Translations under genes and position numbers: made by a program
Part shown: one piece after another, positions 1-46,625 of the stretch
Layout: the number at the start of each line of letters is the position of its first letter
Numbering within the stretch: the stretch's first letter is position 1
Source: Candidatus Saccharimonadota bacterium
Lineage (GTDB): Bacteria > Patescibacteriota > Saccharimonadia > Saccharimonadales > Saccharimonadaceae
Direction: 5' to 3'
DNA: 46,625 nucleotides
Assembly (NCBI GenBank): GCA_013333795.2
Contig: JABCOE020000020.1
Coordinates: 1 to 46,625, forward strand
Notes under the pieces: model-generated
What the model was told of the DNA's origin: nothing
The model's database searches: none
The model's input: only the letters and a program-made list of their open reading frames with translations

Positions 1-1
1 C

Positions 2-109
2 CAGGGCAAACGCTTGAAAAATTACGTGCCGTTGGTTAGTACTATTGTCGCTGTGCTGGCTACGATATATTTCATCGTCTTTCATGTGGCTGTGCTGTTT
101 GTTAGGTAG
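2..109 (+). CDS. 3' end of a membrane protein (partial; ...QGKRLKNYVPLVSTIVAVLATIYFIVFHVAVLFVR*)
   Basis: Open frame from the window edge to TAG at 107-109 with a hydrophobic C-terminal helix. Confidence 0.55.
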   Translation, partial: QGKRLKNYVPLVSTIVAVLATIYFIVFHVAVLFVR

Positions 110-147
110 GGTGGTGCATGGCTGTTTATTTAGGTAATGCTAAAACA

Positions 148-176
148 TTGACAAATTATCAAATATGGAGTATAAT
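148..176 (+). promoter_or_regulatory. Consensus sigma70 promoter TTGACA-17-TATAAT
   Basis: TTGACA 148-153, 17-nt spacer, TATAAT 171-176. Confidence 0.85.
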
Positions 177-231
177 CATAAGCAGTTTACATCATTAACC
201 GTCTATAGACAGAAAAGGATACGATAAATAT

Positions 232-912
232 ATGAGCAGCAGCCGTTGGTATCTGGCATGAGGCACATAAGCCTGCGATGGATAGTGAGCAAATGCGCGA
301 AGCGACAAGTATAGCAGCCGAGGCTGTTTCGGATAAAATCGGGGAATTTGAAGGAAAAGATCCTCGCTATGTCGATGAAGATGGCGACTATTCTAGCTAT
401 CGTAATGACAAAGGTGATGATATAAGCGTATTTGCGTACAACACAGGTTCAGAGTACAAAAATCCGATAACGGGCGATATTAGTAAACCAGGTACATATG
501 TCAGAGTTACCTTAGAGAATAATAGTAATAGAGGTAAGCGTGATAAAAAAGGCACATTATCAAGGACAGGCTTCACATTTAAATCTGATAACCCTCGAGA
601 TTTTGATAATCTAATGGCTGATGGCCAACTAACTATAGACGAGGCTAAGATTTTATAAACAGCGGTCGTGTTAGTATCAGCGAGATTAAGTCGGTCGTAG
701 ACATTAACGGAGATGACGCTCTGGTTGATGAAACGTCAGACTATAATTCTCTCACTGGCGGCGATGAGAATTGGCGTCTTAGAATAGATGAACACGACGG
801 TGTTAGCGGGGTTGATAAAGGCAAGGATGGCTTATCTGGCGAGAGCGCAGTGGCACAAGTACAGAGAGTAGTTGATATGGTACAAGAAGATAATTGGGGC
901 GAATCTAAATAA
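232..912 (+). pseudogene. Acidic hypothetical protein broken by frameshift(s); pseudogene or assembly error
   Basis: AAAGGA then ATG at 232. The frame of ORF 278-658 is open from 236. After about 650 another frame continues FINSGRVSISEIK...DNWGESK* to TAA 910-912, followed by a terminator. Confidence 0.6.
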
Positions 913-940
913 TAAATTTTTAAGTAAGGACCATTAGGAT

Positions 941-969
941 AAAATACCTGCCTGATGGCAGGTATTTTT
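941..969 (+). terminator. Intrinsic terminator
   Basis: AAAATACCTGCC-tgat-GGCAGGTATTTT perfect inverted repeat with T-tract. Confidence 0.85.
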
Positions 970-1067
970 GATGCCGGCACCAGCAAGCCTCGTACTTACG
1001 AGCTGGCGTAGAGGTGGTGAGCTAGTATAGAAGCTGGCTTTAGCTAGCTTTTTCATAGCAGATAGGG

Positions 1068-1144
1068 TATAATATTAAGCGATATTAAACCTAAGGTTGC
1101 GTGAGATAACGTAACCATCCGTACGGATACCAAGGAGGTAATGT
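1068..1144 (+). promoter_or_regulatory. rpsF promoter and possible S6:S18-type leader RNA
   Basis: TATAAT 1068-1073; hairpin GGTTGCGT 1095-1102/ACGTAACC 1109-1116; CCG 1119-1121; ACCT can pair with the AGGAGGT SD. Confidence 0.4.
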
Positions 1145-1498
1145 ATGAGAGAATACGAGCTGACGGTTCTTATTCGGCCTGATTTGCAGGCGAATTTGGA
1201 CGCGGTGCTTAGCAAGGTCAAGCAGCTGATCGCCGATAACGGCGGTTCGGTTAAGGCCGAGGACAATTGGGGCAAAAATCGCCTCGCTTACAACATCAAA
1301 GGCGAAGATTTTGCGGTATATGTGTCGATGGATGTCGAGCTGCCAGCAGACGCGCCGCTCAAGATTAACAATGCGCTGAATATTAGCGACGAAGTTATCC
1401 GGTATTTATTGGTTAAGATAGATCACAAAGCGCGTGCCGCTCTGGCGGAGGCTAAGAAGCGCGCGGCTGAGCGCGAGGCTGAAAACAGCGAAGATTAA
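1145..1498 (+). CDS. rpsF: 30S ribosomal protein bS6
   Basis: MREYELTVLIRP, WGKNRLAYNIK motifs; rpsF-ssb-rpsR order. Confidence 0.97.
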   Translation: MREYELTVLIRPDLQANLDAVLSKVKQLIADNGGSVKAEDNWGKNRLAYNIKGEDFAVYVSMDVELPADAPLKINNALNISDEVIRYLLVKIDHKARAALAEAKKRAAEREAENSED

Positions 1499-1523
1499 GC
1501 CATAAATAGGAGGGAAATCTATC

Positions 1524-1967
1524 ATGGCAAAGGGGTTTAACAAAGTAATATTGATGGGAAATCTGACGCGCGATGTTGAATTGCGAACAACGACGAGCGG
1601 CCAGAGTGTAGCTAATTTTAGTTTGGCGGTTAGCCGTAGCTGGCGCAACCAAGACGGCCAGCAGCAAGACCAGACCAGCTTCATTAACTGCGTAGCTTGG
1701 GGCAAGCCGGGCGAGATTATCTCGCAATATGTCAAAAAAGGCGCGCCGCTTTTGGTGAGCGGCCGGCTCGACCAGCGTAGTTACGAAGATAAAGATGGTA
1801 ATAAGCGGTCGGCTGTCGAGGTGGTAGTCGAAGATTTCAACTTTGTTGGTGGTCGTAACGACAGTAATGCACCGGCATCGACACCGCCGCCAGCGACTAG
1901 CACCAAAGATGTGGTCGTCGAGGATATCGACGATAAGCCAATCGACTTAAGCGAGATCCCATTTTAA
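1524..1967 (+). CDS. ssb: Single-stranded DNA-binding protein
   Basis: NKVILMGNLTRD OB-fold start; acidic C-terminal tip ending EIPF. Confidence 0.98.
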   Translation: MAKGFNKVILMGNLTRDVELRTTTSGQSVANFSLAVSRSWRNQDGQQQDQTSFINCVAWGKPGEIISQYVKKGAPLLVSGRLDQRSYEDKDGNKRSAVEVVVEDFNFVGGRNDSNAPASTPPPATSTKDVVVEDIDDKPIDLSEIPF

Positions 1968-1989
1968 CGATTAGAAAGGATTATAAAAT

Positions 1990-2193
1990 ATGGCAAAAAA
2001 AATGCGCAAGGATGCTCCGGTAGTATTCTTGTATAAAGAGGTGAAGACACTGTTGCGCTATATTAGTCCGGTGAGCGGCCAAATCGAGCCAATTTCCAAG
2101 ACGGGCTTGAGTGCTAAATTGCAGCGGATGCTGGCTCGCGAGGTAAAGCGGGCGCGTCATCTGGCGCTGTTACCGTTTGTGACGCGAGATTAG
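1990..2193 (+). CDS. rpsR: 30S ribosomal protein bS18 (short, no Zn-ligand cysteines)
   Basis: TGLSAKLQRMLAREVKRARHLALLPF; operon position. Confidence 0.93.
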   Translation: MAKKMRKDAPVVFLYKEVKTLLRYISPVSGQIEPISKTGLSAKLQRMLAREVKRARHLALLPFVTRD

Positions 2194-2263
2194 GGAATTT
2201 TCCAGCGTACGAAATGCTTTGTCGTGCGCTGAAGGGTATTTCTAAGACGCAAAAGGAGATGAA

Positions 2264-2824
2264 ATGTATCAGCCAACTGATTTGAAAAAAGGCGTAGTAT
2301 GCCAAATCGACAGTCAACCGTATCGAGTGATTGACTACAACCAGAAAGTTATGGGCCGCGGCGGTTCTATCGTTAATGTCAAATTGAAGAATTTAATTAC
2401 TGGTGCGGTTATTCCCAAAACGTTTAAAGGCCAAGATAAGATTGAGCCAGCCGAGGTGACTAGCAAAACTGTCCAATATTTATACAATGACGGTTCAGCT
2501 TTCTTTTTCATGGATCCGAATAGTTTTGAGCAGTTTGAGTTGTCGGCCGATTTGGTTGACGAAGCTAAAAACTTCATGAAAGAGGGCGACGAGCTAGCTT
2601 TGCAATTCTTTGACGGTAAGGTGATTACCGTCGAGATGCCGAAAAATGTTTATTTGGAAGTGACCTATACAGAGGCAGTTGTTAAGGGCGACACGACTAG
2701 CAGTGTTTTGAAAGATGCAACGCTTGAGACAGGCGCGGTCGTTAAGGTGCCGGCTTTTATAAAGGTTGGCGATATTATTTCGGTTGACACGTCTACAGGC
2801 GAGTATCGCGAACGCAAGAAATAG
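2264..2824 (+). CDS. efp: Elongation factor P
   Basis: KGDT, ATLETGAVVKVPAFI, VDTSTGEYRER motifs; tip loop is VMGRGG. Confidence 0.96.
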   Translation: MYQPTDLKKGVVCQIDSQPYRVIDYNQKVMGRGGSIVNVKLKNLITGAVIPKTFKGQDKIEPAEVTSKTVQYLYNDGSAFFFMDPNSFEQFELSADLVDEAKNFMKEGDELALQFFDGKVITVEMPKNVYLEVTYTEAVVKGDTTSSVLKDATLETGAVVKVPAFIKVGDIISVDTSTGEYRERKK

Positions 2825-2870
2825 CTTATTAAACTAAAATAAGTGTTTCGCAGCGTGCTAAAATGTAAAT

Positions 2871-4634
2871 ATGACTAACAAGCGAGCGCGTGCCGCTGCA
2901 AGTGCTAAACGCCTGCACAAAAAAGTTAAACAACCATATCGTTCGGTAATGCCCGAGCAAAAACGTCACCGGATGTTAGTTTGGGCGGCGTTTTTTGTTG
3001 CAGCGGCGATTTTGGCTGTGCAAATATTGTATCCGCTTGATCGAGCGCTGCCGCTAGCGCGGATGAATGGCCGCTGGGTTGGTTGGCAGAGTGAGACAGA
3101 TTTGGCTAACCAAGCGACGTTAGTATTCCAGCGATCGAAAATTAAATTCATTATTGGCGGCAAACCGAGCGGTATTTATACGCTGAGTGAAGCTGGTGCT
3201 GATATCAAGGCTGAGGAGATGGCGAGTCGACTAGCGAACTATCCCTTTTGGCTGCGTTTGGTGCCGTTTTCGATATTTTGGCAGCTGCCAAATGTGCAAA
3301 CGCTAGATCTAGCTTTCGCGCTGCCGACATTAGAGGTTTTTGCACAAAAAACTAGTTCGCAACTGTCGCGGCTGCCAATAAACGCTGGCGTGGCGTTTAA
3401 AGCCGGTCAGCTAACGGCGGTTAATGATGTGCCGGGACATTTGGTGAGTGCGCAAGCTATCAAAAACGTGCTGCAAACAATCAAGTATTCATTTGCTGGC
3501 ATGACGGAGCTCCGAATTGATGCTAAGTTGCAAGAGGCGTCGCGGCGCAGTACGGCGTTCGCTTCTGTCCGTAATCAAGCCGAGCAAGCATTGGCTCGTC
3601 CTTTGACGATTCGCGCTGCCGATCAGACGTTTGCAGTTGGCAATGCTGAGAAAGCTTCGTGGCTAGAGTTTGGCGAAACAACAGAAGGTGGCACGACCCT
3701 GGTGATTAACAGGCAAAAACTACAAAGCTCAATTGATAATTGGTCAAAAGCAGCTGGACGTTCGGCTGGCCAGACAAATATCAATATTGAGAACGGGCGA
3801 GAAGTCTCGCGAACCACTGGTGAGAAAGGTAGCCAAATCGATGCGGCTTCAATAGTGCAACCAGTCACTGATTATCTGCTGAGAGGCCAAGGTAGCGGCG
3901 TGATCTTGGCGGCGCTGACTGATTTAGAGCCGAGCGTAATTTATAATAACCGCTATACTCCTACCGAAGATGGCTTGCGAGCTTATGTAAGTGATAAGGC
4001 ACGTAATGGTGCTTGGTTCTCGATTCGCCAGCTGGGCGGCAGCGGTTGGTCGGCAGATGCCGATGCCGAGGAGAGTGTTGTTAGCGCTAGTACTTATAAA
4101 CTGTTCGTTGCTAAACGCTTGTTTGATGAGATAAATGCTGGGGGAATTAGCTGGAACGACCCGATGCTTGACACGACAGTGTCGGGCTGTTTTGATCGGA
4201 TGACTATTGCCAGTACTAATCCATGCGCGGTGGCATGGCTAGATAGATTTGGCCGGCAAAATCTGAACGATTTTGTTTACCGACTAGGGTTTTCGCGGGC
4301 AGTGACTTTTACGCACGCGCAGGCAACTCATGTGTCGGCGGGTGATCTGACGAAATTCATGGTCGGATTGGAGACTGGCTCGCTAATTGGCGGAGCGCAG
4401 CGCGAGCGGCTGTTGTATTCTTTGTCGCACCATCCTTACCGTTATGGTATACCGACGGGTAGCCAAGCACGCGAAGTTTATGATAAGGTTGGCTTTTTGT
4501 GGAACTACGTGCACGACACGGCGATTGTCCGGCATCCGCGCGGTACATATGTGATGACGATTATGACTCAGGGCAAATCGTACGCAGCAATCGCGGCGAT
4601 GACCCGCGACATTGAGCGGATTATGTATCCATAG
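2871..4634 (+). CDS. Membrane-anchored serine beta-lactamase/PBP-like protein with N-terminal putative peptidoglycan-binding (PG_binding_4-like) region
   Basis: N-terminal TM helix; C-terminal SxxK (STYK), SxN (STN), K(V)G and HDTAIV motifs. Confidence 0.75.
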   Translation: MTNKRARAAASAKRLHKKVKQPYRSVMPEQKRHRMLVWAAFFVAAAILAVQILYPLDRALPLARMNGRWVGWQSETDLANQATLVFQRSKIKFIIGGKPSGIYTLSEAGADIKAEEMASRLANYPFWLRLVPFSIFWQLPNVQTLDLAFALPTLEVFAQKTSSQLSRLPINAGVAFKAGQLTAVNDVPGHLVSAQAIKNVLQTIKYSFAGMTELRIDAKLQEASRRSTAFASVRNQAEQALARPLTIRAADQTFAVGNAEKASWLEFGETTEGGTTLVINRQKLQSSIDNWSKAAGRSAGQTNINIENGREVSRTTGEKGSQIDAASIVQPVTDYLLRGQGSGVILAALTDLEPSVIYNNRYTPTEDGLRAYVSDKARNGAWFSIRQLGGSGWSADADAEESVVSASTYKLFVAKRLFDEINAGGISWNDPMLDTTVSGCFDRMTIASTNPCAVAWLDRFGRQNLNDFVYRLGFSRAVTFTHAQATHVSAGDLTKFMVGLETGSLIGGAQRERLLYSLSHHPYRYGIPTGSQAREVYDKVGFLWNYVHDTAIVRHPRGTYVMTIMTQGKSYAAIAAMTRDIERIMYP

Positions 4635-4646
4635 TAGAATTGAGGA

Positions 4647-5372
4647 ATGAAGCAACGGTTAGATAAATTGATGCTGGCGCGCGGATTGGTGGGTTCGCGT
4701 TCGGAAGCCGAGAATTGGATTCGTTTGGGACGTGTGCGCGTTGGCAGGCGGGCGGCAACTAAGCCAGGGTTGGTCGTTGATGAGTCGGTATCAATTGAGT
4801 TGACAGCACCAGAGCGTTATGTGTCGCGGGCCGGACTAAAATTGGCGGGCGCGGTGAAAGCTTTTAATTTGAATTTTCGCGGCAAGACGGTTTTGGATGT
4901 CGGCAGCAGCACGGGCGGCTTTACCGATTTTGCGTTGCAGCACGGGGCAAAAAAAGTGCTTGCCGTGGATGTCGGCACCGATCAGCTGCACCCGAGCTTA
5001 CGCGGCAATAAACGAATTGAGCTGTATGAAAAAACTGACATTCGGGATTTTGTGCCAAATGAAACTCCGGATATGGTAGTGATTGACGTGTCGTTTATTA
5101 GTCTGAGGCAAATCTTGCCGCACGTTGCGAAAATCGTTGATAAAAATACAACGATAGTAGCAATGGTTAAACCGCAGTTTGAGGCGCAACGCCAACAGCT
5201 GACTCGCGGCGGTGTCGTCAAGAATGACGGCGTGCGGCGGGCAATCTTGCGCGAATTCGAGCAGTGGGCGCGTGCTAATTTCATAATTATTAATAAAGCA
5301 GATAGCGAAGTGAAAGGCGCGCACGGCAACTTGGAGCGGTTTTATATATTGAGAAAAGCTGGAAGTTGTTAG
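4647..5372 (+). CDS. tlyA: TlyA-family rRNA 2'-O-methyltransferase (S4 + FtsJ domains)
   Basis: RLDK, YVSRAGLKL, DVGSSTGGFTD, VKPQFE, GNLE motifs. Confidence 0.95.
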   Translation: MKQRLDKLMLARGLVGSRSEAENWIRLGRVRVGRRAATKPGLVVDESVSIELTAPERYVSRAGLKLAGAVKAFNLNFRGKTVLDVGSSTGGFTDFALQHGAKKVLAVDVGTDQLHPSLRGNKRIELYEKTDIRDFVPNETPDMVVIDVSFISLRQILPHVAKIVDKNTTIVAMVKPQFEAQRQQLTRGGVVKNDGVRRAILREFEQWARANFIIINKADSEVKGAHGNLERFYILRKAGSC

Positions 5373-5448
5373 CGGCTTATGCGGCTGGCCAGTGATTCGC
5401 TGGCAAATTGGTCTAAGCTATATCAAATCTAAGCGATTAAATGCTAAA

Positions 5449-6531
5449 TTATTTACTAACGTTAAATCTAAATTCAACTACATCATCTGGCTGCATGACG
5501 TAAGTTTTACCTTCGGTGCGGATTTTGCCGGCGGCGCGAGCGTTAGACTCTGAGCCGGCAGCGACTAAATCATCGTAATTAACAACTTGAGCAGCGATAA
5601 AGCCCTTTTCGAAATCAGTGTGAATGACGCCAGCTGCTTGCGGCGCTGTCCAGCCCTGGTGGATTGTCCAGGCGCGAACTTCTTTCGGTCCGGCAGTTAA
5701 GTAGCTTTGCAGTCCGAGTAGATCGTAGGCGGCGCGAATCATTTGCGTTAGTCCGGCTTCTGGCACGTCGTAACTTTGTAAGAGTTCGAGTGTATCGCTG
5801 GGGTTAAGGCCTTTAATCTCGTCTTCAAGCTTGGCGCAGATGAATAGGCTGCGAGCGTGTGGCACGAGATTGCGCAGGCTCTGCTTCTTGTCTTCGCTAG
5901 CCAGGGTTTCTTCATTGACGTTGAACACATAAATTACCGGCTTAGCAGTCAAAAGGTGTAAATCAGCGATATCGTCAGGATCGACGCCGGAAATTTCGTT
6001 AATTGGCGTGCCAGCGCGCAGTTTTTCAGCAAGCGCTTCTAAACGATTTTTGATAGTGCTAGCTTTGGGGTTGGCTTTGGCCTCTTTGGCGAGGCGAGTC
6101 AGGCGAGTTTCTAGCGTTTGCAAATCAGCCAGAATTAGTTCGGTATTGATAGTGTCGATATCGCGTTTTGGATCGATAATATTCTCGACATGAACGATAT
6201 CGTCGCTTTCAAAAGCACGGACGATATGGACAATGGCATCGCATTGACGGATGTTAGCTAAGAATTTATTGCCTAAGCCTTCGCCTTTGGAAGCTCCGGC
6301 GACCAGCCCGGCAATATCGACAAAAGTCACGGTAGCCGGGATAATTTTCTCAGCGTGGTACATTTTGGCGAGGACGTTTAGGCGCTCATCGGGTACCGGC
6401 ACGATGCCGGTGTTTGGTTCGATAGTGGCAAAAGGATAATTGGCCGCTAAAATATTATTATTAGTTAAAGCATTAAAAAGCGTGGATTTACCAACATTCG
6501 GCAAACCGACAATTCCGATAGATAAACTCAT
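5449..6531 (-). CDS. ychF: Ribosome-binding ATPase YchF
   Basis: GLPNVGKST, NYPFATIEPN, DIAGLV, APQAAGVIHTDF. Confidence 0.98.
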   Translation of the reverse strand: MSLSIGIVGLPNVGKSTLFNALTNNNILAANYPFATIEPNTGIVPVPDERLNVLAKMYHAEKIIPATVTFVDIAGLVAGASKGEGLGNKFLANIRQCDAIVHIVRAFESDDIVHVENIIDPKRDIDTINTELILADLQTLETRLTRLAKEAKANPKASTIKNRLEALAEKLRAGTPINEISGVDPDDIADLHLLTAKPVIYVFNVNEETLASEDKKQSLRNLVPHARSLFICAKLEDEIKGLNPSDTLELLQSYDVPEAGLTQMIRAAYDLLGLQSYLTAGPKEVRAWTIHQGWTAPQAAGVIHTDFEKGFIAAQVVNYDDLVAAGSESNARAAGKIRTEGKTYVMQPDDVVEFRFNVSK

Positions 6532-6625
6532 AATCCTACATTATAGCATTTAAAGGGTATTGTCCGAAAAGTAATTATCTAAAAAGCTTGCGTTTTTTAC
6601 TTTGCTTATGCATAATATAAGGTAT

Positions 6626-7678
6626 ATGAAAATTCAAAAAGGGATGGGCGATTTCTTTGCACTCGACATCGGTACCAACGCGGTGCGAGTATTGCAGCTA
6701 GCTGCTTCTGGCCAGGGCAGTTGGAATCTGGTGGCATACGGATATGTGCCTGTCGATCACAAAATTACCGCGAGTGACTCGCCAGAAGCACGGCGCCGGC
6801 TCGGCGAGGCCACGATGACGGCAGTAGGCCAGTCTGGTATTCGTACTAAAAATGTAGCGATTGGCTTGCCGTCGAGTAAGACTTTCACCACGGTTATTGA
6901 CGTGCCAGCAATGAGCGAAGCGGAACTGCGGGCGACTATGAAATACCAAGTCGATCAGTATATTCCGATGAGCAGTGATGAGGCGAAAGTTGACTGGGCA
7001 TTGCTAGGCGGTTCGCTAAAGTCGCAAAACCAAAATGAAGTATTAATCACTAGTGTGTCCAAGCAATATAGCGAAGAACGTTTGGAGTTAATTGAATCGC
7101 TTGGCCTGAATGTGATAGCTGAAGAGCCAGATCCGTTAGCGCTGGTGCGAGCGTTAGTACCAGCGACTGCTAGTAATTCAGCTTATATGCTGGTCGATAT
7201 GGGCGAGTTATCGACAGATATCGCTTTGACTTACGGCGATACGCCGCGGTTAATCAGGACGATTCCGACTGGGCTGAACTCGCTAGTTAAGGCTGTGGCT
7301 CAGAACCTGAGCGTCCAAGAGGATCAGGCTCGCCAGTTTATCCTGAAATTTGGTCTAGATCAAAGTCGCCTCGAAGGGCAAGTCTTCCGTGCTGTCGAGA
7401 TGCCACTCGATAATTTTGCTTCTGAATTGTCAAAATCGATTAAATTCTTCCAGAATAGATATGAAGATGTGGCGGTTTCTCAAGCTTTATTATCTGGATA
7501 CGGCGCGACTGTGCCGCAAATCGATTCGTATTTGGCGGGCAAGATTAATATATCAGCGGTTGCAACTAGCCCTTGGCAAAATATAAATGTCTCGCAGAGC
7601 ATGCAGCAGCAACTAGCGCCGATTGCTAACGAGTTTGCTACGGCGGTTGGCCTGGCGAAACGGAGAAACTTGTCATGA
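6626..7678 (+). CDS. pilM: Type IV pilus assembly protein PilM
   Basis: ALDIGTNAVR and LVDMG actin-like motifs, C-terminal TAVGLA. Start placed at ATG 6626, downstream of TTGCGT-17-CATAAT (6588-6616). Confidence 0.92.
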   Translation: MKIQKGMGDFFALDIGTNAVRVLQLAASGQGSWNLVAYGYVPVDHKITASDSPEARRRLGEATMTAVGQSGIRTKNVAIGLPSSKTFTTVIDVPAMSEAELRATMKYQVDQYIPMSSDEAKVDWALLGGSLKSQNQNEVLITSVSKQYSEERLELIESLGLNVIAEEPDPLALVRALVPATASNSAYMLVDMGELSTDIALTYGDTPRLIRTIPTGLNSLVKAVAQNLSVQEDQARQFILKFGLDQSRLEGQVFRAVEMPLDNFASELSKSIKFFQNRYEDVAVSQALLSGYGATVPQIDSYLAGKINISAVATSPWQNINVSQSMQQQLAPIANEFATAVGLAKRRNLS

Positions 7679-8400
7679 TTGAAGTAAACCTAATACCAGA
7701 CGTTAAGCGGGAATATTTGCACGCTCAGCGGGTTCGTAATACGGTGATATCGGTATCAATGTTAGTGGCTGCAGCTGCGGCAGGTACTGTGATTGTGTTG
7801 GGGCTTGCTTTGGGGTCGCTGCAGTTTGCTAGCGGTCAGGCTGATAATGCTATTAAAAGCAAATATAAAGAACTTAGCGATAAACCAGATATTAATGATC
7901 TTTTGACTATCCAGAATCAGCTAACTCAGATTGATATGATCAGTAGCAATCGAGGCGTTAATTCACGCATCTTTGATACTTTGAGCGCGGTTAATCCACA
8001 GGCGCCAAACAACGTGACTATGTCAACGGTGCGTTATAATGCGTCAGAAAAAACGATTACCATAGAAGGTTCAACCGCTGGCGGTTTTAATGCGGTAGAC
8101 GCTCTCAAAAAAACCATTCTTAATACTAAATTGAAATACACGAAAGATTCGGAATCTGCAGAAACGCCGCTATCTAGCTCTGTGAGAATTACCAACACGG
8201 CGTATGCCGAAGATTCTGGCGGAGAGAAGAAACTGACGTTTACTCTGACGTTTTCTTATCCCGAAGAATTGTTATCGAACAGCGTTAAAAGCTTAGTAAT
8301 CGTTTCGCCGACTGGCTCGGTAGACGTGACTGATTCAAAAAAGCACGTGCCAGATTCGCTGTTTGAGGCAAAGACTTCAAACAAAAAGGAGGATAAATAA
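7675..8400 (+). CDS. pilN: Type IV pilus alignment protein PilN
   Basis: N-terminal VNLIP (INLLP-like) motif followed by a TM helix; follows pilM. Confidence 0.85.
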   Translation: MIEVNLIPDVKREYLHAQRVRNTVISVSMLVAAAAAGTVIVLGLALGSLQFASGQADNAIKSKYKELSDKPDINDLLTIQNQLTQIDMISSNRGVNSRIFDTLSAVNPQAPNNVTMSTVRYNASEKTITIEGSTAGGFNAVDALKKTILNTKLKYTKDSESAETPLSSSVRITNTAYAEDSGGEKKLTFTLTFSYPEELLSNSVKSLVIVSPTGSVDVTDSKKHVPDSLFEAKTSNKKEDK

Positions 8401-9107
8401 TGGCGGAAGCAAAGAAAGATACCTCGCTAAATAAGCGCCGGCAAATTGATCGTAGCGGCCGCGTAATGTTTGGCTGGGGGGCAGGCGCGTCGGTTTTGGT
8501 TGGCTTTGCACTAGTTATTGGCGGTTTTCTAGTACAGCGCATAGTTTTTGAGACGAAAGTTCTAGCCGAAAAGAATCAAACGACATCGACGCTCGATAGT
8601 AATATTAAGACGTATGACGGTTTGCGCGACAATATCCGCGTGTTAAACACCAATTCGGCGCTCGGCTCTGCAAAACTTAATGACAAGGAAGATCCGCTGC
8701 GTGTTATCTTGGACGCTTTGCCAGCTGACGACAACTCGCTAGCACTTGGCGCCTCTGTGCAAAATTTGGGTGGCCGAGTGCCTGGCGCTAAGCTTGAGTC
8801 TTTTCAAACAGTTTCTTCGAACGAAAATTCCTCTGATAGTAACAAAAATAACAGCTCGTCAAGCGACAACAATGCCGATAATTCTAGAAGTGTTCAACAG
8901 ATAGCCTTTACGATGGAATTATCAGCCAGCAATGCAGAGATACTGCGCAATGTTTTGCGTAATTTCGAGAAGTCAATTCGCGTGATTGATATTGACGAAT
9001 CGACGATTGAAGCGTCAGATTCTAAGTTTACGATGTCAATTTCTGGACATGCTTATTACTTGCCAGGTAAAACAGTTCAGCTTAACAAGAAGGGGATAAA
9101 GCCGTGA
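8400..9107 (+). CDS. pilO: PilO-like pilus alignment protein
   Basis: Single TM, coiled coil, DALP and FEKSIRVIDI motifs; third gene of the MNO cluster. Confidence 0.75.
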   Translation: MAEAKKDTSLNKRRQIDRSGRVMFGWGAGASVLVGFALVIGGFLVQRIVFETKVLAEKNQTTSTLDSNIKTYDGLRDNIRVLNTNSALGSAKLNDKEDPLRVILDALPADDNSLALGASVQNLGGRVPGAKLESFQTVSSNENSSDSNKNNSSSSDNNADNSRSVQQIAFTMELSASNAEILRNVLRNFEKSIRVIDIDESTIEASDSKFTMSISGHAYYLPGKTVQLNKKGIKP

Positions 9108-9397
9108 AAAAGAGCGATATAGCGATGATTGTACTGATTGCCGGTTTATCTATGCTAATAGCGTTTACTATTGGTAACAATATTCCTGCGCTTAAGGCGC
9201 CGCGGGTTGGTACTAGTGTTAGCACGATTGAGAAAATGAGCAGTGATGTCAAAGAACCAAGCTCGGAAGTTTTTAATTCTAATGCCATAAATCCGACAGT
9301 AGAAACAATAATTGGTTCATCTAGCTCGCCTAATTCACCCGATGCCGCAGCCAACCAGAGCCAAAACCAGGATCGTAGTCAGAATCAAAGTAGGTAG
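9104..9397 (+). CDS. Small membrane-anchored pilus-cluster protein (in PilP position)
   Basis: N-terminal hydrophobic helix; start overlaps pilO stop; INPT motif. Confidence 0.6.
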   Translation: MKKSDIAMIVLIAGLSMLIAFTIGNNIPALKAPRVGTSVSTIEKMSSDVKEPSSEVFNSNAINPTVETIIGSSSSPNSPDAAANQSQNQDRSQNQSR

Positions 9398-9408
9398 GAG
9401 TCTTTCTA

Positions 9409-11172
9409 GTGGCGCTGATGACCGATGACATTCAGGAGAAGCTCATCAAGCTCTTGGTTGACGAGGGTTTGGTTTCTCGTGAGGTTATTGATAGAGCCAC
9501 TAAGCAGTCTGCTAAAACGAACAAGCCGTTGTTGACGGTTTTGGAAGATATCGGCGAGATAGATGACGAGCTGTTGACTCACGCTATAGCCCACGTTTCG
9601 GGCGTGCCGTATGTTAATTTGACGGCTAGTATTATTGATCAGAGTATCTTGTCACTGTTGCCGAGCGATATCGCCGAGCGCTTCATGGCAGTGCCGTTGG
9701 CCGAGGTGAATAACCGTTTGGCGGTAGCGATGATTGATGCTAATAATGTCCAGGCGGTGGATTATTTAGCCAACCGTATTCAGCGGCCGCTCAAGGTCTT
9801 TATGGCATCGGAAGCGGGTGTCCGTCATGTTCTCGACCAGTATAAAACCGACTTGTCGACCGTTGACGAGGCAGCGCAGGCTACTCAGGCCGAGGCTATT
9901 CAATCGTCAAGCGACATCAAAACTATTGTTCAAGATTCGCCGATTAGCCGGGCATTGAGTACTATCCTAGAGTATGCAGTCAAGAGCCGCGCTAGCGATG
10001 TGCATATTGAACCGCTCGAAAAATCGCTGAAAATACGCTGCCGCGTCGATGGCGTACTGCGCGAAGTTATGCAGCTGCCGAAGAGTATTGAGCCGGCGCT
10101 AGTTAGCCGCATCAAAATTTTATCCAATTTGAAAATCGACGAACACCGCATTCCACAGGACGGTCAATTTGCAGTTAATGTTGCTGGAAAAGAAGTCGAT
10201 TTGCGTATTGCTGTTAGTCCAGTTGTTTGGGGCGAACAGGTAGTGATTCGCCTGCTTGATAAAACTGGCAACACGTTCGATCTCGAGCAAATGGGCTATG
10301 TCGGTCGGGCCTTACGAATGATTCGCAAAGGCATCAAACGTCCTAACGGCATGATTCTAACAAGCGGCCCGACTGGTAGCGGTAAATCAACCAGCTTATA
10401 CGCGCTGATTAAAGAAATCAAAACTGACGCGATTAACATTGTGACGCTCGAGGATCCGGTTGAGTATAAGATAGACGGCGTTAATCAGATCCAGGTTAAT
10501 AACGACGTTGGGTTGACGTTTGCTAATGGCTTACGTAGCATTTTACGTCAAGATCCAGACGTAGTGATGGTTGGCGAGATGCGCGATAGCGAGACGGCTA
10601 ATCTTGGCGTGCAAGCAGCACTAACGGGACATCTGGTGTTCTCGACACTGCATACCAATTCGGCAGCGGGAGTGTTACCGCGCTTGCTTGATATGGATGT
10701 CGAGCCGTTCCTGATTGCTAGCACGGTCAACACAGTAATTGGCCAGCGGCTAGTGCGCCGCGTGTCGCCGCATCGTGATGCTTACTGGTCGAATCCGCTT
10801 GAGACGCAGATGATTCTTGAGACGGTGGGGCATTTATTGCCGAAGACCAAAGAAGACGTAGCGCGCGTGTCCGAGGATTTAGGCTACAAGGACTTGCCAT
10901 TAGCCAATCAACGAGCCTACGTGCTGGTCAAAGGGCGCGATACGCCAGCTACGCCACATGGCTATAGTGGTCGGGCTGGGCTGTACGAGGTAATGGATGT
11001 AAATGAAGGTATCCAAGACCTAATTGTTCGCCGGGCCACTAGCAACGAGATTCAGCGCAAAGCAGTCGAGGATGGTATGATTACAATGCGCCAAGACGGC
11101 TACTTGAAAGCCTTGCAAGGAATCACTACACTAGAAGAAGTAAACCGCGTAACGTCGGCAGACACAGCATAA
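9409..11172 (+). CDS. pilB: Type IV pilus extension ATPase PilB (GspE/PulE family)
   Basis: ASDVHIEP, Walker A GPTGSGKS, TLEDPVE, LRQDPDVVMVGE, TGHLVFSTLHTN; GTG start after AGGAG. Confidence 0.96.
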   Translation: MALMTDDIQEKLIKLLVDEGLVSREVIDRATKQSAKTNKPLLTVLEDIGEIDDELLTHAIAHVSGVPYVNLTASIIDQSILSLLPSDIAERFMAVPLAEVNNRLAVAMIDANNVQAVDYLANRIQRPLKVFMASEAGVRHVLDQYKTDLSTVDEAAQATQAEAIQSSSDIKTIVQDSPISRALSTILEYAVKSRASDVHIEPLEKSLKIRCRVDGVLREVMQLPKSIEPALVSRIKILSNLKIDEHRIPQDGQFAVNVAGKEVDLRIAVSPVVWGEQVVIRLLDKTGNTFDLEQMGYVGRALRMIRKGIKRPNGMILTSGPTGSGKSTSLYALIKEIKTDAINIVTLEDPVEYKIDGVNQIQVNNDVGLTFANGLRSILRQDPDVVMVGEMRDSETANLGVQAALTGHLVFSTLHTNSAAGVLPRLLDMDVEPFLIASTVNTVIGQRLVRRVSPHRDAYWSNPLETQMILETVGHLLPKTKEDVARVSEDLGYKDLPLANQRAYVLVKGRDTPATPHGYSGRAGLYEVMDVNEGIQDLIVRRATSNEIQRKAVEDGMITMRQDGYLKALQGITTLEEVNRVTSADTA

Positions 11173-11184
11173 AAGGAGGGGACA

Positions 11185-12255
11185 ATGCCAGAACAAGAAT
11201 TACGGATTGAAGTTTTACTAGAGGAAGTTATCAAGCGCCGAGCTAGCGACTTGCATATTCAAGTTGGTTTGCCGCCTATGCTGCGAATTGACGGCACATT
11301 GATAGCTATTGCTGGCTTTGATGCGCTCGATGAAGCGCAAGTCGAGTCGCTAGTATTTGCGATACTCGACGAAGATCAGCAGCAAATTCTTCTCAAGGAC
11401 AAAGAATTTGACTTCTCGTTTGCTTTCGGTACGCTCGGACGATTCCGGGTTAATGCTTTCCATGAGCGCGGTAACCTAGCAGCAGCGCTGCGCTTAATTC
11501 CAAACGAGATCAAGTCGGTGACTGAGCTCGGTATGCCGCCAGTAGTGATGAATTTTGCCGATTATCCGCGCGGTTTGGTGCTGGTGACTGGACCGACTGG
11601 CTCTGGCAAGTCGACGACTCTGGCGGCGCTGGTTGATAAGATCAACTCTGAAAAATCGCAGCACATCATTACTATCGAAGACCCGATTGAGTTTACGCAC
11701 AAGTCGAAAAAGTCAGTGGTGGTGCAGCGCGAAGTTCATTACGATACCTATTCGTTCTCAGCGGCGCTGCGTTCTAGTCTTCGCCAAGACCCGGACGTGG
11801 TGTTGATCGGCGAGATGCGCGACCTCGAGACGATCTCGGCGGCGATTACCATTGCCGAGACTGGACACTTGGTGTTTGCGACACTGCATACCAACTCGGC
11901 GGCGCAGTCGATTGACCGTATGATTGACGTCTTCCCGCCGCATCAGCAGCCGCAAATCCGCGCGCAGCTCAGTAATATTTTGATGGCAATTTGTTCGCAG
12001 CGACTAGTGCCAGCAATCGGCGGCGGTCGGGTGGTATCGGCTGAAATTTTGATTGCTAATCCGGCTGTTCGTAATGTTATCCGCGAAGGCAAGACTCATC
12101 AGCTTGACGCGATTATTCAAACCGGTGCCGACCAAGGTATGCAGACGATGGATCGCACATTGGTGCAGTTGGTCCAAAGCGGCACGATTACTTATGATAG
12201 CGCGCGGGAATTCGCTGTTGACTTGACCGAATTTGAAAGGTTAATCAGGGGATAG
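11185..12255 (+). CDS. pilT: Type IV pilus retraction ATPase PilT
   Basis: ASDLHI, RFRVN, GPTGSGKST, AVRNVIRE (AIRNLIRE-like), GMQTMD. Confidence 0.97.
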   Translation: MPEQELRIEVLLEEVIKRRASDLHIQVGLPPMLRIDGTLIAIAGFDALDEAQVESLVFAILDEDQQQILLKDKEFDFSFAFGTLGRFRVNAFHERGNLAAALRLIPNEIKSVTELGMPPVVMNFADYPRGLVLVTGPTGSGKSTTLAALVDKINSEKSQHIITIEDPIEFTHKSKKSVVVQREVHYDTYSFSAALRSSLRQDPDVVLIGEMRDLETISAAITIAETGHLVFATLHTNSAAQSIDRMIDVFPPHQQPQIRAQLSNILMAICSQRLVPAIGGGRVVSAEILIANPAVRNVIREGKTHQLDAIIQTGADQGMQTMDRTLVQLVQSGTITYDSAREFAVDLTEFERLIRG

Positions 12256-12258
12256 TTA

Positions 12259-13464
12259 ATGAAAAAGTTTACCTACGAAGCACGCGATAAAGCGACGGGG
12301 AACATTGTCAAATCGCTGGTTCAAGCTGAATCCGAGAGCGAAGCCGCTAAAGCGCTGACTGCTCAGGGCTATATGCCGCTATCAATCAAGGAGGAAGTCG
12401 AGGGCAGCTGGCTAGCGCGCTTTACCAACCGAATTTCTAGCAAGGATAAGATTGTTTTCTCGCGCCAGCTGGCAACATTGATTGGCGCTGGATTACCGTT
12501 GACACAAAGCCTGCATACGGTATTTGAACAGACTGCCAACAAAAAAATGCAGGAGATCGTCCAAGAAATCATTGCCGACGTTGAAGGCGGTAAGACATTA
12601 TCTTCGGCCTTTGGCAAACATCCAGAAGTATTTAACAAAATTTTCATTGCGCTAGTTACCGCTGGCGAGGCATCGGGTACGCTTGATGATGCACTAAAGC
12701 GGATTGCCGCCCAGCAAGAAAAAGATGCAGCAATGGTTAGTAAAATCCGCGGCGCTATGGTGTATCCTGGTATTGTCCTAGCGGTAATGGTTGCGGTTGG
12801 CGTATTTATGATGGTAACAATTGTGCCGCAGGTTGCCAAGTTGTACTCTGATATGAAGAAGACCTTGCCAGTTTTGACGTCGATTTTAATCGGAATATCT
12901 AATTTTGTGATTAATTTTTGGTGGTTAACTTTAATCCTATTAGCGCTAGCGATCTTTTTTGCGCGGCAATATGTTCGTACCGAAGCGGGTTCGCGTTTGC
13001 TGGACAATCTGAAGCTTAATATGCCGCCATTCAAAGGTATGTTCCGCCGTCTTTATATGGCGCGGTTTACGCGTATGGGACAGACTTTGCTAGTTACTGG
13101 CGTACCGATGCTGGATATGCTGGCTATTGCCGCTGAGGGTGTTAATAACGCTGTTGTAGCCGAAGAGATTACTAGAGCTGCCGGTAAGGTGCAGAGCGGT
13201 AAAGCGCTTTCGGCTGCTTTGCAGACAGAGGATTATATTTTGCCGATGGTACCGCAGATGATCAAAATCGGCGAGCAATCGGGCAGGATTGACGAGATGA
13301 TGGGCAAGACAGCACAAGCTTATGAGGACGAACTCGACGAAGAAATTCAAGCGATTTCAACAATGATTGAGCCGATTATGATGGTAATTCTGGCTATATT
13401 CGCCGGCGTGTTGATTGGGGCGGTATTATTCCCAATTTACAGCCTAGTCGGCAGCGTACGATAG
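12259..13464 (+). CDS. pilC: Type IV pilus platform protein PilC (GspF family)
   Basis: FSRQLATLIGAG, GEASGTLD, GAMVYP, GEQSG, IEP motifs. Confidence 0.96.
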   Translation: MKKFTYEARDKATGNIVKSLVQAESESEAAKALTAQGYMPLSIKEEVEGSWLARFTNRISSKDKIVFSRQLATLIGAGLPLTQSLHTVFEQTANKKMQEIVQEIIADVEGGKTLSSAFGKHPEVFNKIFIALVTAGEASGTLDDALKRIAAQQEKDAAMVSKIRGAMVYPGIVLAVMVAVGVFMMVTIVPQVAKLYSDMKKTLPVLTSILIGISNFVINFWWLTLILLALAIFFARQYVRTEAGSRLLDNLKLNMPPFKGMFRRLYMARFTRMGQTLLVTGVPMLDMLAIAAEGVNNAVVAEEITRAAGKVQSGKALSAALQTEDYILPMVPQMIKIGEQSGRIDEMMGKTAQAYEDELDEEIQAISTMIEPIMMVILAIFAGVLIGAVLFPIYSLVGSVR

Positions 13465-13467
13465 GTC

Positions 13468-13496
13468 TAGACAACTGAAAAAACCTACGTTATACT
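13468..13496 (+). promoter_or_regulatory. Internal promoter for the major pilin
   Basis: TAGACA-17-TATACT. Confidence 0.65.
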
Positions 13497-13541
13497 GGGT
13501 ACAGTTGAGCATAAGTTCAAAGGGAAAGGTGGAACTAAATT

Positions 13542-14000
13542 ATGACAAAACAACAGATTAAAGACCGTGGTTTTACAATCATCGAGGTCGTTTTGGTGCT
13601 GGCGATTGCTGCACTGATTTTCTTGATGGTGTTTATTGCGGTGCCAGCATTGCAAGCTAGCCAGCGCGATACAGCTCGCAAGAGCGATGTTAGTATCGTG
13701 TCAGCTGCCTACAATAGCGCAGTTGGTAGTAATCGCGGCACTACTTCAGTTGATTCTGGTGTTTTGCGGAGATTCGTAAATGGTGTTTCTGATAATACTG
13801 ATATTACAAAGATTGAAGTACGACGGTATACTGAAACAGTGACTGTCGGTGACGCAAGTATCATAGTAATCAGTGAGGCTAAATGTGACGCCTCACAACC
13901 TGAGGGTGTTCAAAAACTTAGCAAAGGTACGCGCCGCCAATACGTAACGATTACTAAGCTAGAAAGTTGTAATAATGCAGCATACTGCTTAGATGCGTAG
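13542..14000 (+). CDS. Type IV major pilin candidate
   Basis: Class III signal RG|FTIIEV, RDTARKSD, C-terminal cysteines; flanked by its own promoter and terminator. Confidence 0.9.
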   Translation: MTKQQIKDRGFTIIEVVLVLAIAALIFLMVFIAVPALQASQRDTARKSDVSIVSAAYNSAVGSNRGTTSVDSGVLRRFVNGVSDNTDITKIEVRRYTETVTVGDASIIVISEAKCDASQPEGVQKLSKGTRRQYVTITKLESCNNAAYCLDA

Positions 14001-14025
14001 CTAAAACTTTAGAGTTAGCTAGGAT

Positions 14026-14063
14026 TAGCAAAAAGGTTGCGCAAAAGCGTAACCTTTTTGCTA
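14026..14063 (+). terminator. Intrinsic terminator after pilin
   Basis: TAGCAAAAAGGTTGCGC-aaaa-GCGTAACCTTTTTGCTA. Confidence 0.85.
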
Positions 14064-14073
14064 TACTAGACGT

Positions 14074-14946
14074 ATGATAGTTGTATCAATTGCTATAGTG
14101 TGCAGTGTATTCGGGTTAGTGCTTGGCAGCTTTGCTGGAGCGCAAGTCTGGCGGCTGCGAGCTCGCCAACTTGTTGCTGACAAAAAGGCCGGCGAATCGT
14201 ACGACAAGGCCGAATACAAAAAATTATCGCCGCTCCTGAAGGACAAGAAACAACAAGACCGCTCGCGCTGCTTGAGCTGCGGGCACCAACTCGGTTTATG
14301 CGACTTGATTCCGCTAATTAGCTGGCTATCGACACGCGGTCGTTGCCGATATTGCAGTAAGCGCATCGGCTACTTTGAGCCGTTGATGGAATTATCTCTC
14401 GCCGTGGCATTTATGGTGTCGTTCTTGGCCTGGCCATGGCACCTGGCGGGGTTGCAGTGGGTATTATTTGCTGTTTGGTGTATATCGTTGGTAGCTCTAA
14501 TCATGTTAGTTGCTTACGATATCAAGTGGCGAATTCTGCCAGACTTTCTTACTGTTTCGTATGGCCTGGTCTCGCTAGTCTTTGTGGTGTTGCGTTATTT
14601 TATAGTTAATGATGTTAAATTATATAGTTTGGCAATAGCGCTAATAATTATGTCGGGTGTTTATGGCGTGCTCTACTTGATATCGAAAGGTAAGTGGATC
14701 GGTCTAGGCGACGTGAAATTAGGTGTTGGCTTGGGGTTGATATTGGCTTCGTGGCAGACGGCTTTTGTTGGGCTGTTTCTAGCTAACTTAATTGGCTGCG
14801 TCTTGGTGATTCCAGGACTTGCTAGCAAGAAACTCAAAGCTAATAGCGAGATTGCTTTTGGCCCGTTGTTGGCCTTAGGATCGTTTATCTCGTTTTTTGT
14901 TGGTGCGCGAATTATGGACTGGCTAGTGATTGCATCGTTTTTCTAG
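14074..14946 (+). CDS. pilD: Prepilin peptidase
   Basis: GSF, RSRCLSC...RGRCRYC Zn domain, catalytic D in YDIKWRILPD and GLGDVK, FGP. Confidence 0.95.
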   Translation: MIVVSIAIVCSVFGLVLGSFAGAQVWRLRARQLVADKKAGESYDKAEYKKLSPLLKDKKQQDRSRCLSCGHQLGLCDLIPLISWLSTRGRCRYCSKRIGYFEPLMELSLAVAFMVSFLAWPWHLAGLQWVLFAVWCISLVALIMLVAYDIKWRILPDFLTVSYGLVSLVFVVLRYFIVNDVKLYSLAIALIIMSGVYGVLYLISKGKWIGLGDVKLGVGLGLILASWQTAFVGLFLANLIGCVLVIPGLASKKLKANSEIAFGPLLALGSFISFFVGARIMDWLVIASFF

Positions 14947-14981
14947 TATTAATGTGATGATGCTTATGCTAAAATAGTGAT

Positions 14982-15752
14982 ATGAATAAGTTGGCGGGGG
15001 GCTTCACAATTATCGAGGTAATGTTGTTCCTGGCTGTTTCAGGGGTGTTGGCTGCTGGTATATTGGCGACAGTCGGCGGTACTATTGGCGCTCAGCGTTA
15101 TCGCGATGCCGTTGATTCGTTTGCTGATTTTATCCAAGGCCAATATGACAAAACCGTGAATGTTCAAAATGACACAGAAAATCACAATGAGTGCGGGCTT
15201 AATGCCGATAAAGACCGGATAGTCGTTAGCGATAGTAGTACAGTATTGGCAGGCACTAGTCGCGTGTGCATGATTGTTGGACGTTTTATATCGTCGGTTG
15301 ATGGCGCTAATTTTACAGCACGGCCGCTGTATATAGCGACAGAAAACGAAGACCAAATGAACAAGGCTTTATTATCGCAAGGCGATTACGATTTTTTGCA
15401 GAGGGCAGCCGATAGGAGCGCGTTGTCGGCTACTAAGTCGGCGCTGTTAACCACATCAAATACTGGCCACTATGTTGATAACTATGCGCTCGGCTGGGAT
15501 ACTCGAATTGATGAGAGTAAAACTGATCGAATAATCTCGATCGCCATCGTACGGTCGCCAGTCAGCGGTGTTATCCACACGTACTTTTCTAACAAGACAA
15601 GCGTTAGCGACACGATAACGGCAGGCGGGTTAAATCAGGCGAGGCTTTGCGTTGCCCCTAGCGGCTGGCTAACTGGCGCGCGGTTAGGCGTGCGGATTGA
15701 CCGCGATGCAGCATTAGAGAGCTCAGTACAAGTTGTCGGGGAGGGCTGCTAG
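14982..15752 (+). CDS. Minor pilin (FimT/H-like)
   Basis: GG|FTIIEV prepilin motif. Confidence 0.85.
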   Translation: MNKLAGGFTIIEVMLFLAVSGVLAAGILATVGGTIGAQRYRDAVDSFADFIQGQYDKTVNVQNDTENHNECGLNADKDRIVVSDSSTVLAGTSRVCMIVGRFISSVDGANFTARPLYIATENEDQMNKALLSQGDYDFLQRAADRSALSATKSALLTTSNTGHYVDNYALGWDTRIDESKTDRIISIAIVRSPVSGVIHTYFSNKTSVSDTITAGGLNQARLCVAPSGWLTGARLGVRIDRDAALESSVQVVGEGC

Positions 15753-16340
15753 ATGCGTTATAGCCGCGGCGACACCATTATTGAGGTAATGTTTAGTTTT
15801 GTGGTATTCAGCTTGTTGACTGTAGGAACTTACATAGTTATGAATCGCGGTACGCAGATTGCCCAGCGTTCGCTTGAGATTACGCTTGTCCGCCAGCAAC
15901 TTGACGCTCAAGTGTCCCTTATTAGATATGTTAAAGATACTAATCCTGCGCAGTGGGCGGAGCTAACTAGCAGCAAATTTTTGGTCAATAATCCACTTGA
16001 TGTTGTGAGTGCCAGCTCAGATGGCTGCCCTGCGCCTGGCGGCCGTGTTGATTTAGCCACTGGCACAAATGCCTTTTTTATGTCGGTTGATCAAAAGAAT
16101 GCTACAGTTCTGCCGGTGCGCGTTTTGAACACGACGTATTCGTCGCCTTCAGTTTACGCTAATGTTGATTTAATTAACGCTAAAACATACGGTGTTTTTG
16201 CCCAAATTGTTCGAGCCGAGCAGAACTCAGGCGTAAATACTGCTAAAGCTTACGATGTGTATGTGAATGCTTGCTGGGATAGTGTTGGTGCGGCAGCGCC
16301 GTTAACTATAGGAACGGTGACGAGGATATATGACAAGTAA
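15753..16340 (+). CDS. Minor pilin (PilV/I-like) with atypical G|DTIIE site
   Basis: RG|DTIIEV then hydrophobic helix; C-terminal VYVNACW. Confidence 0.8.
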   Translation: MRYSRGDTIIEVMFSFVVFSLLTVGTYIVMNRGTQIAQRSLEITLVRQQLDAQVSLIRYVKDTNPAQWAELTSSKFLVNNPLDVVSASSDGCPAPGGRVDLATGTNAFFMSVDQKNATVLPVRVLNTTYSSPSVYANVDLINAKTYGVFAQIVRAEQNSGVNTAKAYDVYVNACWDSVGAAAPLTIGTVTRIYDK

Positions 16341-17061
16341 TAAGAATGCAAATCAGATACAGGGTTTTACTTTAGTAGAATTACTTTTAGCTATGACTGG
16401 GGTGGCGATACTTTTGGTGGCAGTGGCAACTACTACGATACAGCTGATGAACATGTATCACAAAGGTATCACGATTAAAACGATTAATTCTGCTGGCCGC
16501 GAGGTTGGCGATATGATAAAGCGTGATGGTTTGTCGGCAAAGGGCCGAGATATCGTTCAGGTGGCTCCTAGCGATAGCGGTACCGGTGGCTTGGGGCGAT
16601 TGTGTTTTGGCTCGTATACTTATGTTTGGAATACGCCAGAGAACTTGAGGTCAAGGGACGCTAGTGCTGGCGTGGTTTACGACGATGATCCTAGCCACAG
16701 CAAAATCGTTTTTGCCCGTGTGGCTGACCCAGACGGTTCTCTATGCAAAGCGACGAGAGGGCAATACCCAAAAGTGATTACTAAGGGCGCTCCGATGAAT
16801 GCTGTAGAAGTACTAGGCGATAAAGATACTGGTCTAGCGATTCACAATATTTCCTTGACTGATCTATTTGTCGATAGTAATAGCCGGGCTGGCTATACGA
16901 TTGGTTATACGCTTGGTACTTATGAAGAGGACACTTATCGTAACGGTATAATTAATTCTAGCGATGCGCAGTGCTTGGCGCAGTCTGAAGAAACCAATAA
17001 CTATACTTTTTGCGCGATTAATCAGTTTGCGGAAACTATAATTACAGAGAGGGCATCATGA
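16330..17061 (+). CDS. Minor pilin (PilW/J-like)
   Basis: QG|FTLVELL prepilin motif. Confidence 0.85.
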   Translation: MTSNKNANQIQGFTLVELLLAMTGVAILLVAVATTTIQLMNMYHKGITIKTINSAGREVGDMIKRDGLSAKGRDIVQVAPSDSGTGGLGRLCFGSYTYVWNTPENLRSRDASAGVVYDDDPSHSKIVFARVADPDGSLCKATRGQYPKVITKGAPMNAVEVLGDKDTGLAIHNISLTDLFVDSNSRAGYTIGYTLGTYEEDTYRNGIINSSDAQCLAQSEETNNYTFCAINQFAETIITERAS

Positions 17062-18212
17062 CGCATTCCAAGCAATCCGGCCTAGTTTCAATTATTGTTG
17101 TAATGTTTACAGCCATATTATTAATGGTAGTATCAACTGGCTTTATTCGCATCATGGTTCAAGAAGAATCGCGCGCTTCCAATAACAACTTGTCGCGTAC
17201 TGCCTACGAATCTGCGGTGGCGGGTGTCGAGGATGGCAAGCGGGCGATTATGGCTTGCCAGCGCAGCGGCTCGGTTAGCGCTGCTTGTAAGGCGATTGCT
17301 GCTAAACGTTGCAGTACAATACAAGATGCTGGTATAATTAGTAGCATAAGTAATACTGCTATCACTATTAAGAGTGGTACTAACTTACAATATATTAGCG
17401 GACAGGCTTATACTTGTGTATTGATTGATTCGCAAACAAGCGATGTGGTGTATAGTCTCAAGGAGGGCAGCTCGCGCATTGTGCCGCTGCGCGTCAACAA
17501 AGATACCTCTATAATTAGGCTTCAATGGATGATGAAAAATGATAAAGTGTCGACAATATCGTCTGCTGATGGCGGCGACACTTTACCAAAACGCGTGGAA
17601 TGGCCGGCTGATGCGCCAGCGCTATTGCGTATTCAGGCGGTTGTTCCAGAGAGCACGACAGTTAATGGGCAACAAAGTTTTGATAGCTCAATTGTCTCGA
17701 CTGCCTTCTTGCGCCCGTCTGGTATTCGCGCGCCGAGAAATTTGTTAGATAGTACTGCGTTTAATGCGGTGGCGCCGCAATCGGTTCGTGCTGCTGGTAG
17801 CGCTACAAACGCGACAGCAGGCGTCTCGCCAATTACGTGTTCAGCGGAAGCTTTTGATAATCATCAGTATGCTTGTTCGGCCTATGTCACATTGCCGCGC
17901 AATCTTGTTGCTGGCAATCCAATGGCTTTTTTGCGAATCACCAGTATTTATAACGACACTGATGTTAGACTATCGTTTGATAATATCGGCGATGGTACGA
18001 TTAAATTTGACGGCGTGCAACCAAAAGTCGATTCAACTGGCCGGGCTGGTGATGTATATCGTCGCGTATCTAGCCGGATTAGCTCGTCTAGCAATATCAA
18101 TTATCCTGAGTATGCAGTTGATATTACAGGCAGTCTTTGTAAAGACTTCTCGGTAACTAATCAAGGGGTACCTTCGGCATTAACATGCAAAGTTATTCCA
18201 GAAGAGCAGTAA
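17058..18212 (+). CDS. Minor pilin (PilX/K-like)
   Basis: QSG|LVSII lacking Glu5; AYESAVAGVED PilX-like N-terminal helix; Cys pairs. Confidence 0.8.
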   Translation: MTHSKQSGLVSIIVVMFTAILLMVVSTGFIRIMVQEESRASNNNLSRTAYESAVAGVEDGKRAIMACQRSGSVSAACKAIAAKRCSTIQDAGIISSISNTAITIKSGTNLQYISGQAYTCVLIDSQTSDVVYSLKEGSSRIVPLRVNKDTSIIRLQWMMKNDKVSTISSADGGDTLPKRVEWPADAPALLRIQAVVPESTTVNGQQSFDSSIVSTAFLRPSGIRAPRNLLDSTAFNAVAPQSVRAAGSATNATAGVSPITCSAEAFDNHQYACSAYVTLPRNLVAGNPMAFLRITSIYNDTDVRLSFDNIGDGTIKFDGVQPKVDSTGRAGDVYRRVSSRISSSSNINYPEYAVDITGSLCKDFSVTNQGVPSALTCKVIPEEQ

Positions 18213-18247
18213 AACCGTAGAACAATAGAGATAATTGAATAAAAAAT

Positions 18248-19171
18248 TTATTCAGTGTCGGTGTGAAATTGCTCGTAAACGTCTTTGAGATGCTGGTCGG
18301 TTACATGGGTATATACTTGAGTGGTAGCGATACTGCTGTGTCCGAGCATACTTTGTACGCTTCTGATATCGGCGCCGTTCATTAGCAAATCGGTCGCAAA
18401 GCTATGTCGCATAGTGTGCGGACTGACGTGTTTGGTGATGCCAGCTAGCTTAGCGTATTTTTCGATGATTCGCTGAATGCTGCGCTGCGATAGCCGCCGA
18501 TAATCACCAGAAGTGCTAGTCGTGCCGCTATTGCGGCTATAGCTCAGGAATAGAGGTTGTAAAGAATCGGTTCGCGCCGATAAGTAATCCTGGACGCGTT
18601 CAGCTGCCCGTTTGCTGATAAAAACCGGGCGGTCCTTCTGTCCTTTACCGCGGACAGTAAATTCGCGGCGCTGCATGTTGACGTGATCTTTATTAAGTCC
18701 AACGAGTTCCGAGACGCGCAGTCCGCTAGAAAAGAGAAGTTCGAGAATGGCTCTATCGCGAAGTGCTGGCAAACTATCATCATTAGGTACTACATCAAGC
18801 ATACGCTGCACCTCGTCGCTATACAAAAAAGTGACTTGTTTGCGGTGAACTCTCGGCAATTCTATTTTGTTTGGCGCCATACTTTCGATATCGCGCTTAC
18901 TTAGGTAATCTAGGAAACCCCGCAGGGCAATGAGGTGGTAATTCTGAGTAATAAGCGATAAAGTGCCGCCGCGATCTGTCTGATAGCGATTGAGCCATAA
19001 GCGATATTTTCTGACCAGCTCTGGGCGGATGTCATCAACCTTTAAATCGAACCCAGCGAATTCTAGAAAACGCTCTAGATAGTGGCGATACGCCTCGCTG
19101 GTCTTGATCGATCGTCCGCGTTCAATTTGGAGATACTCCATGAAATCTTCGATCAGCTCTGACATATCCAT
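18248..19171 (-). CDS. Tyrosine recombinase, XerC/XerD family
   Basis: RDRAILELLFSSGLRVSE, GKG, HTMRHSFAT, LGH, TTQVYTH. Start placed at ATG 19171, 6 nt after TACAAT. Confidence 0.95.
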   Translation of the reverse strand: MDMSELIEDFMEYLQIERGRSIKTSEAYRHYLERFLEFAGFDLKVDDIRPELVRKYRLWLNRYQTDRGGTLSLITQNYHLIALRGFLDYLSKRDIESMAPNKIELPRVHRKQVTFLYSDEVQRMLDVVPNDDSLPALRDRAILELLFSSGLRVSELVGLNKDHVNMQRREFTVRGKGQKDRPVFISKRAAERVQDYLSARTDSLQPLFLSYSRNSGTTSTSGDYRRLSQRSIQRIIEKYAKLAGITKHVSPHTMRHSFATDLLMNGADIRSVQSMLGHSSIATTQVYTHVTDQHLKDVYEQFHTDTE

Positions 19172-19304
19172 AAGAATATTGTACGTCGTTAAAGGTAGAT
19201 AAACAATATATCGAACAAAAAAGTTATTCAAAATATTTATAGTAAATAACTTAGATATATCTGATATAATAGCGGTAAAGCAACTGTATAATTAGGAGGT
19301 ATAA

Positions 19305-19811
19305 ATGATGGGTGATGTAGAAAAAACACTAATTGTCTTTAAGCCGGATTCGGTGCAGCGGGGCTTAGTTGGGCGTATTTTGACTCGTTTCGAGCAGGTT
19401 GGACTGAAAATAGTCGCTACTAAAATGATTGCGCCCGACAAACAGCACTACTACCGCCACTACGAAGAAATTGGCAAAATGATCACTCGCCGCGGTAAAG
19501 AAAAGTTTGACGTTACGTTAGAAATGATGGTTCAGGGGCCGGTTATCGCGATGGTACTTGAGGGTGTTGAAGCGGTTGATCTGGTTCGCAAACTTGTCGG
19601 CGCGACAGAACCAAAGAGTGCTGCTCCTGGCACCATTCGCGGCGACTTTTCGCACATGAGCTTCCAATATGCTGATAGCGAAGGCAAGGGAGTGCCTAAT
19701 CTAATTCATGCTAGCGGTAACATCGAGGAAGCTGCAGAAGAAATATCGCATTGGTTTAGCGATGATGAGTTATATAGTTATCATCGAACTAGCGAGCGCT
19801 TTACTCGCTAG
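19305..19811 (+). CDS. ndk: Nucleoside-diphosphate kinase
   Basis: KPD, PGTIRGDF, NLIHAS. Confidence 0.96.
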   Translation: MMGDVEKTLIVFKPDSVQRGLVGRILTRFEQVGLKIVATKMIAPDKQHYYRHYEEIGKMITRRGKEKFDVTLEMMVQGPVIAMVLEGVEAVDLVRKLVGATEPKSAAPGTIRGDFSHMSFQYADSEGKGVPNLIHASGNIEEAAEEISHWFSDDELYSYHRTSERFTR

Positions 19812-19838
19812 TGCTTGCGATGTTACACTAATCCCAGG

Positions 19839-19915
19839 GCCCCGGTAGCTCAATTGGATAGAGCAGTTCCGTCCTAAGGAAATGGTTGTAGGTTCGACTC
19901 CTGTCCGGGGTACCA
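19839..19915 (+). tRNA. tRNA-Arg(CCT)
   Basis: Acceptor GCCCCGG/CCGGGGT, anticodon loop GT-CCT-AA, TTCGA T-loop, encoded CCA. Confidence 0.93.
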
Positions 19916-19925
19916 GGATATTACT

Positions 19926-20450
19926 ATGGCAGCAGAATTTGAAGGATTACACGCCGGCGAGAAAGTATTGCTAGTTTTTCGACGGCATATTATTGCTATG
20001 CGGTAGGGTTTTTATTCGCTGCTAATTCCGATGACCGTCGGTGCAATACCGTTCTTGATTTGGCAGACTAATCTTGATTTGCTATGGATATTTTTTGGCG
20101 GTTTTGTGCTTGGCTTAATCTTGTTTATTTATCACTTCTTGATGTGGTTTTATACTGTGTATGCGGTGACTAACGAGCGCATTCGCCAGATTACTCAGCG
20201 CGGCTTCTTTGGCCGGGATGTTGTAGAAATAAATCTAGATAAGGTCCAAAGTATAAGTTATAATATACCTGGGTTTAGCGGCGAAGTGTTCAAGTTTGGC
20301 ACCATCATCATGCGTACTTACGTTGGCGATCTGGTTATTCGGCTAGTCGAGCATCCTAGCAAGATATATAATGAGTTGCAAGATGCAGTTCACGAAGCCG
20401 AACTAAGGAGACAGAAAATATATGAAGAAAATAAAGTTGAAGCGAAGTAA
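19926..20450 (+). CDS. Membrane protein with bacterial PH domain; in-frame TAG at 20004-20006
   Basis: MAAEFEG...FRRHIIAMR*GFYSLLIPM is in frame with ORF 20031; YAVTNERI and KFGTII motifs typical of bPH_2 proteins. Confidence 0.75.
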
Positions 20451-21492
20451 AAAACAACCAGCTCCAGCGGCGAGCCGTATTACTAATGAGACTATCGCTG
20501 AGCATCGTGAACAGATTTTAGCTGGCGGCCGCAGGTTTAAATATCCGATTCAATACACCAAGCATAAGCTGATTATTAATACAGTACTTATTTCGATGGC
20601 CAGTATCATTCTGCTATTAGTTGGTTGCTGGGCGGTAATGTATCCGATGCAGAATACTAGCACTATAGCTTATCGAATTTCTCGCATTGCAATGTTACCA
20701 GTTGGCAGTGTTGACGGCGAGCCAGTCCGGTATAGCGATTATTTGGTGCAGTACCGAGCTTCTGAATATTACTTAAATAAATATGGTGAGGTTAAGGTCA
20801 ACTCCAAAGACTGGTATGTTCAGCTTGACGACATTAGATATCGTTCAATGAATCTAGCCCAACAAGCAGCTTACGCTCGCAAACTAGCTAGGCGCTATAA
20901 TGTTAGTATTTCGCGAAAAGATGTTAACGATTTTATTGACCAGGAACGCACAACAATTAACGGCCGCGTGTCGCAAGAAACATATGATGCGGCGATTCGT
21001 ATGCTTTATGGAGAGAGCGCCGATGACTATCGGCTAATTGTCGAAAACGGGCTGCTAAAAAATAAAGTCGCCTTTGCTATGGATACAACTGCAAAAGATC
21101 AGGCTGATAAAGCCTTATCTTTACTGAAGTCTAATGGTGACTTTGCCAAAACGGTTGAAACTATCAATAAACAATCGACCGAGGGCAAATTATCAGCTGG
21201 CAATAGCGGATCGGTTGATATTAGTAGTAAATTTAATGGACTTAGGGTTTCGGACATTTCGAAAACTCCAGTCGGCAGCTTATCTGGTATTACAAGGAGC
21301 ACTAATGACGATGGTTACTACATAGTAAAAGTTGTTGCGAAAACTGACAAGAAGATAACCTTTGAATATATTCATATACCGTTGACGGCTTTTAAGTCGC
21401 AATTTGAACAGCTAAAAAAGAGTGGTAAGATTAGCGAATATATAACCATTCCAGATAACAGCCAAACTGGCGGCGCAGTAGTTAACCAGTAG
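20422..21492 (+). CDS. SurA/PrsA-like membrane-anchored foldase
   Basis: Single TM, VGSVDGEPV SurA-N-like start, DFAK and GYYIVKV parvulin-like remnants. Confidence 0.65.
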   Translation: MKKIKLKRSKKQPAPAASRITNETIAEHREQILAGGRRFKYPIQYTKHKLIINTVLISMASIILLLVGCWAVMYPMQNTSTIAYRISRIAMLPVGSVDGEPVRYSDYLVQYRASEYYLNKYGEVKVNSKDWYVQLDDIRYRSMNLAQQAAYARKLARRYNVSISRKDVNDFIDQERTTINGRVSQETYDAAIRMLYGESADDYRLIVENGLLKNKVAFAMDTTAKDQADKALSLLKSNGDFAKTVETINKQSTEGKLSAGNSGSVDISSKFNGLRVSDISKTPVGSLSGITRSTNDDGYYIVKVVAKTDKKITFEYIHIPLTAFKSQFEQLKKSGKISEYITIPDNSQTGGAVVNQ

Positions 21493-21503
21493 GCGTTTTT
21501 CGC

Positions 21504-21532
21504 TTGCACATAACTAGGTAATGATATATAAT
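21504..21532 (+). promoter_or_regulatory. Promoter for tRNA-Asp
   Basis: TTGCAC-17-TATAAT. Confidence 0.7.
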
Positions 21533-21548
21533 GCACACTGAATAGTTT

Positions 21549-21626
21549 GCGCTCGTAGTGAAGCTGGTCTATCACGCCTCCCTGTCACGGAGGAGATCGC
21601 CGGTTCGAATCCGGTCGGGCGCGCCA
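21549..21626 (+). tRNA. tRNA-Asp(GTC)
   Basis: GCGCTCG/CGGGCGC acceptor, CCTCC-CT-GTC-AC-GGAGG anticodon arm, CCA. Confidence 0.96.
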
Positions 21627-21629
21627 TAG

Positions 21630-21656
21630 AAAGCGTCCCACGAAGTGGGGCTTTTT
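21630..21656 (+). terminator. Terminator after tRNA-Asp
   Basis: AAAGC..CCCAC-gaa-GTGGG-GCTTTTT. Confidence 0.65.
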
Positions 21657-21699
21657 CTATGGCAGGATTGTTTGGCTTTTGTTATAATATAGACGTATT

Positions 21700-21775
21700 G
21701 CCGTCTTAGCTCAGTTGGTAGAGCGGCGCATTCGTAACGCGCAGGTCGCCGGTTCAATCCCGGCAGACGGCTCCA
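21700..21775 (+). tRNA. tRNA-Thr(CGT)
   Basis: GCCGTCT/AGACGGC acceptor, TT-CGT-AA loop, discriminator T, CCA; own TGtTATAAT upstream. Confidence 0.95.
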
Positions 21776-21788
21776 TAGTTTATAAGTT

Positions 21789-22166
21789 ATGAAAAGCGAA
21801 ATCATTAAGTCGTTATTAGGTGTTCTCAAGAATAGGACTCTTGTTCTTTTTCTCGTGGCGATGCTAATTTTAGATATAGTTTGTTCGATTGCCGTGTCTA
21901 TGCAGATTACGCCCAGCGAGATTACGGTTTATTCGCGTTATACTGCTTTCGGGCAAGTACATTTTTACAAAGATCACTGGCAATATTTATTATTATTTTC
22001 TGGATTTTTCACGTTAGTAACTATCATCCACGGCGCGCTAATGATAAAGTTTTATCTATTGGAAAAAACAACAACTGCTAAGGCAATTGGATGGTGCGCG
22101 TTTGTTATTATGCTGATTGCTGCTATGTACGCTTTTGGCGTCCTATCTTTAGGACGGGCGGCATGA
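21789..22166 (+). CDS. Hypothetical 3-TM membrane protein
   Basis: Hydrophobic helices, RYTAFG motif; stop overlaps the next start (ATGA). Confidence 0.75.
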   Translation: MKSEIIKSLLGVLKNRTLVLFLVAMLILDIVCSIAVSMQITPSEITVYSRYTAFGQVHFYKDHWQYLLLFSGFFTLVTIIHGALMIKFYLLEKTTTAKAIGWCAFVIMLIAAMYAFGVLSLGRAA

Positions 22167-23851
22167 GTTGTCCAGACTTAGAAATTCCTCTTGGCAAAAG
22201 GTCGAAGCTTTATCGTTTTTTTGAGATGTTGCCAGCGTTAATAAGCTATGGCATGTTAATTTTGTTAGTAGTTTTATCAGTACTTAGTCCTTTTCTGGCA
22301 GCTATTTACTTATTGTTATTGGTGTTAACTACGTTTGTTAAGGCTATAGGCATTTCTTATAGAACTTTGCTGGGCCACCGGCAACTTGTTCGGGCCGAGA
22401 AAATTGATTGGAGTGCTCGACTTGATGATCTATCGCAGGCTGCCGCGGGCAAGTCGCCCGAAATTAAAATTAATAAAAAAGATTTTGAAGCCGATGTGCA
22501 TCAGCAAACTATTCTGTCTATCGAAAAAGGTGAGTTGCAGATCATAGATCCCAGAGATATTTATCATGCAGTACTAATTGCTGCTTATAACGAGTCTTAC
22601 GAAGTATTGAAGCCGACGGTAGAGTCAGTAAATAATACAACATATCCGAACGAGAGGTTGATTGTATATTTGGCTTACGAAGAACGCGGCGGCGAGCAGA
22701 TGGCAGAGACTGCCAGACGTCTTCGTGATGAATACGCTGGCGTATTTTGCGACTATCGGATTATTCAACACCCTAAAGATTTGCCGGACGAGATACCGGG
22801 CAAGGGTCCAAATATTACGTATGCAGGCTATGACCTCAAGCAGTGGTGCGACAATAAAAAGATTGAATATAACCAAGTAATCGTTACAACCCTTGATAGC
22901 GATAATCGGCCTTACTCAACCTATTTTGATTATGTGGCGTATAAATATGCTGTTACCCCTAACCGCGAAAGACTATCATATCAGCCGGTGGCCTTGTATT
23001 TTGGTAATATTTGGGATGCACCAGCGCCAATGCGGGTGCTAGCAACGGGCAATTCGTTTTGGACTATTATTGGTAGTATGCGGCCGCATGCTTTGCGTAA
23101 TTTTGCAGCTCATAGCCAGCCGCTTTCGGCGCTTGTGAGTATGGATTTCTGGAGTAAGCGCAGTATTGTTGAGGATGGGCATCAGTATTGGCGCAGTTAT
23201 TTTTACTTTAAAGGCGACTATAGTGTTATGCCAATCCATGTTCCTGTATATCAAGATGCCGTGTTATCAGATACATTTAAAGCAACACTTATCAGCCAGT
23301 TTAAGCAGTTGCGGCGCTGGGGGTATGGTGCTTCGGATATACCATATGTAGCGGTCAGATTATTTACGCGCCAGCGAACAGCTCCTTTTTGGGAAACACT
23401 GGCAAGATTCATACGACTAATTGATAACCATGTTAGCCTAGCTACAATGTCAATATTGGTTGCTTTTGGTGCGTGGGTGCCATTATTAACCAATCCCGAA
23501 GCTTCCAGAAATATTTCTGCGCATGCTCTGCCGCTAATAGTTAGCCACATTCAACAGGTAGCAGTTATCGGAATATTTATTACGATTTTACTGATGCTGA
23601 AGATGCTGCCTCCTCGTCCAGAACGTTATAAGCGTTCGCGAACCGTTTTTATGGTTTTGCAATGGTTTCTGATGCCTGTTACATCAATCTGTTATAGTTC
23701 TGCAGCATCAATGGCAGCGCAAACGCATTTGTTGTTGGGTAAATATCTTGAGAAATTTGATGTAACCGACAAGGCAACACTATCGTCGCGTGCTAAGACA
23801 AAGGCCAAGAAGGACGCTCTCAAGAAAGCTAGGCGTAAATCAAAATTATAA
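22163..23851 (+). CDS. Membrane GT2 glycosyltransferase (processive type)
   Basis: AYNE, GKG, DSD, ED and QLRRW (QxxRW) motifs with flanking TMs; start at ATG 22163. Confidence 0.9.
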   Translation: MSCPDLEIPLGKRSKLYRFFEMLPALISYGMLILLVVLSVLSPFLAAIYLLLLVLTTFVKAIGISYRTLLGHRQLVRAEKIDWSARLDDLSQAAAGKSPEIKINKKDFEADVHQQTILSIEKGELQIIDPRDIYHAVLIAAYNESYEVLKPTVESVNNTTYPNERLIVYLAYEERGGEQMAETARRLRDEYAGVFCDYRIIQHPKDLPDEIPGKGPNITYAGYDLKQWCDNKKIEYNQVIVTTLDSDNRPYSTYFDYVAYKYAVTPNRERLSYQPVALYFGNIWDAPAPMRVLATGNSFWTIIGSMRPHALRNFAAHSQPLSALVSMDFWSKRSIVEDGHQYWRSYFYFKGDYSVMPIHVPVYQDAVLSDTFKATLISQFKQLRRWGYGASDIPYVAVRLFTRQRTAPFWETLARFIRLIDNHVSLATMSILVAFGAWVPLLTNPEASRNISAHALPLIVSHIQQVAVIGIFITILLMLKMLPPRPERYKRSRTVFMVLQWFLMPVTSICYSSAASMAAQTHLLLGKYLEKFDVTDKATLSSRAKTKAKKDALKKARRKSKL

Positions 23852-24028
23852 AATTATCATTAAATTTTAAGCTAAATAAAAATGGGTGATGGGTGAGTTT
23901 ATATTAAAAACAAATTATTATAGTAAACGGAAAATTAATCTTTTAGCTGAGACTACCAACACTGATCGCGAGACACTGAGTTACTTTACGTGATTACAAT
24001 ACCAAGCGAAGCGGTTCAGTTTGTTGTG

Positions 24029-24118
24029 TTACTTGAGCTCGTAGTAAATGGTATAGCGGCTTAGCCGAGATTGCTTTTTATATGTTGTAGATTTTGTTTT
24101 AGTATGTTGTTTAGCCAT
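24029..24118 (-). CDS. Unannotated leaderless 29-aa basic peptide MAKQHTKTKSTTYKKQSRLSRYTIYYELK (or decayed gene)
   Basis: TTGACA(24153-24148)-17-TGcTAATAT, then 6 nt, then ATG 24118. Confidence 0.5.
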   Translation of the reverse strand: MAKQHTKTKSTTYKKQSRLSRYTIYYELK

Positions 24119-24262
24119 ACTTCTATATTAGCATAAGTAATATTTTTTGTCAAGTTAGATAATCTACGAAAATATATCACCAGACGCATAGAAATGTTGA
24201 TTAGACACCGAATAACGACGTGGAAAACTTTTAGTATTTGTGTATAAAATATTATGCAAAAT

Positions 24263-24293
24263 AAAAAACTTGCCGTCTAAATTACGGCAAGTT
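24263..24293 (-). terminator. Terminator for tRNA-Val
   Basis: AACTTGCCGT/ACGGCAAGTT stem with U-tract on the minus strand. Confidence 0.75.
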
Positions 24294-24305
24294 ACATGAC
24301 TGCTC

Positions 24306-24382
24306 TGGTGGGCAATAGAGGATTCGAACCTCTCACCTCTTCAACGTCAATGAAGCGCTCTAGCCAAATGAGCTAATCGCCC
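24306..24382 (-). tRNA. tRNA-Val(GAC)
   Basis: Reverse complement GGGCGAT...CTTCA-TT-GAC-GT-TGAAG...TTCGAAT...ATTGCCC-A-CCA. Confidence 0.95.
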
Positions 24383-24451
24383 AGCTGCACTTAATGGTAG
24401 CAGAAATCAATACGTATTGCAATATTACAGAATAGCCAGTAATATACTAAG

Positions 24452-24595
24452 TAGACGTTGATAGAGTCTAACCATCTCTTGAGTCTCGTGTTGGCGGTTG
24501 CGGCGCACGTAAAAAGTCGGAGCAAGAGTAATAGCCAAGGTGGAACCTCCCGTTTTTGGGACCGAGGCACGCGCGTAAAACGCTTGCGTGCTTTT
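24452..24595 (+). promoter_or_regulatory. T-box riboswitch (Thr specifier ACC, ultrashort Stem I, terminator platform)
   Basis: Promoter TTGCAA-17-TAATAT 24417-24445; K-turn stem with ACC 24471-24473 in the loop; AAGG-TGGAACC-TCCC antiterminator 24537-24567; overlapping terminator to 24595. Confidence 0.8.
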
Positions 24596-24620
24596 ATATT
24601 TTCTAAAAAGGAGGTTCATT

Positions 24621-26434
24621 ATGAACGAACAGCAATTACAATCAATGCGGCACAGTCTAGCGCATATTATGGCGCAGGCGGTGCAGCATTTATGGCCGCA
24701 GGCTAAATTCGGTGTTGGGCCAGCTATCGATAATGGTTTTTACTACGATATTGATCTTGGTGATGTAAAAATATCGGAGGATGATTTTAGCCGAATCGAG
24801 AAAGAAATGCGAAGTATTATTGCACGCGATCTGCCGTTTACTCGTCAAGATGTGCCGGTTGATGAGGCGATAACTTGGGCGAAAGAAAACGATCAGCCTT
24901 ACAAAATTGAATTGCTTAACGACTTGAAACGGTCAGGTACGACAATAGCGAAAGACCTAGCGGGCCAGAAGCTTGGTTCTGCCAGCGATGATGAAAGCAA
25001 GGTTGACACTGTATCATTGTACTCGCAGGGTGATTATACTGATTTATGTCGTGGCGGTCACGTTGAAAGCACTGGCAAGGTTGGAGCTTTCAAGTTAATG
25101 CGCGTTGCTGGCGCGTATTGGCGCGGTAATGAGAACAACCCGCAGATGCAGCGTTTGTACGGTGTCGCTTTTGCGACTCAAGCTGAACTGGAGGGTTACT
25201 TGGATATGCTAGAAGAGGCAAAGAAGCGCGACCATCGTAAGCTCGGCAAAGAACTCGATCTTTATACTATGTCACCGCTTGTTGGCATCGGTTTGCCGTT
25301 GTTTACGCCGCGCGGTACGGTTCTGCGCGAAAAGGCAGCGCAGTTATCGAACGAGCTGCGCCAAAAATACGGTTTCACGAAAGTTTGGACACCACATATC
25401 ACCAAGAAGGATTTATACGAAGCATCAGGACATTGGGCAAAATTTGGCGACGAACTTTTTTGGTAACTAGCCAAGAGACTAGCGACAAGATGGCGCTCAA
25501 GCCGATGAACTGTCCGCATCATACTCAGATTTTTGCCTCGCAGCCGCGTAGTTATCGCGAGATGCCGATACGTTATTTAGAAACAACGACCGACTACCGC
25601 GACGAGAAAACTGGTGAACTAGGCGGTTTGAGCCGCGTACGTTCGTTAACTCAGGACGACAGTCACGTCTTTTGCCGGCCCGACCAAATTGAACAAGAAA
25701 TTAATAATTTGCTAGCTTGCGCGCAAGAATTGTACGATATTGTTGATATGAAATTACGCGTGCGATTAAGTTACCGCGACGATGGCGAAGGCTATTTGGG
25801 TGAGTTAGAATTGTGGCAATCAGCCCAATCGCAACTCAAAGCTGCAGTTGTCGCTAAAGGTCTTGACTATTTTGAGCAGGAAGGCGAAGCAGCTTTCTAT
25901 GGGCCAAAAATAGACTTCATGGCGACCGATGCGATTGGACGAGAACATCAGGTTGCGACAGTGCAGTTAGCCTTTGTCCAGCCTGAACGTTTTGGTCTTG
26001 AATACATAAATGAGTCTGGCGATTCGGAGCGTCCAGTAATGATTCACAGTGCATTGCTTGGTTCAATTGAACGCTTTTTGAGCGTGTTCATTGAGCATAC
26101 AGCTGGCTGGTTTCCATTCTGGATTGCACCTGAACAGGTTCGTATTCTTACAGTCAATGATACGGTAAATGACTATGTTGATGAAATTACATCATTGCTA
26201 AAAACAGAGGTATTGATGCGTCCTATAAAATACAACGAAGTAAGATTCACAGCAGATACGCGTAATGAGTCGTTAGGCAAAAAAATCCGTGAGGCAACTG
26301 TTGTAAAAATTCCAGTACAAATTATAGTCGGTCCAAAGGATAAGGCTGCACGTGGCGTTAGTGTTCGTACTCGCGCGGGCGAGGAGCAAGTTTCTATTGA
26401 TCGACTAGCTGAATACATTCAGAGCATTCAATAA
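24621..26434 (+). CDS. thrS: Threonine--tRNA ligase, frameshifted at T6 run 25456-25461
   Basis: RHSLAH, DLCRGGH, RDHRKLG, KPMNCPHH, AFYGPKID, GSIERF. One extra T restores GAA CTT TTT TTG GTA (ELFLV). Confidence 0.96.
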
Positions 26435-27363
26435 TGAAAAAATTAGCTGCCGCTGTTGAGCGCGATAATAAATTACTAGCAGCAGCTGACGTAACAGATT
26501 TGCCGCTAGTCGTTATTGCTGGTCCGACTGCTAGCGGCAAAACTGAGCTAGCGATTCGGATCGCTAAAAAATTTAACGGTGAGGTCATCTCGGCTGACTC
26601 GCGAGCAATTTATCGCGGGCTCGATATCGGTACAGCTAAACCTACGTCTGAAGAACAACAGGGGATAGCGCATTGGGGTATTGATATAGTCGATCCAGGA
26701 GAGAGGTTTACAGCAGCGAATTTTAAGGTGTATGCTCAGCGAAAGATTAGCGAAATTCGTTCACGCGGGCATCTGCCGATTATAGCTGGCGGTACTGGTT
26801 TGTATATCGATAGCGTACTGTACGATTTTAAGTTTACGGCATATTCAAACAATCTTGATGAACGGTGTAAACTTGAGAATAAATCGTTAGAACAGCTTAT
26901 ATATCATTGCGAAAAAAACAACATTAAATTGCCGAAAAATATAAAAAACAAGCGACATATTATTAACGCTATTTTACGCAGGGGGGAATATCCTCTCAAA
27001 AATGATAAAATAATTAGCAATACTATACTAGTAGGTATAGCGACAGACAGAGACATCCTAAGAAGCAGAATTGAAGAGCGGGCAAAAAATATTGTAAGTA
27101 ATACAACAATAAATGAAGCTATACGAGCGGCAGAGAAGTGGGGCTGGTACAACGAGGCAATGACTGGGAATGTCTATCCGCTTATCAAACAATATCTAGA
27201 TGGCACAATTAACGAGATTGAACTTGAGCGAAAACTTTGCGTACTAGATTGGCGGTTGGCTAAGCGCCAGCTTACTTGGCTGAGGCGGAATAAAGATATT
27301 AAATGGTTTAGCATTGATGAAGCATGGACCTACATCGTGAACAATCTAGATAAGAGCTCTTAG
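26434..27363 (+). CDS. miaA: tRNA dimethylallyltransferase
   Basis: GPTASGKT, ISADSR, DIGTAKP, GGTGLY, AKRQLTW. Confidence 0.96.
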   Translation: MKKLAAAVERDNKLLAAADVTDLPLVVIAGPTASGKTELAIRIAKKFNGEVISADSRAIYRGLDIGTAKPTSEEQQGIAHWGIDIVDPGERFTAANFKVYAQRKISEIRSRGHLPIIAGGTGLYIDSVLYDFKFTAYSNNLDERCKLENKSLEQLIYHCEKNNIKLPKNIKNKRHIINAILRRGEYPLKNDKIISNTILVGIATDRDILRSRIEERAKNIVSNTTINEAIRAAEKWGWYNEAMTGNVYPLIKQYLDGTINEIELERKLCVLDWRLAKRQLTWLRRNKDIKWFSIDEAWTYIVNNLDKSS

Positions 27364-27395
27364 ATATGATACTCTTATACTAAAAGGTTTACGGT

Positions 27396-28007
27396 ATGAT
27401 TGACGCATTATTTGGTTCAAAAACGAGGGTAAAACTTCTGCATCTCTTTCTTAACAATCCTGGAAAGTCGTTTTATGTCCGCGAGATTACGCGGTTGATT
27501 GGCGAACAGATAAATTCTGTACGCAGAGAGCTATCTAATATGCTTGATGCTGGCGTGCTGCTGAGTAATACAAACGATAATAAACTATATTACGAGATTA
27601 ACCGCTCTTACATTCACTACAAACCGCTCAAAGAGATTTTTACTAATAATGATGTTAGCAAGCAAAAACCAAAAAGATTTTCAAAACAATCTGCTAGTAG
27701 CGAGACAGACGATTGGCGAATTGCTCTGGCGGCTTTGCCTAAAGCAAAAATTGTGATAGCAGCAGGTGTATTAGTTCGCGGTTCAGCGAGCAAGGTTGAT
27801 TTATTGATCGTCGGTAATGTCGAATCTAAACGTGTAGCGGATGTAGTAAATAAAATAGAAATAAAAGTTGGTAGGCAGCTAACGTTTAGTAGAATGCTGT
27901 ATGACGAATTCTATTATCGCTTGAGCGTGCATGATAGGTTCATTAATGATATATTATCAAGCAGACACGAAGTTGTAGTAGATAGTGAAAATATTCTGCA
28001 GCGATAG
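27396..28007 (+). CDS. Winged-helix DNA-binding protein with degenerate nucleotidyltransferase-like C-domain
   Basis: LFGSKTRVKLL..YVREITR..INSVRREL wHTH; AGVLVRG..KVDLLIVG. Confidence 0.7.
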   Translation: MIDALFGSKTRVKLLHLFLNNPGKSFYVREITRLIGEQINSVRRELSNMLDAGVLLSNTNDNKLYYEINRSYIHYKPLKEIFTNNDVSKQKPKRFSKQSASSETDDWRIALAALPKAKIVIAAGVLVRGSASKVDLLIVGNVESKRVADVVNKIEIKVGRQLTFSRMLYDEFYYRLSVHDRFINDILSSRHEVVVDSENILQR

Positions 28008-28027
28008 AAATGAAGGAGGAAAAAATA

Positions 28028-28666
28028 GTGTTTGACATAGAATACAAAGGCGGAAACACGATTGTACTTTCGGGTAAAAAGACTACTATTATTACAGATC
28101 CGAAATTGTCGTTGATCGGACTAAAAGATGCCAAAACTACCGGTTGCGTTGAACTTGCTACCGAGGATCGCTTCGCTGTTAAGGCGGATGGCGCAAAGCT
28201 CGTAGTTAATGGTCCTGGCGAATACGAAATAGGAGATTTTGTTATAAAAGGAATTGCTGCTGTTCGACATCTTGATAGCGGTAGCGATGAAAAACTAGAT
28301 ACAATTTATCGGGTAGAATGCGGTAATGTTGCTATAGGTGTTATTGGTAACATCGAACCAAAATTAAACGATGATCAATTAGAAAATCTTGGAGTGATAG
28401 ATATCCTAATAGTTCCAGTCGGTGGATCTGGCTATACGCTTGACGCCACGAGCGCTGTGGCTCTGGTCCGTACTATTAGCCCGAAGGTTGTCGTGCCGAT
28501 ACATTATGCTGATAGCGGTATATCTTACGAAGTGCCACAGGACTCGGCCGAAGTTTTTGTTAAAGAAATGGGTGCGCCTGTCGAAAATGTATCTAAACTA
28601 AAAGTAAAGAATGACTCCTCGCTACCAACGGTGTTAACGACGTATATATTGTCGCGAACGAGATAA
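28028..28666 (+). CDS. MBL-fold (lactamase B_3-like) protein
   Basis: ITDP, GPGEYEI, DILIVPVGG, VVPIHY; GTG 28028 after AAGGAGG; no canonical HxHxDH visible. Confidence 0.8.
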   Translation: MFDIEYKGGNTIVLSGKKTTIITDPKLSLIGLKDAKTTGCVELATEDRFAVKADGAKLVVNGPGEYEIGDFVIKGIAAVRHLDSGSDEKLDTIYRVECGNVAIGVIGNIEPKLNDDQLENLGVIDILIVPVGGSGYTLDATSAVALVRTISPKVVVPIHYADSGISYEVPQDSAEVFVKEMGAPVENVSKLKVKNDSSLPTVLTTYILSRTR

Positions 28667-28689
28667 TATAGTCTAAGGTTAAATAATAG

Positions 28690-28714
28690 AATCCCCCTGT
28701 CGTAGGGGGATTTT
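28690..28714. terminator. Terminator between convergent genes
   Basis: AATCCCCCT-gtcgt-AGGGGGATT-TT. Confidence 0.8.
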
Positions 28715-28724
28715 ACTTTGTGGC

Positions 28725-28925
28725 TTAGGCTGAAGCTATTATACCTTTTTTCTTGAGTGTGCGTATAGCTTTCGTTGAAAGTACCATGGTGATTTTTTTA
28801 CCACCAACAACTAAAGTCTTTCTTTGGAGGTTGGGTTTGAATACTCGCTTGTTGCGCTGCAGAGAGAAACTTACTTTGTTTCCGAACTGCTTGCCTTTGC
28901 CAGTCAGCTCACATCGTGCTGCCAT
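28725..28925 (-). CDS. rpmB: 50S ribosomal protein bL28
   Basis: MAARCELTGK..FGNKVSFS..KRVFKPNLQ..STKAIRTL. Confidence 0.95.
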   Translation of the reverse strand: MAARCELTGKGKQFGNKVSFSLQRNKRVFKPNLQRKTLVVGGKKITMVLSTKAIRTLKKKGIIASA

Positions 28926-29020
28926 TGTAGATTCCACTTCTTAATTACGGTTATTATCAATCTGTCCTAGTATACTCTGGTTTTGATTCTTCGTCAAGAG
29001 CTGGTACAATGATAGATTAG

Positions 29021-29668
29021 ATGGATATTCTGTATATAATTATTGTTTTGGTGGTGATATTTGTGTCGATGACGTTGCATGAATTAGCTCACGGCTTGGT
29101 GGCAAATAGTTTGGGTGATCGAACTGCGTATGATTTTGGCAGATTAACTTTGAATCCGATAAAACATATAGATCCGTATATGACTATATTACTGCCGATG
29201 ATAATAATTATCACAAACATGACGACTGGGGCTAGCGTGCCAATCTTTGGTGGTGCAAAACCAGTGCCTTTTAACCCAAGCAACATAAAGTATGGCGAGA
29301 TTGGAGTGGCATTGGTAGCTATAAGCGGTCCGTTAGTGAACTTCCTTTTAGCGTTTGTAGCGTACGCAATACTTGTAGTCTCTAAGGCCGAGGCAGGTTC
29401 TTTGTCGAGCTCTGTATTAACGGCTTTTACAATGGTGAATTTAGGGTTTTTTGCTTTCAATATAATTCCGATACCACCATTGGATGGATCGCGGGTACTG
29501 TATGCGCTTGCTCCTGATTTTGTGAGGAGTATTTTCGATACTATAGAGAGATATGGTGTTTTATTAATTTTTGCCATAGTTATGGTTGGCGGTTCGTTAA
29601 TGGTTACTTATATGAACTTTATAATCGTAAACATACTAAAAGGATTCTCTATCGTTTTTGGCGGGTAG
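29021..29668 (+). CDS. Site-2 protease (M50 family)
   Basis: HELAH, GRLTLNP, AISGP, FNIIPIPPLDG. Confidence 0.95.
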   Translation: MDILYIIIVLVVIFVSMTLHELAHGLVANSLGDRTAYDFGRLTLNPIKHIDPYMTILLPMIIIITNMTTGASVPIFGGAKPVPFNPSNIKYGEIGVALVAISGPLVNFLLAFVAYAILVVSKAEAGSLSSSVLTAFTMVNLGFFAFNIIPIPPLDGSRVLYALAPDFVRSIFDTIERYGVLLIFAIVMVGGSLMVTYMNFIIVNILKGFSIVFGG

Positions 29669-29686
29669 TCGTGGTACAATATAATT

Positions 29687-29827
29687 AGCCTCTTAGGCAC
29701 CAGCGTATATGATTTTCCTAACAAATCATTGATAGGGATCTCAATAGCAGTATTCTCGTGGGAATATTGTGAGAGAACCCACCTTGCAATAAGCGGGGAA
29801 TATCAGTCGCTAGCCTGGAGGCTTTTT
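29687..29827 (+). ncRNA. ssrS: Probable 6S RNA
   Basis: TGgTACAAT promoter 29672-29680; rod fold AGCCTC/GAGGCT with a central bubble 29720-29734 opposite 29781-29794 and an apical stem; 3' U-tract. Confidence 0.65.
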
Positions 29828-29842
29828 GTGATATAATTACGC

Positions 29843-30197
29843 TAGGCTATCGGGTAATCGCTGGTTCTTTACAGAACAAGAGGAAAGTCCGGGCAGCGTA
29901 GGACATGGCAGTCGCTAACGGCGACCAGAGGTAACTCTAGGGAAAGTGCCACAGAAACGATACCGCTATCTCAAATCTGCTTTAATGTACGATGACTGAT
30001 AGTAAGGGTGAAAAGAGCGGTGTAAGAGACCGTAGCCGACTATGGTGACATAGAAGGAGGGTAAACCCTGCCAGCTGCAAGGTGTATTATCGCATAAGTT
30101 GTTCGCTTGATAATACTAACATCCGCTTGAGCTGTACAGCAATGTACAGCCTAGATAGATGATTACCGATAACAGAACCCGGCTTATAGATAGCCTA
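29843..30197 (+). ncRNA. rnpB: RNase P RNA
   Basis: GAGGAAAGTCCGGGC, GAAAGTGCCACAGAAA, GGTAAACCC, ACAGAACCCGGCTTA; P1 TAGGCTATC/GATAGCCTA. Confidence 0.97.
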
Positions 30198-30238
30198 ATA
30201 AAAGACCGCTAGTTGATCTCGCGGTCTTTTATTAGGCT
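30192..30238. terminator. Bidirectional terminator (rnpB / rplT)
   Basis: 18-bp perfect inverted repeat AGCCTAATAAAAGACCGC/GCGGTCTTTTATTAGGCT. Confidence 0.85.
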
Positions 30239-30260
30239 TAAGTTCTAAGTAGAAGAACTT

Positions 30261-30608
30261 TTATTGCTTTGTTGCTTCTTTGACGATCTCAGAAAAAGCT
30301 TCCGGCTCGTTGACGGCTAGGTCAGCGAGGACCTTACGGTTGATTTCAATGTTGGTCGCGCGAAGACCTGCTATCAATTTGCCGTAGGTTGTGCCATTTT
30401 GGCGGGCAGCTGCATTGATACGAGTAATCCACAGGCTGCGCAGATCGCGCTTTTTGTTGCGGCGGTCGCGATATGCGTACTGCAAGGCGCGAATTACGGC
30501 TTGCTTAGCTAAGCGAAAGCTTCGGGTGCGGTTATGCTGCATTCCCTTGGCTAATTTTAAGGTCTTCTTATGTTTCGCCGAAGCGGCGCCTCCTCGTTTG
30601 ACTCGCAT
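30261..30608 (-). CDS. rplT: 50S ribosomal protein bL20
   Basis: [29 protein letters not shown]. Confidence 0.98.
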
Positions 30609-30611
30609 ATA

Positions 30612-30806
30612 TTAGACTCCCAATGCTCGCTTAACGTTTTTTGCTATGCCGCCTTTAATAATAGCGCTGGTATTAATATTTCGCTTGCGCGACTTGCTTT
30701 TTTTGGATAGCATGTGGTTCCCGAATGCGCGGCGACGGGTAAGTTTGCCGGTACTGGTTAGCTTTATGCGCTTAGCAGTGCCCTTGTGGGTCTTCATTTT
30801 TGGCAT
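30612..30806 (-). CDS. rpmI: 50S ribosomal protein bL35
   Basis: MPKMKTHKGTAKR. Confidence 0.97.
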   Translation of the reverse strand: MPKMKTHKGTAKRIKLTSTGKLTRRRAFGNHMLSKKSKSRKRNINTSAIIKGGIAKNVKRALGV

Positions 30807-31312
30807 TATTTACTCCTTATTACTATGCTGAGATTTCTCCCGGCCATCGTTGGTTTTTGCTCGAGCGTAGCTTCGTCTTTTAGCTGTTCCATCATCTTGT
30901 CTATCAAGTCATAACCTAAGTTTTTATGGGCTATTTCTCGACCGCGGAAGAAAATAAGGATTTTTACTTTATGTCCGTCCGACAAGAAAGCGCGTATTTT
31001 GCGCAGCTTGATCCCTAGATCGTTACTACCGATTTTCAAACCAAATCGCATTTGCTTTAGCTCGTTGGCTTTATTATTGCGCCGTGCTTTTTGCTGCTCC
31101 TTCATCTTCTGATATTGATATTTTCCCCAATCAACAATCCTAGCTACAGGAGGGTTAGCTTTAGGCGATATTTCTACTAAATCAACGCCTGCTTTTTGTG
31201 CAATATCTAGAGCTTCTCTTAAAGACATAACGCCAAGCTGCTTACCGTCAGCCCCGATCACGCGAAGCTCATTGCTGCGGATAGCGTTATTTATGCGAGT
31301 TGAATTATTAAT
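30806..31312 (-). CDS. infC: Translation initiation factor IF-3 (ATT start)
   Basis: AAAGGAG then ATT AAT AAT..., giving RINNAIRSNELRVI in frame with ORF 31261; DLVEISP..PPVARI. Confidence 0.96.
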   Translation of the reverse strand: MNNSTRINNAIRSNELRVIGADGKQLGVMSLREALDIAQKAGVDLVEISPKANPPVARIVDWGKYQYQKMKEQQKARRNNKANELKQMRFGLKIGSNDLGIKLRKIRAFLSDGHKVKILIFFRGREIAHKNLGYDLIDKMMEQLKDEATLEQKPTMAGRNLSIVIRSK

Positions 31313-31396
31313 CGTAGTTCTCCTTTAGAACAGTTGTTTTACTGAGTCTATACTCGCTGTACATGGTAACAAATTACCGATAATAAATCAAGCTCG

Positions 31397-32917
31397 TTAT
31401 CGGTATTGGAGAGCTTCTGCAATATGTGCAGCTTGTATTTTGGCGCTATTATCTAGATCTGCAATAGTGCGGGCGACACGGATAATTTTGAAGTAGCTAC
31501 GCGGACTCAAGCTCAGTTTATCCGAAGCCTGTGACAACATATTTTTTGATTTCTCATCAAGTTTAGCAAACGTATTTATTTCTCTATTTGTTAAGTTGCT
31601 GTTGTATTTATCGCTACAATTGTATCTTATCGATTGGATATTGAGGGCACTCTGAATCAAGTCTGATGCAGTTTTATGTTGTTTACAAGACAACGAATTA
31701 TACGAAGACAATGTACTGTTCGGTACGCGCGAGACGTGTACGACTAAATCAATTCTATCCATAAGCGGACCCGATAGCTTGCGTTGATAATTAGCTATTT
31801 GCGCTGGAGTGCAGGAGCATTCTTTGGTTTGATCGCCAAAATACCCGCAAGGACAAGGGGTCATGGTAGCAACCAGCATAAAGTTAGCGGGGTAGGTGGC
31901 ACGCATACGCGATCTGGTAATAGTAACTTTCTTGTCTTCTAGGGGTTGTCTCAGGGCTTCAATAGACGAATGCGAAAACTCAGGTATTTCATCTAAGTAA
32001 AGTACTCCTAGGTGCGCTAGGCTAATCTCGCCAGGTTTCGGGCTTGATCCGCCGCCGATAAGCGATGTCTGGCTGGCTGTGTGGTGCGGGGAACGAAATG
32101 GACGCTGACGGATAATAGATTCTGTCGAGGAACCCTCTATGCTGTATATTTTTGTAGCTGCTAGCATTTCTTCAGGTGAGAGCGGAGGTAGCAGGTTGGG
32201 CAGGGTTTTTGCTAGCATTGATTTTCCGGCTCCTGGAGGTCCGGATAACAGTATATTATGATGTCCTGCCGCTGCGATTATGAGGGCGCGTTTTGCTTGT
32301 TCTTGACCGGCAACTTCATCGAGCAGGGTTTGTCTGTTGGGCTCGCTTTCTTCTGAATAAATGTGCGGACAAACAGCATCCTTGGTGATGATTTTTTCTT
32401 TCTTTAAGTGCAGGTAAAGCTGCTTGATATTATCTACAGGTATGATATTTATGCCGCCTACGAGAGACGCTTGATTAGCGTTATTAGAAGGTAAGTATAT
32501 AGTATTAATACCAGATTTTTTTGCGGTTTCGGCGATATTGATAGCGCCGCTAGTGGGGCGGATGTCTCCGTTGAGTGCTAGCTCGCCAGCAAATATAGAA
32601 TTTGCAACATCCTGTTCGCGGAGTTGTCCGGCTGATAACAAGATAGACAAGGCGATAGGTAGGTCATAATGTGTACCTTCCTTTGGAATTTCGGCAGGTG
32701 CAAGGTTGATAGTGATACGTTTAGTCGGGTATTCTAGGCCAGAATTGACGATGGCGCTGCGGACTCGTTCTTTAGATTCGTCGATTGATTTATTACCGAG
32801 ACCAACTATACGTATACTAGGCAGCCCATTTGATATGTCACTTTCTACTTCTACGATACTGCCATCGTATCCAACGGGTGAAACCGTAAGGATTTTAGCG
32901 GTTGATGCCATGACCAT
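31397..32917 (-). CDS. comM: YifB/ComM-family AAA+ ATPase
   Basis: ESKERVRSA, INLAPA, HNILLSGPPGAGKS, RSPHH, PGEISLAH, KVAR-like IIRVARTIADL, EALQYR. Confidence 0.93.
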   Translation of the reverse strand: MVMASTAKILTVSPVGYDGSIVEVESDISNGLPSIRIVGLGNKSIDESKERVRSAIVNSGLEYPTKRITINLAPAEIPKEGTHYDLPIALSILLSAGQLREQDVANSIFAGELALNGDIRPTSGAINIAETAKKSGINTIYLPSNNANQASLVGGINIIPVDNIKQLYLHLKKEKIITKDAVCPHIYSEESEPNRQTLLDEVAGQEQAKRALIIAAAGHHNILLSGPPGAGKSMLAKTLPNLLPPLSPEEMLAATKIYSIEGSSTESIIRQRPFRSPHHTASQTSLIGGGSSPKPGEISLAHLGVLYLDEIPEFSHSSIEALRQPLEDKKVTITRSRMRATYPANFMLVATMTPCPCGYFGDQTKECSCTPAQIANYQRKLSGPLMDRIDLVVHVSRVPNSTLSSYNSLSCKQHKTASDLIQSALNIQSIRYNCSDKYNSNLTNREINTFAKLDEKSKNMLSQASDKLSLSPRSYFKIIRVARTIADLDNSAKIQAAHIAEALQYR

Positions 32918-32982
32918 ATAGTTAAAAGTTAATCATACTATACGGATGATGTAAATAAGTGATATAATATCAAGAGTAACGT

Positions 32983-33378
32983 GGGGCTGATATAGCGTTC
33001 GACGTAGAGAATTTAACAGGTTGTTTTGCGTACCGACTTCTGACGTTATCAGAATTAATAGTTGCAAAATTTGCAAACAAAGCGAAGGCGTTTGTTTCAT
33101 CATTGATGCCACGACAGACAGCCTTTGCACTAGCTGCGTAATATTACTGGCAGCCGCATCCGCCTAGATTCTTGCTATAGGCTAGGTGTGTCATATCTAG
33201 CAAGATCGGTTAATTGATATTTCTGCTATATCATTAATTAAGATTTTAAGCAGATCGCTAGTTCGTATGTTTGTCTAGCTTTGAGCGGATAAGCGATTAT
33301 TTAACGAGTTAGACTATGTGCGTAGACAAACAACAGGTTACTCTGCGGACCCGGGGGCAGTACCCGGCAGCTCCCCCA
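32983..33378 (+). ncRNA. ssrA: tmRNA; tag ORF 33064-33141 (A)AKFANKAKAFVSSLMPRQTAFALAA*
   Basis: 5' GGGGCTGA..TTCGAC; 3' GGACCCGGG-GGCAGTA-CCCGG-CAGCTCC-C-CCA; ATAGTT|GCA resume context; ALAA end. Confidence 0.95.
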
Positions 33379-33391
33379 CATCGTTTGTTGT

Positions 33392-33412
33392 AGAGCCTTT
33401 CGAGCTCTTTTT
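33392..33412 (+). terminator. tmRNA terminator
   Basis: AGAGC-ctttcga-GCTCT-TTTT. Confidence 0.65.
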
Positions 33413-33424
33413 AATTTATGCGAT

Positions 33425-33525
33425 AAAAAAGAATGACTACCTGCGAGTAGTAGTCATTCTAATGGTTGTGGAGTTTTCTGAAGTGTTTATTTCTGGTTCC
33501 TGTATAATTTTTTTATTCAGGAACT
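33425..33525 (-). ncRNA. Candidate ~100-nt sRNA
   Basis: Minus-strand TTGACA(33560-33555)-17-TACTAT(33537-33532); 5' hairpin GTTCCTG/CAGGAAC; terminator AGAATGACTAC/GTAGTCATTCT plus U-tract. Confidence 0.6.
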
Positions 33526-33767
33526 ATCTCTATAGTAATGTGAAAATCTGCTTGTGTCAATGTTTTTTAGCAAGATTGCTAGGTAAAAAATACCACACTA
33601 GGTAACGGGATAATTGGAGTAAATAAATGTGTTTTATGCCTTGAAACGATACGCTAGATATGCCGATTTGTAATTCTATAAACATCGGTTAGCAACTAAC
33701 GACTGAATGTAGAGAGGGTTGTTTCTGGTGAATAGCTTAATAGAATTATCACCAGAAATTTTATCGT

Positions 33768-33999
33768 ATGGCGCAGGGAAATCTAACGTGTAAGGAATGC
33801 GGGGGCAAGGAAATCTGCACCTTAAGCTGTGGTGCTGGCAGCATAAATGTGGCTTCGGCAAAATAATTCTAGGCTTATCGCGCCCAAATGTTAGCGATTG
33901 GCTAAGGAGGCTCAGGCCAAGCTCTTCCGGCTTCACAGACAAGTTCTGAAAGGCGATACTGAAACTGGCGGTGACTCGTTTTTGACAGACGAAGCTTGA
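33768..33999 (+). pseudogene. Small Cys-rich ORF (MAQGNLTCKECGGKEICTLSCG..., 32 aa to 33866) with a probable decayed continuation
   Basis: CxxC-x5-C-x3-C; a shifted frame continues ..APKC*RLAKEAQAKLFRLHRQ..DEA* to 33999. Confidence 0.4.
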
Positions 34000-34082
34000 C
34001 GGTTAGAGATTGGTCATTGGCGCTGTTAGCCCAGTAGGTATTACGTATCTGTGCGTAAGTTGTATTGTGCCTATGAAAAAAA

Positions 34083-34247
34083 TTATGAATTAAGTTGTTG
34101 AATTTTTGTTTTTGCAGCTAAAGTATATTGTTGCTTGCATGCACATAACTCGACGTGCTGGGTTGTCTCTGATTCTGGTTCGTTGCTGGATTGTCTTTCT
34201 GTACATACGGTACATTGCAGGATAGATTATATAGTAGATTTTTTCAT
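34083..34247 (-). pseudogene. Decayed small CxxC...CxC protein
   Basis: MKKSTI*SILQCTVCTERQ..VELCACKQQYTLAAKTKIQQLNS*. Confidence 0.3.
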
Positions 34248-34683
34248 TGCGTGAATACCGACTTTTTATGATATTAATATAATTTTTGCCATGCTGTATG
34301 TATAGTTGTCGCATTTCGGATGTCATAAAATATACTGAAGATTTTGCTTAGTTTTATATAAACGTTAATTATATAAAGGATCTTTGAATACAAATAGTGT
34401 AATGAATTTTAATGAAAAATAGTTTGTGTAAACGTATCGCAGTTAGCTGTTTGTCATAAGTTAAATTCGCAGTGTAGAGCCTGATGTAGTGTTGTATTTT
34501 TTAAATTCGATATGATCTAAAGTCTATTTGTTGTAATAAATAATTAATAATAACTTGATAAAATAGCTATCATTGTAATTATTACACTGTAGATAAAAAC
34601 GCAACATTACAATAATAACAGAGGTACGTATAATAAAATAGTGAGCCGTAGTATAAATAACAATGTTTATATTACGATAGACG

Positions 34684-34712
34684 TTGACTTTTTATCATTG
34701 ATTTGCTATAGT
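34684..34712 (+). promoter_or_regulatory. sigma70 promoter with extended -10
   Basis: TTGACT-17-(TGc)TATAGT. Confidence 0.75.
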
Positions 34713-34718
34713 GTGAGT

Positions 34719-35060
34719 AAGCTTTTAGAAAAACAAAAAAAGCAAAACGATACCAACCAAATAAGCCTCCACAACAATAATCGACGGAAACTAGGTGGCG
34801 CCAAATAATTGTGGTTCCACCTAAGCTCCGCCTATTAAACAAAAAGGCGTTGAGCGCGCGATATGTGCGCGCATTACACACCTGATTAATCCTTGAGATT
34901 GCGATGTCAGTGACCATCAGGTGTGTGGTGCAGGTCCGCGCGATCGCAAGTCTTTTGCTCGCTAAGTGCGAGCGGTCAATCGGGCAAAAAGCAGTTGTTG
35001 CAGCGACCCTAATAGTTGTTTACAAAGGTGCTTCGTTATATTGCGACGCTGCTTTTGCCT
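34719..35060 (+). ncRNA. Candidate large structured ncRNA of unknown family
   Basis: Consecutive stems including a 16-bp helix 34871-34886/34916-34931 and a loop pseudoknot 34899-34905/34943-34949; G-U pairs favour the + strand; no + strand ORF. Confidence 0.65.
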
Positions 35061-35082
35061 CCTAGGTGTTATTATTTAAATC

Positions 35083-35463
35083 ATGTATAAACGCTTAATT
35101 GCATTTTTGATGTTTTTGGCGTTAGTGGTGTTGCTAGCGATAACGCAGACGACCGCGCCGTCTAAAGTTGGTCCGGCTATTGTAGTCGTTGTGTTTGTAT
35201 TAATATATATTTTTCTTACTTGCACATTGACTCTCTTGCTTCTATTTATAAACAAGATTGTGAGTAAGCATAAATCTGAGCCGTCTAAGCGGAGTGCTGA
35301 TGACATGTATACCTTAATGTATGGTGCAGTGTTAGCGTTGGCGCCGACTGTGATTGTTGCTGTGCAATCGATAGGACAGGTTCAAGCAGGTACGTATGTA
35401 TTAATTACGCTCTTTGTATTGTTGGCTCTTTTGTATGTTCGGCATCAGAAGCGTGTGAAGTGA
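35083..35463 (+). CDS. Hypothetical 4-TM membrane protein
   Basis: Four hydrophobic helices; TGtTATTAT 7 nt before the ATG. Confidence 0.8.
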   Translation: MYKRLIAFLMFLALVVLLAITQTTAPSKVGPAIVVVVFVLIYIFLTCTLTLLLLFINKIVSKHKSEPSKRSADDMYTLMYGAVLALAPTVIVAVQSIGQVQAGTYVLITLFVLLALLYVRHQKRVK

Positions 35464-35513
35464 GGACTGAGGCCTAGAAAAATTGTAAACGCATATGGTA
35501 TAATTTACTTAAT

Positions 35514-35942
35514 ATGGAACCGGGTATAAGAGAACAAGTTCCTGTGCAGAGAGAGGTGCTGCCGCAGAATAGTTACGAGACACCTACTTTTGGCATAGAT
35601 GGCGGTAATCTTGAGAAGCAAAATACTTCTAGAGAGGTGATGAATGCTGCTTCTGCAGAGGCTGTTGCTAATGCGGTTCCTCAAATTGTGCTACCTCAGC
35701 CAATTCCTATAGTTCAGCCAACCGTGGATCCTGGCGCTGCTCAGTCTGCGACATCTGATGACGCCGCAGCGCTGATAGCCAATGATGATGACCTTATTGA
35801 AAAGGAGTGGGTTGATAAAGCTAAGAAAATTATCGCAGAGACCAAAGACGACCCGTATCGTCGCGAGGTTGAGATCGGCAAACTTCAGATAGAATATATA
35901 AGGAAACGCTACGGGCGCGAAATAGGGAAAGTAGAGGATTAG
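35514..35942 (+). CDS. Acidic hypothetical protein with helical C-domain (DLIEKEWVDKAK..DDPY)
   Basis: Clean ORF with TGgTATAAT upstream; tightly coupled to the downstream ATPase gene. Confidence 0.75.
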   Translation: MEPGIREQVPVQREVLPQNSYETPTFGIDGGNLEKQNTSREVMNAASAEAVANAVPQIVLPQPIPIVQPTVDPGAAQSATSDDAAALIANDDDLIEKEWVDKAKKIIAETKDDPYRREVEIGKLQIEYIRKRYGREIGKVED

Positions 35943-35945
35943 GTA

Positions 35946-38900
35946 GTGTCTGGCGGCGGGATAGGCACTCTTGTAACATTGTTTGCAATAGCTTTGGTGA
36001 TTGGGCTAGGGTCTTTTGTTGTGTTTATGGTATATCGTAATACTCTTCGTGAGGCGAAGAACTATGAGCGCGGGCTTAAGATGGTGCCGATATTAATTCA
36101 TCTACCGCCAGCTAGCGATGATATTGTTAGCGACGGGCGTGATAAACGGGATCTGACGGAAGAAGTGTTGTCGCAAGCTCAGGTTATGTACAATATTATA
36201 TCCAGTACTGCCACTAAAGGTTTTAAGAGCAAGATTTATGGGCAGAGGCATTTGTCGTTTGAAATAGTGGCTCGCGATGGCTTGGTGTTCTATTATGCTG
36301 TTGTACCTACAGTGCTCACCGAGGTAGTTCGCCAGGCAAATGCAGCGGCCTACCCATCGGCTCGGCTAGAAGAGGTGTCGGAGCACACTGTTTTTAGCAA
36401 GGTCGGTAAGATGAGCGGTACGATTGGTGGCGAGTTTACTTTGAGGAAGAGCTTTGCTTATCCTATTGCAACATACATGGAATCTAAACGTGATGCATCG
36501 CGCGCATTGCTTAATGCTTTATCAGCAGCGACTCGCGAAGATGGTATAGGTATCCAAATATTAATTCGTCCAGCTAATGAGCGATGGGCCAAGTCGGCAG
36601 TTTCTGTCTCTGAAAAAATCATAGAAGACAAAGACAAAAAAAGACCGGACTTTCGGTGTTCTTCTCGCCGAGCGAAATTATGGAATCTCTATGGAAGCCG
36701 CCAGAGAGCGACGACAAAAAGCCGGAGGATAAAAAGCCGCTTAACTCTGTTGAACAGGCGACCGTTGATGCTATTCAAGAAAAAACCCGTTATCCGGGGT
36801 ACGAGGTACTGATACGGGCTGTTGTTTCGTCTAATACAGCAGCCCGTTCTCAGGTAATATTGAAAAATATTGTCGCAGCATTTGCATTATTTGACTCGCC
36901 GACGTTTAACGGATTTAAATTTACGTTAGCAAAAAACATTGAAGAACTAACTTCGTCTTATATTTTTCGTTTCTTCCCGCAGCAGGTTAATAAGAATATA
37001 TTAAATAGCGTAGAGCTGGCGACGATTTTTCATTTGCCGGATCAGAATAGTATTCCAAGCTCGCAAGTCAAGCGCCAGATGAGTAAGCAAGTCGATGGAC
37101 CGACGCAGGTGATGGAGACTGGTTTGCTGTTAGGATACAACGAATTTCGCGGTGTTAAGAAGCCGATTAGGCTCAGCGATAAAGACCGCCGGCGCCATAT
37201 ACATATTATTGGACAGACGGGTGTTGGTAAATCAGTTTTGCAGGAAAATCTAGCCTACCAAGATATGCTGGATGGGCGGGGTTTTGCCTTGGTTGATCCG
37301 CACGGGGACCTTGCGGAGCATTTGCTAGAAAAGGTGCCAAAGGAGCGCGTTGAAGACATTATTTATTTCAACCCAAGCGATATGGACAATCCGATTGGTC
37401 TGAATATGTTTGAGTTTGACCACCCAGACCAAAAAGACTTTTTGGTACAAGAGGCTATCGGTATGCTTTATGGTTTGTATGACCCAGGACATACTGGTAT
37501 CGTTGGTCCGCGGTTGGAGCATATATTCCGTAACTGCGCGCTGTTATTAATGAGCGATCCGGCGGGCGGTACTTTTGTCGATATACCGAAGCTCTTGGTT
37601 GATGATAGTTTCAGAAATAACAAGTTGAAATACGTTACCGACCAGCAGGTGTTAGATTTTTGGACAAAGGAGTTCCCGGCATCGCAGCGATCAAGCGAGG
37701 CAGGCGAGGTCATCAGCTGGGTTATTGCTAAATTTGGTCCGTTCATTAGCAATGATGCTATGCGTAATATTATTGGCCAGACAAAAAGCGGCTTTGATTT
37801 TCAAGACATCATGAATAATAACAAGATTTTGCTGGTGAACTTATCGAAAGGTAAATTAGGCGATCTTAACTCTAAATTGCTTGGTATTGTCTTTGTGATG
37901 AAGTTTCAGGCTGCGGCGATGGCGCGGGCCAAGATTCCAGAGGACGAGCGCAAAGATTTTACGCTGTATGTTGATGAGTTTCAGAACTTTGCGACTGATA
38001 GCTTCGAGACTATTTTGAGCGAAGCTCGCAAGTATCGATTGAGTTTGGTATTAGCTAACCAGTTCATGACGCAGTTGAAGGAAGAACTGCGCGAGGCTAT
38101 TCTCGGTAACGTTGGTACAACTATCACTGGCCGGATTGGTATAACCGACGCAGAAATTATGGTTAAGCGCTATACACCAGTGTTTGATGCAGAAGATTTG
38201 ACGAAATTGCCAAACTTTGAATCTGTCTGTGTCGCCCAGATTGAAGGTGTGCCGTCTGCGCCGTTTAGTATGGCATGGATTCCCCCGATGGGCCACCAAA
38301 ATGCTCAGTTGGGCGATGCTTTGCGCAGACTGTCGGCTGCAAAATACGGACATCCGCGGGCTCAAGTTGAGCGTGAGATAGCGGCGCGTACTAGCATGAA
38401 TCAATCTTCTGGAAATAATAAACAGTTGAAAAATACGGCTGGAGCCGCTGCTAACACTCCTAATAAAATAGCACCGAGTAGTAGTTCATCTTTTTTGGAT
38501 GAATGGTTAGCGAAACGCAAGCAAGTAACCGGTAGAAATAGCACTACGCCGCGTCCAGTATCTTCGCCGCTACCAGCTAATACTAAACCGCCGATGTCTT
38601 CGACTGGCAATGCAGTGGCCGCTGGACCCGCTCAATCTCAAGATTATACTGACGCTTATTCTCGTGCTTCTAGCAGTACCTTGCCAGCTCAGCCGCAGCA
38701 GCAACAGCTTCCGCAGCAGCCATCTCGAAATAATTCAATAGATTTGGCACAGTCACAGCTTGGTGCAGTACCGCTAGCAGTTACTGTGCCGCCGCAAGTT
38801 GGTGAGTCTCCTAATGTTAATTCTGCTACGCAGAGTGTCAATTTACCGACTGCAGATAATGGTCCGATTTCGGTGCCACAACAGCCTGCTAGTGATACTC

Positions 38901-38953
38901 TAAATATGCGCGACAGCGACAATAGCGGCGAAGTTTCGATAAAATTACGTTAG
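35946..38953 (+). CDS. VirD4/TraD/TrwB-like coupling ATPase (~1000 aa), frameshifted at A7 run 36636-36642
   Basis: N-terminal TM, HIHIIGQTGVGKS Walker A, VDPHGD, YVDEFQNF, SEARKYRL..ANQ. One extra A gives DKKKTGLSVFFSP and joins ORFs 35946 and 36656. Confidence 0.88.
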
Positions 38954-38963
38954 TTGGCAAAAG

Positions 38964-39557
38964 CTACTTGGATTTACCGAATATTAGGACGCGAATGTAA
39001 TCGTAAATCAAGCCGATAACCCACCCTAAGACGAAGGTGGCAATGGTCTCTGTGCCAGATAGCGAATATCCGAAGTGCTTAGCGACTAAATATATACCAG
39101 CTGTAAGGATAAAAGCTGCAGCCGACCCTGACAATATGGCATTGGGACGTGCTACAGTATTACCAATCACTTCGCTGCTCTTTTCGACGGCGGGGTTATG
39201 AATAACTTTACTGAAAGTTCTGCTGGCAGGTGACATTTCGGATTGAATCTCGGTCATAGTCTTGTCGAAGGCGGCTTTGCGCTCTTGTTTAGAGGTAGGG
39301 CCGCGGCGTTTTTTCTCTGGACTGACTTCATTAGTTTTTATTTTGTTTTCTTTACGTTCTTGGGCGATTTCTCTAGCTTGGTTTAAGGCTTCATGGCGTG
39401 CTTTATTCAGTTGTTCCTGAGAGGCTTCAGAGCTAGCTTCTTTCTCTGTTTTATTTTTAGCGTTAATATTCTCTTGAGTTTTCCGATGGATTACTTCAGA
39501 GCTAGTGTACTGCTCTTTATGCTTATCGCTAAGTGATGGTATTTTTTCATTATTCAT
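38964..39557 (-). CDS. Hypothetical protein, charged N-terminus and two C-terminal TMs
   Basis: Clean ORF with GAGGT SD; hydrophobic C-terminal hairpin. Confidence 0.8.
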   Translation of the reverse strand: MNNEKIPSLSDKHKEQYTSSEVIHRKTQENINAKNKTEKEASSEASQEQLNKARHEALNQAREIAQERKENKIKTNEVSPEKKRRGPTSKQERKAAFDKTMTEIQSEMSPASRTFSKVIHNPAVEKSSEVIGNTVARPNAILSGSAAAFILTAGIYLVAKHFGYSLSGTETIATFVLGWVIGLIYDYIRVLIFGKSK

Positions 39558-39596
39558 TGATAGCTACCTCATCTTTGTTTTATATAATCTTATAGT

Positions 39597-41255
39597 TTAT
39601 ATAGTGCCTGAGTTAAAATCTCGACGGATTAAGCGGACTTCCTTTTTCAGATGACGCGATCGTGCGTAGAAGAATGCGACAACAGCGAAGGTGATTCCGG
39701 CAAATAGCATGTTTTCGCCAGGTCCAGTGTGTGGAAGTTGAGCAACGGTTTGTTCAATTGCTTGTTTTTGTGTCGGACAGTCCACATTAATGGTCACGGA
39801 GTTGCCGAAAGTATTGGTCATCTTGCAGTCGTATGAATTAGGGTTGCCGGTGCCAGTGGCTTTTGGTGAGATCGTGCTTTGGAGCTTCACGCTGAATACG
39901 CGAGTTTGAGTTTCACCAGGGTTTAGCGTGACTTTTGGCCATACCTATAGAGTTTCTGTGTCTTGGCTGCCAGAGGTGTCCTTGGTTAAGGTAGCTCCTC
40001 CTTTGTTTTCTAGCGAAGAATATTGGAGGACGTCAGCGAGATTCTCGGTGATGGTGTAATCGGTAGCTTTCAATCCTTTGTTGGTCACAGTAATTTTGTA
40101 AATGATTTGATCGGACGCCTTGGCGGTAGTCGTCGAAGCGTCGGCGTTACCTTGCGAGGTGTTTTGGGCGGTTTTTGTTTGAATGATATCTTCTTTACAC
40201 TTAGCATCTTTTATCCACAAAGTTGTGTCGCCTGGGCATGGTTGACAGTTAGGATCTGTGGCAAGCAAGGCAGGATTTTGCGGACACTTAGCTGGCTCTA
40301 CAATCTGAAATTCCTTGGTACAGCTATCACTGGTACGGTCGCCTAGAGATGTTTTCAAGATAGCTTTAACCGTATATTTACCAGCTGCAGTTTCTTTGTC
40401 GGTGATAGTTCGAGTCTTGCTTTCGATGGTTTTTAATTGTTTACCATCTCGATAGACAACAAATCTATAACCGGTAATTGAAGCGCCATTGCTAGTGTTG
40501 CCGGAGGCGGTGTATTGGTAGATATTCTTGTTGTTAACGATTGCTAGCGACGAGCATACTGCGACAGGGTCAGCTTTGCACCTCGGGTCGTTCGCAGGCA
40601 GGTTAGTCTTGCCGGGGACGGTACACATCGGAGTGTAGCAATTTGGATAGGTCCCCGATTGTCCAGGAGGGCAAGCGGGAGCTGGCGGGACGGTTAGTGT
40701 AATTAGGTTGCCGCAGCTGCGCATAATTCCGAACCACATTCCTGTCTTTGATGAACGAGCTACGTAGGCTGAATAAGCGCCTGAGTTACCCCAAAGCCGC
40801 TGCGGTCTGTAATAAAACGTTCGCGTACCGCCGCCAGTTTTCACGGTGTAGCCGCCTTCGCCTTGGCTTGCACCGAATACAGGTTTCATACCCCAAGAAT
40901 ATAAGCCTTCGTTGCTTCTGTGATACTCCAAATTATTACCAGCTTGGTCAATATCGCTGCGAGAAATGCCGACGGCATCGTAGAGGTCGCGGATATTGTT
41001 GACGTTGCTGTCATAGGTGCTTAGTAAGGCTTGTTTGCTCCATACGCCGCCATAAACCATATCAGTAGCGTCGGCAGCGGTAGCTGGCTCTGGTGCCTGA
41101 AATACGGCAAAAAACTGTACAACGAGCGCAAAAGCTGTAAAAATAAGTCCTAATCTGCGCACCGATTCTTCTTTGCGTAACCGTTTTGCATAAAAACCTA
41201 ATTGTCCGACTAATGCTGGGCTAAAGGCGAGATTTGATACTAGCTTTCTAAACAT
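39597..41255 (-). CDS. Cys-rich surface protein with Ig-like (DUF11-like) domain and LPHTG sorting signal; in-frame TAG at 39945-39947
   Basis: ..DTETL*VWPKVTLNPGETQTRVFSVKL.. is in frame with ORF 39890; ends LPHTG, hydrophobic helix, basic tail. Confidence 0.8.
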
Positions 41256-41399
41256 TTTGCTTACCTTTTTGTGTTATTTTGAGATATATTTTCCTCTCTT
41301 TTATAATATCATACTTATGGCAACCGCAGCAATACCTTGAATGAACAATTTTTTTTATGGTATAATGTGGGTATTAATAGACAAGCTGAGCGACTGTAA

Positions 41400-43406
<2,007 letters not shown>

Positions 43407-45959
43407 ATGGACGAGAAGAAGGATAGGAATATGAAACCAGAGTCAAAAAACCCAGTCGAAGGCGAGATTATTGAGCAGACTAACGGTGTTAGCCATTCAA
43501 AGTCTGTTGAAATTCGAACAGTAGAAGATGTTATGGAGGATAGCTTTATCCGGTATTCAATGTCGGTCATCGTTGACCGTGCTTTACCGGACGTACGCGA
43601 TGGTATGAAGCCAGTTCATCGCCGTATTGTGTACGTAATGGATAAAATGGGTATCGGGCCGACAGCTAAGACCGTGAAAAGTGCGCAGATTGTCGGTGAA
43701 GTGATGGGTAAATATCATCCACACGGCGATAGTTCGATTTATGATGCGATGGTGCGTATGGCTCAAGATTGGGTGGAGCGCTATCCGTTGGTTCAGGGCC
43801 AAGGTAACTTTGGTTCAATGGACGGTGACCCGCCGGCAGCTATGCGTTATACCGAAGCAAAAATGACTCGGGTGTCAGAGTCACTTTTGGCAGATATTGA
43901 TAAAGAGACGGTTGATTTTCGCGATACATATGACTCTACGCGCCAAGAGCCGATTGTTTTGCCTGCTAAATTGCCGAATTTACTGCTGAATGGGCAAGTT
44001 GGTATTGCTGTTGGTATGGCAACTAATATTCCGACGCATAATCTAGGCGAGGTGGTTGATGCAACGGTTACACTGATTGATAATCCAGAAGCAACGCTTG
44101 ATGACCTTATGAAGTGTATCAAGGGGCCAGATTTCCCAACTGGCGCGGTGGTTTATGGTGGCGCGCCGATGCGCCAAGCTTATGCGACCGGCCGCGGCAG
44201 TGTGACGATACGGGCGGTGGCAAACATTGAAGAAACCAAACGCGGCCGTCATCAAATTATAGTTTCTGAGATGCCTTATGGCGTGAATAAAGCAACGCTT
44301 ATCGAAAAAATTGCCGATTTGGTGCACGAGAAAAAGATTACGGCGATTAGCGCTTTGCGCGATGAGTCGGCTCGCGGTAATGTGCGAGTAGTTATTGAGC
44401 TCAAAAAAGACTCTTATCCGAAGAAAGTACTTAACCAATTATACAAATTGACGGCGTTACAGACTAACTTCCATTACAATATGCTAGCTTTGGTGCCGAG
44501 TGCTGACGATGCGACACGTCTGCAGCCGCGCGTTTTGGGTTTGCATGATATTCTGAATGAGTTTATCAAACATCGCCGCCAAGTGGTCCGCCGCCGCACA
44601 GAGTACGAGCTACGCAAGGCTAAGGAGCGAGCGCATATCCTGGAAGGTTACAAAATTGCACTGGACAATATCGACGAGGTAATTAGAATCATCCGGGCTA
44701 GCAAGACGCAAGATGAAGCCGAAAAGGCGCTCATCGAAAAGTTCTCGCTGAGCGTTATCCAGGCCAAGGCGATTCTGGCAATGCAATTGCGCCGGCTGAC
44801 GGGTCTAGAACGCGAAGCTATCGAGAATGAGCTAGCTGAGTTAATGAAAAAGATTGCGTATTTTGAAAAAGTTTTGGCTGACGAAAACGAAATCCTTCGC
44901 ATCATCAAAGAGGAGTTGCTAGAAATTAAAGATAAATATGGCGATGACCGTTGTAGTAAAATTATCAACACCGAAGTTGGTAAGTTTAGCGATGAAGAAC
45001 TAATCCCAGAAGAGGATACTGTTGTACTGCTGACAACGGAAAATTACATCAAACGCACCTTGGCTAGCGATTATCGCCGTCAAACCCGCGGCGGCAAGGG
45101 TAAACGTGGTATGACCACTAAAGAAGAAGACGGTATTGATCAGCTAGTACCAGCTGGAACACATGATTGGCTGTTGTTTTTCACGAACAGGGGTAGAGTG
45201 TTTCGTCTGAAGGCCTACGAGGTGCCGGCAGCTAGCTTAGCGGCGAAGGGCGTAGCGGCGGTCAATTTATTGCAGCTGCAGCCAGAGGAAAAAATTACTT
45301 CAATTATCAATCTAGCTAAAGATGTAAATGTTGATGAAGGCTATCTATTTATGGCGACGAGCAAGGGAACAGTCAAGAAGACAGCGATTGCTGACTATTC
45401 AAATATTCGCACCAATGGTTTAATTGCTATTAATTTGGATGAAGGCGATGAGTTGCGTTGGATCAAGCAAACTACTGGCAAGAACGATGTGATTATCTCG
45501 ACTTCAGCTGGACAAGCGGTTCGCTTTAGCGAGGAGGAGTGTCGTCCGATGGGACGTGCTGCTCGCGGTGTGCGTGGTGTGCGACTACGAACGGACGATA
45601 GTGTTGTAGGTATGGATATTGTAACTTCAGCTGATCAAAAATTGCTGGTGATGAGCGCAAACGGGTTCGGTAAAGTAACCAAGGTAGCTAATTTTCCGAG
45701 TCACCGCCGCGGCGGCGTTGGTGTGAAGGCTGCTGTTGTTACGGCAAAAACTGGTCCGATAGTTGCTGTTCAAACGCTTGAGAAGGATGCGATTGAGGCA
45801 ATTATGATTAGTCAAAATGGACAGACTATCCGAGTGTCGCTTGACGATATTCCAGCACTTGGCCGTACTACTCAGGGTGTTCGAGTGATGCGTATTAATG
45901 ACGGAGATACAGTTTCGTCAATGGGGATTATACGTGATACAGACGAAGGAGAAAAATAG
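43407..45959 (+). CDS. gyrA: DNA gyrase subunit A
   Basis: [23 protein letters not shown], GyrA-box QTRGGKG, beta-pinwheel repeats. Confidence 0.98.
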
Positions 45960-45962
45960 CGG

Positions 45963-46394
45963 ATGGTAGTATCCCCGTATATAATAGCTTTTGCTGTCGG
46001 TTGGGCTATGGCGCAGTGCGGTAAGTATGTTGTTGCTGCTATTAAGATGCGTACCTTGAAAGTATTTGATCATCTGTACATATCGGGAAATATGCCAAGC
46101 GCTCATAGTGCTACGATGATGTCGCTAGTGTCGATTATCGGTTTGAAAGACGGAGTTGGCAGTGGTTTGTTTGGTCTGGCGTTAGCTCTAGCAGCGATTG
46201 TGATGTACGACGCATTGATGGTGCGGCGATCTGTTGGCGAGCAGGGTGAGGCTATTAAGCAAGTTATTGATATCTCGAAATTTGATGTATCAAAGCCGCG
46301 TAGCGCTAAGGGACATACCCCTTTGGAAGTGGTAGTCGGTGCTGTAATTGGCTTACCAGCGGGTATCGTTGTATTTTTAGCTACAAAAAACTAG
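45963..46394 (+). CDS. Divergent PAP2-family membrane protein (DUF212-like)
   Basis: SGNMPSAHSA, VMYDA..VRRSVGEQ, GHTPLEV. Confidence 0.9.
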   Translation: MVVSPYIIAFAVGWAMAQCGKYVVAAIKMRTLKVFDHLYISGNMPSAHSATMMSLVSIIGLKDGVGSGLFGLALALAAIVMYDALMVRRSVGEQGEAIKQVIDISKFDVSKPRSAKGHTPLEVVVGAVIGLPAGIVVFLATKN

Positions 46395-46404
46395 CGATAG
46401 GGTG

Positions 46405-46433
46405 TTGACTTGATTAGGTTAGAGCGCTACAAT
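46405..46433 (+). promoter_or_regulatory. rRNA operon promoter
   Basis: TTGACT-17-TACAAT about 130 nt before the 16S gene. Confidence 0.75.
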
Positions 46434-46563
46434 AGTGAACAGTCTGGTTGCGAGAGGTAAACTTACAAATTGCATCTTAGCAGTCAGGTTAAGTAATTTA
46501 ACAATTTGATTGTGCAATTATCATCGTCAGTCTATTTTTGAGTAGACGCTTCAAATGAAGCAT

Positions 46564-46625
<62 letters not shown>

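Follow-up and report, generated by a model that had tools for sequence, protein, structure and literature searches.

A predicted structured RNA with its own promoter, conserved in Saccharibacteria and traced to other Patescibacteria, as a candidate new class of noncoding RNA

The 46,625-nt stretch of DNA analysed here (the window) very probably encodes a stand-alone functional RNA, and by sequence comparison this RNA is a new class; it is rated so because it shows the defining features of no family against which it was tested. The gene sits between that for tmRNA (32983-33378) and a string of three genes, the ORFs of which specify a hydrophobic protein of 126 aa, a protein of 142 aa and a VirD4-like ATPase. 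The window also carries RNase P RNA and the start of a 16S rRNA. An initial annotation of this locus had described a large, pseudoknotted, stand-alone noncoding RNA. In the comparative analysis presented below its promoter, its independence from the next gene, its structured nature and its position outside Rfam are upheld by synteny, covariation and promoter and terminator signals, but the proposed pseudoknot is not conserved and the size turns out to be lineage-specific. Among homologues, conservation establishes the predicted boundaries of the gene and covariation its secondary structure, and the same comparisons establish its spread in the phylum and a separate promoter element for the gene downstream.

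The promoter, as first annotated, is of the sigma-70 type, with a -35 element TTGACT, a spacer of 17 nt and an extended -10 element TG.TATAGT (34684-34712, plus strand, as are all features given below for the window), and its position predicts a transcription start near 34719. Taken alone, this pattern is at the level of chance, since 9 sites were found where 5.7 are expected. A TTG-N17-TA...T promoter with the same 17-nt spacing is nevertheless present upstream of the RNA in 72 of 74 homologous loci, a count picked by a pattern-driven script, and distant members have one as well. The strand had initially been read from G-U pairs. The plus strand stands, but the argument from these pairs is weak by energy alone, because the minus strand folds almost as well (-120.7 kcal/mol, z = -4.8) as the plus strand (-123.4 kcal/mol, z = -5.8 against shuffles); it is the conserved promoter that fixes the strand. 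A coding function was considered and rejected: an 81-aa ORF on the minus strand is not conserved, the longest ATG frames in eight homologues have 14-67 aa, and no conserved ORF was found within the RNA in the homologues compared.

It might be supposed that the locus works as DNA, through hairpins in single-stranded DNA or as a transfer origin, or that it is an untranscribed relic. Its place ahead of a VirD4-like ATPase gene in the window's taxonomic order and the stable folding of both strands would suit such an element. The promoter and terminator signals are conserved, however, G-U pairs are retained in the covarying helices, the neighbours are different outside the window's order, and a relaxase is absent from most Patescibacteria, as far as the accessible part of PMC12102498 reports. 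We consider a DNA-level role, or an untranscribed relic, most improbable.

Full or partial DNA copies were found within the genus, and the comparison was extended from there; groups at the level of family, order, class and phylum are defined relative to the nearest genome. The syntenic interval in other Saccharibacteria, whose comparison had been proposed as a check on the annotation, was fetched via the 142-aa protein, which gave 79 loci from the best 80 of 252 matches. A profile built from 7 seeds matched the RNA in 74 of these, and in the five that it missed less than 700 nt was available upstream of the protein match. About one quarter of the 74 homologous loci are near-identical to the window; removal of near-duplicates left 56 long forms of 336-494 nt with a mean pairwise identity of 56%. 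A structure of 54 pairs was set by hand on 32 of these, the shorter ones (alignment A2), and in it 92.5% of the cells are paired. Two-sided changes occur in 36 of the 54 pairs, compared with 21 +/- 2 in shuffled and 11-20 in slid controls (the latter 30-47% paired), a comparison that does not model relatedness and in which the structure was derived from the same 32 sequences.

The RNA opens with a hairpin (34721-34743) in which a GCTTTT/AAAAGC stem, with compensatory changes among homologues, presents the A-rich loop AAAAACAAA. This loop is the most widely shared sequence of the family, and AAA(C/T)AAA falls within the first 45 nt of 51 of the 56 long forms. A short helix, TGAC/GTCA, is predicted to close the core (5' strand at 34782-34785, partner at 34975-34978); it is 95% paired but remains unproven because it has no two-sided change. 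Inside it, the three helices of the initial annotation are fully complementary (7/7, 4/4 + 5/5 and 16/16) and are contained in the covarying helices PA, PB and PC, respectively. PA (34792-34823) has compensatory changes in 9 of 12 pairs. PB (34825-34855), with a 2-nt bulge, is 88-93% paired and has two-sided changes in 3 of 8 pairs. The long arm PC (34856-34947), which includes the 16-bp helix, has compensatory changes in 20 of 23. Most homologues carry an insertion in PA that exposes a CGYACCTT loop (a loop of this type is found in 41 of the 56 long forms), and the window is without it. Similarly, the PC arm of most homologues contains an AGUA/GAA motif, which we take to be loop-E-like and which is degenerate in the window; AGTAC ... 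GGAA flanks a covarying helix in most long forms, AGTAC being present in 52 of 56. Next comes hairpin PD (GCTCGC/GCGAGC) together with a conserved GAGCGGTCA tract (34957-34979) that is common to the short forms described below and is found in 53 of 56 long forms. The last element is a 3' hairpin with an AU-rich apical loop (34983-35059), a divergent version of the family-wide AAGCGCY ... RGCGGAUUU hairpin.

The pseudoknot had been proposed between TTGCGAT in the loop of the 16-bp helix and ATCGCAA downstream of it. The seven-base complement does exist in the window, but among 33 testable sequences only the window reaches 7 pairs, the commonest value being 3. In the minimum-energy fold ATCGC at 34943-34947 is instead part of a nested helix with GCGAT at 34858-34862, which is 85% paired and shows compensatory changes in 3 of the 3 column pairs counted. 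The 3' strand of the pseudoknot thus has a conserved nested partner, and we have dropped the pseudoknot from the structure.

The size of the RNA, from about 130 to 480 nt, depends on the lineage. The 142-aa protein is present in 59 of 61 genomes of the order. A search among these returned 30 loci, two of which belong to the window's family; one more (L139, from an unpublished genome that counts only in the 59/61 tally) was left out, so that 27 were counted. In all 27, from other families of the Saccharimonadales, a short form of 130-240 nt occupies the same place. Its layout is a promoter, a 5' hairpin with a AAACAAAAA-type loop, a hairpin CGCTC/GAGCG, the tract GGTCAGTCA and a 3' hairpin AAGCGCY/RGCGGATTT with an AU-rich loop. 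In an alignment of 25 short and 8 long rows this structure is 87% paired, with two-sided changes in 13 of 20 pairs. Of the 27 short forms, 23 have a terminator-like hairpin (16) or a U-tail (11) behind them, a count made without a shuffle control and in which two of the hairpins lie, by eye, inside the next ORF.

In other orders and classes we find forms of 240-450 nt with differing interiors. The family is united by a 3' hairpin with a G/GAU loop and, in most forms, by the A-rich AAACAAAAA tract; TTAACAATT, a boxA-like word, and a loop resembling an anti-Shine-Dalgarno sequence are further features of many long forms. Three models were used to follow these features. R1, a model of sequence only, singles out the window's family (5/5), and its weak matches outside that family fell in coding regions. 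R2, which describes the short core, matches 42 of 121 genomes of the class and 13 of 151 of the phylum, and scores the window-type copy at E 3.5e-6. R3 describes the 3' hairpin (38 rows, 92% paired, two-sided changes in 10 of 14 pairs). It misses the window-type copy and matches 46 of the 121 class genomes and 24 of the 151 phylum genomes, mostly once per genome; there was no match in the other 127, nor in E. coli K-12, the only outgroup genome searched. The tallies for R2 and R3 include training genomes and false weak matches, with 27-44 candidates scored per genome; several weak matches (L260, L263 and L178-L180) were judged to be false. Distant matches that were inspected, among them matches to R3 from outside its training set, mostly lie about 230-460 nt downstream of a sigma-70 pattern and mostly terminate in a U-tract or terminator.

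In 10 of 16 loci from other classes a 6-nt hairpin loop is exactly complementary to a second loop, located 130-165 nt from the 3' end, and the pairing occurs in five sequence versions. By its pattern of sequence change this is a covarying kissing-loop pseudoknot, which does not occur in the window's form. A profile of the other-class RNAs covers the other-order RNA L214 from end to end (E 1e-10) and matches the 3' part of the short forms (best E 3e-6), and it scores the window-type long forms of the Saccharimonadaceae weakly (best E 0.02). The proposed homology of the distant forms rests on a chain of comparisons from the window to the short form and from there to the distant forms, with the 60-nt hairpin, the A-rich tract and synteny as its links. 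Two loci deserve separate mention. At L267 a second hairpin with a C-rich loop of the family type lies about 100 nt past the 3' hairpin of the RNA, which suggests that this copy is rearranged or duplicated. L058, in a record labelled Acidobacteriota, holds a Saccharibacteria locus with the RNA, and the label is likely to be wrong.

The initial annotation had also claimed that the next coding sequence has its own -10 element, and this is borne out. An extended -10, TG.TATTAT, lies at 35067-35075, ahead of a predicted leaderless mRNA, and in 29 of 31 long-form loci the start codon has a -10 hexamer 4-12 nt ahead of it (with the TG extension in 23); a word resembling a Shine-Dalgarno sequence precedes this gene in 1 of 31. 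The RNA is therefore not simply the leader of the next gene. Consider nonetheless the proposal that it works in cis, as leader or attenuator for the operon behind it (the 126-aa, 142-aa and VirD4-like genes here, pheST elsewhere), with its 3' hairpin serving as a conditional terminator. The RNA is on the same strand and ahead of the same gene in most Saccharimonadia, a U-tract follows the 3' hairpin in other classes, and an alternative long-range helix, TTGACGG/CCGYCAA, is 83.5% paired with some covariation and is favoured by RNAalifold. This helix has a central mismatch in 24 of the 32 sequences, however, and is possible as an alternative fold only. Besides the separate -10 element, attenuation is opposed by the second terminator-like hairpin that follows 16 of the 27 short forms, two of them within the next ORF by eye, and by the distant members, whose downstream genes are unrelated or convergent (the next ORF is convergent in L175, L176, L255, L271 and L277). 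We regard a leader function as improbable. As a separate observation, an extended -10 element a few bases before the start codon is also seen at 35497-35504, ahead of the 142-aa gene, and in many homologues, and these patterns suggest that leaderless mRNAs are widespread in these bacteria.

Is the RNA a known one? As the initial annotation had recognised no family in it, Rfam 15 was searched and gave no match in the window, either at the gathering score or at E up to 10; over the RNA in 71 related loci (14 + 20 + 17 + 20) only chance-level matches were obtained. An insertion-sequence end had been named as another way in which novelty could fail. Each genome has a single strong copy, at a fixed locus, and no multiple copies, terminal repeats or mobile context of the kind that mark insertion sequences and phages were seen; a search of 50,697 phage records, and of viral contigs with one pattern, yielded no match. 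A fragment of rRNA was also considered and set aside, the genomes having full-length 16S (5/5), 23S (4/5) and 5S (5/5) genes. In listings and abstracts we found no description of the RNA, which may carry another name in supplements or subscription papers; raiA alignments, a bioRxiv cluster database and the lists of motifs from surveys of 26 and 50 genomes are places where it might be hidden. The accessible parts of PMC11109978, PMC8632094, PMC10861870, PMC10633639 and bioRxiv 10.64898/2026.10.21.760802 contain no mention of such an RNA from Saccharibacteria.

Several known classes nevertheless need to be weighed individually. The slot of 6S RNA appears to be empty, as no match to the 6S model was obtained in any of 5 genomes, and the present RNA, or one like Ms1, could fill it by binding RNA polymerase. 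Like 6S and Ms1 it is present in a single copy with a strong promoter sequence, and several distant members precede a small ORF that, on reading its sequence, we take to be TraR/DksA-like. But it is built as a chain of hairpins or a multibranch core, and no form has the rod with paired ends and a central bubble that would mimic an open promoter. Three family profiles give no match on E. coli 6S RNA, and the longest word in common with it, 13 nt, is at the level of chance. The likeness was rejected on these grounds, and a 6S-like function seems to us quite unlikely.

A second possibility is that a known RNA has diverged beyond recognition: an SRP RNA after the loss of Ffh, the raiA motif, or a T-box leader of pheST. 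None of 151 phylum genomes yielded the RNA-binding domain of Ffh (controls 14/14), so that the SRP slot seems to be vacant and an RNA linking ribosomes to the membrane might occupy it; the RNA lies ahead of pheST in several lineages; and its loop-E-like arm recalls P8 of raiA, as described in the accessible part of PMC12968392. Yet neither the window nor the 71 loci have an Rfam match to any of these families at E up to 5-10, and the alignments show no end-pairing P1, no PK1 or PK2, no helix-8 tetraloop and no T-box sequence. The resemblance to SRP RNA (4.5S or the large bacterial form) does not extend to a helix-8 motif, the loop of the 3' hairpin being AU-rich and 15-25 nt long rather than a GNRA tetraloop. 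With raiA (RF03072) the RNA shares a single locus, a fixed core with optional stems and one E-loop, raiA acting in trans (accessible portions of PMC10861870 and PMC12968392). The E-loop in a peripheral stem is present in most long forms here, but it is a generic motif and is degenerate in the window. The ends form separate hairpins, there is no UUAGACGUAA linker, and raiA is reported from Bacillota and Actinomycetota. At E <= 1, a threshold that no control genome passed either, the raiA model had no match in any of 41 genomes from the order, and with the difference in topology this led us to reject the likeness. For the T-box, comparison with the T-box consensus revealed neither a conserved codon downstream of the loop-E-like motif nor a T-box word (alignment A1), and this candidate too was discarded. 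Altogether, a far-diverged known RNA is in our view very unlikely.

The word TTAACAATT, presumably boxA, provides a link of another kind. In 46 of the 56 long forms it occurs, within 1 mismatch, 30-60 nt downstream of the predicted start (2.5% in shuffles), and it is found in 8 of 9 leaders of 16S and 23S rRNA, with a variant of two changes in the ninth. The window's own 16S leader has it at 46496-46506, and in the window's copy of the RNA the corresponding slot (34748-34758) is decayed, its best match having 3 mismatches. None of 19 short forms has the word within 1 mismatch, and it is missing from the window's genes for tmRNA and RNase P RNA. A search for NusB succeeded in 5 of 5 genomes, and one for Rho in none of the 5. 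According to the accessible part of PMC13753749, boxA loads NusB:S10 on rRNA and CRISPR transcripts. The resemblance to these untranslated transcripts lies in the same TTAACAATT after a promoter in cells with NusB; the differences are that here it precedes an RNA of 0.35-0.5 kb in cells where Rho was not found, and that it is lost in the short forms and decayed in the window. The rRNA loci of five genomes (L110-L118) afforded some incidental observations. The 16S and 23S genes each have a promoter of their own and a leader with a boxA-like word; 16S is followed by a trailer complementary to its own leader and by a terminator-like hairpin; and 1.4-3.5 kb of other sequence separates 16S from 23S. 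Just past the 3' end of 16S, L110-L114 have a conserved trailer with a hairpin and then AGCTAGGTCG(G/A)TC, which by eye looks like hairpin PD and the GGTCAGTC tract. Neither this trailer nor the 23S leader gave a profile match, so this likeness was set aside, and the family profiles found nothing on the rRNA loci beyond promoter-level matches.

The gene next to the RNA (35083-35463) encodes a 126-aa orphan protein with four predicted membrane helices and a confidently predicted structure (pLDDT 93). It is a candidate partner. No Pfam family was found for it, 76 members giving only scattered weak matches. Foldseek returned no match to the model at E <= 0.001, and the best VIA Z of 9.6, to unrelated helical bundles, is under the level that the tool treats as meaningful. 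Relatives occur in 78 of 151 phylum genomes. It was found behind the RNA in 81 of 86 examined loci, most of them selected by synteny, and in 15 of the 26 other-order and 3 of the 16 other-class loci; of these 18 other-order and other-class pairs, 5 were in the profile, and one other-class case has E 3e-4. The pair occurs in two neighbourhoods, before the VirD4-like operon and before pheST. In the remaining 13 of the 16 other-class loci the RNA is unlinked from the gene, and R2 gave no match near other-class four-helix genes (22/22), and therefore the adjacency may be no more than gene order inherited near pheST. It was also observed (L221-L244) that in most other classes the four-helix gene is directly before pheS, the frames often overlapping or adjacent.

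In Southlakia epibionticum, the gene SEML1_0140 is listed in the supplement of PMC10633639, as far as it is accessible, as core and Patescibacteria-enriched, with a growth defect on disruption; the same source calls the two genes behind it essential and leaves the 778 nt ahead of it unannotated. Gene order points to SEML1_0140 as the counterpart of the four-helix gene. Its growth defect may be due to polar effects. According to the accessible part of PMC10633639, S. epibionticum is transformable and has the same gene order.

OLE RNA and OapA offer the closest analogy to such a pair: a large orphan bacterial RNA with its own promoter and an adjacent gene for a small integral membrane protein. 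OLE RNA is about 600 nt long, whereas the present RNA varies between 130 and 480 nt. It has no Rfam match to OLE in the window or related loci, its neighbour shows no likeness to OapA's family in Pfam scans, and RNA and protein gene are unlinked in most other-class loci. OLE is held at the membrane by OapA, as described in the accessible part of PMC3413148. By analogy the four-helix protein might be the partner of the RNA; of the partners that can be named it is the likeliest, but we would call the proposal doubtful.

With fixed modules at its ends and variable interiors, a strong promoter, a terminator and a single copy, the RNA follows the pattern of a housekeeping scaffold RNA. That the RNA is a scaffold for a protein is somewhat probable; the fuller reading, a scaffold that acts in trans, binds protein and may be tethered to the membrane through the four-helix protein, draws on analogy and is offered tentatively. 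A mechanism along these lines would begin with abundant RNA made from the strong sigma-70 promoter. In many long forms the boxA-like site would load NusB/S10, as on rRNA leaders, and this would aid co-transcriptional folding, because Rho was not found. The 5' A-rich loop and the 3' G/GAU hairpin, both fixed modules, would be docking sites, and the helices between them lineage-specific expansions. At the membrane the RNA would then be bound by the adjacent four-helix protein, much as OLE is by OapA. Finally, the A-rich tract and the anti-Shine-Dalgarno-like loop might engage mRNA starts or ribosomes at the membrane and so partly fill the role of SRP, seemingly absent from the phylum; this last step we hold to be quite unlikely. 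Since the window has no C-rich loop and a decayed boxA, and the short forms have no boxA, the NusB/S10 step and the ribosome step cannot be universal. The most far-reaching version, a phylum-specific housekeeping RNP in which an RNA made with Nus factors has the four-helix protein as its anchor and recruits ribosomes or mRNA starts to the membrane in place of the lost SRP, is speculative and has little likelihood.

The same features can be read without the membrane. The RNA could be soluble and act on translation initiation, its exposed C-rich loop pairing with Shine-Dalgarno sites or serving as a decoy for proteins that hold the 16S tail, and its A-rich tract imitating an A-rich leader; the membrane protein would then be merely a neighbour. 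A C-rich loop, TA(T)CCCCCTT or ACCTCCTT, is present in 23 of 25 other-order loci, in addition to the CGYACCTT-type loop of the 41 long forms. ACCTCCTT is identical to the organisms' own 16S tail (the anti-Shine-Dalgarno sequence), and the rRNAs tested contain a single perfect complement to CGCACCTT, located 25 nt from the 3' end of 16S, although a single 8-mer match in 4.7 kb of rRNA has a chance of ~7%. Moreover, the loop is missing in the window's copy and in most short forms, and only CCTT is common to the three loop types. Such a soluble role is, we think, unlikely.

Whatever its partner, the scaffold RNA favoured here would join a small company. Few classes of bacterial noncoding RNA are large, structured and phylum-wide, and those known (RNase P, tmRNA, SRP, 6S, OLE and raiA) serve central processes. 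Its persistence in symbiont genomes of 0.6-1.3 Mb, in which SRP protein, Rho and 6S were not detected, makes a basic role likely. One RNA family would span about 130 to 480 nt with swapped interiors, and would include members in which a transcript other than rRNA probably bears a boxA, in cells that seem to lack Rho.

Some features of the surrounding DNA may be recorded. From the tmRNA to the promoter of the RNA (33378-34684) there are about 1.3 kb of AT-rich sequence without convincing ORFs. Folding of the minus strand at 33560-33960 (z = -1.1) lent no support to a second structured RNA there. The window's tmRNA is found by Rfam (100.9 bits) and missed by ARAGORN, and its 3' end is CCCCA, not CCACCA. 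Lastly, the VirD4-like gene (35946-38953) is split in the window into two overlapping frames of 288 and 765 aa and is open for at least 998 codons in 14 of 14 close relatives; the split is a frameshift, probably due to an assembly error or a recent lesion.
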